In this document: one piece after another, positions 1 to 63,003 of the stretch | How positions within the stretch are numbered: position 1 is the first letter of the stretch | Layout of the letters: every line of letters begins with the position of its first letter | From: Patescibacteria group bacterium | Lineage (GTDB): Bacteria > Patescibacteriota > Microgenomatia > Levybacterales > UBA12049 | DNA length: 63,003 bases | Assembly: GCA_035510555.1 (NCBI GenBank) | Contig: DATKGX010000033.1 | Coordinates: 1 to 63,003, forward strand | Direction: 5' to 3' | The notes under the pieces: generated by a model | Seen by the model: only the letters and a program-made list of their open reading frames with translations | Databases searched by the model: none | What the model was told of the DNA's origin: nothing | Made by a program: the position numbers and the translations under genes

Positions 1-920
<920 letters not shown>

Positions 921-924
921 AATT

Positions 925-1428
925 ATGGAAATATTAAAGACTTTTGGTGTTGACCCAATTTTATTGGGCGCTCAAATCATAAATTTTCTGATAATTTTTT
1001 ATCTGCTCAAACGGTTTTTATACAAGCCGGTGCTTGGAATGCTTAAAAAACGTGAGGATAAAATCAAAGAAGGCATGAAACAGGCTGAAGAAGCCAGAAT
1101 TACCTTAGAAAAAACACTTGAAGAAGAAAAAAAGATTTTTGCCAAGGCGCATGACGAAGCCAAAGCACTGATAGTTGATGCCAAGATGCAGGCCTTGGAA
1201 GTGTCAAAAGAAATCGAAGACAATACTAAAAGGCAGGCTGAAAAAATATTACTTGACGCCAGAGCGCAAATTGAGCAAGATACGAAACGCATGGAGATAG
1301 AGCTTGGAGAAAAAATCAGTGTCTTAGCCAAAGAGATGCTGGAAAAATCGTTACAGGGGGTAATCGGAGAAAAAGAACAACAGCAAATTGTTGCCAAAGC
1401 GGTTAAAAATATTAAAAATACAAATTAA
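925..1428 (+). CDS. atpF: F-type ATP synthase F0 subunit b
   Basis: One N-terminal TM helix followed by a long charged Lys/Glu/Ala-rich helix. Sits between atpE and atpH. Confidence 0.75.
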   Translation: MEILKTFGVDPILLGAQIINFLIIFYLLKRFLYKPVLGMLKKREDKIKEGMKQAEEARITLEKTLEEEKKIFAKAHDEAKALIVDAKMQALEVSKEIEDNTKRQAEKILLDARAQIEQDTKRMEIELGEKISVLAKEMLEKSLQGVIGEKEQQQIVAKAVKNIKNTN

Positions 1429-1430
1429 TT

Positions 1431-1781
1431 ATGACAACCAAACAAGTTAAAAAGTTAGCGGTCGCCAGTTACACCAGGGAATCATTGGACTCTCGGAAAG
1501 TAAATCGAATAACTAAGCTCTTAAACCGCACGCAGTTAAAACGTTATATTCAGTTTTTAAGGATTTTGGAGCAAAGTAAAACTTTAAAAATAATTATGGC
1601 AAAACTTGACACGAAAGGTTTACTAACCAAGCAACTAAAGAAAAAATTTCCCAACAAGAAACTGGAATTCTCAGAGGATAAATCGTTAATTGCCGGCTTT
1701 AAATTAATCGATAACGACATTATCTATGACTATAGCCTAAAAAATACTTTCGAAAATTTGGTATCATATATAAATCACTAA
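1431..1781 (+). CDS. atpH: F-type ATP synthase subunit delta (OSCP), unusually short
   Basis: Sits between atpF and atpA. The C-terminal LIAGFKLIDNDIIYDYSLKN resembles the delta C-terminal beta segment. At 116 aa it is much shorter than canonical delta. Confidence 0.55.
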   Translation: MTTKQVKKLAVASYTRESLDSRKVNRITKLLNRTQLKRYIQFLRILEQSKTLKIIMAKLDTKGLLTKQLKKKFPNKKLEFSEDKSLIAGFKLIDNDIIYDYSLKNTFENLVSYINH

Positions 1782-3305
1782 ATGAATAGTTCAGAAGAAA
1801 TTATCAAGCAATTGGAGAAAAAACTCACCGGCTTTACCACCGACGGAGCGTCTAAAAACGTCGGCGTTGTCGTAAAAAATACCGACGGCGTAATTGTCGC
1901 TTCCGGATTATCCAAAGCCATGATGGCAGAGTTAGTGGTATTTGATAATGGCGCACAGGGAGTTGTATTAAATCTTGATGAAGATTATTGTTCGATAATT
2001 CTCTTAGACAAGTCCACCGATATTAAGGAAGGCGACAGCGTTAAAACCACCGGCATACTTTTAAGCATTGAGGTTTCGGAAAGCTTAGTCGGTAGAGTCG
2101 TCGGAACACTCGGTGACCCACTCGACGGCAAACCAAAAATTAAGGGAGGCAAAAAAATGCCGCTCGAAAGAATTGCTGCCGGAGTTATTCAGCGAGAACC
2201 GGTTAATACTCCGGTCAAAACCGGCATTAAAGCCATTGATACCATGATTCCAATCGGACGTGGGCAACGGGAATTAATTATTGGAGACCGTGGAATTGGC
2301 AAAACTGCCATCGCTATCGATACCATAATCAACCAAAAGCAAGCCAGTAAAGTTAAAGGCGCCAAACCAATGATTTGCGTTTATGTCGCAATTGGTCAAA
2401 AACAAAGCACGATTGCTCAAGTGGTCGAAAAATTAAGAGAAACGGGCGCCATGGATTATTCAATCGTGGTGGTTGCTTCGGCTTCTGATCCGGCCGCCTT
2501 GCAATATTTGGCTCCGTACGCCGGCGTTGCCATTGCTGAATACTTTATGGAAAAAGGCCAAGATGTCTTGGTTGTTTACGATGATTTAACCAAACACGCC
2601 TGGGCTTACCGGCAGATTTCTCTGGTTTTACGCCGTCCCGCCGGAAGAGAAGCATATCCGGGAGACATTTTTTATCTCCACTCCAGACTTTTGGAAAGAG
2701 CCGTTAAGATGAATAAAGAAAATGGAGGAGGATCAATTACCGCCTTACCAATTATTGAAACACAGGCTAATGATATTTCCGCTTATATCCCCACTAACGT
2801 AATCTCGATTACCGACGGACAAATCTTTTTACAGCCTGACTTGTTTAATGCCGGAGTAAGACCCGCGATTGATGCCGGGAACTCAGTTTCCAGGGTCGGA
2901 GGAAGCGCTCAAACCTCAACAATTAAGTCGCTGGCAGGACGGTTGAGATTGGAAATTGCCCAATATAATAATTTAGCCGCCTTTGCCCAATTCGGCAGCG
3001 ATTTGGATGAGGCCACTGCCAAACAATTAGAAAGAGGCAAACGCACCGTTGAAATTTTGAAGCAACCGCAATACAACCCACTAGCGGAACCCCTGGAATA
3101 CTTAAGTGTTTGGTTGGTAACCAGCGGAACTTTGGACAATGTTACCATCGAAAATGTGACGAGATTTGAAACCGAATTCCATGATTACATGGTACGCAAG
3201 GAAGCAAAACTATTGGACGAACTATCAACCGGCCAAAAACCGACAGAAGAATTATTAAAGAAAATTGAAAAAGCAGCTGAAGGATTTAAAAAAAGTTTTT
3301 CTTAA
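1782..3305 (+). CDS. atpA: F-type ATP synthase subunit alpha
   Basis: Walker A GDRGIGKT; conserved LRRPAGREAYPGDIFYLHSRLLERA block. Confidence 0.97.
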   Translation: MNSSEEIIKQLEKKLTGFTTDGASKNVGVVVKNTDGVIVASGLSKAMMAELVVFDNGAQGVVLNLDEDYCSIILLDKSTDIKEGDSVKTTGILLSIEVSESLVGRVVGTLGDPLDGKPKIKGGKKMPLERIAAGVIQREPVNTPVKTGIKAIDTMIPIGRGQRELIIGDRGIGKTAIAIDTIINQKQASKVKGAKPMICVYVAIGQKQSTIAQVVEKLRETGAMDYSIVVVASASDPAALQYLAPYAGVAIAEYFMEKGQDVLVVYDDLTKHAWAYRQISLVLRRPAGREAYPGDIFYLHSRLLERAVKMNKENGGGSITALPIIETQANDISAYIPTNVISITDGQIFLQPDLFNAGVRPAIDAGNSVSRVGGSAQTSTIKSLAGRLRLEIAQYNNLAAFAQFGSDLDEATAKQLERGKRTVEILKQPQYNPLAEPLEYLSVWLVTSGTLDNVTIENVTRFETEFHDYMVRKEAKLLDELSTGQKPTEELLKKIEKAAEGFKKSFS

Positions 3306-3308
3306 GTT

Positions 3309-5957
<2,649 letters not shown>

Positions 5958-5965
5958 CCCCAATC

Positions 5966-5994
5966 TTGCTCTTTAGGACATAATTTCATAAAAT
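5966..5994 (+). promoter_or_regulatory. Candidate sigma70-like promoter for tRNA-Thr
   Basis: TTGCTC (5966-5971), 17-nt spacer, TAAAAT (5989-5994). The tRNA 5' end follows 8 nt downstream. Confidence 0.35.
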
Positions 5995-6002
5995 AAGGTA
6001 GC

Positions 6003-6075
6003 GCCGAAGTAACTCAGCTGGTAGAGTAACTCTTTCGTAAAGAGTAAGTCGTGGGTTCGAATCCCACCTTCGGCT
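6003..6075 (+). tRNA. tRNA-Thr (anticodon CGT), no encoded CCA
   Basis: Hand-folded cloverleaf. Acceptor gccgaag/cttcggc, D stem actc/gagt, anticodon stem actct/agagt with loop ttCGTaa, 5-nt variable loop, T arm gtggg-ttcgaat-cccac, discriminator T. Confidence 0.85.
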
Positions 6076-6091
6076 CAAAGTGGGATGAGAA

Positions 6092-6130
6092 GCGCCGCTT
6101 CTCTGAAGCTAGTCCCCTTGGGGGAAATCT
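6092..6130 (+). repeat. tRNA-trailer element, copy A (39 nt)
   Basis: gcgccgcttctctgaagctagtccccttgggggaaatct. 34/39 identical, with a 25-nt perfect core, to the reverse complement of 29327-29365. In both copies it lies just 3' of a tRNA in the same relative orientation. Contains the hairpin tcccc-ttg-gggga. Confidence 0.8.
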
Positions 6131-6169
6131 CAAACGGAGTGCGATACTGGGCGCGAAGCGCAGCATGCA

Positions 6170-6185
6170 CCACCTTCGGCTCAAA
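6170..6185 (+). repeat. 16-nt direct repeat of the tRNA-Thr 3' end
   Basis: ccaccttcggctcaaa occurs at 6064-6079 (last 12 nt of the tRNA plus 4 nt) and again exactly at 6170-6185, 106 nt downstream. Confidence 0.85.
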
Positions 6186-6207
6186 TTTTGACTAAGTATG
6201 ATATAAT

Positions 6208-6807
6208 TTGCTTATGAACGAAGAACTAATACCATATTTTGGATACGGAGCTAATAGAGATACGCAAATGATGGAAGAAATTACCGGCGCACAGGGATTA
6301 GTTGGCTCACCTGCAACTTTAAAAGGTTGGGGGCTTTGCGTTCAGAGAATAGATCAAGTTCCCAATGTAGTTTTAGCATCTGCTCCAGCTCCAGTTTCAG
6401 TAAGAACATTGCTTGATAATGCCTGTCCTCCCGATTTCGTTAGTTATACAATAAGGCCTGATCCCGACAATGAAGTTACAGGCATGATTTTTATGCTCAA
6501 TCCGCTCCAACGAGAGCTAGTTAGAAATTGGGAATTAATTGATTTTGGTTGGTATCGTGACATTAAAGTCTCAGTTGTAACCCCTGAAGGAGAAAGTATT
6601 CCCGTTCAAACGGAAGCATTAGGAGAAGGACAAGAAGTAGATAGAGAAGTTAACGGACACGATTATCCAACTTTTTTAAATGACAGGGAATTTATGAGAA
6701 CTAATGCAGAAAGTGCAAGAAGTGAATATTTTGAAATGATAGGAGTATCTCCAGAAGGCACGACTATTACTCCAGAGTCTACTCAACCTGCGACGAAAGA
6801 AAAATAG
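6208..6807 (+). CDS. Gamma-glutamylcyclotransferase (AIG2/GGCT)-like protein
   Basis: N-terminal YFGYGANRD resembles the GGCT-fold YGSN motif. TTG start in the track; ATG at 6214 is an alternative. Higher GC than the neighbouring glycosylation genes. Confidence 0.5.
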   Translation: MLMNEELIPYFGYGANRDTQMMEEITGAQGLVGSPATLKGWGLCVQRIDQVPNVVLASAPAPVSVRTLLDNACPPDFVSYTIRPDPDNEVTGMIFMLNPLQRELVRNWELIDFGWYRDIKVSVVTPEGESIPVQTEALGEGQEVDREVNGHDYPTFLNDREFMRTNAESARSEYFEMIGVSPEGTTITPESTQPATKEK

Positions 6808-6866
6808 ACATTGGGTCCTCTGCTTGATTAGGGTTTGAGAGATTGATAGAATAAACGGTAGAACAA

Positions 6867-7586
6867 ATGAGAAGGTCGAGATTAAACAAGAATTTTGAGA
6901 AAAAGACCAAGCGGACGATGATTTTAAGTATTATCGGCATTTTGATAATCTTATTTTTGCTATTCCGGTTCGGGATTGATGCTTTAGTCAACTTCAGTCT
7001 GTTTATTTCCGGCAATAAAAACCAGGCAACCACGCAAAACGGAAACCAAATAAATTATGTGGCAACGCCAATTCTCAATCCCCTGCCGCAAGCCACCAAT
7101 AGCGCTCAAATTGTTATTTCCGGACGATCATCCAAGGGCTATCAAGTGCTCCTCTACGTAAATAGCAGCAATGTTGACCAAGTTAATGCCGATGAAAACG
7201 GTAATTTTGTTTTTAGCGAAAATTTGACCAGTGGCGACAACCAGATAAAAGCCAAGGCAGAGACTAACAATAAACAAAGTGATTTTTCCGACACGATTGA
7301 CGTTACCTTAAAAAACTCGCCGCCCACCTTGGATGTTTCCTCACCTTCGGATGGACAGGGATTTAACAAAAACCAAGTGAATACCGGAAATACCATTAAT
7401 GTCACCGGCAAAACCGATGCCGGCGTAAGCGTTACTGTGAATGGTTTCTGGGCTGTGGTTGACGACGGCAATAATTTTTCCTACACGCTTCCCCTGCAAA
7501 ATGGCGACAATCAAATTAAAATCGTAGCAGTTGACCAGGCGGGAAATAAAGCGGAGAAGGATTTAAAAGTTAACTTTTCTCAGTAA
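6867..7586 (+). CDS. Membrane-anchored protein with two Ig-like repeats
   Basis: Basic N-terminus plus one TM helix (ILSIIGILIILFLLF). Two internally similar beta-rich segments, each ending in ...GDNQIKAKAE / ...GDNQIKIVAVDQAGN. Confidence 0.55.
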   Translation: MRRSRLNKNFEKKTKRTMILSIIGILIILFLLFRFGIDALVNFSLFISGNKNQATTQNGNQINYVATPILNPLPQATNSAQIVISGRSSKGYQVLLYVNSSNVDQVNADENGNFVFSENLTSGDNQIKAKAETNNKQSDFSDTIDVTLKNSPPTLDVSSPSDGQGFNKNQVNTGNTINVTGKTDAGVSVTVNGFWAVVDDGNNFSYTLPLQNGDNQIKIVAVDQAGNKAEKDLKVNFSQ

Positions 7587-8769
7587 GCGCACTCAATACC
7601 CAAATCCACTCAAGAATCAAAACGTAAAATAGACTGTTGACGAAAAATCCATCTATAATCAATCCTGCCAGCCCACAGAACAGCACAACCGCATAAATAT
7701 TCTTCTGAAGATTATTTTTTGCCAATGAAAAAATCTTAAACAGTAAGTAAATGAAAGCAAAAAACCCAACAACTCCAGCGGTCGTCAAAATAAACAAAAA
7801 GCCATTGTCTGTTCCCGCTCCGGAATGTGTAATTTGCCAATAAGCGTTACTTAAGCCATTTTTATGTTGCGCGTAGCGATAGGCGTTGAATCCAACCCCA
7901 AGAATCGGGCTTTGCTGAAAAATCTTGAACCCCGTCTGCAAAGAATCTAACCTTTCAAGGCTTGAAGTCTGTCTGAAGAAATTTGTACCTTCAGTAGAAA
8001 AACTTTTTGGCAAAAGGAAAATGATTGCAATAATTCCAATTAGACAAACCGCGATTAATTTCTTTTGGCCTTTGATAATTAAGAAAGTGGCAACTGAAGC
8101 GATTAGCATTATTAGAGCGCTGCGAGAATAAGTTAGGTAAATAGCAATTAAAGTAACCGTAGAAATACCAAGAGATATTAAAGTTTTCAAGCGATTTTTT
8201 TTCTGGAAATATTTATAGACAAAACTTAGAGAGAACAAGAAATAGAAAACAAAAAATGCTCCGGCGAAATTTGGGTCCAAGAAGCTACTAAACATCCTGT
8301 ACAGATGCTCGTCCCAGCCTAAATAGTAAAGGTTTCTTAGGCTTGGATAAAAGAAAAATTGCAGATACCCCAAAACAATAACCATCAAGCCGGAAAAAAG
8401 CAGTAGGTAAGAAATTCTATTTTTAAACTTTACGTCGAATTTAGAAACTATTACATAAATTAACCCGTACGCTATCCACCTGACAAGATAAAGTGCTGAA
8501 ATCGCTAAGTTCGTTGCACCTAAGTTCGGGAAATTAATTAGTAATGAGATTAAACCGATAACGGAAAAGACAATGATTGGTTTACTTAATTTCCCAAAAG
8601 TGAACTTTCTTTTCTTCAGAATGTGGTTTATAAACCAAACTAAAATAACCCCAACAAGCAAAATATCATTCAGAGAAAACGCCACGCCATTTAGTAGCTG
8701 AATGCGGCCGACTTCGGCGACCGGAAAAGCCAAGAGGAAAATGATGAATGATAATTTTAGTAAACCCAT
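7570..8769 (-). CDS. O-antigen ligase/polymerase (Wzy_C)-like membrane protein
   Basis: Polytopic 399 aa with a TYSRSALIMLIAS segment typical of the O-antigen ligase family, followed by a large loop. Confidence 0.6.
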   Translation of the reverse strand: MGLLKLSFIIFLLAFPVAEVGRIQLLNGVAFSLNDILLVGVILVWFINHILKKRKFTFGKLSKPIIVFSVIGLISLLINFPNLGATNLAISALYLVRWIAYGLIYVIVSKFDVKFKNRISYLLLFSGLMVIVLGYLQFFFYPSLRNLYYLGWDEHLYRMFSSFLDPNFAGAFFVFYFLFSLSFVYKYFQKKNRLKTLISLGISTVTLIAIYLTYSRSALIMLIASVATFLIIKGQKKLIAVCLIGIIAIIFLLPKSFSTEGTNFFRQTSSLERLDSLQTGFKIFQQSPILGVGFNAYRYAQHKNGLSNAYWQITHSGAGTDNGFLFILTTAGVVGFFAFIYLLFKIFSLAKNNLQKNIYAVVLFCGLAGLIIDGFFVNSLFYVLILEWIWVLSALTEKS

Positions 8770-10388
8770 TGTTTGCCTTCTTTGATATATAACCTAACTT
8801 TCGTTAACTTATTATAGTAAATTTGCTGCCAATCGGAAAATCTTGCCGGAATAATCCCGGATTGCACGGCAATGTAATTGAACTTATCACCTTTTTTAAC
8901 CCAAGTCGAATCAATATAATTAAAATTAACGTAATAAAGTTTATTAAAACCATATAAAAGAACCGTATCGTTTTTAGTTAAATGGCTTGCAAAGTAATTA
9001 TCAGTATCGTAAAAATCACCGAAGGAAAAATTTAAATACTTTGTCAAGAATTCCGCTTTTGTCTCTCTTCCTAAAATCACCGGCACAAACTTAGCATTAG
9101 CAATACTTCTGTAACCTACAGAAATTAAGCTGACCAAGATAACAACGCCCACAAGAAATATTTTTAGACGCTTTGTTCCAATCCTACTGATTACGTATGC
9201 CGCCAGAATCGAAAAAACGGGTAGATACGGCAAAATAAATCTTCCTCCTCTGACTTGTTCGGTTAAATACCAAATTATTAAGGCAAGGATTGAATAAATC
9301 GATAAGGTTTTAATCTTAAAATTAAATTTTTTAAACCCTAGAATAAATAACGGTAAAACAATTAAATAGACCGGCGATATCGGGTCATTAAGTCTTAAAA
9401 AGAAATTATAAGCGTCGGATGCGATTGACATAATATTTGGTAAAGAAATAAATGAGAAAGTTGAGGAAGAATCCAGCTGAACTTGACTTAAGTATGGATA
9501 GAGTGGATTTCCGGTATTAATGTAGGAAAAGATAAACCATGGCAAAGGAATAATAAATGTCAAAACGCAAAAAAGTAAATAGTTCTTCGCTACTTCTAAC
9601 CATTGCTCTTTTTGCATAAATTTTTTGTATATAAATAAGGCTAAAAATATCAGCAGTGAAAATGCAGCCACCAATTTAGCCGTTACGGCTAACCCTAAAA
9701 TTATTCCTGAAATAATTAACCACTTCCGCTTCTTACTTTCGAACCAATTTAAAAACCCCCAAATCGCCAACAATTCGAAAAAGCCTCTGGATAAATCAAC
9801 GTAGGCGGTAATCGTCTCCCAACCAACGACCAAATTAGCGTAAAAAATCGCGGAGGCAAGTATAGAGAATTCTTTAGACATAAATTTCCGTGCAATTTTA
9901 TATATCGCTATCAGTATCAGTATTCCAAAAGCGAAATGAATTAGTTTAGCCAATGAATCATTAGCTAAGATTAGCGCCGCAGTATAAAGCATTTCCGTTA
10001 ATTTCGGCATTACCGAGTAGGCCATTTTTACTCCCGGGATATAAATAATCCGGTGGTCAAAGATATACAGTTTGGGAAGAGTTAGATGATACCAAAGGCT
10101 ATCATAAGAAATTTCCGGCCCAAACACTCCGATTAAATTAATTAGCACTTGAATTAAAATTATCAAAGCAACACAACTAAACAGCTTATTTTTCTTAAAC
10201 CATAGAAATAATTTCTTGAGGCTTGGTATTTTGAATAGATACTTAAGTTTCTCTCGATAGAAAATTGCCAGCATTGAGAAATAAACGAGGGTGATTATTA
10301 AAACAGGAAGTTTATAGAATAAACTAGATATTCCCAAGAAGAAAATAAGATATGAATAAATACCAATTAAAATAGCTAAGGCAAACAT
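8757..10388 (-). CDS. GT-C fold (ArnT/PMT-like) membrane glycosyltransferase
   Basis: 543 aa with more than 10 predicted TM helices and an acidic first-loop motif (EISYDSLWYH). C-terminal soluble domain. Confidence 0.55.
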   Translation of the reverse strand: MFALAILIGIYSYLIFFLGISSLFYKLPVLIITLVYFSMLAIFYREKLKYLFKIPSLKKLFLWFKKNKLFSCVALIILIQVLINLIGVFGPEISYDSLWYHLTLPKLYIFDHRIIYIPGVKMAYSVMPKLTEMLYTAALILANDSLAKLIHFAFGILILIAIYKIARKFMSKEFSILASAIFYANLVVGWETITAYVDLSRGFFELLAIWGFLNWFESKKRKWLIISGIILGLAVTAKLVAAFSLLIFLALFIYKKFMQKEQWLEVAKNYLLFCVLTFIIPLPWFIFSYINTGNPLYPYLSQVQLDSSSTFSFISLPNIMSIASDAYNFFLRLNDPISPVYLIVLPLFILGFKKFNFKIKTLSIYSILALIIWYLTEQVRGGRFILPYLPVFSILAAYVISRIGTKRLKIFLVGVVILVSLISVGYRSIANAKFVPVILGRETKAEFLTKYLNFSFGDFYDTDNYFASHLTKNDTVLLYGFNKLYYVNFNYIDSTWVKKGDKFNYIAVQSGIIPARFSDWQQIYYNKLTKVRLYIKEGKQWVY

Positions 10389-10478
10389 ATTCCTCCTCTA
10401 CACAATAAATAATTTAGATAGAGAATCAGTACGATAATGACAAATATTATATACGTTAAGAGTGCGATTTTTTTCATC

Positions 10479-11651
10479 TTATCCTCTAATAAACTGCAAC
10501 GACCAAAAATACTGCATTAAATTCATTAAGATTACGAAAACAAACACCACGTTGGCAAAAATAGTCCAGCGCTTGCCTAGATTTTCAATTTTACTTAAGA
10601 ATATTACAAACAGGAAAAATGGCACAGGAGTAAGTATTAAAAAATAATGTAAATAGATATCATTGGAATAAAAAAGAAAAAGGAAGAGCGGAATCAAAAA
10701 CCAGACAAATAAATAGCGGTTCTCTTTAAGTTTTGTTCGAATAAAGTAATACGCAATAACAAATAAGCTTATTAAAGCCAGTGGAATGCTATTTAAGCCA
10801 AAAAGGCTAACTGTTAAAAAACGGAACGCAAGTAAAGTATTGCGGAAATACCAAAAACATCTTTCTCCATTCCCATGGTTAGCTAGCCAACCAACGAAAG
10901 AACACTGTTCTACTTTTCCTTGAGTAAGAATTAAAATAGCTGCATGAATTTGACTAAAGTTGGTGGTCAAATTTACCCAAATCCAAGGAAAATTAACGGC
11001 CAGTAAGACACAAAGCGCCAACAAATAATATTTCGCTGGAATTTTTCGTACCGGCAGTAAATATAAAAACACCGGAAGCAAAAATATTGTGGTCGCATGT
11101 AACTGCAAACAGATAGCATAGCTGATGGTCAGAAAAATAAAATTGTGTAACTTTTCCTGACGCGTTTTATTGATGAAATATAAACAAAGTATTATGAAAA
11201 ACGGCAGGATGTAAGGATTCCAGGGAAAACTTTGAATCTGGATAAAGTAAGCGCTTACTGTAAAAAGTAAGGAGATTTTTAATGACTGCTCTTTAGAAAA
11301 CCAGCGCTTTGCGGTTAAATACAACAAAGGAATCGATAGGGAATTCAAAACCGCAAAAAAAATTATGTCCACCCTAAAGTCCCCTCTTCCAAGCCAATAG
11401 GGGATTGCTAATAAATAATAATAAAGTGGCCCAAGATTAAAATTTCCGGTTAAACTGGCTCGCGGGCCAAGCAACGGGAAAATTCCCTTCGTGACAATAT
11501 CGCCGGCTATCTTCCAGTGCAAGAGATTATCCCCTGCTAGCTTAATATTAATTAATCCTAATAGTCTTAGGAATAGTCCCAGTAGAAAAATAGCTAGAAG
11601 TAACCAATTCTCCTTTGACCATTTAGCTAATCTTTGTCTGAATAAGTCCAT
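10479..11651 (-). CDS. GT-C fold (ArnT/PMT-like) membrane glycosyltransferase
   Basis: 390-aa polytopic protein with an N-terminal architecture like ArnT/PMT_2 family proteins. Overlaps the upstream GT2 gene. Confidence 0.5.
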   Translation of the reverse strand: MDLFRQRLAKWSKENWLLLAIFLLGLFLRLLGLINIKLAGDNLLHWKIAGDIVTKGIFPLLGPRASLTGNFNLGPLYYYLLAIPYWLGRGDFRVDIIFFAVLNSLSIPLLYLTAKRWFSKEQSLKISLLFTVSAYFIQIQSFPWNPYILPFFIILCLYFINKTRQEKLHNFIFLTISYAICLQLHATTIFLLPVFLYLLPVRKIPAKYYLLALCVLLAVNFPWIWVNLTTNFSQIHAAILILTQGKVEQCSFVGWLANHGNGERCFWYFRNTLLAFRFLTVSLFGLNSIPLALISLFVIAYYFIRTKLKENRYLFVWFLIPLFLFLFYSNDIYLHYFLILTPVPFFLFVIFLSKIENLGKRWTIFANVVFVFVILMNLMQYFWSLQFIRG

Positions 11652-12388
11652 AATTTAGCTCTTACCAAAAAGGAATGGAAACTCATTAAAATTGCCTGCA
11701 CCATACCTGGTATTCCGTCCAAGAAACCTAACCTGAAAAAATAATTTTGTATAAATTTTGCTTTCGGGTAAAAAATTATTTTGAGAACTGATGCTTTCTC
11801 ATGCGCTTCTAAAAGCTCCTTGGCTCTAATAGTTGTATAGAAGTTTATTTCTGACAAAAATTCCGAGATTGTTGGGTGAGGATAATGTATTAAGTGATTT
11901 TCAAATGTATCCGTCTCCCCTTCTACTACCCACTGCTCATGGACTTTACCATACCACGCTCCGGCCTTCTTCCTCGCCAGCCTTAGCAATTTTATCTTTC
12001 CGGTTTCACCGTGCTTTAATAATTTTCCCCAGAGAAAATCCTTTCTAACAACATACATCCCGTTAAATAACGGTTTATTTTTCTCTTCAATAATAAAATC
12101 GTTGATTTCTTGCCTTAGCTTAGGGGAGACTCTTTCATCAGCGTCTATAAACAATACCCACTCATTGGTGGCGCGGGATAAAGCGTAATTTCTTTGTTTA
12201 GAAAAATCCTCCTCCATTGCTTTTTGCAGAATTTTTAAGTGCTTAAGCTTTAGGCTCTCGGCTATTTCGGCTGTCCGGTCTTCTGAGTTATCGTCAAGAA
12301 TTATTATCTCATCTGCCCAAGCGACAGTTTCCAGACAATCCAGAATATTTTCTTCCTCGTTTTTAGTTAAAATGATAACGCTAATCAT
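11627..12388 (-). CDS. Family 2 glycosyltransferase
   Basis: ISVIILTKNEE...IIILDDNSEDRT...IDADE: the classic GT2 (GT-A, DxD) N-terminal pattern. Confidence 0.85.
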   Translation of the reverse strand: MISVIILTKNEEENILDCLETVAWADEIIILDDNSEDRTAEIAESLKLKHLKILQKAMEEDFSKQRNYALSRATNEWVLFIDADERVSPKLRQEINDFIIEEKNKPLFNGMYVVRKDFLWGKLLKHGETGKIKLLRLARKKAGAWYGKVHEQWVVEGETDTFENHLIHYPHPTISEFLSEINFYTTIRAKELLEAHEKASVLKIIFYPKAKFIQNYFFRLGFLDGIPGMVQAILMSFHSFLVRAKLWTYSDKD

Positions 12389-14562
12389 TGCTCTTTTATT
12401 ATAATTCCTTTTGCCGACTCTGACACAATTATTTTTGTTTTGACATTTTTATCTGCCACCGGATGACCTTTCCACCATAGAAGATACTGATAGTTCATAG
12501 TAAAACTGGCAAATTGACTTCCCTCTCCTTTGCCAATTAAATTGTATGGTTTGTTGTTAGAAAGCTGGATGATTTCGTCAGTAGCATTTAACCTATTTTT
12601 AAATTCGGGTGTTGAGTCATTTCGAAAAACTTGAAAAGAATTAACTTCCACAACTAATACTAGCAGCAATATAACCGTAAGAGTTAAAAACTTATTGCTA
12701 AATAATTTTGAAAAGAAAATTGCCACTGTAAAAATAACAAATGGAAAAACAACTGGCAGATACGCATCGGAAGGTGTTTGATTAATTACAATTCCGGTTA
12801 GTGAGATTACGAGAAACATCAGGAGTAAAAATTCGCTGTCTTCCAAGCACCTCTTCCTGTAAGTCTGAAAACATATACAAATTATCCCTCCCAACAAAAG
12901 AATTAAAGCGACTGGAGAACTTGGAGCGAACAGTAATTTTTGTAAATTGACAATACCGAATTCAAAAACAGTTTTATAATTGGCGATTACATTTCCGGAT
13001 GAAGGATGGAATAAGAAGCTAACCGGTTTATACAATGTCCAGCCAACAAAGACGATTGTTTGTTTGAATCCATGGGAAAAATCATAAATTATTACTGGAA
13101 GCATAACTATCAGGGATAGTAGAAACGACATGAAAATTGTTTTCTTTGTTAATAAATTAATAACCCATTTCTCCTTTTTAAATAATCCATAGCCAAGAAG
13201 TAATACTAACGGAAATACTAAAGTAAATGTTGCAAGTTCTAAGTTATAAAGAATTGCAGCAAAAAACATAATCAACGGGAAATAATTAAGATTCCCTTTT
13301 ATCCATTTATAAATTGCATAAAAATACAAAATCGTGAAAAATGGGATTGGGCTGGGATCGAATGGCATCCGGTCAAACAGAACAATTAATGGCGATGTGG
13401 CATATAATAACGCAGCAACCAACCCTATTTTCTTTGAAAATAACTCGGAGCCTACTTTATACATTAAAACTGCAGATACCACCCCGAAAAATGCCGTTAA
13501 GTATCCACCCGCAAGAGGATTAAACTTGAATAAGGGAAAAACTACCGCGAGCATATAAGTCCAGAGTGGCCCTTGATGCAGCCAAACGTGGCTTGAAGTA
13601 ATCCCGACCAACGGAATCTGACCGCTGACTAATAGATCTCTCGCCGACAAATAAAACCAACCCTGGTCACCGATAAAAGTCATCCCGTTAGATAAGTTAT
13701 AAACTCTAAGTAGTAGAGCAAGCGCCAAAACCAGAGCAATAAATAAAGCTTGCTTGGTAATTCCTAAAAAAGTTTCTACCAATAATGCTTTTATAATCCC
13801 GTAATGCTTTCTAAAATACTTGAATCTGCTCTGTGAAAATATTTTCTGCGTATTCTTAAGCTGTTTAGTACTGGCGCCGACCTCGTGATATATTTTCGAC
13901 CTAGACGTAATGAATATTTTGTATCCTTGAGCCTTAACTCTTTTCGCTAAATCATCCTCTTCAAAATACAAAAAGAACTCCTCATCAAAACCCTTTACTA
14001 GGTTAAATAAATCTCTGCGTATCATCAGGGCCGTTCCGGGACTCACTTCTACCTGCTTATCTCGTTGATGATCCCAATCCTTTAACCAATATTTTTTAGA
14101 AACCGGGTTATTGGGGAATAATTTATTTAGGAATGATAAAACAACTAGCGCTTTGACTGGCGTTAGAACATCAGTTCCTTGAAGAGTGAACGGAATATTA
14201 TTTTTATCAATTAAAAGAGGCGAAATTATTCCGGCCTTTGGATTTTTGTCTAAGAAACTGCAAAGCGCGTCAACAGTATCTTTAAATACTAAAGTGTCGG
14301 GATTTAAGAAAAATAAATATTTTCCCTTGGCGTATTTTGCTCCCAGATTATTTCCGCCGCCATAACCTAAATTCTTGGAGCTTTTGACATAAATGACTTT
14401 AGGAAATACTTTTTTAAGAGAACCTCTCAGATTATCTTTATCACCGTTATCCACGACAATAATCTCAAATTCAGTTTTTGGTTTGGAATCATAGATAGAT
14501 TTTAAGCACGTAAAAAGTTTCTCTTTCACCCTGTAATTAACGACTATTATCGAAACTTTCAT
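12385..14562 (-). CDS. Fusion protein: GT2 glycosyltransferase plus GT-C-like polytopic membrane domain
   Basis: The N-terminal ~250 aa reads VSIIVVNYR...IIVVDNGDKD...GYGGGNNLG...NPDT (GT2). The remaining ~470 aa is multi-TM, ArnT-like, with a C-terminal soluble tail. Confidence 0.75.
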   Translation of the reverse strand: MKVSIIVVNYRVKEKLFTCLKSIYDSKPKTEFEIIVVDNGDKDNLRGSLKKVFPKVIYVKSSKNLGYGGGNNLGAKYAKGKYLFFLNPDTLVFKDTVDALCSFLDKNPKAGIISPLLIDKNNIPFTLQGTDVLTPVKALVVLSFLNKLFPNNPVSKKYWLKDWDHQRDKQVEVSPGTALMIRRDLFNLVKGFDEEFFLYFEEDDLAKRVKAQGYKIFITSRSKIYHEVGASTKQLKNTQKIFSQSRFKYFRKHYGIIKALLVETFLGITKQALFIALVLALALLLRVYNLSNGMTFIGDQGWFYLSARDLLVSGQIPLVGITSSHVWLHQGPLWTYMLAVVFPLFKFNPLAGGYLTAFFGVVSAVLMYKVGSELFSKKIGLVAALLYATSPLIVLFDRMPFDPSPIPFFTILYFYAIYKWIKGNLNYFPLIMFFAAILYNLELATFTLVFPLVLLLGYGLFKKEKWVINLLTKKTIFMSFLLSLIVMLPVIIYDFSHGFKQTIVFVGWTLYKPVSFLFHPSSGNVIANYKTVFEFGIVNLQKLLFAPSSPVALILLLGGIICICFQTYRKRCLEDSEFLLLMFLVISLTGIVINQTPSDAYLPVVFPFVIFTVAIFFSKLFSNKFLTLTVILLLVLVVEVNSFQVFRNDSTPEFKNRLNATDEIIQLSNNKPYNLIGKGEGSQFASFTMNYQYLLWWKGHPVADKNVKTKIIVSESAKGIIIKEQ

Positions 14563-15680
14563 TTGTTTTTTGCTATTTGAATAATAATCTCATTTAAAAT
14601 TTTTACCTGTCTTTTCCAGGTCCAATTATCTTCGACCCATTTCCTTCCGTTCTTACTCATTTCTTCCCGGGTTTTTTCGTTTTGAATAAGAAATATTATT
14701 TTCTCGGCTATTTCACTTACAGCAAAGTCAACCAGATAACCTGTCTTTTTGTTAATAATCGTTTCTCTATATCCGGCGACATTTAGGGCAATGACCGGAA
14801 CCCCACAAGCCATTGATTCCAACGGCACTAAACCAAAAGTATCAAACCGGCTTAAAGAAAGCGTCACTAACGATTCATTGTAAAGCACGGCCAGTTCTTT
14901 ATCAGACAAACGATCACCGTTTTTCTTTTTCCAGGAAACTATTTTAAGCTGCGGGCGGATTGCAGCCGGAATTAAATTGATTGCTTTCTGAGCCAGATCA
15001 TAACCGTAGATTGGATATTTTTCCGCCACAAAAAGTACTTGATTTCTCTTTTTTACTTTTAGCGGCTTGAATACAGATTCATCTACTCCCAAGTACGATA
15101 TTTTCGGATATAAATCATAAGCGGCAATTATTCTTTCTCTGGCAAACAATGAAAGTGTCAGAATCGCTTTTGCAGCAAGAACGTTTTTCCTGTCAATATT
15201 TTTTCTGATCCACCTATTTAGATTTTCGTAAAGTTTATTTAATAACGAAGGTTTATCTTTAAGCCTTAATGAGTATTCATAAGCGTTTCTTAATGGCTCC
15301 AAGCAATAATAAACATTTTTTGTTTTAAGATAGCGTAATAGAAATGGCGCTTGAGTATTGATATCTGTGTGGACCAGAACAATGTCGTATTTTCTGGAAT
15401 CTATATCTCTGGCAATTTTTTTATGCAATAGTCTTAACGTTAGAAACGTATCGATAAAATCCGCTTTTACTCTTTTCAAAATAGGGAAATTGAAAGTTGT
15501 AGGATTAAAATTATATAAATATTTATTATCCGAGAACTTAGCAGGATCGAAAATATCCATATCAGAAGAAATTGTATAAACATCTACCATGTGTCCATGT
15601 TCTTTTAACCCTTTTACGTGCTCCTGAACGACTCTTTTTGCACCACTAAATTTGATGTAATAAAAAACTGCAATTTTCAT
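14559..15680 (-). CDS. GT4 (GT-B fold) glycosyltransferase
   Basis: C-terminal FGLVPLESMACGVPVIA...TGYLV is a typical GT1/GT4 EX7E region. Confidence 0.8.
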   Translation of the reverse strand: MKIAVFYYIKFSGAKRVVQEHVKGLKEHGHMVDVYTISSDMDIFDPAKFSDNKYLYNFNPTTFNFPILKRVKADFIDTFLTLRLLHKKIARDIDSRKYDIVLVHTDINTQAPFLLRYLKTKNVYYCLEPLRNAYEYSLRLKDKPSLLNKLYENLNRWIRKNIDRKNVLAAKAILTLSLFARERIIAAYDLYPKISYLGVDESVFKPLKVKKRNQVLFVAEKYPIYGYDLAQKAINLIPAAIRPQLKIVSWKKKNGDRLSDKELAVLYNESLVTLSLSRFDTFGLVPLESMACGVPVIALNVAGYRETIINKKTGYLVDFAVSEIAEKIIFLIQNEKTREEMSKNGRKWVEDNWTWKRQVKILNEIIIQIAKNK

Positions 15681-16900
15681 TTCTTTTTTAATATTTGCTT
15701 AAGTCCTAATCCTGCTAAAGGCAACACTAGTAGATAGCTTATTAAAGAAACGGCGCTGGTACCAATTATTCCAAAATACAAAGAGGCAGGAACTATTAGA
15801 ACTGCTAGAATAAACAATCTGGCGATTAAAATTTTTGCCGTAATATCCTGCCTGGCGTGAGCAAGAAACAGGGATGTAATAATGGCCATAAATGCAGTCA
15901 CTAAACCACTTAGGGAAAATATTTTAAGAGGAATATCAGCGCTTAACCATTTAGTTCCTGCAAAAACTGTTAGTATATCTTTTGAAAAAACAAATATAAT
16001 AATTGTCATCGATCCAAAGAGCAAAGACACCAACAGTAAAATCATCCGTAGCGCCCGACCTGTTCGTTTACTATCGCCCTTAATTCTGGCGAATAGGGGA
16101 AAAGTAACTTTTGAAAAAACACCACCCGCATCAATCATAATTTGCAGAGAGAACTTTTGCGCCAGCTCGTAAATACCCAAACTACCAACTCCCAAAATTT
16201 TTCCGACAACAATACTGTCTGCCTGCTCCACAAAATAATTTAGTCCACTAATTAAAGTCAACCATTTTCCGAAATGGAACAGTTCTTTTAGTTCCTTTGT
16301 TCTAAACATTAATTTGGGTCTAGGTCTTATGAAGACAAAAGATAAAATAGTTTCAAATAATGTTGTAAATACTACTGCCGTAACTAGCGCTAAAGAGCTT
16401 CTGAAAATAATTACCAATGCGGCAGCTGCCAAAAAGTCAAAAACTGAAATTAAGAATCTAAATAAGAAGTCTTTATGAAAATCTAAATTGCGTTGAAACT
16501 TCGCAATCGATGGGTTTTCTAAACCACTAAAAAGAGGTATTAAACCCGCGACCAAAATGACTACGAAAGCTGTTTTAGCGTTAAAGAAAAGGCTGATTGG
16601 ATAAGCAACGATTACGGTTAGTAAAAATAATAAGACTCCCCTACCCATGGACAAAAGCCAAGCAGGGGAGATATATTTTTCTTCTTCTTTTTCTACCTGT
16701 ACTAAATATGCAGAAATCCCAGTTTCTGTAATTGCCTGAAAAAAACCGATTGTCAGTAGGGCAATTCCGAAGATGCCTAGCTCTACGGGGGTTAGAAATT
16801 TAGCGATAATTACAAATTTTAGCAAAGCGCTTCCTTTTAAGGCGATTTGCAAAAAACCGGCCCAGCCAATACCTTTAACCGCTTTTTTTGAGTATCCCAT
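15677..16900 (-). CDS. Wzx-like oligosaccharide flippase (MOP superfamily)
   Basis: 407 aa, ~12 TM helices. The N-terminus AVKGIGWAGFLQIALKGSALLKFVIIAKFL is typical of polysaccharide biosynthesis flippases. Confidence 0.65.
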   Translation of the reverse strand: MGYSKKAVKGIGWAGFLQIALKGSALLKFVIIAKFLTPVELGIFGIALLTIGFFQAITETGISAYLVQVEKEEEKYISPAWLLSMGRGVLLFLLTVIVAYPISLFFNAKTAFVVILVAGLIPLFSGLENPSIAKFQRNLDFHKDFLFRFLISVFDFLAAAALVIIFRSSLALVTAVVFTTLFETILSFVFIRPRPKLMFRTKELKELFHFGKWLTLISGLNYFVEQADSIVVGKILGVGSLGIYELAQKFSLQIMIDAGGVFSKVTFPLFARIKGDSKRTGRALRMILLLVSLLFGSMTIIIFVFSKDILTVFAGTKWLSADIPLKIFSLSGLVTAFMAIITSLFLAHARQDITAKILIARLFILAVLIVPASLYFGIIGTSAVSLISYLLVLPLAGLGLKQILKKK

Positions 16901-16966
16901 GCTTTGTATTATACTTCAAACCAAAGCTAAACAAAATCCAAGAAAAAATGAAGACTTGCGGCGGCT

Positions 16967-17497
16967 CTAACCTTGAAATGTTGGCCAGTTCTTATCCTTA
17001 TCGGCGATAACGGTTGGCTCCAATGGCCAATTGATACCAAAAGCCGGATCATCCCATTTAACGCCTGATTCGTGCTCTTTGGAATATTCGTTTGAAATAT
17101 AATAGATTACTTCCGTATTATCCTCAAGGGTTTGAAAACCGTGAGCAAAACCCTTCGGTATGTATAAAATTTGCTTATTTTCTTCCGAAAGCTCCAAGCC
17201 ATACCATTTTTTATAAGTAGGTGAATCTTTTTGCAAATCTATAGCAACATCAAACACCCGGCCTTTTTGGCAAAAAATAAGCTTTGCTTGAGCAAATGGC
17301 TCGACTTGAAAATGCATTCCCCTAAGCGTTCCCTTGACTAGATTGAAAGAGTGATTTACCTGAACAATTTCAAAATCAATCCCCTGCTCTAAAAAAGCTT
17401 TTTTCTCAAATGATTTAAGAAAGTATCCCCGGTTATCTGCGAACTTATCAGGGGTAATTATTTTCAAACCGCTAATCGGAGGATTTGTAACAATCAT
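16967..17497 (-). CDS. rfbC: dTDP-4-dehydrorhamnose 3,5-epimerase
   Basis: FADNRGYF...RGMHFQ...AKLIFCQKGRVFDVAIDL...YIPKGFAHGF are cupin RmlC signatures. Confidence 0.9.
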   Translation of the reverse strand: MIVTNPPISGLKIITPDKFADNRGYFLKSFEKKAFLEQGIDFEIVQVNHSFNLVKGTLRGMHFQVEPFAQAKLIFCQKGRVFDVAIDLQKDSPTYKKWYGLELSEENKQILYIPKGFAHGFQTLEDNTEVIYYISNEYSKEHESGVKWDDPAFGINWPLEPTVIADKDKNWPTFQG

Positions 17498-17604
17498 GTT
17501 TTAATTCTGACATAAATCCCGCTACTTTTCCACCCCTATCGATAAAAGCTACTTGAAATGCGGACAATTCACAGATTATAATGTATCACTGCCTTAAGCT
17601 TTAG

Positions 17605-18819
17605 ATGAAAATTAAAAATTGCCGGTCTTGTAATTCCAAAAACCTAATTGAAATTATTTCTTTAGGAAATCAATATCTCTCAGATTTTGTTAAAACAAAC
17701 CGCAAACCGAAATCATTTCCCCTAAGATTAATGCTCTGTAAGCAATGCTTTTTAGTGCAGTTAGAATACACAACTCCGCAGAAATATTTATACACAGAGC
17801 GCTATGGCTACAAATCAGGCATTAATCAAACGATGCAGGATGAGCTTAAAGAAATTGTTCAAAAAGCTTTAAAAAGAATGACTAAGAAAAATAAAGATCT
17901 AGTTGTAGTTGATATCGGAGCAAATGACGGAACGTTACTCAGAAACTATCCTAAGAATATCTTTCGGGTAGCGGTTGAGCCAATCACTAAGTTCGCCAAA
18001 GAAGCTAAAAAACATTCCGACAAAGTCGTGAATGATTTCTTTAACTATAATTCTTATCAAAAGATATTGAAGGACAAAAAGGCAGATATAGTTACTGCGA
18101 TTTCCTGCTTTTATGATATGGAAAATCCGAACAAGTTTGTTGAGGACGTTAAGAAAATCATGAAAGATAATGGCATCTTTATAATCCAACAGAACTATTT
18201 AGTGGGAATGCTACAACAGAATGCTTTCGACAATATTGTCCATGAGCATTTGGAATACTATTCTCTGTTATCTCTAAACAATTTGCTGGCAAAACATGAT
18301 TTGGAAGTTTTTGATCTGGAAGAACGCGAGCTTAATGGCGGCAGTTTTCGGACCTATATCGCCTGTAAAAGACAAAGAAGAAAAACAAAAGCCGTATTGA
18401 AAATGGAAAAATACGAAAAAAGACTTAAATTAAATAATAAGAAAGTCTATCTGGATTTTGCCAAACGAATTAAAGATAATAAAGAAAATATCTTAAACTT
18501 TATTAAGGAACAAAATAAACTAGGGAAATTAGTTTATCTTTATGGCGCATCAACCAGAGGCAATACCCTACTACAATACTTTAAGTTAAACAATAAGTTG
18601 ATAAAAAAGGCTGTCGAAAGAAATCCAGAGAAATGGGGCAAAATAATTGCCTCCGTAGGTATCCCAATTATTTCTGAGGCAGAGGCAAGAAAAGATAAGC
18701 CCGATTACATGCTGGTTCTGCCTTGGTTTTTTAAAAAAGAGTTTTTAAAGAGAGAAAAAAGATACTTAGATAATGGAGGACATTTTATCTTCCCCTTACC
18801 AAAACTTGAAGTTATCTAA
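17605..18819 (+). CDS. NDP-sugar C-methyltransferase (class I SAM-dependent)
   Basis: N-terminal zinc motif CRSCNS...CKQCFLVQL, SAM motif VVDIGANDGTLL, and a C-terminal domain as in TylCIII-type sugar C-methyltransferases. Confidence 0.7.
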   Translation: MKIKNCRSCNSKNLIEIISLGNQYLSDFVKTNRKPKSFPLRLMLCKQCFLVQLEYTTPQKYLYTERYGYKSGINQTMQDELKEIVQKALKRMTKKNKDLVVVDIGANDGTLLRNYPKNIFRVAVEPITKFAKEAKKHSDKVVNDFFNYNSYQKILKDKKADIVTAISCFYDMENPNKFVEDVKKIMKDNGIFIIQQNYLVGMLQQNAFDNIVHEHLEYYSLLSLNNLLAKHDLEVFDLEERELNGGSFRTYIACKRQRRKTKAVLKMEKYEKRLKLNNKKVYLDFAKRIKDNKENILNFIKEQNKLGKLVYLYGASTRGNTLLQYFKLNNKLIKKAVERNPEKWGKIIASVGIPIISEAEARKDKPDYMLVLPWFFKKEFLKREKRYLDNGGHFIFPLPKLEVI

Positions 18820-19532
18820 TTAGCTCTCGCCCTCATTTTGATTACAAATGTCAGAGAATTAAATAGCTCTCTAAGGTTAACATTTGATTTACCGTAGATC
18901 CGAAAATTCCAAGTGATAGGAACTTCTTCAATCTTAAATCCCGCTAAGAATAATTTGTAAGCCGTTTCCGAAAGCGCAATAAACCCTTTTGATTCTATCT
19001 TCGTATTTGTTAAAAACTCCACCGCTTTCCGGTTATAAAGTCTAAAGCCGCTGGTGTGGTCGGTAAGATGCATTCCTAGCCAGTAATACAAGAATTTATT
19101 AATAACTCTACTCATGATTGTCCTGTTCGGGGCAATATTGATGATTTTCCCACCCGGTAAATATCTTGAGCCAATAATAAGACCTATGGATTCATCTCTT
19201 TTTTGCAAAAATCGCTTAAATTCTTTGGGATCATGGGCCAAATCAGAGTCCATTTCGAAAACATAGCGCATACTCTTCTTCTTTAACGCCTGTTTAAAAC
19301 CAAGTAGCACCGCGCTGCCTCTGCCCTCTTTTTTAAGTCTGGAAATAAGAATAATGCTTGCTTTACCTTTAACTATTTTTTGCAGCTTCTGGTTCTCCGT
19401 TGGTTTTGAATCGTCCACAATAATTATTCCTGAAGAGGGAAGTTCTTTCCGAATTCTTTTGAGTAGAACTGCGATACTTTGCACTTCATTATAGGAAGGG
19501 ATAACGATTGAAATGTCTTGATTACTTTTCAT
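18816..19532 (-). CDS. GT2 polyprenyl-phosphate sugar synthase (Dpm1/GtrB-like)
   Basis: ISIVIPSYNE...IIVDDSKPTE...EMDSDLAHDP. A short ~240-aa GT2 typical of polyprenol-phosphate mannose/glucose synthases. Confidence 0.7.
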   Translation of the reverse strand: MKSNQDISIVIPSYNEVQSIAVLLKRIRKELPSSGIIIVDDSKPTENQKLQKIVKGKASIILISRLKKEGRGSAVLLGFKQALKKKSMRYVFEMDSDLAHDPKEFKRFLQKRDESIGLIIGSRYLPGGKIINIAPNRTIMSRVINKFLYYWLGMHLTDHTSGFRLYNRKAVEFLTNTKIESKGFIALSETAYKLFLAGFKIEEVPITWNFRIYGKSNVNLRELFNSLTFVIKMRARAN

Positions 19533-22122
19533 AAATGGAAATAGTATCAGGTAATTGGATTAAAGCAGACATATAATATTCTTGTCTACTATTAAAAATG
19601 GAGAATGGCGGTGATTGAAGGCTAAAGGATTTAATTTTTTTATACTTTTGCTTGCTCAACTCCGCTAGAATCAACTTTTTATCCGAATTAAGCATATAGT
19701 TACTTTCTACATAATCGTCACTTATAATTATTACTTTAGGGAAAAGTTTTGTTTTGCTACTTATCACTTCATAAGCATATCTATTATTGATTGTCTGTTT
19801 GTATTGTTTTAAATAAAACTCTTTCAGGACAATATCGGGAATCATTTGATAAATCGGAATATTTTCTATTCCTATCAAAGTCCCGGGCTTAATATGTTGC
19901 GTGGTCCAAAGAGAAGAGGTAACTCTCGGATTATTATTATTTTTTAAAGTATTCCAAGACAATGATTCAACTAGCTGAATTAAAAGTAAACTTCCGACAA
20001 TAATTAGACAGATATATCTTAGGCTTTTTTTGTTGATTTTTTTATAAATTGACTCCCCTACTAAAGATGTGACCAAAGCCATAAAGGGCAACAAAGGAAT
20101 AAGTCTATTCGCGATAGCTCCCGTTCTTAATAAGAATAAGCCTAAAAGATAAGATATTAAACTTAAAAGTAAAACAACTACATATTTATGTTTAAAAATT
20201 ATTTCTCTAAAACTATTTCTTTTCGACAGCAACAACCTTAATGTTAAAATTATACCCACCAGTGAGAAAATTAAGAAACCAAAATAGAATACTCTACCAA
20301 AGGTTGCCGGATATAAATTTATAATAAAGTATTGCCAGTAATTCATGCCGAGATTTAAATTAGCTGAAATTACATTTGGGGTAGATGATAAATTAGATAC
20401 CAAATATTCTTTGAGACTTCCCTTTCCTAGTAAAATGTCCGGGATTCCAAAAAATAGAAAAGTAACGGTATAAATTAAGACGCCTAAAATCAGCATTCTT
20501 ATTTTTTTTCTTACATTAGACGTAAACAACAAAAATATTACGATATAAACAAATAATAAATTAAACGGCTCTAATTTCGTTGCTAATGCAAGCGCAGAAA
20601 ATATTCCCGCAAGCACAAAGTCTATTATTTTCTGTTTATCCGAGTAACGGAGCATAAATAGAAATGCCAAAAGCAACCAAAACTGCAAAGCTATATCGTA
20701 TTTAAAGTAATTGCTTAAAGTTATCCAAAGCGGATTAAAAACAAATAAAAATGCTACAAGAAATGGATTAATTTTAAAGTACTTTTTAGCTATATAAGCC
20801 AATAAGATTATAGAGAAAACGGCGAATAAAAGAGTATTCAACCTTAAAACTTCGAATAAAGTTGTTTGCGTAGATAAGCTTAATACAGAAGACTTTATGG
20901 CAAATGGATTTACAATACGCAATACGTAGAATGGGATTAGATATAATCCCGTAAGAAAGAACTGAAAAATTGAACCATTGGCTGCTCCTGACATGTTCGG
21001 CGTGCCGTAACGGAAAAGATCCCGCACCGATTGCGACTGATGCCATTCATCCATAAAATAATCAAAAGGATGGAACGGATTGGGAATTCCATAACTAATT
21101 ACAGATAGCATCGACACTATATATAATAGGATTATTAAAGACACTCCTTTGTTATTAAATATTATATTGAACAAGGCTTTGAGCGAGACCTTTTGCAGTA
21201 GGCCCAAAGTCGAACCCGCAAGTACCGCTAAATCGGATGTAAATTGCAGTAGAGGCAAATAAAGAAATGCCTGCGGACTTTTTATATATTTATAGTTTTT
21301 CCAAATTGACCAAATAATATATCCACCTATACAAAACATCAAGAATATATTCAGAAGTAAAGATTTTTCAATAAAGCTTAAAACTAAAAGATAAGCCGCT
21401 AGAATATATCTTAAAAAAATATAGAGAACTTTTTCGCGGAAAATGCCCGCTTGTATGTCGCCGAGGGCAAAACGGAAGAACATTTTAAAAGCTTGAAAGA
21501 TATTCTTGCGTGGTAGCCAATAAACGATGGCGTTTTTTGCAAAGAAAATTCTAAAGCCTGCCATTTTAATTTTATTAGCAAATGCATAGTCTTCGTTATG
21601 CGAAAGCTTCTCATCAAATCCTTTGAGACTCTTCCAGACATTTTTTCGAAAAGCCATGGATCTAGTTGCCGGCAAGAATTCACGCTTCTCAACTCTATCA
21701 GGCATGACCAAAACATAAGGAATTAAAGATTTCTGAAAACTGTTCCCTGCTAGTCCCTTGTAATATCCGGCAACAACACCAATTTTCTTATCGGTAAATG
21801 GTTTAGAAATATTTTTGACCCAGTTTTTATCTAGCAGACAACCTGCATCACTTAGTAGAATTATTTCAGAGGTAGCTTTTTTAATTGCTTCATTTCTGCC
21901 AACAGAGCGGTTACCATCCTTAACAATAACTTTGAGATTTAGCTTTGGATATTGCTCAATTTTATACCTGATAATTTCAATAGTCTTATCTTTACTTCCG
22001 CCATCCACAATAATCACTTCGCTTGGCAATAGGGATTGGTTAGCTATTGAATCGATAAAATTAGCGATGGAAGACTCTTCATTGAGCACTGTGCAAATTA
22101 ATGTTGCTCGCGGCTTTTGCAT
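19522..22122 (-). CDS. Fusion protein: GT2 glycosyltransferase plus large GT-C-like membrane domain
   Basis: The N-terminal ~230 aa reads TLICTVLNEE...VIIVDGGSKDKT...LSDAGC (GT2). More than 15 TM helices and a C-terminal soluble domain follow. Confidence 0.7.
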   Translation of the reverse strand: MQKPRATLICTVLNEESSIANFIDSIANQSLLPSEVIIVDGGSKDKTIEIIRYKIEQYPKLNLKVIVKDGNRSVGRNEAIKKATSEIILLSDAGCLLDKNWVKNISKPFTDKKIGVVAGYYKGLAGNSFQKSLIPYVLVMPDRVEKREFLPATRSMAFRKNVWKSLKGFDEKLSHNEDYAFANKIKMAGFRIFFAKNAIVYWLPRKNIFQAFKMFFRFALGDIQAGIFREKVLYIFLRYILAAYLLVLSFIEKSLLLNIFLMFCIGGYIIWSIWKNYKYIKSPQAFLYLPLLQFTSDLAVLAGSTLGLLQKVSLKALFNIIFNNKGVSLIILLYIVSMLSVISYGIPNPFHPFDYFMDEWHQSQSVRDLFRYGTPNMSGAANGSIFQFFLTGLYLIPFYVLRIVNPFAIKSSVLSLSTQTTLFEVLRLNTLLFAVFSIILLAYIAKKYFKINPFLVAFLFVFNPLWITLSNYFKYDIALQFWLLLAFLFMLRYSDKQKIIDFVLAGIFSALALATKLEPFNLLFVYIVIFLLFTSNVRKKIRMLILGVLIYTVTFLFFGIPDILLGKGSLKEYLVSNLSSTPNVISANLNLGMNYWQYFIINLYPATFGRVFYFGFLIFSLVGIILTLRLLLSKRNSFREIIFKHKYVVVLLLSLISYLLGLFLLRTGAIANRLIPLLPFMALVTSLVGESIYKKINKKSLRYICLIIVGSLLLIQLVESLSWNTLKNNNNPRVTSSLWTTQHIKPGTLIGIENIPIYQMIPDIVLKEFYLKQYKQTINNRYAYEVISSKTKLFPKVIIISDDYVESNYMLNSDKKLILAELSKQKYKKIKSFSLQSPPFSIFNSRQEYYMSALIQLPDTISIYEK

Positions 22123-24021
22123 ATTCTAATGATGGTTGAAATTATAGCATCTTGTGGCTTAGAATACATAGGAATGTTGGATAATCTACTATTTAGTTTG
22201 CCGGCGAATCTTTTTACAAAAATAGCACTCCTTAGACATGACTACGCCGGCGGCTTACTAGACTTGCGAGTTTTTATCACAATTTTTATTGGACTACTGC
22301 TATCGCTGGCACTGATTCTAATATCATATTTCTTGGGTGGAAAAATCCGCCGGTTTCTTAAAATTAACTTTTCCAACTTTAATTACTTAATTGATATCGG
22401 ACTTGGATATATATTTTTCTGCACGGGAATTGGATTGCTTGGCTTTTTTTCTCTGCTTACTCCCGCTATTTTGATAATCTACTTTTTATTTATATCCTTA
22501 TTGGCATTCTATCCATTCATAAACATTCCTAGATTATTTATAGAATTCATTCAAAGTTGTAAAAATTTACTGCCGGAAATTCGAAGTAATAAATTTATTT
22601 GGATATGGATAACTCTCTTTATTCTTTTAGCTTTTGCTACATTGGTCAATCCCGAAATTCGCGAAGACCAATACCATGTCGATTTTCCCAGGATTTATCT
22701 TAATAACCAAACCATCATGATTCCACCCAAAGAACAACTTCATGTTTCAGCTGCCCCAATGCTTTCCGAAATGTCTTACATGGCGGGTATTTTTTTGTGG
22801 TCGGTTGAATCCGCCAGGTATATTCACTTTGCTTTTTACCTACTGGTTTTACTTTCTCTATTTGAATTTTCAAGAATTAAGAACTATAAATTTGCGCTTT
22901 ACACGCCTTTGCTTTTTGCATCAGCACCGGTGATAATCCATGAAACTTCTTCCGTCTATACAGATTTGCAATGGGTTTTCTTCCTACTATTATCTTTAGC
23001 TATTTTACTGGGCAAAAAATTATCGGCAAAAGAATATTTTTTATCAGGCATTTTTTTAGGCGCAATGTTATCAGTAAAATTATGGACAATTATTTTTGTT
23101 CCGGTTTTAATAATTTATTTGCTTTTGGTGGGGCATAAATTCTTAACCCAAACGATTAAACATATCCTTGTTTTCAGTTTAGGCATAATCGGAGTATCGT
23201 TTATTTGGTTTTTAAGAACCTTTATTCTTACCGGTAATCCATTGTTCCCCGCTTTTAGTTCTCTATCAAACATCGGCACAGGAAGCGTACAATACGGTTT
23301 ATCACACTATTTAGGAATTAACCTGTATCTTTTAAATCCTGCAAATCTTATTAATGTTTTTAGTCCGCTGTTTTTTATTGGAATATGTCTAATAATTTAT
23401 AGATTAAGAAATAACCTGAAGTTTCTAAAATTAAACATTTTCATTTTTTTATTGATAACGTTTCTTTTTTATCTGATAACGCAATACATTTACGGACGTT
23501 ATTTAATCGGACTCTACATTCCACTGATATTTTTGGCATCGTTGGGAATTTACAATGCAGTTTCTAAATTCAAATTGACTAAATTATTTATAAGCTTAGT
23601 TCTTTTTATTTTATTTACATATTATTTTATTAATCAAATTCTAATTCTTCCTTACGCTTTTGGAATTGCCAACGAAAATAATTATCTAACCAGCATTTTA
23701 TCAAGGGACAATTCCAGTTATTATGATTTTGGAGGCAAATTCAATCAATATATCTCGGCAAAAGACTACGTTGCAACCTATAAAATATTCGGTTACTATT
23801 ACGCCAATTTTAAATTTATTGATGTAAACTTTATCTTTGACAAAAATAACATGTCATTTTATACGCTAAAAAAACGGGGAATTACAAAATTTTTTATTAA
23901 AGGAGGAGATATTAACTGGTTTTGTCAGAATGCGGGAATTTCCAATTGCGTTCCTTCAGAATATTCTTTGATTTCGTCTTACCAAAAATTCCCAACTTAC
24001 TATTTATATAGTATAAAATAG
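22117..24021 (+). CDS. GT-C-like polytopic membrane protein (start uncertain)
   Basis: 634-aa multi-TM ORF. The track start overlaps the divergent gene by 6 nt, so a downstream ATG (for example MLDNLL) is more plausible. Confidence 0.5.
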   Translation: MHILMMVEIIASCGLEYIGMLDNLLFSLPANLFTKIALLRHDYAGGLLDLRVFITIFIGLLLSLALILISYFLGGKIRRFLKINFSNFNYLIDIGLGYIFFCTGIGLLGFFSLLTPAILIIYFLFISLLAFYPFINIPRLFIEFIQSCKNLLPEIRSNKFIWIWITLFILLAFATLVNPEIREDQYHVDFPRIYLNNQTIMIPPKEQLHVSAAPMLSEMSYMAGIFLWSVESARYIHFAFYLLVLLSLFEFSRIKNYKFALYTPLLFASAPVIIHETSSVYTDLQWVFFLLLSLAILLGKKLSAKEYFLSGIFLGAMLSVKLWTIIFVPVLIIYLLLVGHKFLTQTIKHILVFSLGIIGVSFIWFLRTFILTGNPLFPAFSSLSNIGTGSVQYGLSHYLGINLYLLNPANLINVFSPLFFIGICLIIYRLRNNLKFLKLNIFIFLLITFLFYLITQYIYGRYLIGLYIPLIFLASLGIYNAVSKFKLTKLFISLVLFILFTYYFINQILILPYAFGIANENNYLTSILSRDNSSYYDFGGKFNQYISAKDYVATYKIFGYYYANFKFIDVNFIFDKNNMSFYTLKKRGITKFFIKGGDINWFCQNAGISNCVPSEYSLISSYQKFPTYYLYSIK

Positions 24022-24025
24022 AATT

Positions 24026-25759
24026 ATGACCGACGCGTACCATATGGTAATCGTAAATGTTATTACCTCTTGTCTGGTTTTTGGAGGAGTATTATTTTAC
24101 AAATTTATTTTCCCCAAGAAGAAGATTAATTTATTTGTTTTATTACTCGTAATTTCTATTTTGCCAGTCATTAGCATCGTCAGAACAGGTGTTTATGAAA
24201 GCGGAGACTTTAATCTACATATACGTAGAGCTATGGAATTTTATAGCCTACTCTCGCAGGGAAATTTTATTCCAACTTGGGCAGGCGACTTAAATGCAAC
24301 TTATGGCTATCCCCTATTTGCCTTTAATTACATTCTCCCCTATTACATAATTTCTTTATTTCATTTTGTGGGGCTTTCCTTTGTTGCGAGTATGAAAGTT
24401 TTCCTCTCCTTAAACATTGTTTTTTCTGCAGTTTTTATGTACTTCTTTACCAAAAATCATTTTAAAAATGCTCTTACCGCTTTTACCATTTCTATATTTT
24501 ATTTATTTGCGCCCTATCATTTAATTAACGTCCATTTCCGGATTACGGTAGGTGAAATTTTGGCTTACACGTTAATTCCGCTGGTTTTTTATTTTACACA
24601 AAAATTTATTAACCAAAAAAGAATTGTTTATCTTTTACTTTCAGGCTTAATGTTGGGATTAATAATTTTAAGCCATATCGCAGTTGCTATATATTTAATT
24701 CCCGCTATTATTCTTTACGCTTACATCACTGCAAAAACAATTAAGGAAACAGCTTTGTATTCTTTTTTCATTATTCTTATTTCACTGCTTGTAGCTTGCT
24801 TCCAATGGTCCGCATCGCTTATTTATTACCCTTATCTATTTGTCTCAACGCACCCGTCTTCCTACTTACCTTACTTTCCAACTATTAAAGATCTCTTGTA
24901 TTCTCCGTGGCGGTTGGGATTCTTGTTTCAAGGACCAAAAGGAGAACTTTCGTTTTTGCTAGGCTACGCTCAAGTCTTAGTCGTAGTTTCGCTAATAATA
25001 CTTTTGCTTAAAAAAAGAGACGGCAGCGCAACGAAAATAATTACGTTGTGGTTAACATTATTTTTTGTTTATATCTTTTTTGTTTTACCATATTCAAGTT
25101 TTATTTGGAAATATTTACCGGTTATAAAAGACAGCGGTTCACAACGGATTTTAATTCCGGTTGCTTTCTGCGCATCATTATTGGCCGGCTATCTTGCTAC
25201 TATTGTAAAAAAGAAATGGATAATATACGCCTTAATTTTATTAGCTATCGGAACAACAATCCTTAATTGGGGTAACAGAAGAACAATTCCTACGATTGAC
25301 GACGCTATTTTAAGAAATGATTTATCTTTAAGCTACCAGTGGGGAGATACACATATTTATGCTCTGCCAAAATGGGTCAATCCAGAACAACAATGGTTTA
25401 CAAAAATTCCGAAGTCTCATTTGGAAATCTTGAGCGGAAACGGAAATGTAGAGGAGCTTCAAAGAACATCAACTTTACACATCTATAAAATAAACGCACA
25501 AACACCCTTAAAATTAAGAGAAAATACTTTGTATTTCCCAGGCTGGACGGCAACGTTTAATGGTAAATCTGTTCTACTAGAACCTGACGGAAATGGAGTG
25601 ATTACTCTTAGTACGCCAAATGGAAAAGGAGAATTAATAATGAACTATCAAGATTTACTGCTTTTTCAATTAACTAAAATTATAAGCTTTGTATCTATAT
25701 TCTTAATTTGCCTTTATGTAATTATTTACTACTTAAAGATTCTAAAACAAAAGGCATGA
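24026..25759 (+). CDS. GT-C-like polytopic membrane protein
   Basis: 577 aa with many TM helices plus a C-terminal soluble beta-rich domain and a terminal TM. Same architecture as the neighbouring putative glycosyltransferases. Confidence 0.45.
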   Translation: MTDAYHMVIVNVITSCLVFGGVLFYKFIFPKKKINLFVLLLVISILPVISIVRTGVYESGDFNLHIRRAMEFYSLLSQGNFIPTWAGDLNATYGYPLFAFNYILPYYIISLFHFVGLSFVASMKVFLSLNIVFSAVFMYFFTKNHFKNALTAFTISIFYLFAPYHLINVHFRITVGEILAYTLIPLVFYFTQKFINQKRIVYLLLSGLMLGLIILSHIAVAIYLIPAIILYAYITAKTIKETALYSFFIILISLLVACFQWSASLIYYPYLFVSTHPSSYLPYFPTIKDLLYSPWRLGFLFQGPKGELSFLLGYAQVLVVVSLIILLLKKRDGSATKIITLWLTLFFVYIFFVLPYSSFIWKYLPVIKDSGSQRILIPVAFCASLLAGYLATIVKKKWIIYALILLAIGTTILNWGNRRTIPTIDDAILRNDLSLSYQWGDTHIYALPKWVNPEQQWFTKIPKSHLEILSGNGNVEELQRTSTLHIYKINAQTPLKLRENTLYFPGWTATFNGKSVLLEPDGNGVITLSTPNGKGELIMNYQDLLLFQLTKIISFVSIFLICLYVIIYYLKILKQKA

Positions 25760-26417
25760 TTTTTCTGTTAAAGTGAACATCGTCAAACACAAATCTTCTA
25801 ATTCTTTCTTTATTTTTGTCAATCAGCTTATCGTAAATATACACGAATTTATAGTTATTCATATCTGAGAATTGTTTTAATTTTTTATTCATTTTTTTGG
25901 CGATTAAAGACCTTTTTTCTCGATCTGCATAAAAGGGATAATTGTATATATTATTTTCTTCTCCTTGAGGGAGAACGTTAAATACGTATATGTTTGCAAG
26001 AGAGTATTTCCTTTTAACAAAGACTAGGAATTTAAAGTACTCCGCAACCGTTTCCTGTATAATTTGATCTATGCTTATTTTTCTTTCATTAGCAATCTTA
26101 TTGATATGAATTCTTACGTCAAGTTCCCCAAAGACAAATATTATATTTAGGGGTTTATTCCTGTATATCTTATTTAAAATCTTTAATACCTTGTTTTTAC
26201 TTTTTGTTGTGCTTTTTTTAAAATTTAATTTGTATGCTGTAGCTGGGCCTATGTGATAAATTATAAATGCCTCATGTTGAAAGCATAAAGTATGACTGTC
26301 TCCGATGACATTAAATATTGGTTTATTTGTAACTCTTCGAATAAATCTTTTTATCTCTAAGGTTTTGAAAAATATAATCCCTTTTGTTTTTTTGTATTGG
26401 AGATGTATGCTAAGCAT
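25722..26417 (-). CDS. SGNH/GDSL-like hydrolase (tentative)
   Basis: NVIGDSHT near the N-terminus (block I GDS) and FDDVHFN near the C-terminus (block V DxxH). Otherwise unrecognised. Confidence 0.35.
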   Translation of the reverse strand: MLSIHLQYKKTKGIIFFKTLEIKRFIRRVTNKPIFNVIGDSHTLCFQHEAFIIYHIGPATAYKLNFKKSTTKSKNKVLKILNKIYRNKPLNIIFVFGELDVRIHINKIANERKISIDQIIQETVAEYFKFLVFVKRKYSLANIYVFNVLPQGEENNIYNYPFYADREKRSLIAKKMNKKLKQFSDMNNYKFVYIYDKLIDKNKERIRRFVFDDVHFNRKIMPFVLESLSSK

Positions 26418-26423
26418 AGATGA

Positions 26424-27497
26424 TTACGTCCAAAGTCTTAAATAGAGGTTAACCATTTTTTCCCAAGTTTCGTTTTTTACCCAAAGATAGGCTCTAGTAA
26501 CTTCTAGGTTTTTCTTTTCCATGTAATTTTCTACCGCATTGCTTATTAAAGCTGCATCGCTGGTAATTGATATATATTTAGCAAAAGGTGCCATTTGCAA
26601 ATAATCTCTTTTAATTTCGTTATTGTACTGTGCGAAGACAGGTTTTTGTAAAGCCATCGCCTCAAGTATGCCTAGATACCTTGAACAAAAAACATATTCA
26701 TAATTTTTAATAAAGCTGCTCGCGTTGCCAACGAATCCTTTAAAATTTACCCTTAAATTGTGGGTTTTCGAGTAATTTAATGACTCAGATTTTAAGGCTC
26801 CGTCTCCGTAAACATCTAGGCTCAAGATTATACGTCTTTCTTGCAAGAAATTTAATGCTTTTAAATATTCTAAAATTCCCGTCTCCTCCTCCAATCTTCC
26901 TAGAAACATCGCGCTATTTTTCTGAGAAACATTAGTTTTTGAGTTTTTAGTTTTACTGTCACTTAAATTGACTGCTCCGTATGTTACAAAAGTTGGTTTT
27001 GTGCCATACCATTTTTTTAAAAAATCTCCGACACAAATATTTCCATAAGAAAGTTTTTCCGCCAGCTTATGCATTAATTTTGCTTTTGTATTTGGAATGT
27101 TATTTCCTTCATATCCGTGGAAAGTTGTATAGACTTTTTTAGTCGGATATAAAAACCGGAAGGGAAGGTACCAGAAGAAGACATCATGACAATGGATAAT
27201 GTCAGCACTTATGATTATTCTTTTTAGCTTCCAAAGCTGCTTCCAAACCCGAAATTTCTTAAACCAATCGTCTGCGCCTGCGTTAATCCGGAAAATTTCG
27301 ATTCCGGCGACTTTTCCCGTAAGCCTGGCGCTCTTGGAGACAGAGTGATAATTTTGACCATTCGTATTTTTTTCGAGTTCCGTGATGACGATTACTTTGT
27401 GGCCTTTTTTAACTAATCGCTTGCCAACTTCCAAAACATGCTTCTCTACCCCACCAATTTGCGGATAAAACCTCCTCGCCAAAAACACAATAGTCAT
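26424..27497 (-). CDS. GT4 (GT-B fold) glycosyltransferase
   Basis: N-terminal RRFYPQIGGVEKHVLEVGKRLVKKGHKVIVIT is typical of GT4 enzymes. Confidence 0.8.
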   Translation of the reverse strand: MTIVFLARRFYPQIGGVEKHVLEVGKRLVKKGHKVIVITELEKNTNGQNYHSVSKSARLTGKVAGIEIFRINAGADDWFKKFRVWKQLWKLKRIIISADIIHCHDVFFWYLPFRFLYPTKKVYTTFHGYEGNNIPNTKAKLMHKLAEKLSYGNICVGDFLKKWYGTKPTFVTYGAVNLSDSKTKNSKTNVSQKNSAMFLGRLEEETGILEYLKALNFLQERRIILSLDVYGDGALKSESLNYSKTHNLRVNFKGFVGNASSFIKNYEYVFCSRYLGILEAMALQKPVFAQYNNEIKRDYLQMAPFAKYISITSDAALISNAVENYMEKKNLEVTRAYLWVKNETWEKMVNLYLRLWT

Positions 27498-27949
27498 ATA
27501 ACAAGGCCAATTCTACCATTATTCAATTCTTATAACAAATCTAAATCGTTGATTCATGAAACGTAGATTGTGCGACATAGGGAACCATTGATTTCTAAGA
27601 CCGGATGCATAATAATACAAGCTCTAGAAAAGTCAAATAATCAAAAAATGTTTAATGATAAAGCCTAAAGTTTCTTATCTCCAGTATGACTTACAAAGAA
27701 TTTATCGAGTGAAGTTTTTAGACTACCAAAATCAGGAATACTAATGAAATGACCCTTCTCATCCCGGGGACGGCTTTTGGAAACCTCACTTTTCAGCTTA
27801 TCTTCAGCCATAATTAATTATGGCTAATTATTTTCTAAAAAATCAAGTACTACCTTACTATGAGGTTTTATGATAAGAAGTTGATGAGTCAAAAGACGTA
27901 TCAAATTATCTCCGGAGATATTAAAGATTTAATAAATAGCCTCTAAAGT

Positions 27950-28195
27950 TTATTTCTTCTTTTCTGCGTAGCGGATTAGATTCCAAACGAAAAAGGCCAC
28001 AAATGACGTTCCAAAGCAGATTGCGCCAAAAGTGTCTTCTCTTGGAAAAGGAAGCAAATGCGTTAACGGCTCGGACAAAGTCCAGGGGTGAAACCAAGCA
28101 CTTTCCGCAATATATATCCACCCCGCCAACCCGAATACAAAAAGCGAGAATGAAAGCGCCTTAATAATTTTAATAACCATTTTCTTGTCTATCAT
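27950..28195 (-). CDS. Small two-TM membrane protein
   Basis: 81-aa ORF with two hydrophobic helices and a KKK tail. No recognisable family. Confidence 0.4.
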   Translation of the reverse strand: MIDKKMVIKIIKALSFSLFVFGLAGWIYIAESAWFHPWTLSEPLTHLLPFPREDTFGAICFGTSFVAFFVWNLIRYAEKKK

Positions 28196-28266
28196 ACTTA
28201 GATTATATATAGAGGTTTTTACATGTGCAAGGCCTAACTGGAGGATCGGACCCTGAGACTAGATAT

Positions 28267-28295
28267 TTGACAGGCAGAGGGTTTGGTGATATAAC
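28267..28295 (+). promoter_or_regulatory. Candidate sigma70-like promoter for the 326-aa ORF (leaderless)
   Basis: TTGACA (28267-28272), 17-nt spacer, TATAAC (28290-28295). GTG at 28301 and ATG at 28304 lie 5 and 8 nt downstream; no SD. Confidence 0.45.
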
Positions 28296-28300
28296 GCACA

Positions 28301-29281
28301 GTGATGAGTGACGAAAGAAATTTTCTACCTTCGGTTGTTGATGGTTTGCTGGCAGGCTTTGCTATAGATAATGCAGCCGGTCGGATTAAAGGAGAGGAAA
28401 AAACTATACCATTAGATGATCCTAATCGCGTAATTGCCAGGGTTCATGCTATCCTTGGCGACGTTGATGTCTCACAAGTGGGAAAATTCAAGAACGGAGA
28501 TTGGGACATCACCGTTGACACTAATCATCCTGGAGGACTAGATACTTCATCCGGGAAAGCTGTCTGGGGAACATACGTAAGGGCATCTCGAGGATACTCA
28601 AGAAGAGATCCAGATGCTAGTATGTTTATACCGGCAGGCGAAGTTATTCCAGCGGGAGAGCGTAGGACTGTTGCTGAGTACAGTTTAGGCGCTATGACTG
28701 AGCAGTATAAAGAAGTCAACGCTTTTGCCACACGCTATAGCGACGGGACAACAGAGGGTAGTCTGTATGTATCGGCGCCTTATTTTGTCTTGCCAGAACA
28801 GATCCAACACGCCAGAGAGCTCCTGGGAATTGAAGTCCCAGCTTTTCAAGATAACCCGACTGCTTTACAACTTGAAATTTCTGAAGCTGACGCTAAACTA
28901 ATAGGCAGCTTACCTTTTAGGCACATTCGTTTTGAGCCTGATCAAGATTCGGAAGAACCGTTGACGAATGATGCACGTTTTTATTTAAAAGACTTTGTAG
29001 TAGAAACCAGCTATAAAGATTCTTACGACATTGACTACCTTGCTTTCCCTTTCCAAACCATTACTGAACTTGTAACTAAAGCTAGGCAATCCTCATCGCT
29101 TGGAGCTGATATGGAAGTTGTAGGTGAACATCATGTACATTCGGAAGAATGGGATTATTTTTCCCCTGACCACAAAGGAGGACCGGAGAAATCAACACCT
29201 GTTAAGATTAAGTTGCATCTTTTACTAGCGGGAGAAAGTCCACAAATGTCGGTAACCTCTGAACCCATTAAACCAAGCTAG
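28301..29281 (+). CDS. Hypothetical protein (326 aa), no recognised domain
   Basis: Long ORF with higher GC than its neighbours; I counted 29/60 G+C at 28561-28620. Strong promoter upstream, and the hairpin plus T-run of trailer copy B lies downstream. Confidence 0.6.
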   Translation: MMSDERNFLPSVVDGLLAGFAIDNAAGRIKGEEKTIPLDDPNRVIARVHAILGDVDVSQVGKFKNGDWDITVDTNHPGGLDTSSGKAVWGTYVRASRGYSRRDPDASMFIPAGEVIPAGERRTVAEYSLGAMTEQYKEVNAFATRYSDGTTEGSLYVSAPYFVLPEQIQHARELLGIEVPAFQDNPTALQLEISEADAKLIGSLPFRHIRFEPDQDSEEPLTNDARFYLKDFVVETSYKDSYDIDYLAFPFQTITELVTKARQSSSLGADMEVVGEHHVHSEEWDYFSPDHKGGPEKSTPVKIKLHLLLAGESPQMSVTSEPIKPS

Positions 29282-29326
29282 TGTGAACCTGAGAGCCCTG
29301 CTCACGCTGGATTTCGCTGATACTCA

Positions 29327-29365
29327 AGATTTCCCCCAAGGGGACTAGCTTTTTCAAAGCGGCGC
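29327..29365 (-). repeat. tRNA-trailer element, copy B (39 nt)
   Basis: Its reverse complement gcgccgctttgaaaaagctagtccccttgggggaaatct matches 6092-6130 at 34/39. Lies 26 nt 3' of tRNA-Val. On the + strand the hairpin is followed by ctagcttttt, so it could terminate the 326-aa gene. Confidence 0.8.
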
Positions 29366-29391
29366 GGACCTCTGACTTCTTAATTACATTG

Positions 29392-29463
29392 TGGACCCTG
29401 CAAGATTCGAACTTGCGACATCTGCAATGTGAATGCAGCGCTCTACCGCTGAGCTAAGAGTCC
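29392..29463 (-). tRNA. tRNA-Val (anticodon CAC), no encoded CCA
   Basis: Hand-folded on the minus strand. Acceptor ggactct/agggtcc (one G-U pair), D arm gctc-agcggta-gagc, anticodon stem ctgca/tgcag with loop ttCACat, T arm gcaag-ttcgaat-cttgc, discriminator A. Confidence 0.85.
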
Positions 29464-29480
29464 ACAATATAAATAAAACA

Positions 29481-29504
29481 GGTCTACCGCTGAGCTACAA
29501 GTCC
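29481..29504 (-). pseudogene. Orphan tRNA 5' fragment (acceptor 5' strand plus D arm only)
   Basis: The minus strand reads ggacttgtagctcagcggtagacc, very similar to the first 24 nt of tRNA-Val (ggactcttagctcagcggtagagc). No anticodon or T arm follows. Confidence 0.55.
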
Positions 29505-29583
29505 TAACCCCTAAATCTTAGCACAAATTAGTGGCTTTTGTGTAGTTTAAACATATAATTGAAGAGTAATAATCTCAAACTTT

Positions 29584-30207
29584 CTAAAAGCGGTCGATGA
29601 CGGTATGTCCAATTGTAAGCGAGGCCTCTCCTGTTACCCGTGCGTGGTCACTGTAATAATCATTCTCAAAAGTATCAACTATGTCATCGATTTTATCTGC
29701 TAACCTTTTTCCTTCGGGGCATAAACCTTTATAAATCTCAGGAGCCACTTTTATAACTGCTTGTGCCTTCCTTAAAGTTTCCGCTTCCCGAGTAGTTAAC
29801 CTTCTTCCTTGAGCATGATTTATTGACACACCAACCTTAAGTGCTATGTCTGTTGGACTATTACCAATAGAGGCAACTAAATCAACTATATTACGAATCT
29901 CCGTTCTTCCTGTTAATGATGTGTATATAGGTGATCCGTATCTTTCAATTGCATTGTCTGAGAAATCTTGATTGGTCACGCCGGCAATAAAAGCCGTAAG
30001 TTGTCCCTTTTTAACGTCTGACCGATGACTTGCATATAAAATGGCAGCACAAAGTCCCTCAAGAACTGCAGTTTCGAAATGAGAAGTTGATGCATCTAAT
30101 ACAGCTATTCCTGTGCAAAGTGGGGTTCCCCAACTAGCACCACCTTCGGTATACTTCCCAATACCGTCGGTATTTACTACTCGACGAGCTTCTTCCTTAA
30201 ATCCCAT
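29584..30207 (-). CDS. Hypothetical protein (207 aa), no recognised domain
   Basis: Intact ORF with a consensus TATAAT 6 nt upstream of its ATG. Confidence 0.6.
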   Translation of the reverse strand: MGFKEEARRVVNTDGIGKYTEGGASWGTPLCTGIAVLDASTSHFETAVLEGLCAAILYASHRSDVKKGQLTAFIAGVTNQDFSDNAIERYGSPIYTSLTGRTEIRNIVDLVASIGNSPTDIALKVGVSINHAQGRRLTTREAETLRKAQAVIKVAPEIYKGLCPEGKRLADKIDDIVDTFENDYYSDHARVTGEASLTIGHTVIDRF

Positions 30208-30213
30208 AGGGGG

Positions 30214-30241
30214 ATTATAGCAATTTTCAAACAGAATGCAA
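30214..30241 (-). promoter_or_regulatory. Candidate promoter for the 207-aa ORF (leaderless)
   Basis: Minus strand: TTGCAT (30241-30236), 16-nt spacer, TATAAT (30219-30214), then 6 nt to the ATG at 30207. No SD. Confidence 0.45.
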
Positions 30242-30264
30242 GAGTATAGGATAAATAACTATGG

Positions 30265-30293
30265 TTGACAAAGCGAGTTGAACTTGGGAGAAT
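30265..30293 (+). promoter_or_regulatory. Candidate promoter for lepB (leaderless)
   Basis: TTGACA (30265-30270), 17-nt spacer, GAGAAT (30288-30293), then 6 nt to the ATG at 30300. No SD. Confidence 0.35.
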
Positions 30294-30299
30294 TAAATA

Positions 30300-30881
30300 A
30301 TGTTACTGATTAGAAAGATTTACGCGTTTCTAATCGACGGCGTTGAAACGCTTCTAATCGCCGCGGCAATCTTCTTAGTCATCTACGCCTTTCTTTTCCG
30401 CCCGTTTAACGTTCAGGGGGATTCCATGTACCCAAACTTTCATAATGGCGAATATGTAATCACTAATTTAATTGGTTTTGAAGATTTCAAAATCTATCAT
30501 GCTAACTTTGGTACTTTAAACTTAGGTGACGTCGTTGTCTTTGTTGCGCCACCGGACCCAACCAAAGATTACATCAAGAGAGTAATTGGCGTTCCCGGCG
30601 ATAAAGTGATGATTAAAGGCGGTAGCGTCTACGTTAATGATAAACTTTTGGACGAAAGTGTCTATCTAAAATCAGATGTCAAAACATATGAAGGAGCATT
30701 TTTAAATGAAGGACAAACCGTTACCGTACCCGCTAACCAGTATTTTGTTTTGGGCGATAACCGGCCGGAAAGTTCCGACTCAAGAACATGGGGTTTTGTG
30801 ACTAAAGATGAAATCGTTGGGAAATCTTTGTTTGTTTACTGGCCATTTAACCGCGTGAGGTTAATACAAAATCCTTATTAA
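30300..30881 (+). CDS. lepB: Signal peptidase I
   Basis: N-terminal TM, catalytic Ser box GDSMYPN, YIKRVIGVPGD, and GDNRPESSDSR. Confidence 0.9.
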   Translation: MLLIRKIYAFLIDGVETLLIAAAIFLVIYAFLFRPFNVQGDSMYPNFHNGEYVITNLIGFEDFKIYHANFGTLNLGDVVVFVAPPDPTKDYIKRVIGVPGDKVMIKGGSVYVNDKLLDESVYLKSDVKTYEGAFLNEGQTVTVPANQYFVLGDNRPESSDSRTWGFVTKDEIVGKSLFVYWPFNRVRLIQNPY

Positions 30882-31699
30882 ACTTCTCTACTTAAGAGGC
30901 TATAAATTTCTTTAATTTTCGGTCCGGTTATATCCACATCTCCTTTTAATACAATGGTAATTTTTGCCTGAGAGCGCGTTTGAGAGATAGAAGTTCTACT
31001 AAAACCCTGGTTTTGTTCAAGTTTTTTCGCCATTTCGTCTAATTCCGGCACCCAAAGCTTATGCGTGGTCGTTCTAGGCTCTTTTTGCTGGATTTCCCCT
31101 TTGGCCTGCCTGGCCATTTCCTCAGTTTCCCGAACAGTGCTACTTTCCCTTAGGATTTTTTTGAATAACTCCAGCATTAACTTTGGATCGCCCAAAGAAA
31201 TTAATGGCCTAACGTGCCCCTCGGTGATAACTCCGGCCACTAAAGCGTCTTTAATGGCGTCTGGTAAGGATAACAAACGGATTGTGTTGGAGACGGTCGG
31301 CGCGCTTTTGCTGACTTTTCTGGCGACTTCATTTGTCCCCAATCCAAATTCATCGATTAACCTTTTGTAAGCCTGGGCTCTTTCGATCGGGTTCAAGTCT
31401 TCCCTTTGCACGTTTTCGACAATCGACATCTCCAGCATTCCCTGAGGCGTTGTTTCTTTAACCACCACCGGCACTTTCTCCAGACCCAGCACTTTTGCCG
31501 CCCTCCAGCGTCTTTCACCAGCAATTATCTGGTACCCGGCCGGAGTTCTGGCTACCACAATCGGCTCCAAAATTCCCTGCTCTCTAATTGAATCAACTAA
31601 TTCCTGCAGTGAATCGGGAGAAATAATCCCTCTTGGTTGGAGAGGATTTGCCTGCAAAAGGCTTGTTTCCAGTTCGACGATTTGTTGTTGATTATCCAT
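30878..31699 (-). CDS. parB: ParB/Spo0J-type partition protein
   Basis: LQPRG...[10 protein letters not shown]...[14 protein letters not shown] (ParB box) plus an HTH segment. Overlaps rpmA by 8 nt. Confidence 0.85.
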
Positions 31700-31943
31700 T
31701 TAATACTTCAATAACTCTCTTACCGTTTAATTTTTTAAACAAGACTTTTCCGGCCTGTAGGGCAAACAGCGTGAAATCCTTGCCCATTGAAACATTTTTT
31801 CCGGCTCTAAAGTTAGTACCTTTTTGCCTAACCAAAATGCTTCCGGCCAGCGCCTCATGTCCACCATAAATTTTAACGCCTAAACGCTTGGCTCTTGAAT
31901 CCCGATTTCCTTTTACTGCTCCCTGTGCTTTTGTATGTGCCAT
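31692..31943 (-). CDS. rpmA: 50S ribosomal protein L27
   Basis: [24 protein letters not shown]...[10 protein letters not shown] is the L27 signature. Confidence 0.95.
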
Positions 31944-32019
31944 AACTTATAATAATTGTGAAAACTGCTCTATTTTAACTTGACTTTTCACAAACTGTCA
32001 AGATATCAAAGAAGGTCAA

Positions 32020-32361
32020 TTAAGACTTTTTACTAGCAGCCTTTTCTTTTCCGCCACCGATTTTTTCAATCTGCACTTTTGTCAGTGCTGCCCTAAACCC
32101 AACTGTTCTTCTGTACCTGACTTTTGATTTAAACTTGGAAACTCTGATTTTTTCGCCTCTTAGATCTTCTAAAATTTTTCCTTCTACTTTTTCGCCTGTT
32201 AAAAACGGCTTGCCGACTTTGACATTGCCATCATTAACTAAAAGCAGCACTTCTGCAAAGCTAATTTTTCCGTCTTTACCCACAACCCGGTCAATTTCAA
32301 TAACGTCGCCCTCCGAGACTTTGTATTGTTTTCCACCGGTTTTGATGACTGCGTATTTCAT
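32020..32361 (-). CDS. rplU: 50S ribosomal protein L21
   Basis: MKYAVIKTGGKQYKVSEGDVI is a canonical L21 N-terminus. Lies upstream of rpmA. Confidence 0.95.
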   Translation of the reverse strand: MKYAVIKTGGKQYKVSEGDVIEIDRVVGKDGKISFAEVLLLVNDGNVKVGKPFLTGEKVEGKILEDLRGEKIRVSKFKSKVRYRRTVGFRAALTKVQIEKIGGGKEKAASKKS

Positions 32362-32385
32362 GATTTATGAATTATAACAAATTTC

Positions 32386-33462
32386 CTACTTAATTTCTAG
32401 GATCTCTTGGCGTCTGCCCTTGCTAATCGCCGAAAGAAAACCTAAGAAGATAAAATTAGAAAGAAGTGAACTTCCACCATAAGAAACAAATGGCAGGGTT
32501 ACACCCACAATCGGCAGAATACCAATGTTCATGCCGATATTGACAAAAATTTGAATTAAGAAAGTAAAAAAGATAATGGCGGCAAAAACTTTAGAAAATT
32601 TATCGTCAGAATTTAAAAATATTGTGTAAATTTTATAAAGGATTAAAGCAAAACAAATTAGCACGATGATTGCTCCGATAAGCCCCAGTTGTTCCGAGAT
32701 GGTGGCAAAAATAAAATCAGTATGCCGCTCGGGCAAAAATCTTAAACCGGATTGTGTTCCCTGTCCCAAACCTCTGCCAATCAGCATGCCTGAACCGACT
32801 GCAATTACCGATTGAATAACGTTATAAGAAGTCCCTAAAGGATCTTTTCCGGGATCAAGAAAAGTCAACACTCTTTGCCTTTGATATTCGTGCAGTAATT
32901 TCCAAACCAAAGGGAAAACCGCCAATAAGGGCAAGAAAAGTCCTGTGAAATATTTTAAAGAAAAGCCCAAATAGATAGTCGTTGCTAAAACAACTAAGGA
33001 ATATAAAAGAGCATTGCCTAAATCCGGCTGAAAAAAGATTAAAAATGCGATTGGACAAAGCAGCAGAAAAACGTTAAGCAAACTTCTAAAATTATAACTT
33101 CTTATGCCCGCCAGATAACTGGCAAAGCTAATTGCCAAAAAAGGTTTTAAAATTTCCGAAAATTGGGCCCTTAAACCTAAAAATTCTACCCAGCGCATTG
33201 AACCCCTGCTTTCTATCCCCAAAAATAGAACTAGAACCAAAAGAATTAAAGAAACAATGTAAATTGGCTTACTGTAAATATCAAGAATTTTATAATTTGT
33301 TTGCGAGAAGAAAATAAAAGCCAATAGCGAAACAATTAAAAAAATGAACTGGCTCCGAAAAAAATCCAAATTTAAAGAAAAGAGAGTCACCAAGCTAATG
33401 ATAACGAGAAGTCCAACCGGAATGATCAAAAACCAATCTATACCTAAACCTTTACTGTTCAT
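32386..33462 (-). CDS. rodA: SEDS-family peptidoglycan polymerase (RodA-like)
   Basis: 358-aa 10-TM protein with PERHTDFIFA and LPFVSYGGSS motifs. A second SEDS gene sits in the dcw cluster, so this one is called RodA-like. Confidence 0.75.
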   Translation of the reverse strand: MNSKGLGIDWFLIIPVGLLVIISLVTLFSLNLDFFRSQFIFLIVSLLAFIFFSQTNYKILDIYSKPIYIVSLILLVLVLFLGIESRGSMRWVEFLGLRAQFSEILKPFLAISFASYLAGIRSYNFRSLLNVFLLLCPIAFLIFFQPDLGNALLYSLVVLATTIYLGFSLKYFTGLFLPLLAVFPLVWKLLHEYQRQRVLTFLDPGKDPLGTSYNVIQSVIAVGSGMLIGRGLGQGTQSGLRFLPERHTDFIFATISEQLGLIGAIIVLICFALILYKIYTIFLNSDDKFSKVFAAIIFFTFLIQIFVNIGMNIGILPIVGVTLPFVSYGGSSLLSNFIFLGFLSAISKGRRQEILEIK

Positions 33463-36337
33463 CTTTTGTCACCGAAAATTCTTCCGCCTCAGTAATCATG
33501 CTTATCAACGCTTTTCTTTTAATGTAAGCTTCATGCTCTTTTGGCCAGAAGGGAATGGTAATCTTTACTTTTTCATTGGGCTGAGTTTGCAATTTTTTTC
33601 TTTCTTCCTGAATTTTCCGCACAATATCACGCGCCAAACCAAAATTTAAATCTAAATTATCATCGCTGGTCTTAGCTAAAACTCTGTAAGCGTCTGCTTT
33701 TTTACCAAACGTTAGATTATAAGCATTGACCTCACTTTTGATGATTTCCAAAACTTCTGCAGATAACTCTTGTGGCCCGTCGTAAACCATTTCCCGAATT
33801 GGAATTCTGACTTTCACTTCGGCTTGTTTTCTAACGGCATGCGCTGATTCAACCACTAACCGTCCGTTAGACATTTGCTCTTCCAATCCTACGTTAATCA
33901 TTTCTTTGTCAAAACTTGGCCAATCAGAAAGATGTACCGACTCCTGAGAAGTTAAATTAGTATAAATCTCTTCTGCTATAAATGGGATAAAAGGAGCCAG
34001 TAATTGAGCTAGAGTAATAAGAACTAGATGTAAAGTTTGGTAACATGCTTTTTTATCCTTATCATCTTCGGCGGAGGGCCCAATCCTGTCTCTACTTCGC
34101 CTGACATACCATAAAGATAAATCATTAACAAAAGTTTCAATACTAAGTGTGGCGGTTTGGATTTCATATTTTTCTAAACCTTTTGTTACGTTATCAACGG
34201 TATTATTCAATCGTGAGATTATCCATCGATCCAAAGCATTTTCACTATCTGCTACCTGCCATTTGCTATCAGCTATATACCCGTCTATGTTGGCATAGGT
34301 AATGAAGAAGTTATAGATATTCCAAAGCATCAAGTGGAACTTCCGGCGCGTTTCGTCAGCCTTTTTATAACCAAACAGTAAGTTCTGTTCAGGGTTATGG
34401 GTAACAAACATCCAGCGCATCACATCTACCCCAATCTTATCCGCTCCCTCATTGAAATCGATTGAATTCCCCCAGGATTTATGCATCGGCCGGCCGTCTT
34501 CACCAAGCATCGAACCGTAACCCAACACCAATTTGAAAGAATTTCGTTTTTCCAAAACAGTGGACATCGCAATCATCGAATAAAACCAGTTTTTGAATTG
34601 TCCGGGGAAAGACTCCGTAATAAAATCTGCCGGGAACCATTCTTCCCAATACTTTTTATCAGTCGTATAGCTTAATGTAGAAAATCCTACGATTCCCGCA
34701 TCCAACCAAACATTACCAACATCATTAACTCTACTAACAACTTTTTGACACTCCGGACATTTGATTTTAACGCTATCGATAAACGGTTTATGCGGAGTAT
34801 GTCCCTCGAAATCCTCCCAACCTTCCACGGCTTTCTCTTGCAGTTCTTCTTTTGAGCCGATTACTTCAAAATGTCCGCATTCGCATTCAAAAACCGGCAA
34901 TGCCAAACCCCAATAGCGGTTTTTTTTGCTGATTAACCAGTCACTCATGTTGGAAAGCCAATCCAACTCTCGCTCCAAACCAAATTCCGGCCGCCACTCT
35001 ATCATCTTGGCCGTATCTTTCATTTCTTCCCTTAGAGTCTTACCGGACTTTTCCTTAACGTCCATTGCGATATACCACTCCTGAGTGACTTTCCAAACTA
35101 ATTCTGTTTTACACCGCCAACAAGCCGGATAACGATGGGTATATTTCTCGGTCTTGAATAAATTATCAGACTTCTTTAAAAACTCGATGATTATTTCCGG
35201 GTGTTTTTTGGCGCTTTGCGAGGAAAACTCGTTCATATCACTTAGATAAAAAGCTTCATCATCGATTAACGCAATCATCGGCAATTTTTCTTTTTTACCC
35301 AAACGGTAATCCTCTGCTCCCTGCCCCGGAGCAACATGCACCATACCTGTTCCTTCTTCAACCGAAATCGGTAAAATTAACGGATCTGAAGAAACCACTT
35401 TATGCTTATAATCACCCAGAGCTTCTTTAACCCGCGGTAGATTATCAAAAGGCGATTCATACAACTTACCTATCAACTCTTTGCCTTTAAAAGTTTTCTT
35501 GACGGTTAAACCAAGTCTTTCCGCCGCCTCTTTAACTACGATATAAGCATTGCCGGCAATTTCGCCTTCGGCCTCGACATAATCTTTAGCCGGATCAATA
35601 GCCACTGCTACATTGCCCGGCAAAGTCCAGGGAGTGGTAGTCCAGGCAAGTAAATAAGTGTTTTTTCGATTAGCCAACGGGTATTCGATAAAAATCGAGT
35701 CGTGAGTTAATTCTTTATAATCTTCGGTGAGCATTTCGTGTTGGGAAATGGCCGTTTCACACCTTGGGCACCATGGCACGCTGTCGGTACCCTTGTAAAT
35801 CCAGCCACGCTCATTGCAGGTTTTTAAGAAATGCCAAATCATGTAATTATTTTCGTCAGACATGGTGTAATAGGAATTGTCCCAATCCATAAAGTAACCA
35901 AGTCTTTTGCTTTGTTCGGTTTGAATGGCGCTGTATTTACCCACTCTGTCTTTACAAAGCTGCACAAATTTAGCAATGGAAGCTTTTTTATCACCGGCGA
36001 CGAGGTTTTCGATATCTTTTTTATTTCGTACTCCCAACTCTTTTTCCACTTCGACTTCTACCCAAAGACCTTGACAATCAAAACCGTTTTGAAAGCGTTG
36101 CTTAAAGCCGCGCATGTTGTAAAACCGCTGCCAGACATCTTTGTAAGTTCTGCCCCAAGCGTGGTGGACGCCCATCGGATTATTGGCGGTAATTGGGCCG
36201 TCTAGAAAGGAAAATCTTGTCTTGGAAGTATCATTTCGATGAAGATATTTTCTTTGCAGTCCTTCTTTGGTCCACTTCTCCAATAATTCATTCTCCAGTT
36301 TGGGAAAATCGACTTGTGGATCAACAGGCTTAAACAT
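33452..36337 (-). CDS. ileS: Isoleucine--tRNA ligase (start revised to the ATG at 36337)
   Basis: HIGH-like GVHHAWGR, KMSKS-like MHKSWGN, Cys-pair zinc motifs (CPRC, CWRC, CECG, CPEC) and LWYVRRSRDR typical of IleRS. The track TTG start at 36373 coincides with a -35 box. Confidence 0.7.
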   Translation of the reverse strand: MFKPVDPQVDFPKLENELLEKWTKEGLQRKYLHRNDTSKTRFSFLDGPITANNPMGVHHAWGRTYKDVWQRFYNMRGFKQRFQNGFDCQGLWVEVEVEKELGVRNKKDIENLVAGDKKASIAKFVQLCKDRVGKYSAIQTEQSKRLGYFMDWDNSYYTMSDENNYMIWHFLKTCNERGWIYKGTDSVPWCPRCETAISQHEMLTEDYKELTHDSIFIEYPLANRKNTYLLAWTTTPWTLPGNVAVAIDPAKDYVEAEGEIAGNAYIVVKEAAERLGLTVKKTFKGKELIGKLYESPFDNLPRVKEALGDYKHKVVSSDPLILPISVEEGTGMVHVAPGQGAEDYRLGKKEKLPMIALIDDEAFYLSDMNEFSSQSAKKHPEIIIEFLKKSDNLFKTEKYTHRYPACWRCKTELVWKVTQEWYIAMDVKEKSGKTLREEMKDTAKMIEWRPEFGLERELDWLSNMSDWLISKKNRYWGLALPVFECECGHFEVIGSKEELQEKAVEGWEDFEGHTPHKPFIDSVKIKCPECQKVVSRVNDVGNVWLDAGIVGFSTLSYTTDKKYWEEWFPADFITESFPGQFKNWFYSMIAMSTVLEKRNSFKLVLGYGSMLGEDGRPMHKSWGNSIDFNEGADKIGVDVMRWMFVTHNPEQNLLFGYKKADETRRKFHLMLWNIYNFFITYANIDGYIADSKWQVADSENALDRWIISRLNNTVDNVTKGLEKYEIQTATLSIETFVNDLSLWYVRRSRDRIGPSAEDDKDKKACYQTLHLVLITLAQLLAPFIPFIAEEIYTNLTSQESVHLSDWPSFDKEMINVGLEEQMSNGRLVVESAHAVRKQAEVKVRIPIREMVYDGPQELSAEVLEIIKSEVNAYNLTFGKKADAYRVLAKTSDDNLDLNFGLARDIVRKIQEERKKLQTQPNEKVKITIPFWPKEHEAYIKRKALISMITEAEEFSVTKDEQ

Positions 36338-36344
36338 AAATTCT

Positions 36345-36373
36345 ATTATAGCTTGCCAGCATAATTTTGACAA
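36345..36373 (-). promoter_or_regulatory. Candidate promoter for leaderless ileS
   Basis: Minus strand: TTGTCA (36373-36368), 17-nt spacer, TATAAT (36350-36345), then 7 nt to the ATG at 36337. No SD. Confidence 0.5.
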
Positions 36374-36449
36374 TGAACTTCAACTTCTTTTCATTATTGA
36401 AAGATTTTTGCTATCATTAAAGTGGTAGTATATTATTAAGTATTTATCT

Positions 36450-38600
36450 ATGCAAAACGATAAGGTGATTTTGGAAATTAAAACTCCCAGAAATACCGAG
36501 GAGACTTCGGAAGCCATGGCTCAATTCCTTTCCAGTCTGGTTAACTTAAAACGCCAGATATTATATTTTTATAAGCGTGGAATTCCGATTAGCCTGGAGA
36601 TTGCCACTTTTGAGCAAAGAACCCATTTTTTTATCGTAGTTCCGCAGAAACTGCAAACCTTTATTGAGGGTCAGCTAACCGCCCAGTACCCAAAAGCGCT
36701 GATTGTCAGAAACAAGGATTATTTACCGGATATTTTAAACTCCCCGGGGCAACTTTATGAGGGGAGACTCAAGCTAAAACACGGAGCCCTGTTCCCCATA
36801 AAAACCTATAAGGATTTTAAAGATGTAGATCCATTAAGCTCGATTTTAGGAATTTTGGCAAAACTGGATAAAGACGACAGGGCGGTAATCCAATACTTAC
36901 TGGTGCCAATCGGTACCGGCTGGCAGGCAAAAGGACAAGGGGCAATTCTTAAAAGCACCGATCCGGACAAAGAAAATCCCCTCAATCAATATAAAAAAAT
37001 TATTACCGATAAAATCAGTCAAAACGGTTTTAGGACGGGAATAAGAATTTTAGTAAAAAGCGATAATCCCAGTTTGTTTTTTAATATTATTAATGGATTT
37101 TCTATTTTTAATAATCCCATTGGTAACAGTTTTTTCCTAAGACGTCCGCATCTTTGGCAAAACAAAAGATTTGAAAAAGCGCTTCTTAGCAGGAGCAGGT
37201 CTTTTATACCGAGTAATCAAGTTCTAAATATTTCGGAAGTTGCCAGTCTTTATCATCTTCCAACAGAACAGCTCGCTAAAATCCACAATCTCTCTTGGAC
37301 CAAAGCCATTTTTTCCGAGCCGCCGGAAAATTTACCGATCGCTCAAGGTTTGGGTGACGCAGAAAAACAGGAGATTAATTTTTTTGCCACTACCGAATTT
37401 AAAAATAAACTGACCAATTTTGGTATCAAAAGAAAAGACAGACGAAAACACACTTATATAATCGGAAAAACCGGCGCCGGAAAATCAACACTCATCGCCA
37501 ACATGGTGATTAATGACATTAGAAATGACGAAGGAGTAGCGGTTATTGACCCGCACGGAGATTTGACGGAAATAATTTTGGATTACATCCCATCGCACCG
37601 GATTAATGACGTAATTTACTTGGACCCATCCGATTCTTCATCCAGCTCTTTTCATCTTAACCCTTTGGAGGTTGGAAACACTCAGAAAGAATTAGTTGCT
37701 TCCGGCATTGTTTCTATTTTTAAAAAGTTGTACGGAAATTCCTGGGGACCAAGACTTGAATATATTCTAAGAAATACTATTTTAACTCTTTTGGAAGTTC
37801 CCGATTCGACTTTTTTGGAAGTTCCCGGTTTATTAACGGATAAAAGTTACCGGGATAAAGTTGTTGCTAAGTTAAACGATCCGGTTTTAAAGAATTACTG
37901 GCTGAACGAATTCGAAACAATGACACCAAGGCTGATGAGCGAGTCTATTTCGCCAATCCTTAATAAAGTCGGCCAATTTATCTCTTCCAATATTGTTAGA
38001 AATATTATCGGCTCGCCTAAATCCACCATTGATTTGGAAAAAATTATGAATGAAGGAAAAATTGTACTACTTAATCTTTCTCAGGGGAAATTAGGAGAAG
38101 ATAATTCGTCGCTTTTAGGCGCGATGATAATTACAAAATTACAATTGGCGGCGATGAACCGGGTTGATTTAGCCGAAGAGCAAAGAAAAGATTTTTATCT
38201 TTACGTTGACGAATTCCAAAACTTTGCCACTAATTCTTTTATTAAGATTTTGTCTGAAGCCAGAAAATACCGCTTAGATTTAATCATGGCAAACCAATAT
38301 ATGGCGCAGGTACCCGAAGATGTCCGGGCGGCGATTTTTGGCAATGTCGGAAGCTTAATTTCTTTTATAGTCGGGGCGCAGGATGCTTTTTACTTAGCCA
38401 AAGAATTAGGAGAAAGATTTAAAGAGGAAGATTTATTGGCTTTGGGCAATTATCAAATTTTAACCAAACTGTCTATTGACAGTATTACTTGCCCGCCATT
38501 TTTGGCGCAAACTTTACCTTTGCCAATCAGTAAAAACCAAAACCGCGAAACGGTAATCCGCGTCTCTAAAGAAAGATATTCCCAGCCCACGAAAGAATAA
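36450..38600 (+). CDS. VirD4/TraD/HerA-like P-loop ATPase with a large N-terminal domain of unknown function
   Basis: Walker A IIGKTGAGKST and Walker B FYLYVDEFQNF, in a C-terminal ATPase module like T4SS coupling proteins or DUF87. The N-terminal ~330 aa is unrecognised. Confidence 0.7.
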   Translation: MQNDKVILEIKTPRNTEETSEAMAQFLSSLVNLKRQILYFYKRGIPISLEIATFEQRTHFFIVVPQKLQTFIEGQLTAQYPKALIVRNKDYLPDILNSPGQLYEGRLKLKHGALFPIKTYKDFKDVDPLSSILGILAKLDKDDRAVIQYLLVPIGTGWQAKGQGAILKSTDPDKENPLNQYKKIITDKISQNGFRTGIRILVKSDNPSLFFNIINGFSIFNNPIGNSFFLRRPHLWQNKRFEKALLSRSRSFIPSNQVLNISEVASLYHLPTEQLAKIHNLSWTKAIFSEPPENLPIAQGLGDAEKQEINFFATTEFKNKLTNFGIKRKDRRKHTYIIGKTGAGKSTLIANMVINDIRNDEGVAVIDPHGDLTEIILDYIPSHRINDVIYLDPSDSSSSSFHLNPLEVGNTQKELVASGIVSIFKKLYGNSWGPRLEYILRNTILTLLEVPDSTFLEVPGLLTDKSYRDKVVAKLNDPVLKNYWLNEFETMTPRLMSESISPILNKVGQFISSNIVRNIIGSPKSTIDLEKIMNEGKIVLLNLSQGKLGEDNSSLLGAMIITKLQLAAMNRVDLAEEQRKDFYLYVDEFQNFATNSFIKILSEARKYRLDLIMANQYMAQVPEDVRAAIFGNVGSLISFIVGAQDAFYLAKELGERFKEEDLLALGNYQILTKLSIDSITCPPFLAQTLPLPISKNQNRETVIRVSKERYSQPTKE

Positions 38601-38618
38601 GCTCTCCAAAAAGGAAAA

Positions 38619-38807
38619 AAGGCACCATGGGGTAATAAAATAAAAAAAGTAGCTGACGAAAAGTCAGCAAGACTGCGCGTGCAGTAAATACTCTTTAGAG
38701 TCTATCACCTTACGGTGCCTTTAACACTTGAGTGCGTTGCGAAAATGGTTCGAGACCTTTCTCAACAGTTAGACTGCGAGTTGATTTCCCGAAACGGGTG
38801 TTTTTTT
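38619..38807 (+). ncRNA. Candidate structured RNA or 3'UTR ending in an intrinsic terminator
   Basis: A closing stem aaggcacc (38619-38626) / ggtgcctt (38714-38721) encloses three hairpins at 38652-38668, 38672-38685 and 38690-38701. Downstream lies cccg-aaa-cggg followed by T7 (38788-38807). No family recognised. Confidence 0.25.
38788..38807 (+). terminator. Weak rho-independent terminator
   Basis: The 4-bp GC stem cccg/cggg, a 3-nt loop, then tgTTTTTTT. Lies 188 nt after the ATPase stop. Confidence 0.4.
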
Positions 38808-38842
38808 GAACATAGTAGTCCTCTTTTCTCCTAAATGGAGAG

Positions 38843-38907
38843 GCTCAGCATCAGGTAGCTTGGTGTGGATCCAAAATTGGATCTTTATACCAGATGCTTG
38901 GCTGAGC
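38843..38907. other. Long imperfect hairpin at the left edge of the high-GC island
   Basis: Arms gctcagcatc (38843-38852) and gatgc-ttg-gctgagc (38893-38907), with an inner palindrome gatccaaaattggatc (38868-38883). Confidence 0.4.
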
Positions 38908-38959
38908 ACACTCCTTACGAGCTACTTATCGGACATAGACGTCCTGCGTGCGAGAGCGA

Positions 38960-40156
38960 TTAGCCCTGCAGAGAACGGCGCTGTGTCCGAATAGTCAAGA
39001 GACCAAGACCAGCGAACGCCAAAGAGACGAGCAGCGCGATGGGCAGGAAGCCCGAGTTGCTGTCAGGACCTGACGTGCCGTTGGTGCTGGTGACAGGCGG
39101 AGTCGCAACCGGAGTCGCACAGGGTGGAGGCGTGACTTGGACAGCTATGGCCGCTCCAACAGAAACGCACGTGGGTGCGGGTGTCGGAGTCGGACATACG
39201 CCGATGGTGAAGGTGCCGCCAACCATGTCGTTAGCCTTGGCATCTCGCCATTCGTATGTGTACACGCCGGGATTCAGCTGGATGGCATCGAAGCCCTTGG
39301 TGACAAGGATGTCGCCGGGTTCGATAACCAGATACCAACCTTCGGGAACGCCGGTGAATGCGACAGTACCGCCGCAATTCACGACAGGATCCGAAGGAGG
39401 AGTCGGCTTGTTGCACAGGCCAAGATCGTTGACGACCGGCCCTGTTACAACCGTGGGGAAATCCGTCCAGCGAACCCACAAATGATCACCGCCGTTGTCG
39501 GCATATGTGGTGGTAGTCATGGGTCCACCCCAACCGCCGCCAGCGATGGGATCGTTTTGGCTGGACCAGTCGATGGAGCTGCTCCAGTTGATTCCGTTAG
39601 TGGAGAACTCCATGCCGTAGCCCTTTACGACGCCCGGAAGAACGATGTACCAATTGAATTCGTTGTACGTCGAATCGGGCGGGTCAGGCGGGTTCTGAAG
39701 TGACGTCTGACATACGGCTGTGATGATGGGCTTAGCCGGCAGTGTCGGGCACGAAGGCGTCGGCAGCGTCTTCGTTTCCGTGAACTCGGTAACCGTCTGG
39801 CCGTGGTCAGTGTAGGTGATGGTTAGGGTGACTGAACCGCTGGTGACCGTCGTGCCGGACTTGCTCCAGATGACGAGGTCGCCAGAGTTGTGCGTTGTGT
39901 CGTAGTGACCGTTGGTGATGCCCGTTTGTCCGGGGATCGTGGTCGTCACTTTGACGGTACGATCCATGGTAACGTTGTTCGCCAACGAGACTACAGCTGT
40001 CCAGCCGACGGGGGCACACGCTTGCGTGACCACGACGTCGCCTGAGTGTCCTTGCACCTGAGCCGGAGCTACGACCGATGTGGCCGAAAAGGCGCCGGCT
40101 ACGAGCAGGATTGAAACCGCGAGCAGACCGAGTTGTCTACCGTATTTCTTGAACAC
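38960..40156 (-). CDS. Secreted, C-terminally anchored cell-surface protein (398 aa)
   Basis: GTG start with GAGG 5 nt upstream. Signal peptide MFKKYGRQLGLLAVSILLVAGAFSA. Beta-rich, Thr/Gly/Cys-containing body, a Pro/Thr linker, then SGFLPIALLVSLAFAGLGLLTI-RTQRR, a hydrophobic helix plus basic tail. Confidence 0.75.
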   Translation of the reverse strand: MFKKYGRQLGLLAVSILLVAGAFSATSVVAPAQVQGHSGDVVVTQACAPVGWTAVVSLANNVTMDRTVKVTTTIPGQTGITNGHYDTTHNSGDLVIWSKSGTTVTSGSVTLTITYTDHGQTVTEFTETKTLPTPSCPTLPAKPIITAVCQTSLQNPPDPPDSTYNEFNWYIVLPGVVKGYGMEFSTNGINWSSSIDWSSQNDPIAGGGWGGPMTTTTYADNGGDHLWVRWTDFPTVVTGPVVNDLGLCNKPTPPSDPVVNCGGTVAFTGVPEGWYLVIEPGDILVTKGFDAIQLNPGVYTYEWRDAKANDMVGGTFTIGVCPTPTPAPTCVSVGAAIAVQVTPPPCATPVATPPVTSTNGTSGPDSNSGFLPIALLVSLAFAGLGLLTIRTQRRSLQG

Positions 40157-40233
40157 GAGTACCTCACTTCGTTGAATAGGACTTCCCTTCCGTGGGAACT
40201 TAACCTTGTCCCTTTGTCCGATTCACCTCCCTA

Positions 40234-40479
40234 TTACAAACCTGCATGGTTTGACATGCTCGGTCGTTGGTGCTTGGCGGGCACGAGACGGAACTTCCGG
40301 CCTCCGATGGTTACGCGTGAACAAGTGTTCACTTTACTGCGCACCACGAAGGGGAATCCGCACCGACCGCAAAATGCGATTGGTTGCCCTCCACTGTCGT
40401 TAACCAATAGTGAGCCACCGCAGTGTGAACAGCCTTCCTGGCTGGCCTTACTGGCGGTGAGCAATGGGAGTGTTCCCAT
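40234..40479 (-). CDS. Small zinc-ribbon protein (81 aa), tentative
   Basis: ATG preceded by GAAGGA 8 nt upstream. C17-x2-C20-x16-C37-x2-C40 motif. Same strand and composition as its neighbours. The region is also highly self-complementary, so it could instead be a structured leader. Confidence 0.4.
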   Translation of the reverse strand: MGTLPLLTASKASQEGCSHCGGSLLVNDSGGQPIAFCGRCGFPFVVRSKVNTCSRVTIGGRKFRLVPAKHQRPSMSNHAGL

Positions 40480-40542
40480 CTACTGATTCCTTCACTTTTG
40501 ACGGAAGAACTCGCCGTTAAGGCAAGCTTGGGTGAGTGAACG

Positions 40543-40686
40543 TTACAGGCTCTTGCCGAGCGTGCTCAACACTGAAGTGATGGCATGACTCAGGAAGAGC
40601 AAAGCCAACACGGCCGCGATGGCGATGAGTGCAAGGATCATAGCGTATTCCGCGAGACCTTGTCCCCTCTGAAAGTAACGAGACAT
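40543..40686 (-). CDS. flp: Flp/Fap-family type IVb prepilin (47 aa), absent from the ORF track
   Basis: Hand translation: MSRYFQRGQGLAEYAMILALIAIAAVLALLFLSHAITSVLSTLGKSL. It matches the Flp motif G/XXXXEY (RG|QGLAEY) followed by a hydrophobic helix. AAGGAG SD 7 nt upstream; 144 nt in frame to TAA. Confidence 0.8.
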   Translation of the reverse strand: MSRYFQRGQGLAEYAMILALIAIAAVLALLFLSHAITSVLSTLGKSL

Positions 40687-40783
40687 CCTAATGCTCCTTC
40701 CTTGGAATTACTTCCAAGATTGGGTGGGACGCTAACCTAGCTACTGCTATTACCTACATACTTGCGCGAGGCAAGTTGTTGGC

Positions 40784-41338
40784 TTACGAGCAGGCAGCAG
40801 AGGCGGTAACACGCTCGACGTCTACACGATCGAGGATGGTGTTTTCCGCGTCTGTGTCTGCATCAACGACAGCTTGGCTTTTGTGATTGATGAAGTCGTT
40901 CATCAGCAGAATGTCCGCGTTGTACAGAAGCAGTAGGTCGGCGTGAAAGACAGAGTAGCAGGCCATCGGCGGATTGAGTCCAAGCCATTTGACGGCTGCT
41001 GCATCATCTGCTTTCGCTTTATCGACGGCGACTGTAAACGCTGCGTTGGTGGTCGCGGCATTGAAGGCATCTGTGTCTGCATTAAAAGTGCTCTGAGTTG
41101 CCATATCCCAGGCGCTAAACACCGAGAACGGCGTACCGGACTCTGTTGGAGACGCGGTTGGCGCCATGGTCGGAGCAGGTGTGACATGGATGGTCGGAGC
41201 AGGTGTGACGTAGATGGTCACCGGTGTCGGAACTGGAGCCATGGTCGGAGCTGGGGTAACGACTACCGTAGTACTCGTACAACCCGCCGCGGCAATGACC
41301 AGAACGACCAGACCAAGTAGGTATGCAAGTTTCTTCAA
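40784..41338 (-). CDS. Lipoprotein with Pro/Thr-rich repeats (184 aa)
   Basis: TTG start with GGAG 6 nt upstream. Signal peptide plus lipobox-like IAAAGC. (V/A)TPAPT(M/I) repeats, then an Ala/Asp-rich helical domain. Confidence 0.7.
   Translation of the reverse strand: MKKLAYLLGLVVLVIAAAGCTSTTVVVTPAPTMAPVPTPVTIYVTPAPTIHVTPAPTMAPTASPTESGTPFSVFSAWDMATQSTFNADTDAFNAATTNAAFTVAVDKAKADDAAAVKWLGLNPPMACYSVFHADLLLLYNADILLMNDFINHKSQAVVDADTDAENTILDRVDVERVTASAACS
41166..41260 (-). repeat. Imperfect 24-27-nt tandem repeat (about 4 units) inside the lipoprotein gene
   Basis: atggtcggagcaggtgtgac at 41166 and, identically, at 41190. Diverged units at 41214 and 41241. Encodes the TPAPT repeats. Confidence 0.8.
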
Positions 41339-41730
41339 CGGAATCTCCAGTTTATGGGTGGCCGAAAAAACAAGTTCTTACTTAAGCCCTATCGATGTTC
41401 ACCTCCATGATAACTCTCTCTTCTCTAACGATTGGATTACCGCGGATCAGAGCTTTATTGGCTCGAATCGCGATTTTGAAATGTCCTTCTCCCTTAACTA
41501 CTAAATACTAAAACTTCTACTCGTCGAGCACTAGACACTAACTAATTAATGCCCAAAGCTCGACGAATAAAAGAACATTTTTCGCAACTTGTCAAAGTGC
41601 AAATGAATACTAAGCGACCAAACAAAACTCCGGACAACAAATTAGTCCGGGCTTATTTAATCACTAAGTAGGGATACTATCAGAAAAATGTCTAAAAGTC
41701 AAACTATGGGTCGAGCTTAAGTGAGGTTTA

Positions 41731-41773
41731 ATTTTTTTGTCTTAAGAATGCGGGCTAAGCCACAGCGAAGTCC
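41731..41773 (+). repeat. 43-nt imperfect direct repeat, copy 1 (downstream of the NYN gene)
   Basis: atttttttgtcttaagaatgcgggctaagccacagcgaagtcc matches 42581-42623 at 33/43 positions without gaps, exactly 850 nt away. Confidence 0.7.
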
Positions 41774-41829
41774 TGAAAGCATTTGAAGAAAATACCTAAG
41801 ACATTCCTAGTTTTTAGTTTCTTTTCTTA

Positions 41830-42417
41830 CTAACTTTTTACTAATTGAGGACAGGCTCCAATTACCTCTGGGTTTCTAAGAAGAACTGTTCTGTCTGTTG
41901 TATATGCTAGTCCTTTATTAGGATTATTCTCAAAACCCAAATATATAACTTCAACTCCTCTTTGTTTAAGCTCTCTAACCGCTGGTTGTAAGTCAGAATC
42001 AGAACTACAAAGAATGGCTGTCTTAAGTTCACCATCACAAGCTAAAGAAACTAAATCTACAGCAATTCTTACATCAACTCCCTTTTCTCTAAAAACAAGT
42101 TTCTCTCCGACCTTTTGAGCTCTTACATTCCCAGCAATTATAAATTCATAACCATGTTTTATAAGATTATTTCTTAGTTTTCTCTGAAAGCTGATTAACT
42201 CCTCCGATTTCTTTCTTGTTTCAGGATGAGAATGTAATTTTGCAGCGTAAAATATTTTTCTGGAGATATTAAAACCCTTAAGCGCTTCTCTTAATAATTT
42301 ACTGACATCTATTGAGGCCAAGTCTATTTTACTTTTATCAATTCCTTCATTTTTTAAAACTTCTTCAACTTTATTAATAAAGTTTTCGCCATCAATAAAA
42401 AGAATAATTTTAGACAT
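41830..42417 (-). CDS. NYN-domain (LabA/DUF88-like) putative RNase
   Basis: ILFIDGENF at the N-terminus and LCSSDSDLQPAV, characteristic of NYN/LabA PIN-like nucleases. Confidence 0.75.
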   Translation of the reverse strand: MSKIILFIDGENFINKVEEVLKNEGIDKSKIDLASIDVSKLLREALKGFNISRKIFYAAKLHSHPETRKKSEELISFQRKLRNNLIKHGYEFIIAGNVRAQKVGEKLVFREKGVDVRIAVDLVSLACDGELKTAILCSSDSDLQPAVRELKQRGVEVIYLGFENNPNKGLAYTTDRTVLLRNPEVIGACPQLVKS

Positions 42418-42425
42418 ATGGAAAT

Positions 42426-42454
42426 ATTATCTACCTAAAATTAAAGAAAGTAAA
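42426..42454 (-). promoter_or_regulatory. Candidate promoter for the NYN gene (near-leaderless)
   Basis: Minus strand: TTTACT (42454-42449), 17-nt spacer, GATAAT (42431-42426), then 8 nt to the ATG at 42417. Confidence 0.3.
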
Positions 42455-42458
42455 CATT

Positions 42459-42494
42459 AAAAAACCTCAGCGGACCTTGCGGTACTGGCTGAGG
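42459..42494 (-). terminator. Rho-independent terminator after ftsZ
   Basis: Minus strand: the 7-bp stem cctcagc/gctgagg (42494-42488 / 42471-42465) with a 16-nt loop, followed by TTTTTT (42464-42459). Confidence 0.6.
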
Positions 42495-42580
42495 CGTTAA
42501 TATACATATATTACACTAATATGGTGTATATGTCAAGACAGAATTTCTTAGAATTTAGCTTGTTAAATCAATCTAAATTA

Positions 42581-42623
42581 GTTTTTCTGCCTCAAAAATG
42601 CGGGTTAAGCTGCAGAGAAATCC
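42581..42623 (+). repeat. 43-nt imperfect direct repeat, copy 2 (just downstream of the ftsZ stop)
   Basis: gtttttctgcctcaaaaatgcgggttaagctgcagagaaatcc; see copy 1. Confidence 0.7.
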
Positions 42624-42637
42624 CGCGGTCCGAAGGA

Positions 42638-43759
42638 CTAATTCTTCTGACGCAAAAACGCGGGAATGTCCCAGGTGTCGTCTTCCTCTTCGATCGGCGG
42701 CTCCATCGGAACAGGCGGCTCGACATTATTTATCGGAGTTGATTGTTGGGACTGTTCCATCACCCGATTGATAGTTGGCGTCATAAATTCTTTCAGCGTT
42801 TGCCGGGTTGAATCAAAACCGGTCGCAATCACCGTAATCTTAAGTTGGTCGTGCATGGTTTCATCAATGGTGGCACCAAAAATAATGTTGGCGTCCGGAT
42901 CCGCTTCTGACGCGATAATTTTTGCCGCTTCATCAACTTCGTTCATCGTTAAATCGGGGCCACCGATGATATTAAAAAGCACTCCTCTGGCTCCACTCAT
43001 GGAAATTTCCAAAAGCGGAGACGCAACTGCGGCTCTGGCGGCAGCTTGGGCTCGGTTTTCTCCAACTCCCGTGCCAATTCCCATCAAAGCCGAACCGGCA
43101 TTGGACATGATTGTTTTAACATCGGCAAAATCAACATTTATTAAGCCCGGCAGTGTGATTAAATCCGAAATGCCCTGCACGCCTTGGGTTAAAACCGAAT
43201 CGGCCACTTTAAAAGCTTCCAAAAGTGACAATTTTTTATCCACCACATCTAAAATTCTTTGGTTCGGAATTACAATTAAAGTATCAACTTTATCTTTAAG
43301 TTCTTCAATTCCGTCTTCGGCAGTTACCATTCTTCTCGTCCCCTCAAAGGCAAACGGTTTGGTAACCACCGCCACCGTTAAAGCGCCTACTTCTTTGGCC
43401 GCTTTAGCAATAATCGGAGTCGCGCCTGTCCCGGTTCCTCCGCCCATTCCAGCGGTTAAGAAAAGCATGTCGGTTCCATCTAGCAGTTCTTTAATTTTTT
43501 CGTAGGATTCTTCTGCCGCTTGCTTTCCAACTTCCGGATTTCCACCCGAACCCAAACCTTTAGTTAAGTCTTCTCCGATTTGCATTTTAGTGGCGGCTTG
43601 GTTTAAAAGTAGAGATTGCGCGTCCGTATTCACCGCGATAAAATCAACTCCTTGAATGGTGCTTTGGGAAATCATGGAATTGAGGGCGTTAGTTCCACCG
43701 CCACCAACTCCCATTACTCTTATCTTGGCAAAGTTGGTTGTTTGCGGTTTAATTAACAT
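42638..43759 (-). CDS. ftsZ: Cell division GTPase FtsZ
   Basis: GVGGGGTNA, the tubulin signature GGGTGTGA, and a C-terminal DIPAFLRQ peptide. Confidence 0.97.
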
Positions 43760-43812
43760 AGTAATTTATATGGGCATACTAACAAATCGGAAATGATTTT
43801 GCAAGCCCACAT

Positions 43813-45111
43813 TTAGGGCAGGAAGGATTTAAAAAACGCTATGGCTTTTGTAAAAAGTTTACTGTTGAATTTAAAGGGAATGTTAGGCATTGCAAAACCA
43901 AATGGCAAAGAAGAAGCAATTTCAATTGTTCCGCCGTACGTCACTAAACCAATGACTGTCGCAAATGACGGCTCGCCAATTTCATCGATTATTCCTTTAA
44001 CGTTGGTGGGAATGGCCACCCTTACCGGCATCGCCAATGTACGTTTCGCGGCATCAGTTATTCCAACCGTCTTGGCTCCACCCCCCGTAATTACAACTCC
44101 CGACGGTATTTGACCGCCAAAGCCGCTCTTTTTTATCTCGATACCAATCATCGTAAACAATTCGTTTAATCTTGGCCGAATAATTCCATCAATTAAAGTT
44201 TTTTTGGAAACTTTTCTTAGTTCCTCCGCTAATGCCAGCGAACTTAAGTCTACTTCATCGCTTGAGAGTTTTTCCTGCTTTTCTTCCGCCTCTTCTTCTT
44301 CAAGTTTGAATTGTTTTTTAGTGGGACTCGACAAGAAAAGTTTTATTTTTTCCGCTGATTCCAGGGAAATTCTTAGCCCAATTGCCAAATCGTTAGTAAT
44401 ATGTCTGGCGCCGATTGGAATTACTGAAGAATAGGCAACGGATCCGTCGATATAGATAGACAAGTCGGTGGTTCCAGCTCCGATGTCAACCAGCACAACT
44501 CCTAATTCTTTTTCCGTCTCCGACAATACGGCCAAAGAACTGGCGTAACCTGAAAAAACTACTGCGTCTAAATCAACGCCGACTTCAGAGAAGGCTTTTT
44601 CCATATTCCTGATGGAGGTGCTGTTAGCGGAAATAATGTGTGTATCAACTTCCAGTCTTACTCCGGTCATACCGACCGGATCTTTAATTCCTTCTTGTCC
44701 ATCAACGATATAACTCCGCGGTAGTACATGGATTATTTCGCGGCTGGAAGGAAGAGAAACTGCCCTAGCGGCATCAATTACCCTGCTTAAATCATTAGGG
44801 GTTATTTCTCCTTCCGGATGTGCCACCGCCACTACGCCCCGGGAATTTTGCGACTCGATATGACTACCGCCAATCGAAGCGACGATGTGTGAAGCGGAAT
44901 ACCCTGCCATTCTTTCTGCGGCCTCCAAAGAATTATTAATCGAAAGAACTGCTTCGTCAATATCAACTATTTGTCCTTTTCTTACCCCGTTTGCCGGAGA
45001 TTCCGAAACTCCCAAAACATTAACTTCTTCATCAACTTTTGCAATCAGAGTAACAATTTTTGAAGTTCCAATATCTATGCCAACAACTATTTTTCCTTCA
45101 CTCATACGCAT
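43813..45111 (-). CDS. ftsA: Cell division protein FtsA
   Basis: Actin-fold motifs VVGIDIGTSKI and LVDIGAGTTD...ITGGGA. Lies immediately upstream of ftsZ. Confidence 0.9.
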   Translation of the reverse strand: MRMSEGKIVVGIDIGTSKIVTLIAKVDEEVNVLGVSESPANGVRKGQIVDIDEAVLSINNSLEAAERMAGYSASHIVASIGGSHIESQNSRGVVAVAHPEGEITPNDLSRVIDAARAVSLPSSREIIHVLPRSYIVDGQEGIKDPVGMTGVRLEVDTHIISANSTSIRNMEKAFSEVGVDLDAVVFSGYASSLAVLSETEKELGVVLVDIGAGTTDLSIYIDGSVAYSSVIPIGARHITNDLAIGLRISLESAEKIKLFLSSPTKKQFKLEEEEAEEKQEKLSSDEVDLSSLALAEELRKVSKKTLIDGIIRPRLNELFTMIGIEIKKSGFGGQIPSGVVITGGGAKTVGITDAAKRTLAMPVRVAIPTNVKGIIDEIGEPSFATVIGLVTYGGTIEIASSLPFGFAMPNIPFKFNSKLFTKAIAFFKSFLP

Positions 45112-45527
45112 TAAAACGAAACCACAGGATTGTCAAACCTAAAATCTAAAACTTTCAGCTTCTTTCCTTCTATTGTAAGCCTAGCAAGCATAAGTTGTAA
45201 AGAGGACAATTGGCTCCCAATATCTTTTTTTGAGGATAAAATCACCTCTCCATTATCAATCAAATTAACTACGTATGAGTCGTCCGAATTTACGACGACG
45301 CTTGAAAAGGAAATGTGTTTATTAGCTAACTCATCCTCAAGACTAATTAACTTAGATAATTTTGTTTTCGCCAAAGGACTAATGATGGTACCCTGGACAA
45401 AATTAAAATAGAGGTATTCAAGTCCAATTGACACAATCAATAAAATAACGAGAATAACCAGTACTATTTTTAGCCTATCTTTAAATTTGTCTTTCTTAAG
45501 CAGTCTTCTTTGTCGTAACATCATCAA
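45111..45527 (-). CDS. ftsQ: Short FtsQ/DivIB-like protein
   Basis: A basic N-terminus, a single TM helix and a ~90-aa beta-rich domain. Sits between murG and ftsA. At 138 aa it is much shorter than canonical FtsQ. Confidence 0.5.
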   Translation of the reverse strand: MMMLRQRRLLKKDKFKDRLKIVLVILVILLIVSIGLEYLYFNFVQGTIISPLAKTKLSKLISLEDELANKHISFSSVVVNSDDSYVVNLIDNGEVILSSKKDIGSQLSSLQLMLARLTIEGKKLKVLDFRFDNPVVSF

Positions 45528-46590
45528 GAACCCTCACTATATTTTCTGCGGCGTTGGGGATTAAAACATTTTGTTCTAAGCGATATTTTTCTAATTTTTT
45601 TAGCATAGCTAATACCTTTTGCGTAAAAATTTCCGGAGTTAACTCGTTTTGCAAACCAATTTCCGCTAGTCCCAATCCTTTTAGAAACAGAGCATTTTTT
45701 AATTGCTCCTTTCTCTGGGAAAAAGGTAACGGAATCAGAAAAGCCGGAGTTTTAAAATAAATTAATTCTGTCACTGTATTTATTCCTGCTCTGCCAATTA
45801 CTAGATTAGCTCTACTTAAATTATTCGCTACTTCTTCTGGCGAAAAGAATTTCTGCGGATGGTAATTTTTACTAAGTTGCGAATTAAGTTTACTTGCCGC
45901 CGCTTGCAACTTATCAAAATCGGCATATTTCTTCGCATCTCCGGTTTGATGAACAACCGTAAAATTTTTTAAAAGTCCGCTTAAAGATTTCTCGACTAAA
46001 AGATTTATGGCGTGCGATCCACTACTACCGCCGGTGATATAAATTTTTGGCAGTCCCGTTTCCTCCTTAAAAGGTTTTGCATTTAAAACTACGCCTCTCA
46101 ACGGATTTCCGGTTAAAACTGTTTTATGTCTGGGAAAATATTGTTCCGATGACTGCCATGAAATACAAATTTTTTGAGCAAATTTAGCTTCTATCCTGTT
46201 GGCAAATCCGGCTTCCAAAGTTTGTTCATGAATAACAATCGGAATTTTTAAGAAAAATGCGGCTAAAACTACCGGTAAAGACACATATCCGCCAAACCCC
46301 AATACCACCTCCGGCTTAATTTCCCTAAGAATTTTTAGAGACTGGGTAAACCCTAATGGAAATTTTGCCAACGATGGAAAAGTATGTCTAGTAAAGCTTC
46401 TTTGTAATCTAGCCGTATTGATCGCATAAAAAGGAATTCCTAATTTCGCAATCTCTTCATATTCTAGAGAAATTGCCTTATCGCCTTCAAAGGTATGTTT
46501 TCGGCCAAAATAATAAACTTCTTCGTTTTTAAGCTGCTCTATAACCGCCAAAGCCGGCGACAAATGCCCGCCAATAATGACCACTTTCAT
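45496..46590 (-). CDS. murG: UDP-GlcNAc:lipid I GlcNAc transferase MurG
   Basis: MKVVIIGGHLSPALAV..., ITGGSSGSHAIN, and GT28 architecture within the dcw context. Confidence 0.9.
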   Translation of the reverse strand: MKVVIIGGHLSPALAVIEQLKNEEVYYFGRKHTFEGDKAISLEYEEIAKLGIPFYAINTARLQRSFTRHTFPSLAKFPLGFTQSLKILREIKPEVVLGFGGYVSLPVVLAAFFLKIPIVIHEQTLEAGFANRIEAKFAQKICISWQSSEQYFPRHKTVLTGNPLRGVVLNAKPFKEETGLPKIYITGGSSGSHAINLLVEKSLSGLLKNFTVVHQTGDAKKYADFDKLQAAASKLNSQLSKNYHPQKFFSPEEVANNLSRANLVIGRAGINTVTELIYFKTPAFLIPLPFSQRKEQLKNALFLKGLGLAEIGLQNELTPEIFTQKVLAMLKKLEKYRLEQNVLIPNAAENIVRVLDDVTTKKTA

Positions 46591-47660
46591 GTTTTTTCTC
46601 CTTGTCTGGCAATATTTAAAAGTATACCAATCGCCGTAAGATTAATTATTAAAGCCGAGCCCCCGTAGGAAATAAAAGGCAGCGGGATGCCGGTTAAGGG
46701 CAAAAGCGCTGTCTGGGCAGACAGATTGATAATGATTTGCATTGCTAAAAAAGTTATAATTCCTCCTGCTAATAGCTTACCAAATTGATCCCTTGCGTTG
46801 ATAGCAATATAGAAACCACGCCAAACAATAATCACAAATACCGCAATAATTAAAAATGCTCCTAAGAAACCCAATTCTTCGGCAATAATCGCGAATATCG
46901 AGTCGGTCGCATTTTCCGGAAGATAAGCGTATTTTTGCAAAGAGTTACCCAAGCCCACCCCGGTTAATCCGCCGGAGCCTAATGCAATTAAAATTTGCCT
47001 TATGTGGTATGACGAACTACTAATACCTTGATTGAAATTTAGATAGGAGGTAATTCTTGCCGCCCGATAGGGCTCAAGCTTTGCAAACAAGAAACCTAAA
47101 ACCGCGATTACCGGAGTAAGAATAAAAAAATAGAGCGTCCGGGCACCCGATAAAAAATATAAGATGATGCCTTCCGCCAAAATAATTACCGCCGTACCCA
47201 TATCCGGCTCTAAGATAACTAAAACAATAATCATTGATAGGAGTAATAGAAAGGACCAAATCCGGCCTTTTTCTTTTTTTGAAAACCAGGCCGCTAGATA
47301 AATAGCTAGAGCTATTTTCACAAACTCTGAGGGCTGCAGAACAGTAAATCTTAAGTTAATCCAGCGGCTAGCCCCCAAAACTTTAACGCCAACACCCGGA
47401 ATAAAAACGGCGAGCAGTAACCCGATTGCCACCAAAAGTATTGGAATAGCCAAATTGTAAAGCCGGCGGTAATCAAAACGGGAAAAGAAAAATAACGCTA
47501 TTACTCCTAAGATAATCCAGAAAATCTGGTCTTTCACGTAATGATATTTATCGGCGAAATCCCGAAAAGCCACAAAAGAGGACGCATCGTAGATCATAAA
47601 CAGGCCAAAAAACGTCAGCAGTAAAACGGAGACAAGTAGAATCAGATCAATTTTCTTCAT
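46587..47660 (-). CDS. ftsW: SEDS-family protein FtsW
   Basis: 10-TM protein with LPENATDSIFA and PLPFISYGGSA motifs. Sits between mraY and murG. Confidence 0.85.
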   Translation of the reverse strand: MKKIDLILLVSVLLLTFFGLFMIYDASSFVAFRDFADKYHYVKDQIFWIILGVIALFFFSRFDYRRLYNLAIPILLVAIGLLLAVFIPGVGVKVLGASRWINLRFTVLQPSEFVKIALAIYLAAWFSKKEKGRIWSFLLLLSMIIVLVILEPDMGTAVIILAEGIILYFLSGARTLYFFILTPVIAVLGFLFAKLEPYRAARITSYLNFNQGISSSSYHIRQILIALGSGGLTGVGLGNSLQKYAYLPENATDSIFAIIAEELGFLGAFLIIAVFVIIVWRGFYIAINARDQFGKLLAGGIITFLAMQIIINLSAQTALLPLTGIPLPFISYGGSALIINLTAIGILLNIARQGEKT

Positions 47661-48670
47661 TACTTAATGAAAGCGAGGTAAAGCCCTAAAATTGCAAAGA
47701 AAGCACCCAATAGCCAGGCTCTCATGACAATTTTTGGTTCGTCCCAACCTCTTTTGAGAAAATACAAATGCAGTGGCGCTGCCGGTAAAATTTTTCTTTT
47801 CAAAAATTTTTTACTCGCTAATTGCAACAGAGATGAACCTACTTCCAAAACAAAAACTCCGCCAATAACAACAATCGCCAAAGTTTTCCCTGTCAAAAGA
47901 CCAATAATCGCCAATGAAGCGCCTAGCGACATTGAACCCACATCGCCAAGCCAAATTCTGGCCTTATAGATATTGAAATAAAGAAATGCGGCAATGCTTC
48001 CCATTAAAACTGCCACAAAAATTCCTAATGATTGATCCACGTTGGTGTAGGAAATTGCTAAAAATGAGACCAAAGCGATAAGCATTAATCCCGGAGCCAA
48101 TCCATCCAACCCATCAGTTATATTGAAAGCATTTACAAAGGCAACGATTACAAACGCGGCAAAAGGAATATATAAAAATCCTATATCGGTAAGGCCGATT
48201 CCTCTAATAAAAACGAAACTGTAACCTAATTTCGTATAAAGAATGGTTGCCGGAACAAAAGCAAGAGCTAATTGCAGTAAAAACTTGTATCTTAGTCTTA
48301 AGCCAAAAAATGGAACTTTTGCTCCATTAGCTAATTTTTTACCGTCATCGTACAAACCCAATAATCCAAAACTAATAAAAGTGAATAGAATAACAAATAT
48401 TTCCAAAGGGTTTATCTTGACATTTAACATTCCGAAAGACCACAAAAATATAACAGTCGAAACACAAATAATTAAGAGTCCTCCGCCAAAAGGAGTTCCC
48501 ACTTTCCATTTATTGAATTTGTCAAAAAGCGGCGTAGGTTTATTAAAAGGATCTACGGTTGCCTGATCCTGCCTTCTGAGTTTTATTTTATAGAGGAAAT
48601 CTATAAAAGGGATAATTAAAATCGCTGTGATGACTAAAGTAAGCAGCGTTAATCCCAAAAGTTGTGTCAT
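47660..48670 (-). CDS. mraY: Phospho-N-acetylmuramoyl-pentapeptide transferase
   Basis: NAFNITDGLDGLA and the FLYFNIYKARIWLGDVGS motifs of MraY. Confidence 0.93.
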   Translation of the reverse strand: MTQLLGLTLLTLVITAILIIPFIDFLYKIKLRRQDQATVDPFNKPTPLFDKFNKWKVGTPFGGGLLIICVSTVIFLWSFGMLNVKINPLEIFVILFTFISFGLLGLYDDGKKLANGAKVPFFGLRLRYKFLLQLALAFVPATILYTKLGYSFVFIRGIGLTDIGFLYIPFAAFVIVAFVNAFNITDGLDGLAPGLMLIALVSFLAISYTNVDQSLGIFVAVLMGSIAAFLYFNIYKARIWLGDVGSMSLGASLAIIGLLTGKTLAIVVIGGVFVLEVGSSLLQLASKKFLKRKILPAAPLHLYFLKRGWDEPKIVMRAWLLGAFFAILGLYLAFIK

Positions 48671-48730
48671 ATATTGATATTATAGTCTCTAGTTGGTATA
48701 CATTCAAATTGAACTAGCCTAGATTCGCCT

Positions 48731-49720
48731 TTACTGGCCGAGGATTTCCATGATGGCTTTGGCTAATTTCTCGCTGTCGTGCCTAATAATACTTCTTTTT
48801 AAAGTGTCTGCGGGGCTAAATCCTAAAATAACATCTTTGATTAGATTTTTTCTGACAACCCGAAATTCCATTTCACCATCTAAATCATCTTGGACCGGAT
48901 GTTCGTCAAAACCCTTATACCATGCGACTGCTGCCTTTTTTGGCATTTTTTTATTAACCAAAACTACATCCAACTGATCTTTACCAACATATTGTTTCAA
49001 ATCCCCAACGTGGTCTTTAGCAGTATGCTTGGTTGTTTGTCCATATTTAGTCATTAGATTTAAAACATAAATTTTCTTTGCTTTAGACTTCTTGATTGCG
49101 GCCTGAATGCCCTCTACCAATAGATTAGGAATAATGCTGGTATACAAATCTCCGGGGCCAATAATAATCGCGTCTGCTTCCTTAATTGCTTTTTTGGCAT
49201 CGGGATTTGCTCTGACTGCCGGTTTTAAAAAGGCTCTTTTTATCTTCGCTCTTTTTTCGCGTTTCTCTACTTCGTCAATATGTGTCTCACCCTCAATAAC
49301 TGTTCCGTCTATTAATTCTATACACAAATCGCTTTTGGCGTAAGTAACTGGAATTACTCTTCCATGAATACGTAAAATCTTCCCCACTTCTTCAATCGCT
49401 TTTTTCATACTGCCGGTAGTTTTTGTTAATGTAGAAAGGAATATATTCCCAAACGTATGTCCTCTTAATCCACCCTCTTCAAACCGGTAGTTGAACATTT
49501 CCCTTAGGAGTCTCGAGGATTTCGCTAAGGCAACCAAACATTGCCTGACATCGCCGGGAGGAAGCACGCCAAGCTCATCCCTAAGCTTTCCGCTTGAACC
49601 GCCATTATCCATCATCGTAATGATAGCGGACAAATCAACATCGTATTTTTTAAGTCCGGAAAGCGCAACGAAAGTTCCCGTTCCTCCTCCGATTACGACT
49701 ATTTTTTTGTTTCTTTTCAT
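48731..49720 (-). CDS. yvcK: YvcK/CofD-like (UPF0052) protein
   Basis: KIVVIGGGTGTFVALSGLKK...GGSSGKLRDELGVLPPGDVRQCL is typical of YvcK family proteins. Confidence 0.8.
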   Translation of the reverse strand: MKRNKKIVVIGGGTGTFVALSGLKKYDVDLSAIITMMDNGGSSGKLRDELGVLPPGDVRQCLVALAKSSRLLREMFNYRFEEGGLRGHTFGNIFLSTLTKTTGSMKKAIEEVGKILRIHGRVIPVTYAKSDLCIELIDGTVIEGETHIDEVEKREKRAKIKRAFLKPAVRANPDAKKAIKEADAIIIGPGDLYTSIIPNLLVEGIQAAIKKSKAKKIYVLNLMTKYGQTTKHTAKDHVGDLKQYVGKDQLDVVLVNKKMPKKAAVAWYKGFDEHPVQDDLDGEMEFRVVRKNLIKDVILGFSPADTLKRSIIRHDSEKLAKAIMEILGQ

Positions 49721-49780
49721 AATTTAATTATGAGTTTACGTAGTATAACAGCCGCCACATTTAGCTGCAAACTTACTCAA

Positions 49781-50257
49781 TCAATCAGAAACAATCGATA
49801 TTGCTTCTTTCAGATTGGTAATTGTTGCGTCCGGAGAAAAATTGTTAAGAAACGTTTCATCTTGAGCGAATGGACCACGCTTAATCCAAATTGTAAAAAT
49901 TGAAGGATCAAATTGCTTAGCGTTATATAGAATTTCCAACTTATCATCAATTAAATAGATTTTACAATTACCATATTGCTTTATCACTTCTTTCAAATTT
50001 TGATTTTTATTTTCAAAAATATGAATATTCTTGGTTTGAAAAAATTTTACAATACCAGTTTTTTGCAATTTAGCTTTCTGAAATTCACTTTCGCCTTTAG
50101 AAAAAATTCCCAATTCTGCTATTTTTGATGATTTTACCAATACAGATTTAACTTCATCATATAAGGAATATTGCGTAAGATCAGAAGCCTTAAGAGCTGT
50201 AGTATCAAATAAAGTGTAATCAATATCAAAGAGGACGAGTTTATTTAATAATTTCAT
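49781..50257 (-). CDS. HAD-superfamily hydrolase
   Basis: N-terminal LFDIDYTLFDT (DxDxT motif I); small 158-aa protein. Confidence 0.6.
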   Translation of the reverse strand: MKLLNKLVLFDIDYTLFDTTALKASDLTQYSLYDEVKSVLVKSSKIAELGIFSKGESEFQKAKLQKTGIVKFFQTKNIHIFENKNQNLKEVIKQYGNCKIYLIDDKLEILYNAKQFDPSIFTIWIKRGPFAQDETFLNNFSPDATITNLKEAISIVSD

Positions 50258-50843
50258 TAGCTTGATGGAAACCTCTTACGGAGGTTAGTGGATAAACAAC
50301 GCAGTTTTTACCAAGAATTGTTCCGGGATTTAAAACCGAATTTACTCCAACCGCGCAGCCGTCTCCAATAATTGCACCAAATTTGCCTAAACCGGTATTT
50401 ATTTTTTCGCCTTGAATATTTACTAAAATTTCCTGCCTATCCAAACGTAAATTAGCAACGATTGCGCCGGCTGAAATATTAACATTATTACCAACAATAC
50501 TGTCCCCAACATAATTAAGATGAGCAATTGAAGAATTATTTAAAATAATAACATTTTTTAGCTCTACACCATGACCAATTTGGACATTATCTCCTAAAAT
50601 ACAATTATCCCGCATTAGAACAGCATTGCCGATTAAGCAATTCTTGCCAATTATTGCTTTGCCTTTAATTACAGCGTCTTTTTCAATAACAGTTCCTTCG
50701 CCAACTACAACATTTTCTGTATTTATTTTTGAGTCAAGATAGCTCTGCATATTACTGAGGGCTTCCCAAGGATAGCTGAGATCTTTAAATAAATCGGAGA
50801 AAGAAACGTTATTTAAATCGAAAAATTCTTCTACCGTAATCAT
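50241..50843 (-). CDS. Left-handed beta-helix acetyltransferase (GlmU C-terminal-domain-like)
   Basis: Repeated hexapeptide pattern (IGKNCLIGNAV, LGDNVQIGHGV, VGNNVNISAGA, IGDGCAVGVNS). Lies directly downstream of the nucleotidyltransferase. Confidence 0.7.
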   Translation of the reverse strand: MITVEEFFDLNNVSFSDLFKDLSYPWEALSNMQSYLDSKINTENVVVGEGTVIEKDAVIKGKAIIGKNCLIGNAVLMRDNCILGDNVQIGHGVELKNVIILNNSSIAHLNYVGDSIVGNNVNISAGAIVANLRLDRQEILVNIQGEKINTGLGKFGAIIGDGCAVGVNSVLNPGTILGKNCVVYPLTSVRGFHQANEIIK

Positions 50844-50848
50844 ATTAT

Positions 50849-51586
50849 TTATTCCCTAGAAGACAACATTCTTTCTGCTTCTTGAAGCTCGTCTTTGGTA
50901 TTTACTCCTCTCCAGGGAATATTTCCGGCTGTAAGAGTTTCGACGATTTCATTATTTCTGATTCCAATATCAATTAAGCTGGTGAGGTAGTATTCTCCTG
51001 TCACCGGACTTTTCTCAACCTGCGGCAAATATTTTCTTAAAAATTGGATATCGGCAACATAACAGGCCGGATTGATTTCGCGTATTTGTTTTTGCTCAAA
51101 AGTAGCGTCTTTTTCTTCTATAATTCCTTCTAACTTTCCCTCTCTATTTCGAATTATTCTTCCAAGTCCTGTCGGATTATCTACGTTAATTGTTAAAAAT
51201 GTAAAAGCAGCATTACTCTCTCTATGTTTATTAACAAGCGCTTCGATAATCTCTCTTTTATAAAGAGCAGAATCATCTCCCTGTAAAATTAATACATCCC
51301 CCATGTCTTGAGGCATTTCTCTTAAGGCTACTTCAACCGCATTCGCTGTCCCTAATCTTTGCGCCTGCTCAACAAAAACAATATCTCCGTCAAGTAAACT
51401 TTTAACAGAATCTTTGGCAAAACCTACAACAATCGTTATTGGAGAAGCCTCGATTTGCCTAAGCAAATCCACTGTATGTAAAATCATCGGTTTTCCGCCA
51501 AGAGGCAAAGTGACCTTGTTGACGTCTTTAGATTCCATTCTTTTACCTTCTCCCGCTGCTAATACTATTGCTGCTAGTTCTTTCAT
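50849..51586 (-). CDS. Sugar-1-phosphate nucleotidyltransferase (GlmU N-terminal-domain-like)
   Basis: AAIVLAAGEGKRMES (the LAAGxGxRM motif) and GTANAV. Confidence 0.75.
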   Translation of the reverse strand: MKELAAIVLAAGEGKRMESKDVNKVTLPLGGKPMILHTVDLLRQIEASPITIVVGFAKDSVKSLLDGDIVFVEQAQRLGTANAVEVALREMPQDMGDVLILQGDDSALYKREIIEALVNKHRESNAAFTFLTINVDNPTGLGRIIRNREGKLEGIIEEKDATFEQKQIREINPACYVADIQFLRKYLPQVEKSPVTGEYYLTSLIDIGIRNNEIVETLTAGNIPWRGVNTKDELQEAERMLSSRE

Positions 51587-51588
51587 CT

Positions 51589-52917
51589 TTATTCTTCTAA
51601 TCTTTTTATGCTTGCTCCCAAACTACTTAATCTTTGTTCAAATTGTTCATACCCCCTATCCAAGTGTTCAATATCAAACAGCACGCTTTGTCCCCTAGCC
51701 GCCAGAGCTGCCAAAACAAGACTTGCGCCAGCTCTTAAATCGGCGACCGTTAAAGCCGCATTATGCAATGGAGTTGGACCAAAGATTCTGATGGCATGCA
51801 AATTTTTATTATTATCGTCTTTGATGTTAAAGTTATAAATAGTTTCGGGATTTTTGACTTCCGGCTTATAAAATTCGATATTCGCTCCCATTTTTTTTAG
51901 TTCTTCTACGTAAGTAAACCGATTCTCATAAACAGTTTCGTGAATCGAAGACTCTCCATTTGCCTTAGTCATTAAAACCGCCCAGGGACCTTGCCAATCC
52001 GTCATAAAACCGGGATAAAAAGAAGTTGTAACATTACTGGACTTTAATTCTCCTTTGTAAAAAAATCTTATCCCATTTTGTTTTTCTTCTATCCCCCCAC
52101 CGCAGTTTCTTACTACTTCCAGAAATTCTTCAAGGCCTTTAGCTTTTATATCGCGGATAAAAACATCTCCCTCCGTAATCAAAGCCGCAATCGCAAAAGT
52201 AACCACTTCATTCCTGTCCGGCGCAATTATAAATTCTGTCCCGTGTAATCTGGAAACCCCTTTGATAATTATTTTTCTTGGCTCTTCCCTAGCTATCCGT
52301 GCTCCCATTCTATTGAGTAAGCCAATTAGTTCGTCAATCTCCGGCTCTTGCGCCGCATTTTCCAACACTGTAATACCCCTAGCTAAAACCGCAGATAAAA
52401 GCATTGTTTCCGTACCCGTATGAGTGCTTTTTGAAAACTTATAAACAGTGCCGGTTAAACCTTTAGGAGCCAAGGCATGAAAATATCCGTCTTTGCTGTC
52501 GTATTGGATTTTGACTCCCATCTTTTTTAAACCCCCGACAATCCTATCTATTGGCCTGGCTCCAATTCTGCAACCACCCGGATTAGGAATAATTGCTTTT
52601 CCAAGCCTTGCCAAAAGTGGGGCTAAAAACATATAGGAAGTTCTTATTTCTGCTGCTTTATCTAATGATATTTTTTCGCTCGCAAAATTCTCTAACCTTA
52701 TTGAGACATTGTGATCATTAAATTTTACTATTCCACCCAAGTTACGGATTATCTCCACCATGACCATGAAATCCGAAATTAAGGGCACATTTTTAACAAT
52801 CACTTCATCTTCTGTCAAACAAGCTGCTACAAGAATTTTTAAAGCAACATTTTTAGAGCCAAGCACGGATACTTCTCCGCTTAATCTTTTTCCACCGTTA
52901 ATTACCAATTTATTCAT
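51589..52917 (-). CDS. murA: UDP-N-acetylglucosamine 1-carboxyvinyltransferase
   Basis: INGGKRLSGEVSVLGSKNVALKIL, the CRIGARPID active-site Cys loop, and a 442-aa length. Confidence 0.93.
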   Translation of the reverse strand: MNKLVINGGKRLSGEVSVLGSKNVALKILVAACLTEDEVIVKNVPLISDFMVMVEIIRNLGGIVKFNDHNVSIRLENFASEKISLDKAAEIRTSYMFLAPLLARLGKAIIPNPGGCRIGARPIDRIVGGLKKMGVKIQYDSKDGYFHALAPKGLTGTVYKFSKSTHTGTETMLLSAVLARGITVLENAAQEPEIDELIGLLNRMGARIAREEPRKIIIKGVSRLHGTEFIIAPDRNEVVTFAIAALITEGDVFIRDIKAKGLEEFLEVVRNCGGGIEEKQNGIRFFYKGELKSSNVTTSFYPGFMTDWQGPWAVLMTKANGESSIHETVYENRFTYVEELKKMGANIEFYKPEVKNPETIYNFNIKDDNNKNLHAIRIFGPTPLHNAALTVADLRAGASLVLAALAARGQSVLFDIEHLDRGYEQFEQRLSSLGASIKRLEE

Positions 52918-54328
52918 TTATTAATTCCTTTCCGATTTTGTAAACATCTCCCGCACCCATGGTAATAATTATATAATTGTCATTAAAGTTTTTTTGCTCG
53001 AGGTATTTTATCACATCTTCAAGTCTAGCAATATATAAAACATCCTTTTGAATTTTTGCAACACTACTGGCTAACAGCTCTGAGGAAACCGTATTATCGG
53101 CGACTTCTCGCAAGGAAGGGAAAATATCTGTCAAAATTAATTCATTTGCAAAATTAAATGAAGATTTAAACTGTTCGAACAAACTTTTTGTTCTTGAATA
53201 CGTATGGGGCTGAAAAATACAAACAATTTTTTTGTTCGGATAAATTTTCCTAAAAGCTCCTAAAGTATTTTTTATTTCGGTTGGATGATGAGCGTAATCA
53301 TCGTATATTAATGCCCCCGATGCTGTTTTTCCTACAAATTCCGACCTTCTCTTCGTACCCTTAAATACGAGTAAGTCTCTTTTTATATTTTCTACAGATA
53401 ACCCCAATTCGAGACAAACCACAATTGCCGCAAGCGCATTTAAGGCATTGTATTCTCCGGCAATATTTAATGAGAACTCGCCGAGTAGTGTATCTTTCGC
53501 ACGCACCCAAAAAAAAGTTTTTTCGGGCGCTATGCTTACCTTTTGGAGATTAAAATCAGCGCTTTCAGAAAAACCGTAGGTAATTACTTTGCCTGTATAT
53601 TGCTTAATCATCTTTACTGTTTCCGGATCATCTATACCGGCTACCAGAACTCCCGATGACTTGATGTTTTTGGCAAAATTTAAAAACGCTTCTCTTAGCT
53701 GCTCCATTGAGGAGTAGAGGTCGGGATGGTCAAACTCAATATTGGTAATTACTCCAATTTGCGGATGTTGCCATAAGAATTTAGGCGTCTTATCATATTT
53801 TGGTTCTGTTGCATATTCGTCTGCTTCGGCCACAAAATACTTCCCTTTTCCAAAATGTCCGGACGAACCAAGTGAAGGAATATCACCCGTACCAATCAGG
53901 AAAGTCGGGTCTTGTTTATTCTCTTTAAGTATCGTTGCGATCATAGCCGAAGTGGTAGTTTTACCGTGAGAACCGGCCACCGAAATCCCCTCAAAAACAT
54001 CCTTCAACAGCTCTCCGTCCATAAATTTACCGACTGCTTGTCCTTGTGTCCAAACCGGAATCCCTAACTGCTTTGCTTTAATTACTTCGATGTTCTCAAA
54101 ACCACCATGAGCACCGGTAGTAATGAGAAGATCGCAAGCTAATAAATGCTCTTCGGAGAAACCTACCAAAGATTTTATTCCGGCTCTTTCTAATGGCGCG
54201 TCTGTAATGAATTCCTCGTCTAAATCGCAACCCGATACTTTAAAACCGGCCTCTTTGGCAATGATTGCCAGAGGCGTCATCCCTACCCCTTTTATGCCTA
54301 AAAAATGAATGTTTTTAATCTTATTCAT
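52910..54328 (-). CDS. murC: UDP-N-acetylmuramate--L-alanine ligase
   Basis: IHFLGIKGVGMTPLA, VAGSHGKTTTSAMI, and DDYAHHPTEI. Confidence 0.9.
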   Translation of the reverse strand: MNKIKNIHFLGIKGVGMTPLAIIAKEAGFKVSGCDLDEEFITDAPLERAGIKSLVGFSEEHLLACDLLITTGAHGGFENIEVIKAKQLGIPVWTQGQAVGKFMDGELLKDVFEGISVAGSHGKTTTSAMIATILKENKQDPTFLIGTGDIPSLGSSGHFGKGKYFVAEADEYATEPKYDKTPKFLWQHPQIGVITNIEFDHPDLYSSMEQLREAFLNFAKNIKSSGVLVAGIDDPETVKMIKQYTGKVITYGFSESADFNLQKVSIAPEKTFFWVRAKDTLLGEFSLNIAGEYNALNALAAIVVCLELGLSVENIKRDLLVFKGTKRRSEFVGKTASGALIYDDYAHHPTEIKNTLGAFRKIYPNKKIVCIFQPHTYSRTKSLFEQFKSSFNFANELILTDIFPSLREVADNTVSSELLASSVAKIQKDVLYIARLEDVIKYLEQKNFNDNYIIITMGAGDVYKIGKELINE

Positions 54329-54331
54329 TGC

Positions 54332-55525
54332 TTAAGTCTTAGCTCTTGCTTCCAAAGCCTCTTTAACCATTTCATATTCATCCCAAGGCTCTTCTCCCTT
54401 ACCATAATTCATGGAACCTTCTTGAGATTTACCGGTAATTAACACTAAGTCATCTTTTTTAGCCATTTGTACAGCAGCCTGAATTGCCTCTTTTCTATCG
54501 GGAATTCTTATAACCTCACATTTTCCTTTTTTTATACCAACTTCAATCTCTGCAATAATTGCGTTGACATCTTCCGTTCTTGGATCCTCGGCAGTTAAGA
54601 TAATAATGTCGCAGTACTCTGAAGAAATTTCCCCTAAAAACGGCCTTTTTAGTACGTCTCTTTCCCCGGCACTGCCGAAAACGTGAATTAAACTGCCCTT
54701 AACTGTTGGCCTTAATGCTTTAAGTATTTGTTCGGACGCATTTGATGTATGAGCAAAGTCAATCATTACGCTAAAATCTTCTTGATAGACATAATCTACT
54801 CTCCCAATTGGTTCACGAAAAGTCTGAAGAGCTTTTTTTATACTTTCATCGGTTATTCCTAAGGTTTTACACGCCGCAACTGAGGCTAAAACGTTATACT
54901 GATTGAACTCTCCCAATAAAGTATTCCCTTTAATATCAAACGTATTTTTATTGTAATCAGCGCTTTCGGAAAGTCCGTAAGTTATCCAATTCCCTTGTGT
55001 TTTTTGGCTTTTAACTTTTGACAGGAACATATACGAGCTATCGTCGCTATTAACAACGCATATTTTTGCTTTTTTTAATAGTTTAATCTTCGTTTCCAAA
55101 TAATTGTCATAAGTTTTATGGTAGTCCAGATGCTCATTGGTGACATTGGTTAAAACTCCCACTTTAATCGGGATTCCCACGATTCTGTTTTGGTCAATTG
55201 CGTGAGACGTAACTTCCAAAACAAAATATTCTGACTTCTTATTGCGGGCTTTTCTTAAAAATTTCTGCAGTGAAAATGAAGCCGGAGTAGTAACGTGAAA
55301 ACCGGTATCATAGGCTCGATTATCAATAACGGCCGATATACTTGAAATCATCGAGGCCTTCGCGCCTGAACTTTTTAAAATATGGTAAATCAAGTTAACA
55401 GTGGTTGTCTTTCCATCCGTTCCCGTTACGGCTATTACCTTCATGTCCCTTGCGGGGAAAAAGAAGAAAATATTAGCAAAAATAGCTACAAAAAAATGGT
55501 AAATATTTTTAATTCTTTGCCACAT
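54332..55525 (-). CDS. murE: MurE-like Mur ligase lacking the canonical N-terminal domain
   Basis: IAVTGTDGKTTT P-loop, DFAHTSNA, GSAGERDVLKRP, and LTAEDPRTED at the MurE DNPR position. Only 397 aa, with a hydrophobic N-terminus. Confidence 0.65.
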   Translation of the reverse strand: MWQRIKNIYHFFVAIFANIFFFFPARDMKVIAVTGTDGKTTTVNLIYHILKSSGAKASMISSISAVIDNRAYDTGFHVTTPASFSLQKFLRKARNKKSEYFVLEVTSHAIDQNRIVGIPIKVGVLTNVTNEHLDYHKTYDNYLETKIKLLKKAKICVVNSDDSSYMFLSKVKSQKTQGNWITYGLSESADYNKNTFDIKGNTLLGEFNQYNVLASVAACKTLGITDESIKKALQTFREPIGRVDYVYQEDFSVMIDFAHTSNASEQILKALRPTVKGSLIHVFGSAGERDVLKRPFLGEISSEYCDIIILTAEDPRTEDVNAIIAEIEVGIKKGKCEVIRIPDRKEAIQAAVQMAKKDDLVLITGKSQEGSMNYGKGEEPWDEYEMVKEALEARAKT

Positions 55526-55578
55526 CGCTATATTATACCCTTTATTTAACCCATTCTCTAGTTTAGTATAATAGAAAA

Positions 55579-55899
55579 GTGATCCGAAACCTTACTCAAA
55601 ACACTATTCTTGCTAAACAATACTCATTTAAAAAAGGATTTGGGAAAATAAAAGGGCTTTTAGGGAAAAATGAGGCTGAAGCGATCGTTTTCAAGACGAG
55701 ATTCGGTATCCATACTTTCTTTTTAAACTTTCCGATTGATTTACTTATTCTAGACGATAAAGGAATGATTAAGCTGGCTAAAACTGTTAAGCCGAATCGA
55801 ATTGTCTTCTGGAACATAAGATTTAAAACTGTCATTGAACTTCCCTTTAACACTCTTCGCCAGACCAAAACAAAGGTTGGCGACGCTATAACTTTATGA
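55579..55899 (+). CDS. DUF192-family protein
   Basis: 106 aa. The FKTRFGIHTFFLNFPIDLLILD pattern resembles DUF192 (COG1430). It is the only + strand gene inside the dcw cluster. Confidence 0.55.
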   Translation: MIRNLTQNTILAKQYSFKKGFGKIKGLLGKNEAEAIVFKTRFGIHTFFLNFPIDLLILDDKGMIKLAKTVKPNRIVFWNIRFKTVIELPFNTLRQTKTKVGDAITL

Positions 55900-55904
55900 T
55901 TTCT

Positions 55905-57587
55905 TTAATTTCCTTCCGGCGGTATCCCATAATAGCGTAAGAGCGACTGTGCAATGTCAAAAAAGATGGGCGCGGCGGTGTCCGCCCCATAAATTGAGGC
56001 TGTTGGCCTGTTTAGAATAACCAGCATCACGAATTTTGGGTTGTCGGATGGTGCAAACCCAACAAAAGAAGCAATTGTTTGAGTAGGATCATAATGACCG
56101 CTCACCGGAATAGAAGCCGTTCCCGTCTTTCCGGCTATACTGTAGCCCTTTAAGCGAGCCCAGGAAGCCTCCCCTTTATTGACTGCATTAACCATGATTT
56201 GAGTCATTACTTTGGCCGTTTCAGCGTTAATTGGCGCATCTAATGCTTTAGGCTGAATCTGCGTCGTATTTCCATCGGCATCTCGAACAGCCGCCACAAC
56301 TTGAGGCTCCATTCTAATTCCTTCATTGGCTATAGCGGCTGTAGCATCTAAAAGCTCTATTGGCGTTATCGATATTCCCTGGCCAAAGCCGGTTGTGGCT
56401 AAATCTACCGCATACCACTGGCTTTTGGGCTTAAGCGAAGCCGAAACTTCCCCTTGTAAATCAATATTTGTGCTATCGCCTATTCCAAACTTACCCAAAT
56501 AATTGATCATTCCGTCTAGTCCTAGCTTTTGCGTGACAAAAACCATTCCGGTATTATCGGAGTGTTGGATTACATCAATCATATTTGTATTTGGAAAATA
56601 CTTATTGTCCCAGGTTTCCAGTTGGTAACCCCCCACAGATACGGGGCCGGCACAAGCATTACACTTTGTATCCGGTGTTACCAACTTTGCGTCTAAAGCC
56701 CCCGACATCACCAAAGGCTTAAAAGTCGAGCCGGGTTCGTATAAATCGGAAATAAAAGGATTTTTATACAAATCGTTCGTATAATCTTGATAGCTCCTCG
56801 GGTCGAAATTAGGATAGGCTGCCATCGCCAGAATTGCGCCGGTCTGAGGATTCATTATTCCTACCATTCCCGAGGTTGCTCCATATTGTTCTACTCCATC
56901 TTTAAGTTTTTGTTCAACCAGAAATTGAATTGAACGGTCAATATTTAAGATTAAATTCGCTCCATCGGTTTCGCCCGAAGATTGGTTCATTTCTGCCAAA
57001 ATCGGCCTCCCAAACGCATCATGTACTTCAACCGCTTGTCCTGCTTTACCGCTTAAAAGCCGGTCGTAAAACCCTTCCAAACCAAAGTAACCTTTATCAT
57101 TACCAGCACTATCTTTACCGACAAAGCCCAACAGCTGGGCAGCCATCGAAGCTTCCGGATAAAATCTCTGGTACTGATTGTCAAAACCAACTCCAGGCAA
57201 ATTTATGCTCTCCAGTTGTTGTTTGGTTTTTACGTCAACGCCGGATTGTATTGGCACCCAGAATTTATCAAGCGCAAGACTAGCGCTAACCGAAGCAATA
57301 TCTAATTTTAGCGTTGAAGCAAGAATTGTGGAAACTGCTTCCTTATTTTGTATTTCTTTGGGGTTGGCAAAAACCAGATATGAAAGCTTATTGGCGGCAA
57401 TTGGAAATCCATCCGAAGTCTCAATTTCACCTCTTTGCGGAGTAAGTGTGAGCGTCGTTCCGTATTGTTGTTGACCAAGTAGGGATAGTTCTTGGGCTTT
57501 AACTACCTGCCAGTAAAAAAGTCTTGCGACGACAAGAAGAAATAAGCATACTAGCCCCAAAAATACGAAGCGATATCTCCATGTCAT
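55905..57587 (-). CDS. ftsI: Class B penicillin-binding protein (FtsI/PBP2 transpeptidase)
   Basis: N-terminal TM anchor; SxxK (GSTFKP), SxN (HSDN) and KTG (GKTGTA) motifs. Confidence 0.9.
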   Translation of the reverse strand: MTWRYRFVFLGLVCLFLLVVARLFYWQVVKAQELSLLGQQQYGTTLTLTPQRGEIETSDGFPIAANKLSYLVFANPKEIQNKEAVSTILASTLKLDIASVSASLALDKFWVPIQSGVDVKTKQQLESINLPGVGFDNQYQRFYPEASMAAQLLGFVGKDSAGNDKGYFGLEGFYDRLLSGKAGQAVEVHDAFGRPILAEMNQSSGETDGANLILNIDRSIQFLVEQKLKDGVEQYGATSGMVGIMNPQTGAILAMAAYPNFDPRSYQDYTNDLYKNPFISDLYEPGSTFKPLVMSGALDAKLVTPDTKCNACAGPVSVGGYQLETWDNKYFPNTNMIDVIQHSDNTGMVFVTQKLGLDGMINYLGKFGIGDSTNIDLQGEVSASLKPKSQWYAVDLATTGFGQGISITPIELLDATAAIANEGIRMEPQVVAAVRDADGNTTQIQPKALDAPINAETAKVMTQIMVNAVNKGEASWARLKGYSIAGKTGTASIPVSGHYDPTQTIASFVGFAPSDNPKFVMLVILNRPTASIYGADTAAPIFFDIAQSLLRYYGIPPEGN

Positions 57588-57883
57588 TGTTTATAAGCAA
57601 CCGGCACTTGACCGTTTAAGACAAAGTCGGTTTTTTGCTCAATATATCCATCTTTTAAGGCCTCGTCGGCAATATTAGTTAACGAAGATTTTGTATACAG
57701 ATTTTCGGCCAATTGAATATTTTCCATTTTATAACTATTGCTTTGTTCTTGAATCTGCCCCAAGAGTACTCCCGACGTCGCTACTTGATTAGAGATGTAA
57801 ATTCTAACTATCGACAACCCAAAAACTATTAACGTTAAGATTCCGATTGATAAAATCGCCTTTTTCATATTAATTCCTTTCAA
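57584..57883 (-). CDS. ftsL: FtsL-like small bitopic division protein
   Basis: 99 aa with a single TM helix. Sits between rsmH and ftsI. Confidence 0.5.
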   Translation of the reverse strand: MKGINMKKAILSIGILTLIVFGLSIVRIYISNQVATSGVLLGQIQEQSNSYKMENIQLAENLYTKSSLTNIADEALKDGYIEQKTDFVLNGQVPVAYKQ

Positions 57884-58778
57884 AAACCCTTAATTTTGCG
57901 CTTCTCGAACGGGAATTCTGCTCTTTTTCTTTCTCTCCCGCTTCAATTGGCTTTTCGGTAATTATTTGCCCCAAACCCTTCTCGGCAAAACCTTTGAAGA
58001 TCTTTTTTACTATTCCGTCCTCCAAAGAATGAAAGCTAATTACCGCGATTCTTCCTTTTTCTTCCAAAAGCTCAAGTGCTTGCGGCAACGTGTTTTCGAT
58101 ATTTTCGAGTTCATTATTTACCGCCATCCGCAAAGCTTGAAATACCTTTTGGTTGATTTTATTTTTCGTAAAATCCGAAACTTCCCCCGTAATCCCATAG
58201 GCCTTGGCAACCACATCTGCCAATTCTTGGGTCGTCTGTATTGCCTTTATTTTACGGGCGCCGACAATACTACTAGAAACGGTCCGAGCACGATGCTCTT
58301 GACCAAGTTTATTAAATAAATCATAAAGTTCTCCTTTCCCTAAAAGATTAACCAGAGTTTCCGCTGTCACCGCTTCCTCTTTATCCATACGCATATCCAG
58401 CGGTCCCTCTCTTAAAAAACTGAATCCTCTTTCGGCTGAATCTACTTGATGAGAAGAAACTCCTAAGTCAAATAGAACTGCGCTAACCCGATTAAAATTA
58501 TTTAAATGTGCAATTTCTCCTAAATCCTTAAAATTCCCCTTCGTTAAAACCAATTCGTGATTCGTGATTCGTGATTCTTGATTCGAGCGAACATATTCTA
58601 AAGCGTCCTGATCGACATCAATCCCCAAGACTCTAGCCCCTTTTTCCAAAAGCGCCTTGGTGTGTCCGCCACCGCCGATTGTCGCATCTATGTATTTCTT
58701 GCCTAATTGAACTTTTACAAGTTCAATTACTTCTTTTAAAAGTACCGGCGTATGATAATTATTCATCACGCTTTTCAC
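57870..58778 (-). CDS. rsmH: 16S rRNA (cytosine1402-N4)-methyltransferase
   Basis: HTPVLLKEV...DATIGGGGHT...DLGVSSHQ...SFHSLED are RsmH/MraW signatures. GTG start. Confidence 0.93.
   Translation of the reverse strand: MKSVMNNYHTPVLLKEVIELVKVQLGKKYIDATIGGGGHTKALLEKGARVLGIDVDQDALEYVRSNQESRITNHELVLTKGNFKDLGEIAHLNNFNRVSAVLFDLGVSSHQVDSAERGFSFLREGPLDMRMDKEEAVTAETLVNLLGKGELYDLFNKLGQEHRARTVSSSIVGARKIKAIQTTQELADVVAKAYGITGEVSDFTKNKINQKVFQALRMAVNNELENIENTLPQALELLEEKGRIAVISFHSLEDGIVKKIFKGFAEKGLGQIITEKPIEAGEKEKEQNSRSRSAKLRVFERN
58553..58587 (-). repeat. Heptanucleotide tandem repeat inside rsmH
   Basis: + strand: attcgtg x3 (58553-58573), then attcttg and attcgag. Encodes SNQESRITNHE in a variable part of RsmH. 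Confidence 0.85.
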
Positions 58779-59205
58779 CCTCTTTTTTAATGAGCCGCTT
58801 TGAAATCGAATCGATATTTTTCTCTAAACCTTTTCGATACAAAAGCCACTTCTTTTTGTCCCAAATTTCAACGTACCGGGATAATCCTATGAAGACGACA
58901 TCATCTTCAACTCCCGCAAATTCTCTAAGATAAGCTGGTAATACAAACCTGCCTTTACCATCGAGCTCAATCCCTGATGCTCCTCCAAGTAAGAATCTTT
59001 GAGTTTCTCGAGTTTCTGACTCAATAAACGGTCTGCCCTCGGTTCCCTCAAGGAGAGCTCTCCAATTTTCTTCTGATACGACGATGAGCGAGTTCTCATA
59101 ACCTAAAGTAATAATTAACTTATCTCCCAAAACTTCCCTGAATTTCTTTGGAAATGCTGTTCTACCTTTTGCGTCAACTTTTCCATCATATTGCCCTAGT
59201 AACAT
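58759..59205 (-). CDS. mraZ: Transcriptional regulator MraZ (start revised to the ATG at 59205)
   Basis: MLLGQYDGKVDAKGR...LDGKGRFVLP are the two MraZ DxxxR/SpoVT-AbrB repeats. AAAGG SD 7 nt upstream of the ATG at 59205. The track's longer ORF runs through the operator repeats. Confidence 0.85.
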   Translation of the reverse strand: MLLGQYDGKVDAKGRTAFPKKFREVLGDKLIITLGYENSLIVVSEENWRALLEGTEGRPFIESETRETQRFLLGGASGIELDGKGRFVLPAYLREFAGVEDDVVFIGLSRYVEIWDKKKWLLYRKGLEKNIDSISKRLIKKEGEKRDE

Positions 59206-59222
59206 AACCTGCCTTTCTGTGT

Positions 59223-59247
59223 CCCACCTTTTCCCACTGTGGACCAC
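59223..59247 (-). promoter_or_regulatory. Putative MraZ operator: three GTGG(G/T) direct repeats at 10-nt spacing
   Basis: Minus strand: GTGGT (59247-59243), GTGGG (59237-59233), GTGGG (59227-59223). The last repeat ends 17 nt before the mraZ ATG. Confidence 0.55.
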
Positions 59248-59315
59248 TTTATTCCATTCTGCAGCAGTTTTCACGGAGTGTCAAGAGGCAAAGGGGGTGC
59301 TTTAGTGTCTAGAAC

Positions 59316-59343
59316 AAAAAAAATCACTAGATTTAGTGATTTT
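59316..59343 (-). terminator. Rho-independent terminator upstream of the dcw operon
   Basis: The minus strand reads aaaatcacta-aatc-tagtgatttt followed by more T residues. Lies downstream of the 174-aa ORF stop at 59365. Confidence 0.6.
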
Positions 59344-59364
59344 GCTTGCTCCGTGAAAATAAAT

Positions 59365-59889
59365 TTATTGCGCGGCTGGGGTTAGTTGAACTTGATAGAC
59401 TTTCCCATCGGTTTTAGTTACTTTTACAATTAATTGAACTTGGGTAATGCCGGAATCATAATGGCAAACGTCCGAGCAGGTTCCAAACACCATTTTCTGC
59501 GTAATTGTTTGCCCCGGAGTTTTAACGTCAACGTGGCCGATGGTTCCTCTGGGAATGCTTTGTCCGGAAACTTCTGCATTATAAGAAAGCTGATAATCAA
59601 CCGATGTAATGTCGCTGGTTTTGGTAATAGTCAGGGTCGCAGTTTGCATATTGGCGGCCTCAACCAGAGTTAAACCAATATCCCCAGGCTGTAATGACAG
59701 AACGGGAACTTCGGTCGGAGCGGCATTTTGAGCAGTCTGGGTTGAACTTGAACCTTTAGTCAGCATCACAACTCCAACTACGACCAAAACCAAAGCTAAA
59801 ACCGCAACTCCGGCGGCTACTAAAACTCTTTTGTCTTTTAAATATTTCTCCACTAAAATTAGCATAAACAAAACTAATCTTGATGTCAA
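59365..59889 (-). CDS. Membrane-anchored hypothetical protein
   Basis: One TM helix (VLVAAGVAVLALVLVVVGVVML) followed by a ~120-aa beta-rich domain. No recognised family; start uncertain. Confidence 0.5.
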   Translation of the reverse strand: MTSRLVLFMLILVEKYLKDKRVLVAAGVAVLALVLVVVGVVMLTKGSSSTQTAQNAAPTEVPVLSLQPGDIGLTLVEAANMQTATLTITKTSDITSVDYQLSYNAEVSGQSIPRGTIGHVDVKTPGQTITQKMVFGTCSDVCHYDSGITQVQLIVKVTKTDGKVYQVQLTPAAQ

Positions 59890-59904
59890 GAGTCCGAAGA
59901 TTTA

Positions 59905-60321
59905 CTAAGGTCTTGGATATTTTATACGATGAGGAACGGGCGCCGCACCCTCCAGAAGAGTCACCATCCTTGGATCACTGCGGGAAATTCCTATTTTTTC
60001 TGCTATAGCGAAAACCGTAGGTATTGAGGTTCGCGCTTTTCCTCTCTCGATTAAACTTACGGTTGCTCTTGATATGCCTACTAATTGCGCTAGTTGGCTT
60101 TGCGATAATCCCAAACATTCCCTTTCTTGTTTTATTATCGCTCCTTTATCCATAAGTTTTGGGTTAATTACTCCTACCTGTTCTAGAAGAATCGATTTTA
60201 CGCTATTTGGCTCACCGCCACTAACAATTCCTGCAATTCCCACAACCTCTTTTGTTAATTGAGCTGCTGCTACTGCATCAGGTAAATTAACTTCTAATGT
60301 TAGTCTATATTCTGGGCTCAT
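59905..60321 (-). CDS. XRE-family helix-turn-helix protein
   Basis: LGLSQSQLAQLVGISRATVSLIERGK is a canonical Cro/C1-type HTH in the C-terminal half. The N-terminal ~60 aa is unrecognised. Confidence 0.7.
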   Translation of the reverse strand: MSPEYRLTLEVNLPDAVAAAQLTKEVVGIAGIVSGGEPNSVKSILLEQVGVINPKLMDKGAIIKQERECLGLSQSQLAQLVGISRATVSLIERGKARTSIPTVFAIAEKIGISRSDPRMVTLLEGAAPVPHRIKYPRP

Positions 60322-60382
60322 GAAATAAGATTCTAACAGATTATAGGCTTAGATTCAATAGGTTAAGGGGGAGATTATAATC

Positions 60383-61693
60383 TTAGCTGTGATTATTTAC
60401 TTTGTCGTTATAGTAGGCGGGAAAACCGCTGATTGAGATTCTATCTTGTTTACCTGTATCACGGTTTCTAACTGTGACCGTGTCGTCTTCCAGAGTTTGG
60501 AAATCAACTGTTATACAAAATGGCGTGCCGATTTCATCCTGGGCAAAATAGCGTTTGCCGATGTTTCCCCTGTCGTCCCACGCCACCATCATATTTTGCC
60601 TTAAATCTTCGTACATTGCGCGGGCTTTATCGACCAACTCTTTTTTATTGGCCAAAAGCGGAAAAACCGCCACTTTATATGGCGCCAGTTTAGGATTAAG
60701 CTTGAGAAAAACTCTTTTTTCATCTTCTCTGTAAGCATCGAGTAAAAATGCTAACATTGCCCGGCCGACACCGACCGACGGCTCAATTACGTAAGGGATG
60801 AACTTCTTCTTAGTTTCTTCGTCAAAATACGAAAGGTCCCTCCCCGAAGCTTTTTGATGAACGGATAAATCGTAATCACCGCGATTAGCGATTCCTTCAA
60901 GCTCGGCAAAGCCCATAAACGGCCAGTTATACCAAATTTCGGTTGTGCCTTTGGAATAATGCGCCAAATCTTTCTTATCCAATTCTTCTTTTTTGAGGTT
61001 TTTTGGATCAATTCCCAAATTAATGTACCAATCAAATCTTTTTTCAATCCAATCTTTATGCGCTTTGGAGGCATCGTCCGGCTTGACAAAATACTCCAGC
61101 TCCATCATCTCAAACTCCCGCACTCGGAATAAGAAATTGCCGGTGGTAATTTCGTTTCGAAAGCCCTTGCCGATCTGCGCAATTCCAAAAGGCACTCTCA
61201 CTCTGGTACTTTCCAAAACGCTTTTGTAATTAATGAAAATCCCCTGTGCCGTTTCCGGACGAAGATAGGTTTTATTGTCCTCGTTGTCAACCGGTCCGAC
61301 ATAGGTTTTAAACATCAGGTTAAAAGCTTTAACATCCGTCCATTCGTTTTTGCCTTCGTGAAGCTTAACGTGCTCTTCGATCTCTTTTTTATTGTCAGCT
61401 CTAAATCTGGCGTGACAGACTTTGCATTCGATTAAAGGATCCGTAAAAGAAGAGATATGGCCTGAGGCTTCCCAGACCTTGGCGTTTAAAACGATTGAAG
61501 AATCAATTCCGACAATATTGTCATTCTTAAGAACCATCGAGTTCCACCATTCATTCTTGAGGTTGTTTGAAAGCAAGACTCCTGCCGGACCTAAGTCCCA
61601 TGTGCCGTTTAAACCGCCGTATAATTCACTCCCCGGAAAAATAAAACCGCGGCGCTTGCAAAGCGCTACCAATTTATCCATGAGATTCTCCAT
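60383..61693 (-). CDS. glyQS: Glycine--tRNA ligase (alpha2 type)
   Basis: LCKRRGFIFPGSELYGGLNGTWDLGP..., LRPETAQGIF and GKGFRNEIT are class II GlyRS signatures. Confidence 0.93.
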   Translation of the reverse strand: MENLMDKLVALCKRRGFIFPGSELYGGLNGTWDLGPAGVLLSNNLKNEWWNSMVLKNDNIVGIDSSIVLNAKVWEASGHISSFTDPLIECKVCHARFRADNKKEIEEHVKLHEGKNEWTDVKAFNLMFKTYVGPVDNEDNKTYLRPETAQGIFINYKSVLESTRVRVPFGIAQIGKGFRNEITTGNFLFRVREFEMMELEYFVKPDDASKAHKDWIEKRFDWYINLGIDPKNLKKEELDKKDLAHYSKGTTEIWYNWPFMGFAELEGIANRGDYDLSVHQKASGRDLSYFDEETKKKFIPYVIEPSVGVGRAMLAFLLDAYREDEKRVFLKLNPKLAPYKVAVFPLLANKKELVDKARAMYEDLRQNMMVAWDDRGNIGKRYFAQDEIGTPFCITVDFQTLEDDTVTVRNRDTGKQDRISISGFPAYYNDKVNNHS

Positions 61694-61720
61694 AAAGCAA
61701 TAATAGCAAAAAAGTGGCAG

Positions 61721-62263
61721 TTATGAAAGCTGGTGAAGCATTGACTTAGTTTTTAAGCTTCTCTCCAGAATATTCTCGATCAACTCTTGTGTATTTATTT
61801 TCGTAGTTGAACTTGATTGAGTATGAAAGCCTAATAACCTTAATAACTCCAATTCAAATTCATAAATAATTTCCTGTAGATTCTCTTCTTTTGATAATTT
61901 CCTAAGCGTCCGGCCTAAAAGCATGAAGACCTCCGGATTTTCCTGATTTTCAGCGCACAGTCCGTCAATGAGTTCACAAACGTGGTAGGCAAAACCAATC
62001 CGCTTGAGATCTTTTTTAAGTAAGGGAAAACTTTCTTTCGATTCAACTTCGGTTAAAACCGGCATGCCTTTACCCTGATATAAACCGAAAATACAATAAT
62101 TCAACGGCTCAATGTGGGGAGAACGGCGGCTGGCAATTTTCCGAACACCCGTCGCTTTTACCTTAATTTTGCCGTTTTTCTTGGTAAAGATGGTGACAAT
62201 TCTGTCGGCTTCGGAGTAGTTACTGCGCTTAATAACTATGCCTTCAGCTCTAAAAGATCGCAT
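61721..62263 (-). CDS. recO: DNA repair protein RecO (short form)
   Basis: The N-terminal OB-fold pattern AEGIVIKRSNYSEADRIVTIFTKKNGKI is typical of RecO. At 180 aa it lacks the C-terminal zinc domain. Confidence 0.7.
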   Translation of the reverse strand: MRSFRAEGIVIKRSNYSEADRIVTIFTKKNGKIKVKATGVRKIASRRSPHIEPLNYCIFGLYQGKGMPVLTEVESKESFPLLKKDLKRIGFAYHVCELIDGLCAENQENPEVFMLLGRTLRKLSKEENLQEIIYEFELELLRLLGFHTQSSSTTKINTQELIENILERSLKTKSMLHQLS

Positions 62264-62264
62264 A

Positions 62265-63003
62265 TTACCTCAACTTGAGATTAAAGGTTTTATCGGAAGA
62301 AAGATTAAACTGTTCTAACGTTCTACCACCCGTAGTCAGAGTGTAGGCGCTATCCGCAGTCCCGCCTTGCTTTTGCACCATTAACGGCAAGAGTGAACTT
62401 TGCGCCAGTTTGAAGGGCAATTTGTAGGAAACCGTTAATTTTGCCACACCCTGCGGCCTAACGGTTAAGAAACCATCAAAAACGGTTTTACCCAAATCCT
62501 CATAGGTGGTCATTTTTACTTCCGAGCCCGTGTTGGAGATTAACTGACTACCTTGGGGCACATAAATTCGCACCCAATCTCTTAAGACAGCATTTAAACA
62601 TAAGTTCCCTCTCTCCAAATTACAATCTGACGGCGGATAAGGATTTTTGTAATCAACTGTTACTGTTTTAACGATTGAGCCATCACTTTGTAAATTATAA
62701 TCTTGGGTAACCGCTTCGCTGACAAACATGTTTGATTTTGCACCGCCAAAATTAGCCTCGTTAATATTAAAGTAGTCTCCGGCAAACGGCATCACTCTAC
62801 CGGCTGCATTCAATCCGTCAAAACCGGCTTGAGCATTAACATCATTCATGTAGAAAAGGACGTGTTTTTGGTTCATTTCCGAAAGCATGGTCTGGAATAA
62901 AGGTCCCCAGTAAAGCTTTGGCGAAGAAGAAAAAGCTTTGGACATAATCGCGTACATCAAATCGCCGATAATTCCTTTCCTGTTTTGCTTAACAATTTGG
63001 GCC
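62265..63003 (-). CDS. C-terminal part of a DUF4012-like extracytoplasmic protein (5' end beyond the window)
   Basis: The reading frame stays open to the window edge. The segment ANFGGAKSNMFV...VRIYVPQGSQLI resembles DUF4012 proteins as I recall them. Confidence 0.4.
   Translation of the reverse strand, partial: AQIVKQNRKGIIGDLMYAIMSKAFSSSPKLYWGPLFQTMLSEMNQKHVLFYMNDVNAQAGFDGLNAAGRVMPFAGDYFNINEANFGGAKSNMFVSEAVTQDYNLQSDGSIVKTVTVDYKNPYPPSDCNLERGNLCLNAVLRDWVRIYVPQGSQLISNTGSEVKMTTYEDLGKTVFDGFLTVRPQGVAKLTVSYKLPFKLAQSSLLPLMVQKQGGTADSAYTLTTGGRTLEQFNLSSDKTFNLKLR

Follow-up and report, generated by a model that had tools for sequence, protein, structure and literature searches.

Genomic islands of Patescibacteria have been described in general terms (PMC12455944), and the vls cassettes of Borrelia, which have a GC content of 49% in a genome of 28.6%, have been argued to be under selection (PMC11499132). 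Here, we analysed a window of 63,003 nucleotides (the whole stretch of DNA under study) with a GC-rich island at 38925..41527 (minus strand), the approximate edges of which were placed where homology to the native flanks of the sister species L018 ends and restarts. The island is a true part of the chromosome of a Levybacteria-type (Microgenomates/CPR) bacterium and its composition is foreign. It resembles a classical genomic island in its sharp compositional deviation, its patchy presence in close relatives, its apparent accessory surface functions and its position in a variable intergenic region, where the sister species has an integrase-bearing element. Homologues of matching composition in a distant lineage are a further likeness, which applies to the 398-aa protein of the island, but not to its lipoprotein, an ORFan. 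Unlike for a classical island, no integrase, transposase, tRNA target or direct repeats were found with it in this genome, and it is composite and in part predates a speciation event, but is unameliorated; moreover, such blocks recur beside one gene, that of an ATPase, across a candidate phylum-level group. With vls it shares the character of a surface-protein locus that is approximately 20 percentage points GC-richer than its AT-rich genome across species (PMC11499132). In contrast to vls, a kinship with genes of high-GC organisms is demonstrable for at least one island gene, and the cargo families vary by species instead of being variants of one gene.

The GC step in a low-GC genome, which had been proposed in an earlier note on this DNA, was borne out by computed sliding GC, GC3 and tetranucleotide profiles. 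In 1-kb windows, GC contents of 0.52-0.59 were obtained at ~38.9-41.5 kb compared to a mean of 0.388 (sd 0.051) for all 63 kb, and the island is the sole region above 0.461, the highest value found elsewhere. The sliding profile rises from 0.36-0.43 to 0.53-0.62 over ~38,800-41,400 and then drops to 0.30-0.40. GC3 of the four minus-strand island ORFs amounts to 0.677, 0.585, 0.667 and 0.568, compared to 0.357±0.063 (range 0.18-0.48) in 54 background ORFs, and in its tetranucleotide distance to the background, the island exceeds all other 2.6-kb windows by 10.8 sd. RSCU is atypical as well, and codon and tetranucleotide usage of the island are close to those of high-GC contigs bearing homologues of the 398-aa protein. 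We consider it probable that the island is a small operon of surface genes of foreign, high-GC origin, which was horizontally acquired in several steps.

SD-like sites (GAGG, a weak AAGGA, AAGGAG and GGAG, as read from the sequence) precede all four ORFs. Among the four genes previously listed for the island, the lipoprotein, the Flp-type pilin and the 398-aa surface protein are credible, while the zinc-ribbon ORF is doubtful. The 184-aa putative lipoprotein (40784..41338, minus strand; GC3 0.57) has a signal peptide with a lipobox (...IAAAG|C), a PT-rich linker, in the coding region of which a 27-nt repeat is found, and a C-terminal domain; the lipobox, MKKLAYLLGLVVLVIAAAG|C with the invariant Cys, was judged by inspection of the sequence. 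Among 5.8 billion proteins, it matched only itself, and the segment in which it lies (40703-41527) has no counterpart in L018. The 81-aa CxxC...CxxC ORF (40234..40479, minus strand) was called by gene callers on none of the contigs carrying the region, yielded neither a homologue nor a blastx match and only sub-threshold Pfam matches, has a negative codon-usage score in every frame and is missing from L018. It is probably a non-coding spacer specific to this lineage rather than a gene.

A further ORF encodes a 47-aa Flp-type prepilin-like peptide (RGQGLAEYAMILALIAIAAV...; 40543..40686, minus strand). Like Flp/Tad (type IVb) pilins, it has a short basic leader, a G/xxxxEY processing motif and a hydrophobic stretch, and its best matches are peptides of 50-60 aa with the same motif. 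At E ≤ 1e-3, it matches 833 representative clusters; the family is thus very widespread and not diagnostic of any lineage. Unlike pilins of known Flp/Tad loci, the peptide scores below the Pfam cut-offs (Flp_Fap, PF04964, 19.1 bits versus 32.2; DUF4244, 20.3 versus 27), and the adjoining ATPase is of the coupling-protein type and not of the TadA type. Scans of ten ORFs at 7.5-29 kb and the precomputed annotation of 29-51 kb revealed neither TadA/CpaF, TadB/C or TadV nor any other Tad/pilus machinery, nor a sortase, which counts against our reading of the island as a foreign operon of surface genes.

The largest gene (38960..40156, minus strand) encodes a modular surface protein of 398 aa, which is composed of an N-terminal signal/TM helix, a beta-sandwich domain A (residues ~34-135), domain B (~140-250), a repeat domain C (~255-326), a Pro/Thr-rich linker, a TM helix and a basic tail. 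In the AF2 model, domain A reaches a pLDDT of 80-90 and helices are placed at residues 6-20 and 371-397; fold matches were generic Ig/FN3-like only. The protein has no LPXTG motif, its C-terminus (...SNSGFLPIALLVSLAFAGLGLLTIRTQRRSLQG) matched no NCBIfam sorting-signal model, and in this it differs from the cargo proteins of the relatives L021 and L023, in which FPPTGG precedes a TM segment with a basic tail. Apart from the L018 copy, homologues were found on high-GC contigs only. The homologues P0002-P0009 lie on contigs of uniform GC content (0.56-0.65) beside housekeeping genes and include tandem paralogues, and some of these contigs stem from the same sample series. The occurrence of the family on uniformly high-GC contigs, some from the same sample series, supports a transfer from a donor of high GC content. 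Domain C shares 81% identity with repeat 2 of P0002, compared to 76% for the sister-species copy, and domain A matches P0004, P0008 and P0009, with no match in L018.

Comparison with L018 also bears on the age of the island. Homology is limited to 39095-39667, 40552-40702 and the flanks; the sister species shares the Flp gene and, of the 398-aa gene, the C-terminal two thirds, and domain A and the lipoprotein segment are lineage-specific. Since one part is shared and the other is not, the island is composite, and its history comprises more than a single transfer event. Native genes have diverged from L018 at dS≈0.9-2.2 with dN/dS values of 0.03-0.05; the island genes show dS values as large (1.1-1.4), with GC3 still at 0.61-0.68. 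The Flp-type peptide is 68% identical to the L018 copy (dN/dS 0.25) and the 398-aa gene has a dN/dS of 0.31, values that show purifying selection on the island, which is also almost invariant within the population. The earlier note had considered a recent acquisition from a high-GC donor: for the 398-aa protein, the data support an origin of high GC content, but not the word 'recent', as the Flp gene and two thirds of the 398-aa gene are common to species separated by dS≈1. We suggest that the Flp gene and the surface protein with domains B and C and its anchor were already present before the split from the sister species, and that domain A and the lipoprotein segment may be later additions or exchanges.

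The island occupies a variable slot between the gene of the coupling-protein-like ATPase and the end of the cell-division (dcw) cluster, and both of its flanks carry conserved sequence. Between the ATPase stop codon and the island lies a non-coding element (38605..38763, minus strand), which is ~98% identical to L018 although the flanking genes have reached saturation at synonymous sites. A minus-strand intrinsic terminator (38652-38668) with a T-run lies within this element, nested in a larger stem; the element has no Rfam match and is likely the 3' end of the island operon. On the other side, a low-GC upstream region (41528..41786, minus strand) is 76% identical to L018 14237-14499, which lies immediately upstream of the L018 Flp gene. 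A promoter scan yielded a promoter-like site in this region (-35 at 41702-41697, -10 at 41679-41674), downstream of which a hairpin (41630-41650) and a U-run (41620-41629) follow; this is probably the native promoter and leader driving the island genes. The NYN-domain gene bordering the island (41830..42417, minus strand) has the lowest GC3 in the window (0.18). Since it is missing in the sister species and replaced there by the integrase-bearing element, it is part of the same variable region.

From this arrangement, we infer how the operon might work. Transcription would probably start in the low-GC right flank, from the native promoter and leader conserved there, proceed from the lipoprotein gene via the Flp-type pilin gene to the gene of the 398-aa Ig-like surface protein with its C-terminal membrane anchor, and probably stop at the conserved native terminator in the left flank. 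All products are predicted to be exported through Sec; the lipoprotein would then be lipidated, the Flp peptide cleaved at its G/xxxxEY site and the 398-aa protein kept in the membrane by the helix at its C-terminus. The three products may jointly decorate the cell surface, most plausibly for attachment, and the previously suggested 'adhesion cassette' is a plausible reading of the island.

A foreign origin leaves some observations unaccounted for. As the earlier note had stated, no integrase or transposase family was found, here in Pfam scans of six island and flanking ORFs and of ten ORFs at 7.5-29 kb, and no significant direct repeats flank the island. The precomputed annotation of 29-51 kb holds no recombinase family either, and no tRNA was found near the island. 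An insertion mechanism is hence not marked by any mobility gene, tRNA or significant direct repeat. No near-identical donor gene turned up among 5.8 billion proteins, the best match outside Levybacteria being 57% identical overall, and the lipoprotein is without any homologue. Furthermore, neutral amelioration after one ancestral transfer predicts a clear decay of GC3, but it stays high at the divergence observed.

But, could the high GC content be actively maintained? What we did not expect was the occurrence of GC-rich blocks of secreted-protein genes beside an orthologous coupling-protein-like ATPase in many Levybacteria. The site might thus be an ATPase-linked expression site for variable surface proteins, the GC content of which is upheld either by selection or, at a hotspot of recombination, by GC-biased gene conversion; in principle, it would be comparable to the vls locus of Borrelia, for which selection has been argued (PMC11499132). 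We regard this alternative as unlikely for the island, although the blocks in the many Levybacteria may stem from repeated acquisition or from an active upkeep of high GC. Within 3.5 kb of the ATPase gene, 18 GC-rich ORFs were found in 213 kb compared to 3 in 278 kb farther off, an enrichment of ~8-fold over 43 low-GC loci that ignores phylogeny, for which the statistic is uncorrected and which weakens the argument. At least 15 loci of the ~61% clade have GC-rich genes of secreted proteins as cargo, of differing families but between the same native flanks and preceded by a conserved promoter and a two-hairpin leader. Cargo family 18 was found only in ATPase-linked slots and never in a high-GC genome (five of five contexts examined); its divergence between species (42-47%) is about that of a native neighbour gene (43%), with GC3 still at 0.63-0.85 compared to 0.21-0.33 in native genes. 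The persistence of a high GC content in the copies of the window and of L018 at dS≈1 fits as well.

On the other hand, the hallmarks of a vls-like system are missing from the window: we found no silent cassettes or paralogous fragments in its 63 kb, the GC skew of the coding strand is only -0.08, and G-runs are not in excess (17 versus 26 C-runs). In L062, the family-11 gene of the slot is down to native GC3 (0.36), which shows that amelioration does occur and counts against a universal maintaining force. A covariance model built for the corresponding leader of the ~61% clade did not match the flank in the window (41528..41786), and the 398-aa family is clearly present in high-GC genomes. Other close relatives do not have the island, which speaks for its horizontal acquisition: in L019, L076 and L104, an acyltransferase gene begins within ~15 bp of the ATPase gene. 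The ATPase-adjacent island is also lacking in L058 and L060 and partly present in L018/L057.

The ATPase itself gave rise to another, very improbable explanation, according to which the block is T-DNA-like cargo, exported by the ATPase into a high-GC partner or host, with host-like codons kept for expression there. The 716-aa P-loop ATPase (36450..38600, plus strand) is encoded by a native low-GC gene and is homologous to the coupling proteins of conjugation (VirD4/TrwB/TcpA type). Pfam models TrwB_AAD_bind, DUF87 and TraG-D_C all score over their curated cut-offs, an N-terminal DUF8128 domain is given in the precomputed annotation, and Walker A (GKTGAGKS) and a DEFQN box are present. Along ~90% of its length, it shares ~25% identity with DUF87 ATPases of Bacillus plasmids, which adjoin relaxase-family and TcpD/TcpE genes. 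Gram-positive conjugation loci, in which a TcpA/VirD4-like DUF87 ATPase is encoded near adhesins, are similar with regard to the homology over ~90% of the length and the surface-anchored proteins alongside. An export of cargo would also agree with its tight linkage to the ATPase in many genomes despite differing synteny, with its codon usage like that of high-GC organisms, and with the conserved non-coding sequence and a 16-nt inverted repeat flanking it. The left arm of the latter (GTTGCGAAAATGGTTC, 38736..38751) pairs with the right arm (GAACATTTTTCGCAAC, 41573..41588); its 10-mer core occurs at these two sites only in 63 kb and is kept in L018, but the repeat is statistically marginal and absent from other clades. 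Unlike in Gram-positive conjugation loci, the ORFs of the window that were scanned or annotated around the ATPase (29-51 kb) and its neighbours in relatives yielded neither relaxase, VirB4/TcpF, TcpC/D/E or other transfer genes nor an oriT or T4SS/Tcp component. The ATPase is instead native in composition and conserved like a core gene, with orthologues at 47-96% identity across Microgenomates. Viral contigs gave no match to it, the cargo was found on neither plasmid nor viral contigs, and the island genes have ordinary bacterial SD sites and an apparently native AT-rich promoter.

Less probable still is a GC excess without any transfer, as a by-product of native secreted proteins rich in Thr, Pro, Ala, Gly and Val. 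The island proteins indeed show an excess of A, T, P and V and a deficit of K, I and E, and GC1 and GC2 are elevated in the island ORFs. However, synonymous sites are equally shifted (GC3 0.57-0.68 versus 0.36) and contradict this explanation. In native genes, GC4 is 0.41, C/(C+T) at 2-fold sites 0.32 and G/(G+A) 0.29, compared to 0.63, 0.74 and 0.60 in the 398-aa gene, a contrast present in every degeneracy class. Spacers between the island genes have a GC content of 0.49 versus 0.37 in background intergenic DNA, native secreted-protein genes of relatives show normal GC contents (L120 480-1247, L058 4786-5544), and homologues sit in high-GC genomes.

The remaining alternative raised in the earlier note, a chimeric assembly in which a fragment of a high-GC organism was joined into a CPR contig, would agree with the abrupt change of composition and with N-gaps at the edges, but is effectively refuted by the recurrence of both junctions, 99.9-100% identical, in at least 17 contigs, which stem from three assembly pipelines and at least 12 samples, by a diverged homologous GC-rich block with homologous flanks on both sides at the same site in the sister species (L018/L057), and by the regulatory flanks of native composition that bracket the block. 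The junction-bearing contigs comprise SPAdes-type scaffolds, MEGAHIT k141/k119 assemblies and Logan assemblies of different samples. The N-gaps, which indicate that some assemblies had trouble at the edges, bridge the junction regions in two scaffolds (38794-38910 in one, 41831-41926 in the other). Several of the junction-bearing contigs show 0 mismatches across 8 kb.

The earlier note had described a GC-rich island in an otherwise low-GC contig, and computed sliding-window GC, GC3 and tetranucleotide profiles all show this step. In 300-nt windows, GC content amounts to 0.53-0.62 at ~38,800-41,400, compared to 0.36-0.43 before and 0.30-0.40 after the block. Across all 63 kb (1-kb windows; mean 0.388, sd 0.051), the island reaches up to 0.587 and the maximum elsewhere is 0.461. 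The four minus-strand island ORFs have a GC3 of 0.57-0.68, compared to 0.357 ± 0.063 (maximum 0.479) for the 54 other ORFs, and in tetranucleotide distance to the background the island stands 10.8 sd above every other 2.6-kb window. The step is genuine and has no equal elsewhere in the window. It extends to 4-fold sites (GC 0.63 versus 0.41 in native genes), 2-fold Y sites (C fraction 0.74 versus 0.32), 2-fold R sites (0.60 versus 0.29) and the spacers inside the island (0.49 versus 0.37), so that amino acid bias alone is insufficient as an explanation. We propose that the island is probably a real and functional surface-gene cluster of foreign origin, which was built stepwise in a variable slot.

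The structural model of the 398-aa surface protein (38960..40156) starts with a signal/TM helix at the N-terminus. Next come domain A, a beta-sandwich predicted with confidence (pLDDT 80-90), domain B, which is poorly modelled, and a small beta domain C, followed by a Pro/Thr linker and a C-terminal TM helix. A fold search yielded only generic Ig/FN3-like surface-protein similarity and nothing at E ≤ 1e-3. The few homologues differ in their domain matches, indicating a mosaic protein: domain A is matched by the homologues P0004, P0008 and P0009, domain B by P0007 and the sister-species copy, and domain C is repeated in P0002-P0006, with 81% identity to one P0002 repeat. A C-terminal anchor is common to all family members. 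The motif at this end (window 38960-39080; P0002-P0009) reads roughly (S/T)xP(L/I)(F/I)A(L/I)L(I/V)(C/S)LAF(A/G)(A/G)(L/F)GL...QRR after a Ser/Thr/Gly-rich stretch; it matched none of the NCBIfam sorting-signal models and may serve in C-terminal sorting or anchoring as a signal not described before.

All homologues from outside Levybacteria with readable context reside on uniformly high-GC contigs (0.56-0.65), which bear housekeeping genes, in one case together with tandem paralogues. Two of these contigs stem from the same sample series as window-like contigs. Comparison of a sigma factor on the high-GC contig L052 with the PDB was uninformative for donor taxonomy. On another high-GC contig, L054, an IS605 OrfB/TnpB-type gene directly adjoins the family gene P0005, a weak sortase match lies 3 kb from it, and an IMPDH gene (L054:1-1138) has Hom_end_hint and LAGLIDADG matches and is therefore intein-containing. 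CPR/Patescibacteria are regarded as living on the surface of other cells, but to our knowledge little has been established about the molecules employed for attachment or about where these come from in evolution. As the island holds Levybacterium surface-protein modules, with predicted expression, that are common to co-occurring high-GC bacteria, it provides a handle on partner identity and attachment.

The 47-aa peptide (40543..40686) is a typical member of the very large RGQGLAEYALILALIAI-type Flp pilin family, in line with its initial annotation, and falls below the Pfam thresholds. The 184-aa lipoprotein (40784..41338) combines a lipobox with a PT-rich linker; a word-based search found no homologue among 5.8 billion proteins, and since the exhaustive protein search with context was word-based, distant high-GC homologues of this ORFan or of the cargo family 18 described below may be missed. 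The 81-aa ORF (40234..40479), previously taken for a zinc-ribbon gene, was called by no gene caller and has neither a homologue nor a coding signature. It is doubtful as a real gene and was thus dismissed as a regulator.

The closest species with the island arrangement (L018/L057; amino acid identity 95% for the ATPase, 83-85% for IleRS) harbours a block of GC 0.51-0.59 at the same place. Two of its genes have counterparts in the island: one product is homologous, at 53% identity, to the C-terminal two thirds of the 398-aa protein, and the Flp gene is 68% identical; the lipoprotein and the NYN gene are missing. Nucleotide homology between the window and L018 is unbroken to 38,924 (82%), within the island confined to 39,095-39,667 (71%) and 40,552-40,702 (72%), and returns in the low-GC stretch 41,528-41,786 (76%). 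The island is therefore composite and in part older than the species split, which speaks against the ‘recent’ acquisition offered as one of two explanations in the earlier note. Other close relatives lack the island: in L019, L076 and L104 (ATPase 91-96% identical), the arrangement differs in that an acyltransferase gene follows ~15 bp after the ATPase.

Between Flp gene and ftsZ, L018 contains a ~7-kb low-GC element (L018:14511-21635; 4-fold GC 0.21), which abuts ftsZ and stands where the window has the NYN gene and the lipoprotein. It codes for a double-HTH Xre-like protein, a ClpP-like SDH protease, a CAP-domain protein and a tyrosine recombinase (Phage_integrase, E=5.6e-33). Its presence marks the ATPase-ftsZ interval as a hotspot for several kinds of insertion. 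The NYN-domain gene (41830-42417), missing in the sister species, has the lowest GC3 of the window (0.18) and may itself be an accessory, AT-rich acquisition; the distant locus L043 has an NYN gene of 53% identity, located 3 kb upstream of the ATPase.

Comparing the window with L018, native genes show dS values of 0.9-2.2 and dN/dS of 0.03-0.05, and island genes dS of 1.1-1.4 and dN/dS of 0.25-0.31, the latter indicating that they are functional but fast-evolving. GC3 of the island genes in this comparison is still 0.68 and 0.61. A single ancestral transfer with neutral amelioration afterwards does not readily account for such persistence, which suggests later re-import or maintenance, with domain A and the lipoprotein supporting re-import. 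Population data contain 2 SNPs in the island, too few to polarise the direction of mutation. The main rival explanation is active maintenance of the high GC content at an expression site linked to the ATPase. It has a verified precedent in the vls locus of Borrelia, where high GC is argued to be maintained by selection (PMC11499132), but the mechanistic hallmarks of vls were not found in the window. Horizontal transfer and genomic islands are already documented for Patescibacteria in general (PMC12455944).

A broader reading, which we advance as a tentative and rather improbable one, regards the island as one instance of a Levybacteria cargo slot tied to an orphan coupling-protein homologue (DUF8128/DUF87 ATPase). 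Such a slot would combine a conserved native promoter/leader with fast-evolving genes for secreted or anchored surface proteins, and would keep high-GC-type GC content and codon usage across speciation owing to continual re-import from high-GC partners (possibly hosts) or to selection or biased conversion. If true, this would be a specific, previously undescribed locus type to acquire or diversify surface proteins in an uncultivated phylum, and an unusual case of a compositional anomaly persisting over long evolutionary time; our literature search found no description of an ATPase-linked GC-rich cargo locus type.

An unexpected wider pattern is seen in Levybacteria with an ATPase ~61-63% identical to that of the window (~61% clade), in which at least 15 loci carry GC-rich blocks of 1.5-4 kb (GC 0.54-0.62) immediately upstream of the ATPase. 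These blocks have the same native flanks and differing families of secreted or anchored proteins (TSP3, He_PIG, dockerin-like, PT-rich FPPTGG-anchored and Band_7 proteins). No rRNA or known RNA was found as their source. Across 43 low-GC loci, GC-rich ORFs are ~8-fold denser ≤3.5 kb from the ATPase than beyond, a figure uncorrected for phylogeny and based on ±10-kb flanks and this one window. Island and cargo blocks correlate in tetranucleotides (r 0.65-0.76) and codon usage (r 0.56-0.72) and are closer to each other than to sampled high-GC contigs. For cargo family 18 (25 homologues), 5/5 contexts examined are ATPase slots and none lies in a high-GC genome. Its GC3 is 0.49-0.85, with 0.21-0.38 in adjoining native genes, and its divergence between species equals that of the native neighbour gene. 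In L062, a member of the same clade from a 741-kb contig, the slot (L062:6300-8000) holds a family-11-like gene with an overall GC of still 0.49 and a native-level GC3 of 0.36, as if an old acquisition had ameliorated; at 0.52, GC3 of the L062 ATPase gene is unusually high.

Cargo genes of the ~61% clade are preceded, on their own strand, by a conserved near-consensus promoter (TTGACA-17-TACAAT) and a two-hairpin leader with compensatory changes. This element is ~160 nt long and lies upstream of the ATPase (L023:7800-8596, L021:9400-9990, L047:8600-9400 and L066/L115/L128/L071/L121/L129/L130/L133). Hairpin 1, followed by a U-run, varies as ACCC/GGGT, GCCC/GGGC and AACC/GGTT; the longer hairpin 2 encloses an AAGGAG-like stretch, and the element holds the invariant 20-mer GCACATTAACAAGGTATGCAG. 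It is not in Rfam and may act on the cargo genes as an attenuator or a leader RNA. A covariance model (R1) recovers the leader across the clade and does not match the right flank of the window's island, which was hence rejected as its homologue.

The 716-aa ATPase (36450..38600, plus strand) is represented by orthologues in MAGs bearing the label Levybacteria/Levyibacteriota and in further Microgenomates. Its TrwB_AAD_bind, DUF87 and TraG-D_C domains all exceed cut-offs, and it shows ~25% identity across 90% of its length to DUF87 ATPases on Bacillus plasmids, which adjoin relaxase-family and TcpD/TcpE genes. The protein is thus a homologue of conjugative coupling proteins. More speculatively, the GC-rich block could be T-DNA-like cargo exported by this ATPase. 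No transfer genes were found beside it among the scanned or annotated ORFs of the window (29-51 kb) or in relatives. Ten scanned ORFs at 7.5-29 kb have mostly glycosylation and polysaccharide functions, and the precomputed annotation of 29-51 kb comprises the dcw cluster and other housekeeping genes. Searching viral contigs and plasmids as vehicles of the 398-aa protein or the ATPase gave no relatives except the distant plasmid coupling ATPases; the ATPase had no match among PDB sequences, and a literature search for DUF8128 found nothing. Several GTDB representative MAGs labelled ‘uncultured Pseudomonadales/Gammaproteobacteria’ (L028, L030, L034, L037, L038, L041, L043-L045, L048-L050) carry a Microgenomates-type ATPase (46-65% identity). 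Their contig GC of 0.35-0.51 is like that of Woesebacteria-labelled loci, and the labels look unreliable.

A chimeric assembly join, the other explanation offered in the earlier note, is rejected, since independent assemblies from three pipelines (SPAdes-type scaffolds, MEGAHIT k141/k119 and Logan) reproduce both junctions. In exact-protein look-ups, 17-19 contigs, which represent at least 12 samples, encode the 398-aa and 184-aa proteins, and all of them have NYN-ftsZ-ftsA to one side of these genes and the ATPase and IleRS genes to the other. Both junctions are 99.9-100% identical by BLASTN, several contigs having 0 mismatches over 8 kb. L010 and L009 seemed to carry variant junctions, which proved to be N-gaps in the scaffolds. 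The contig is not mis-assembled, and GC-based MAG-cleaning tools could wrongly discard such regions.

The non-coding left flank (~38,605-38,763) is ~98% identical between the species, though synonymous sites of the neighbouring genes are saturated. It comprises a minus-strand intrinsic terminator and nested terminator-like stems, has no Rfam match, and could be a small RNA or a structured 3' UTR. In the right flank, a promoter-like site (TTGACT-17-TAGTAT; TGGTATAAT in L018) is followed by a hairpin and a U-run, so that the foreign genes are predicted to be bracketed by expression signals of native composition. As observed initially, the island lacks significant flanking direct repeats, and the same holds for att sites. 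A 16-nt inverted repeat (38736-38751 / 41573-41588; 14/16 matching) places one arm in each conserved flank; L018 retains it, and within the 63 kb its 10-mer core is confined to these two sites. With 3.3 matches expected by chance at ≤3 mismatches, the repeat is of marginal significance, and it is missing from other clades; it could serve as an operator pair, as a recombination site or in pairing of the 5'UTR with the 3'UTR. Elsewhere in the window, a broad GC trough (0.29-0.33) at 19500-27000 covers part of a glycosyltransferase/PMT_2/Wzy/flippase cluster (7.5-27.5 kb) and may represent a second variable region, rich in AT and devoted to glycosylation of the cell envelope.
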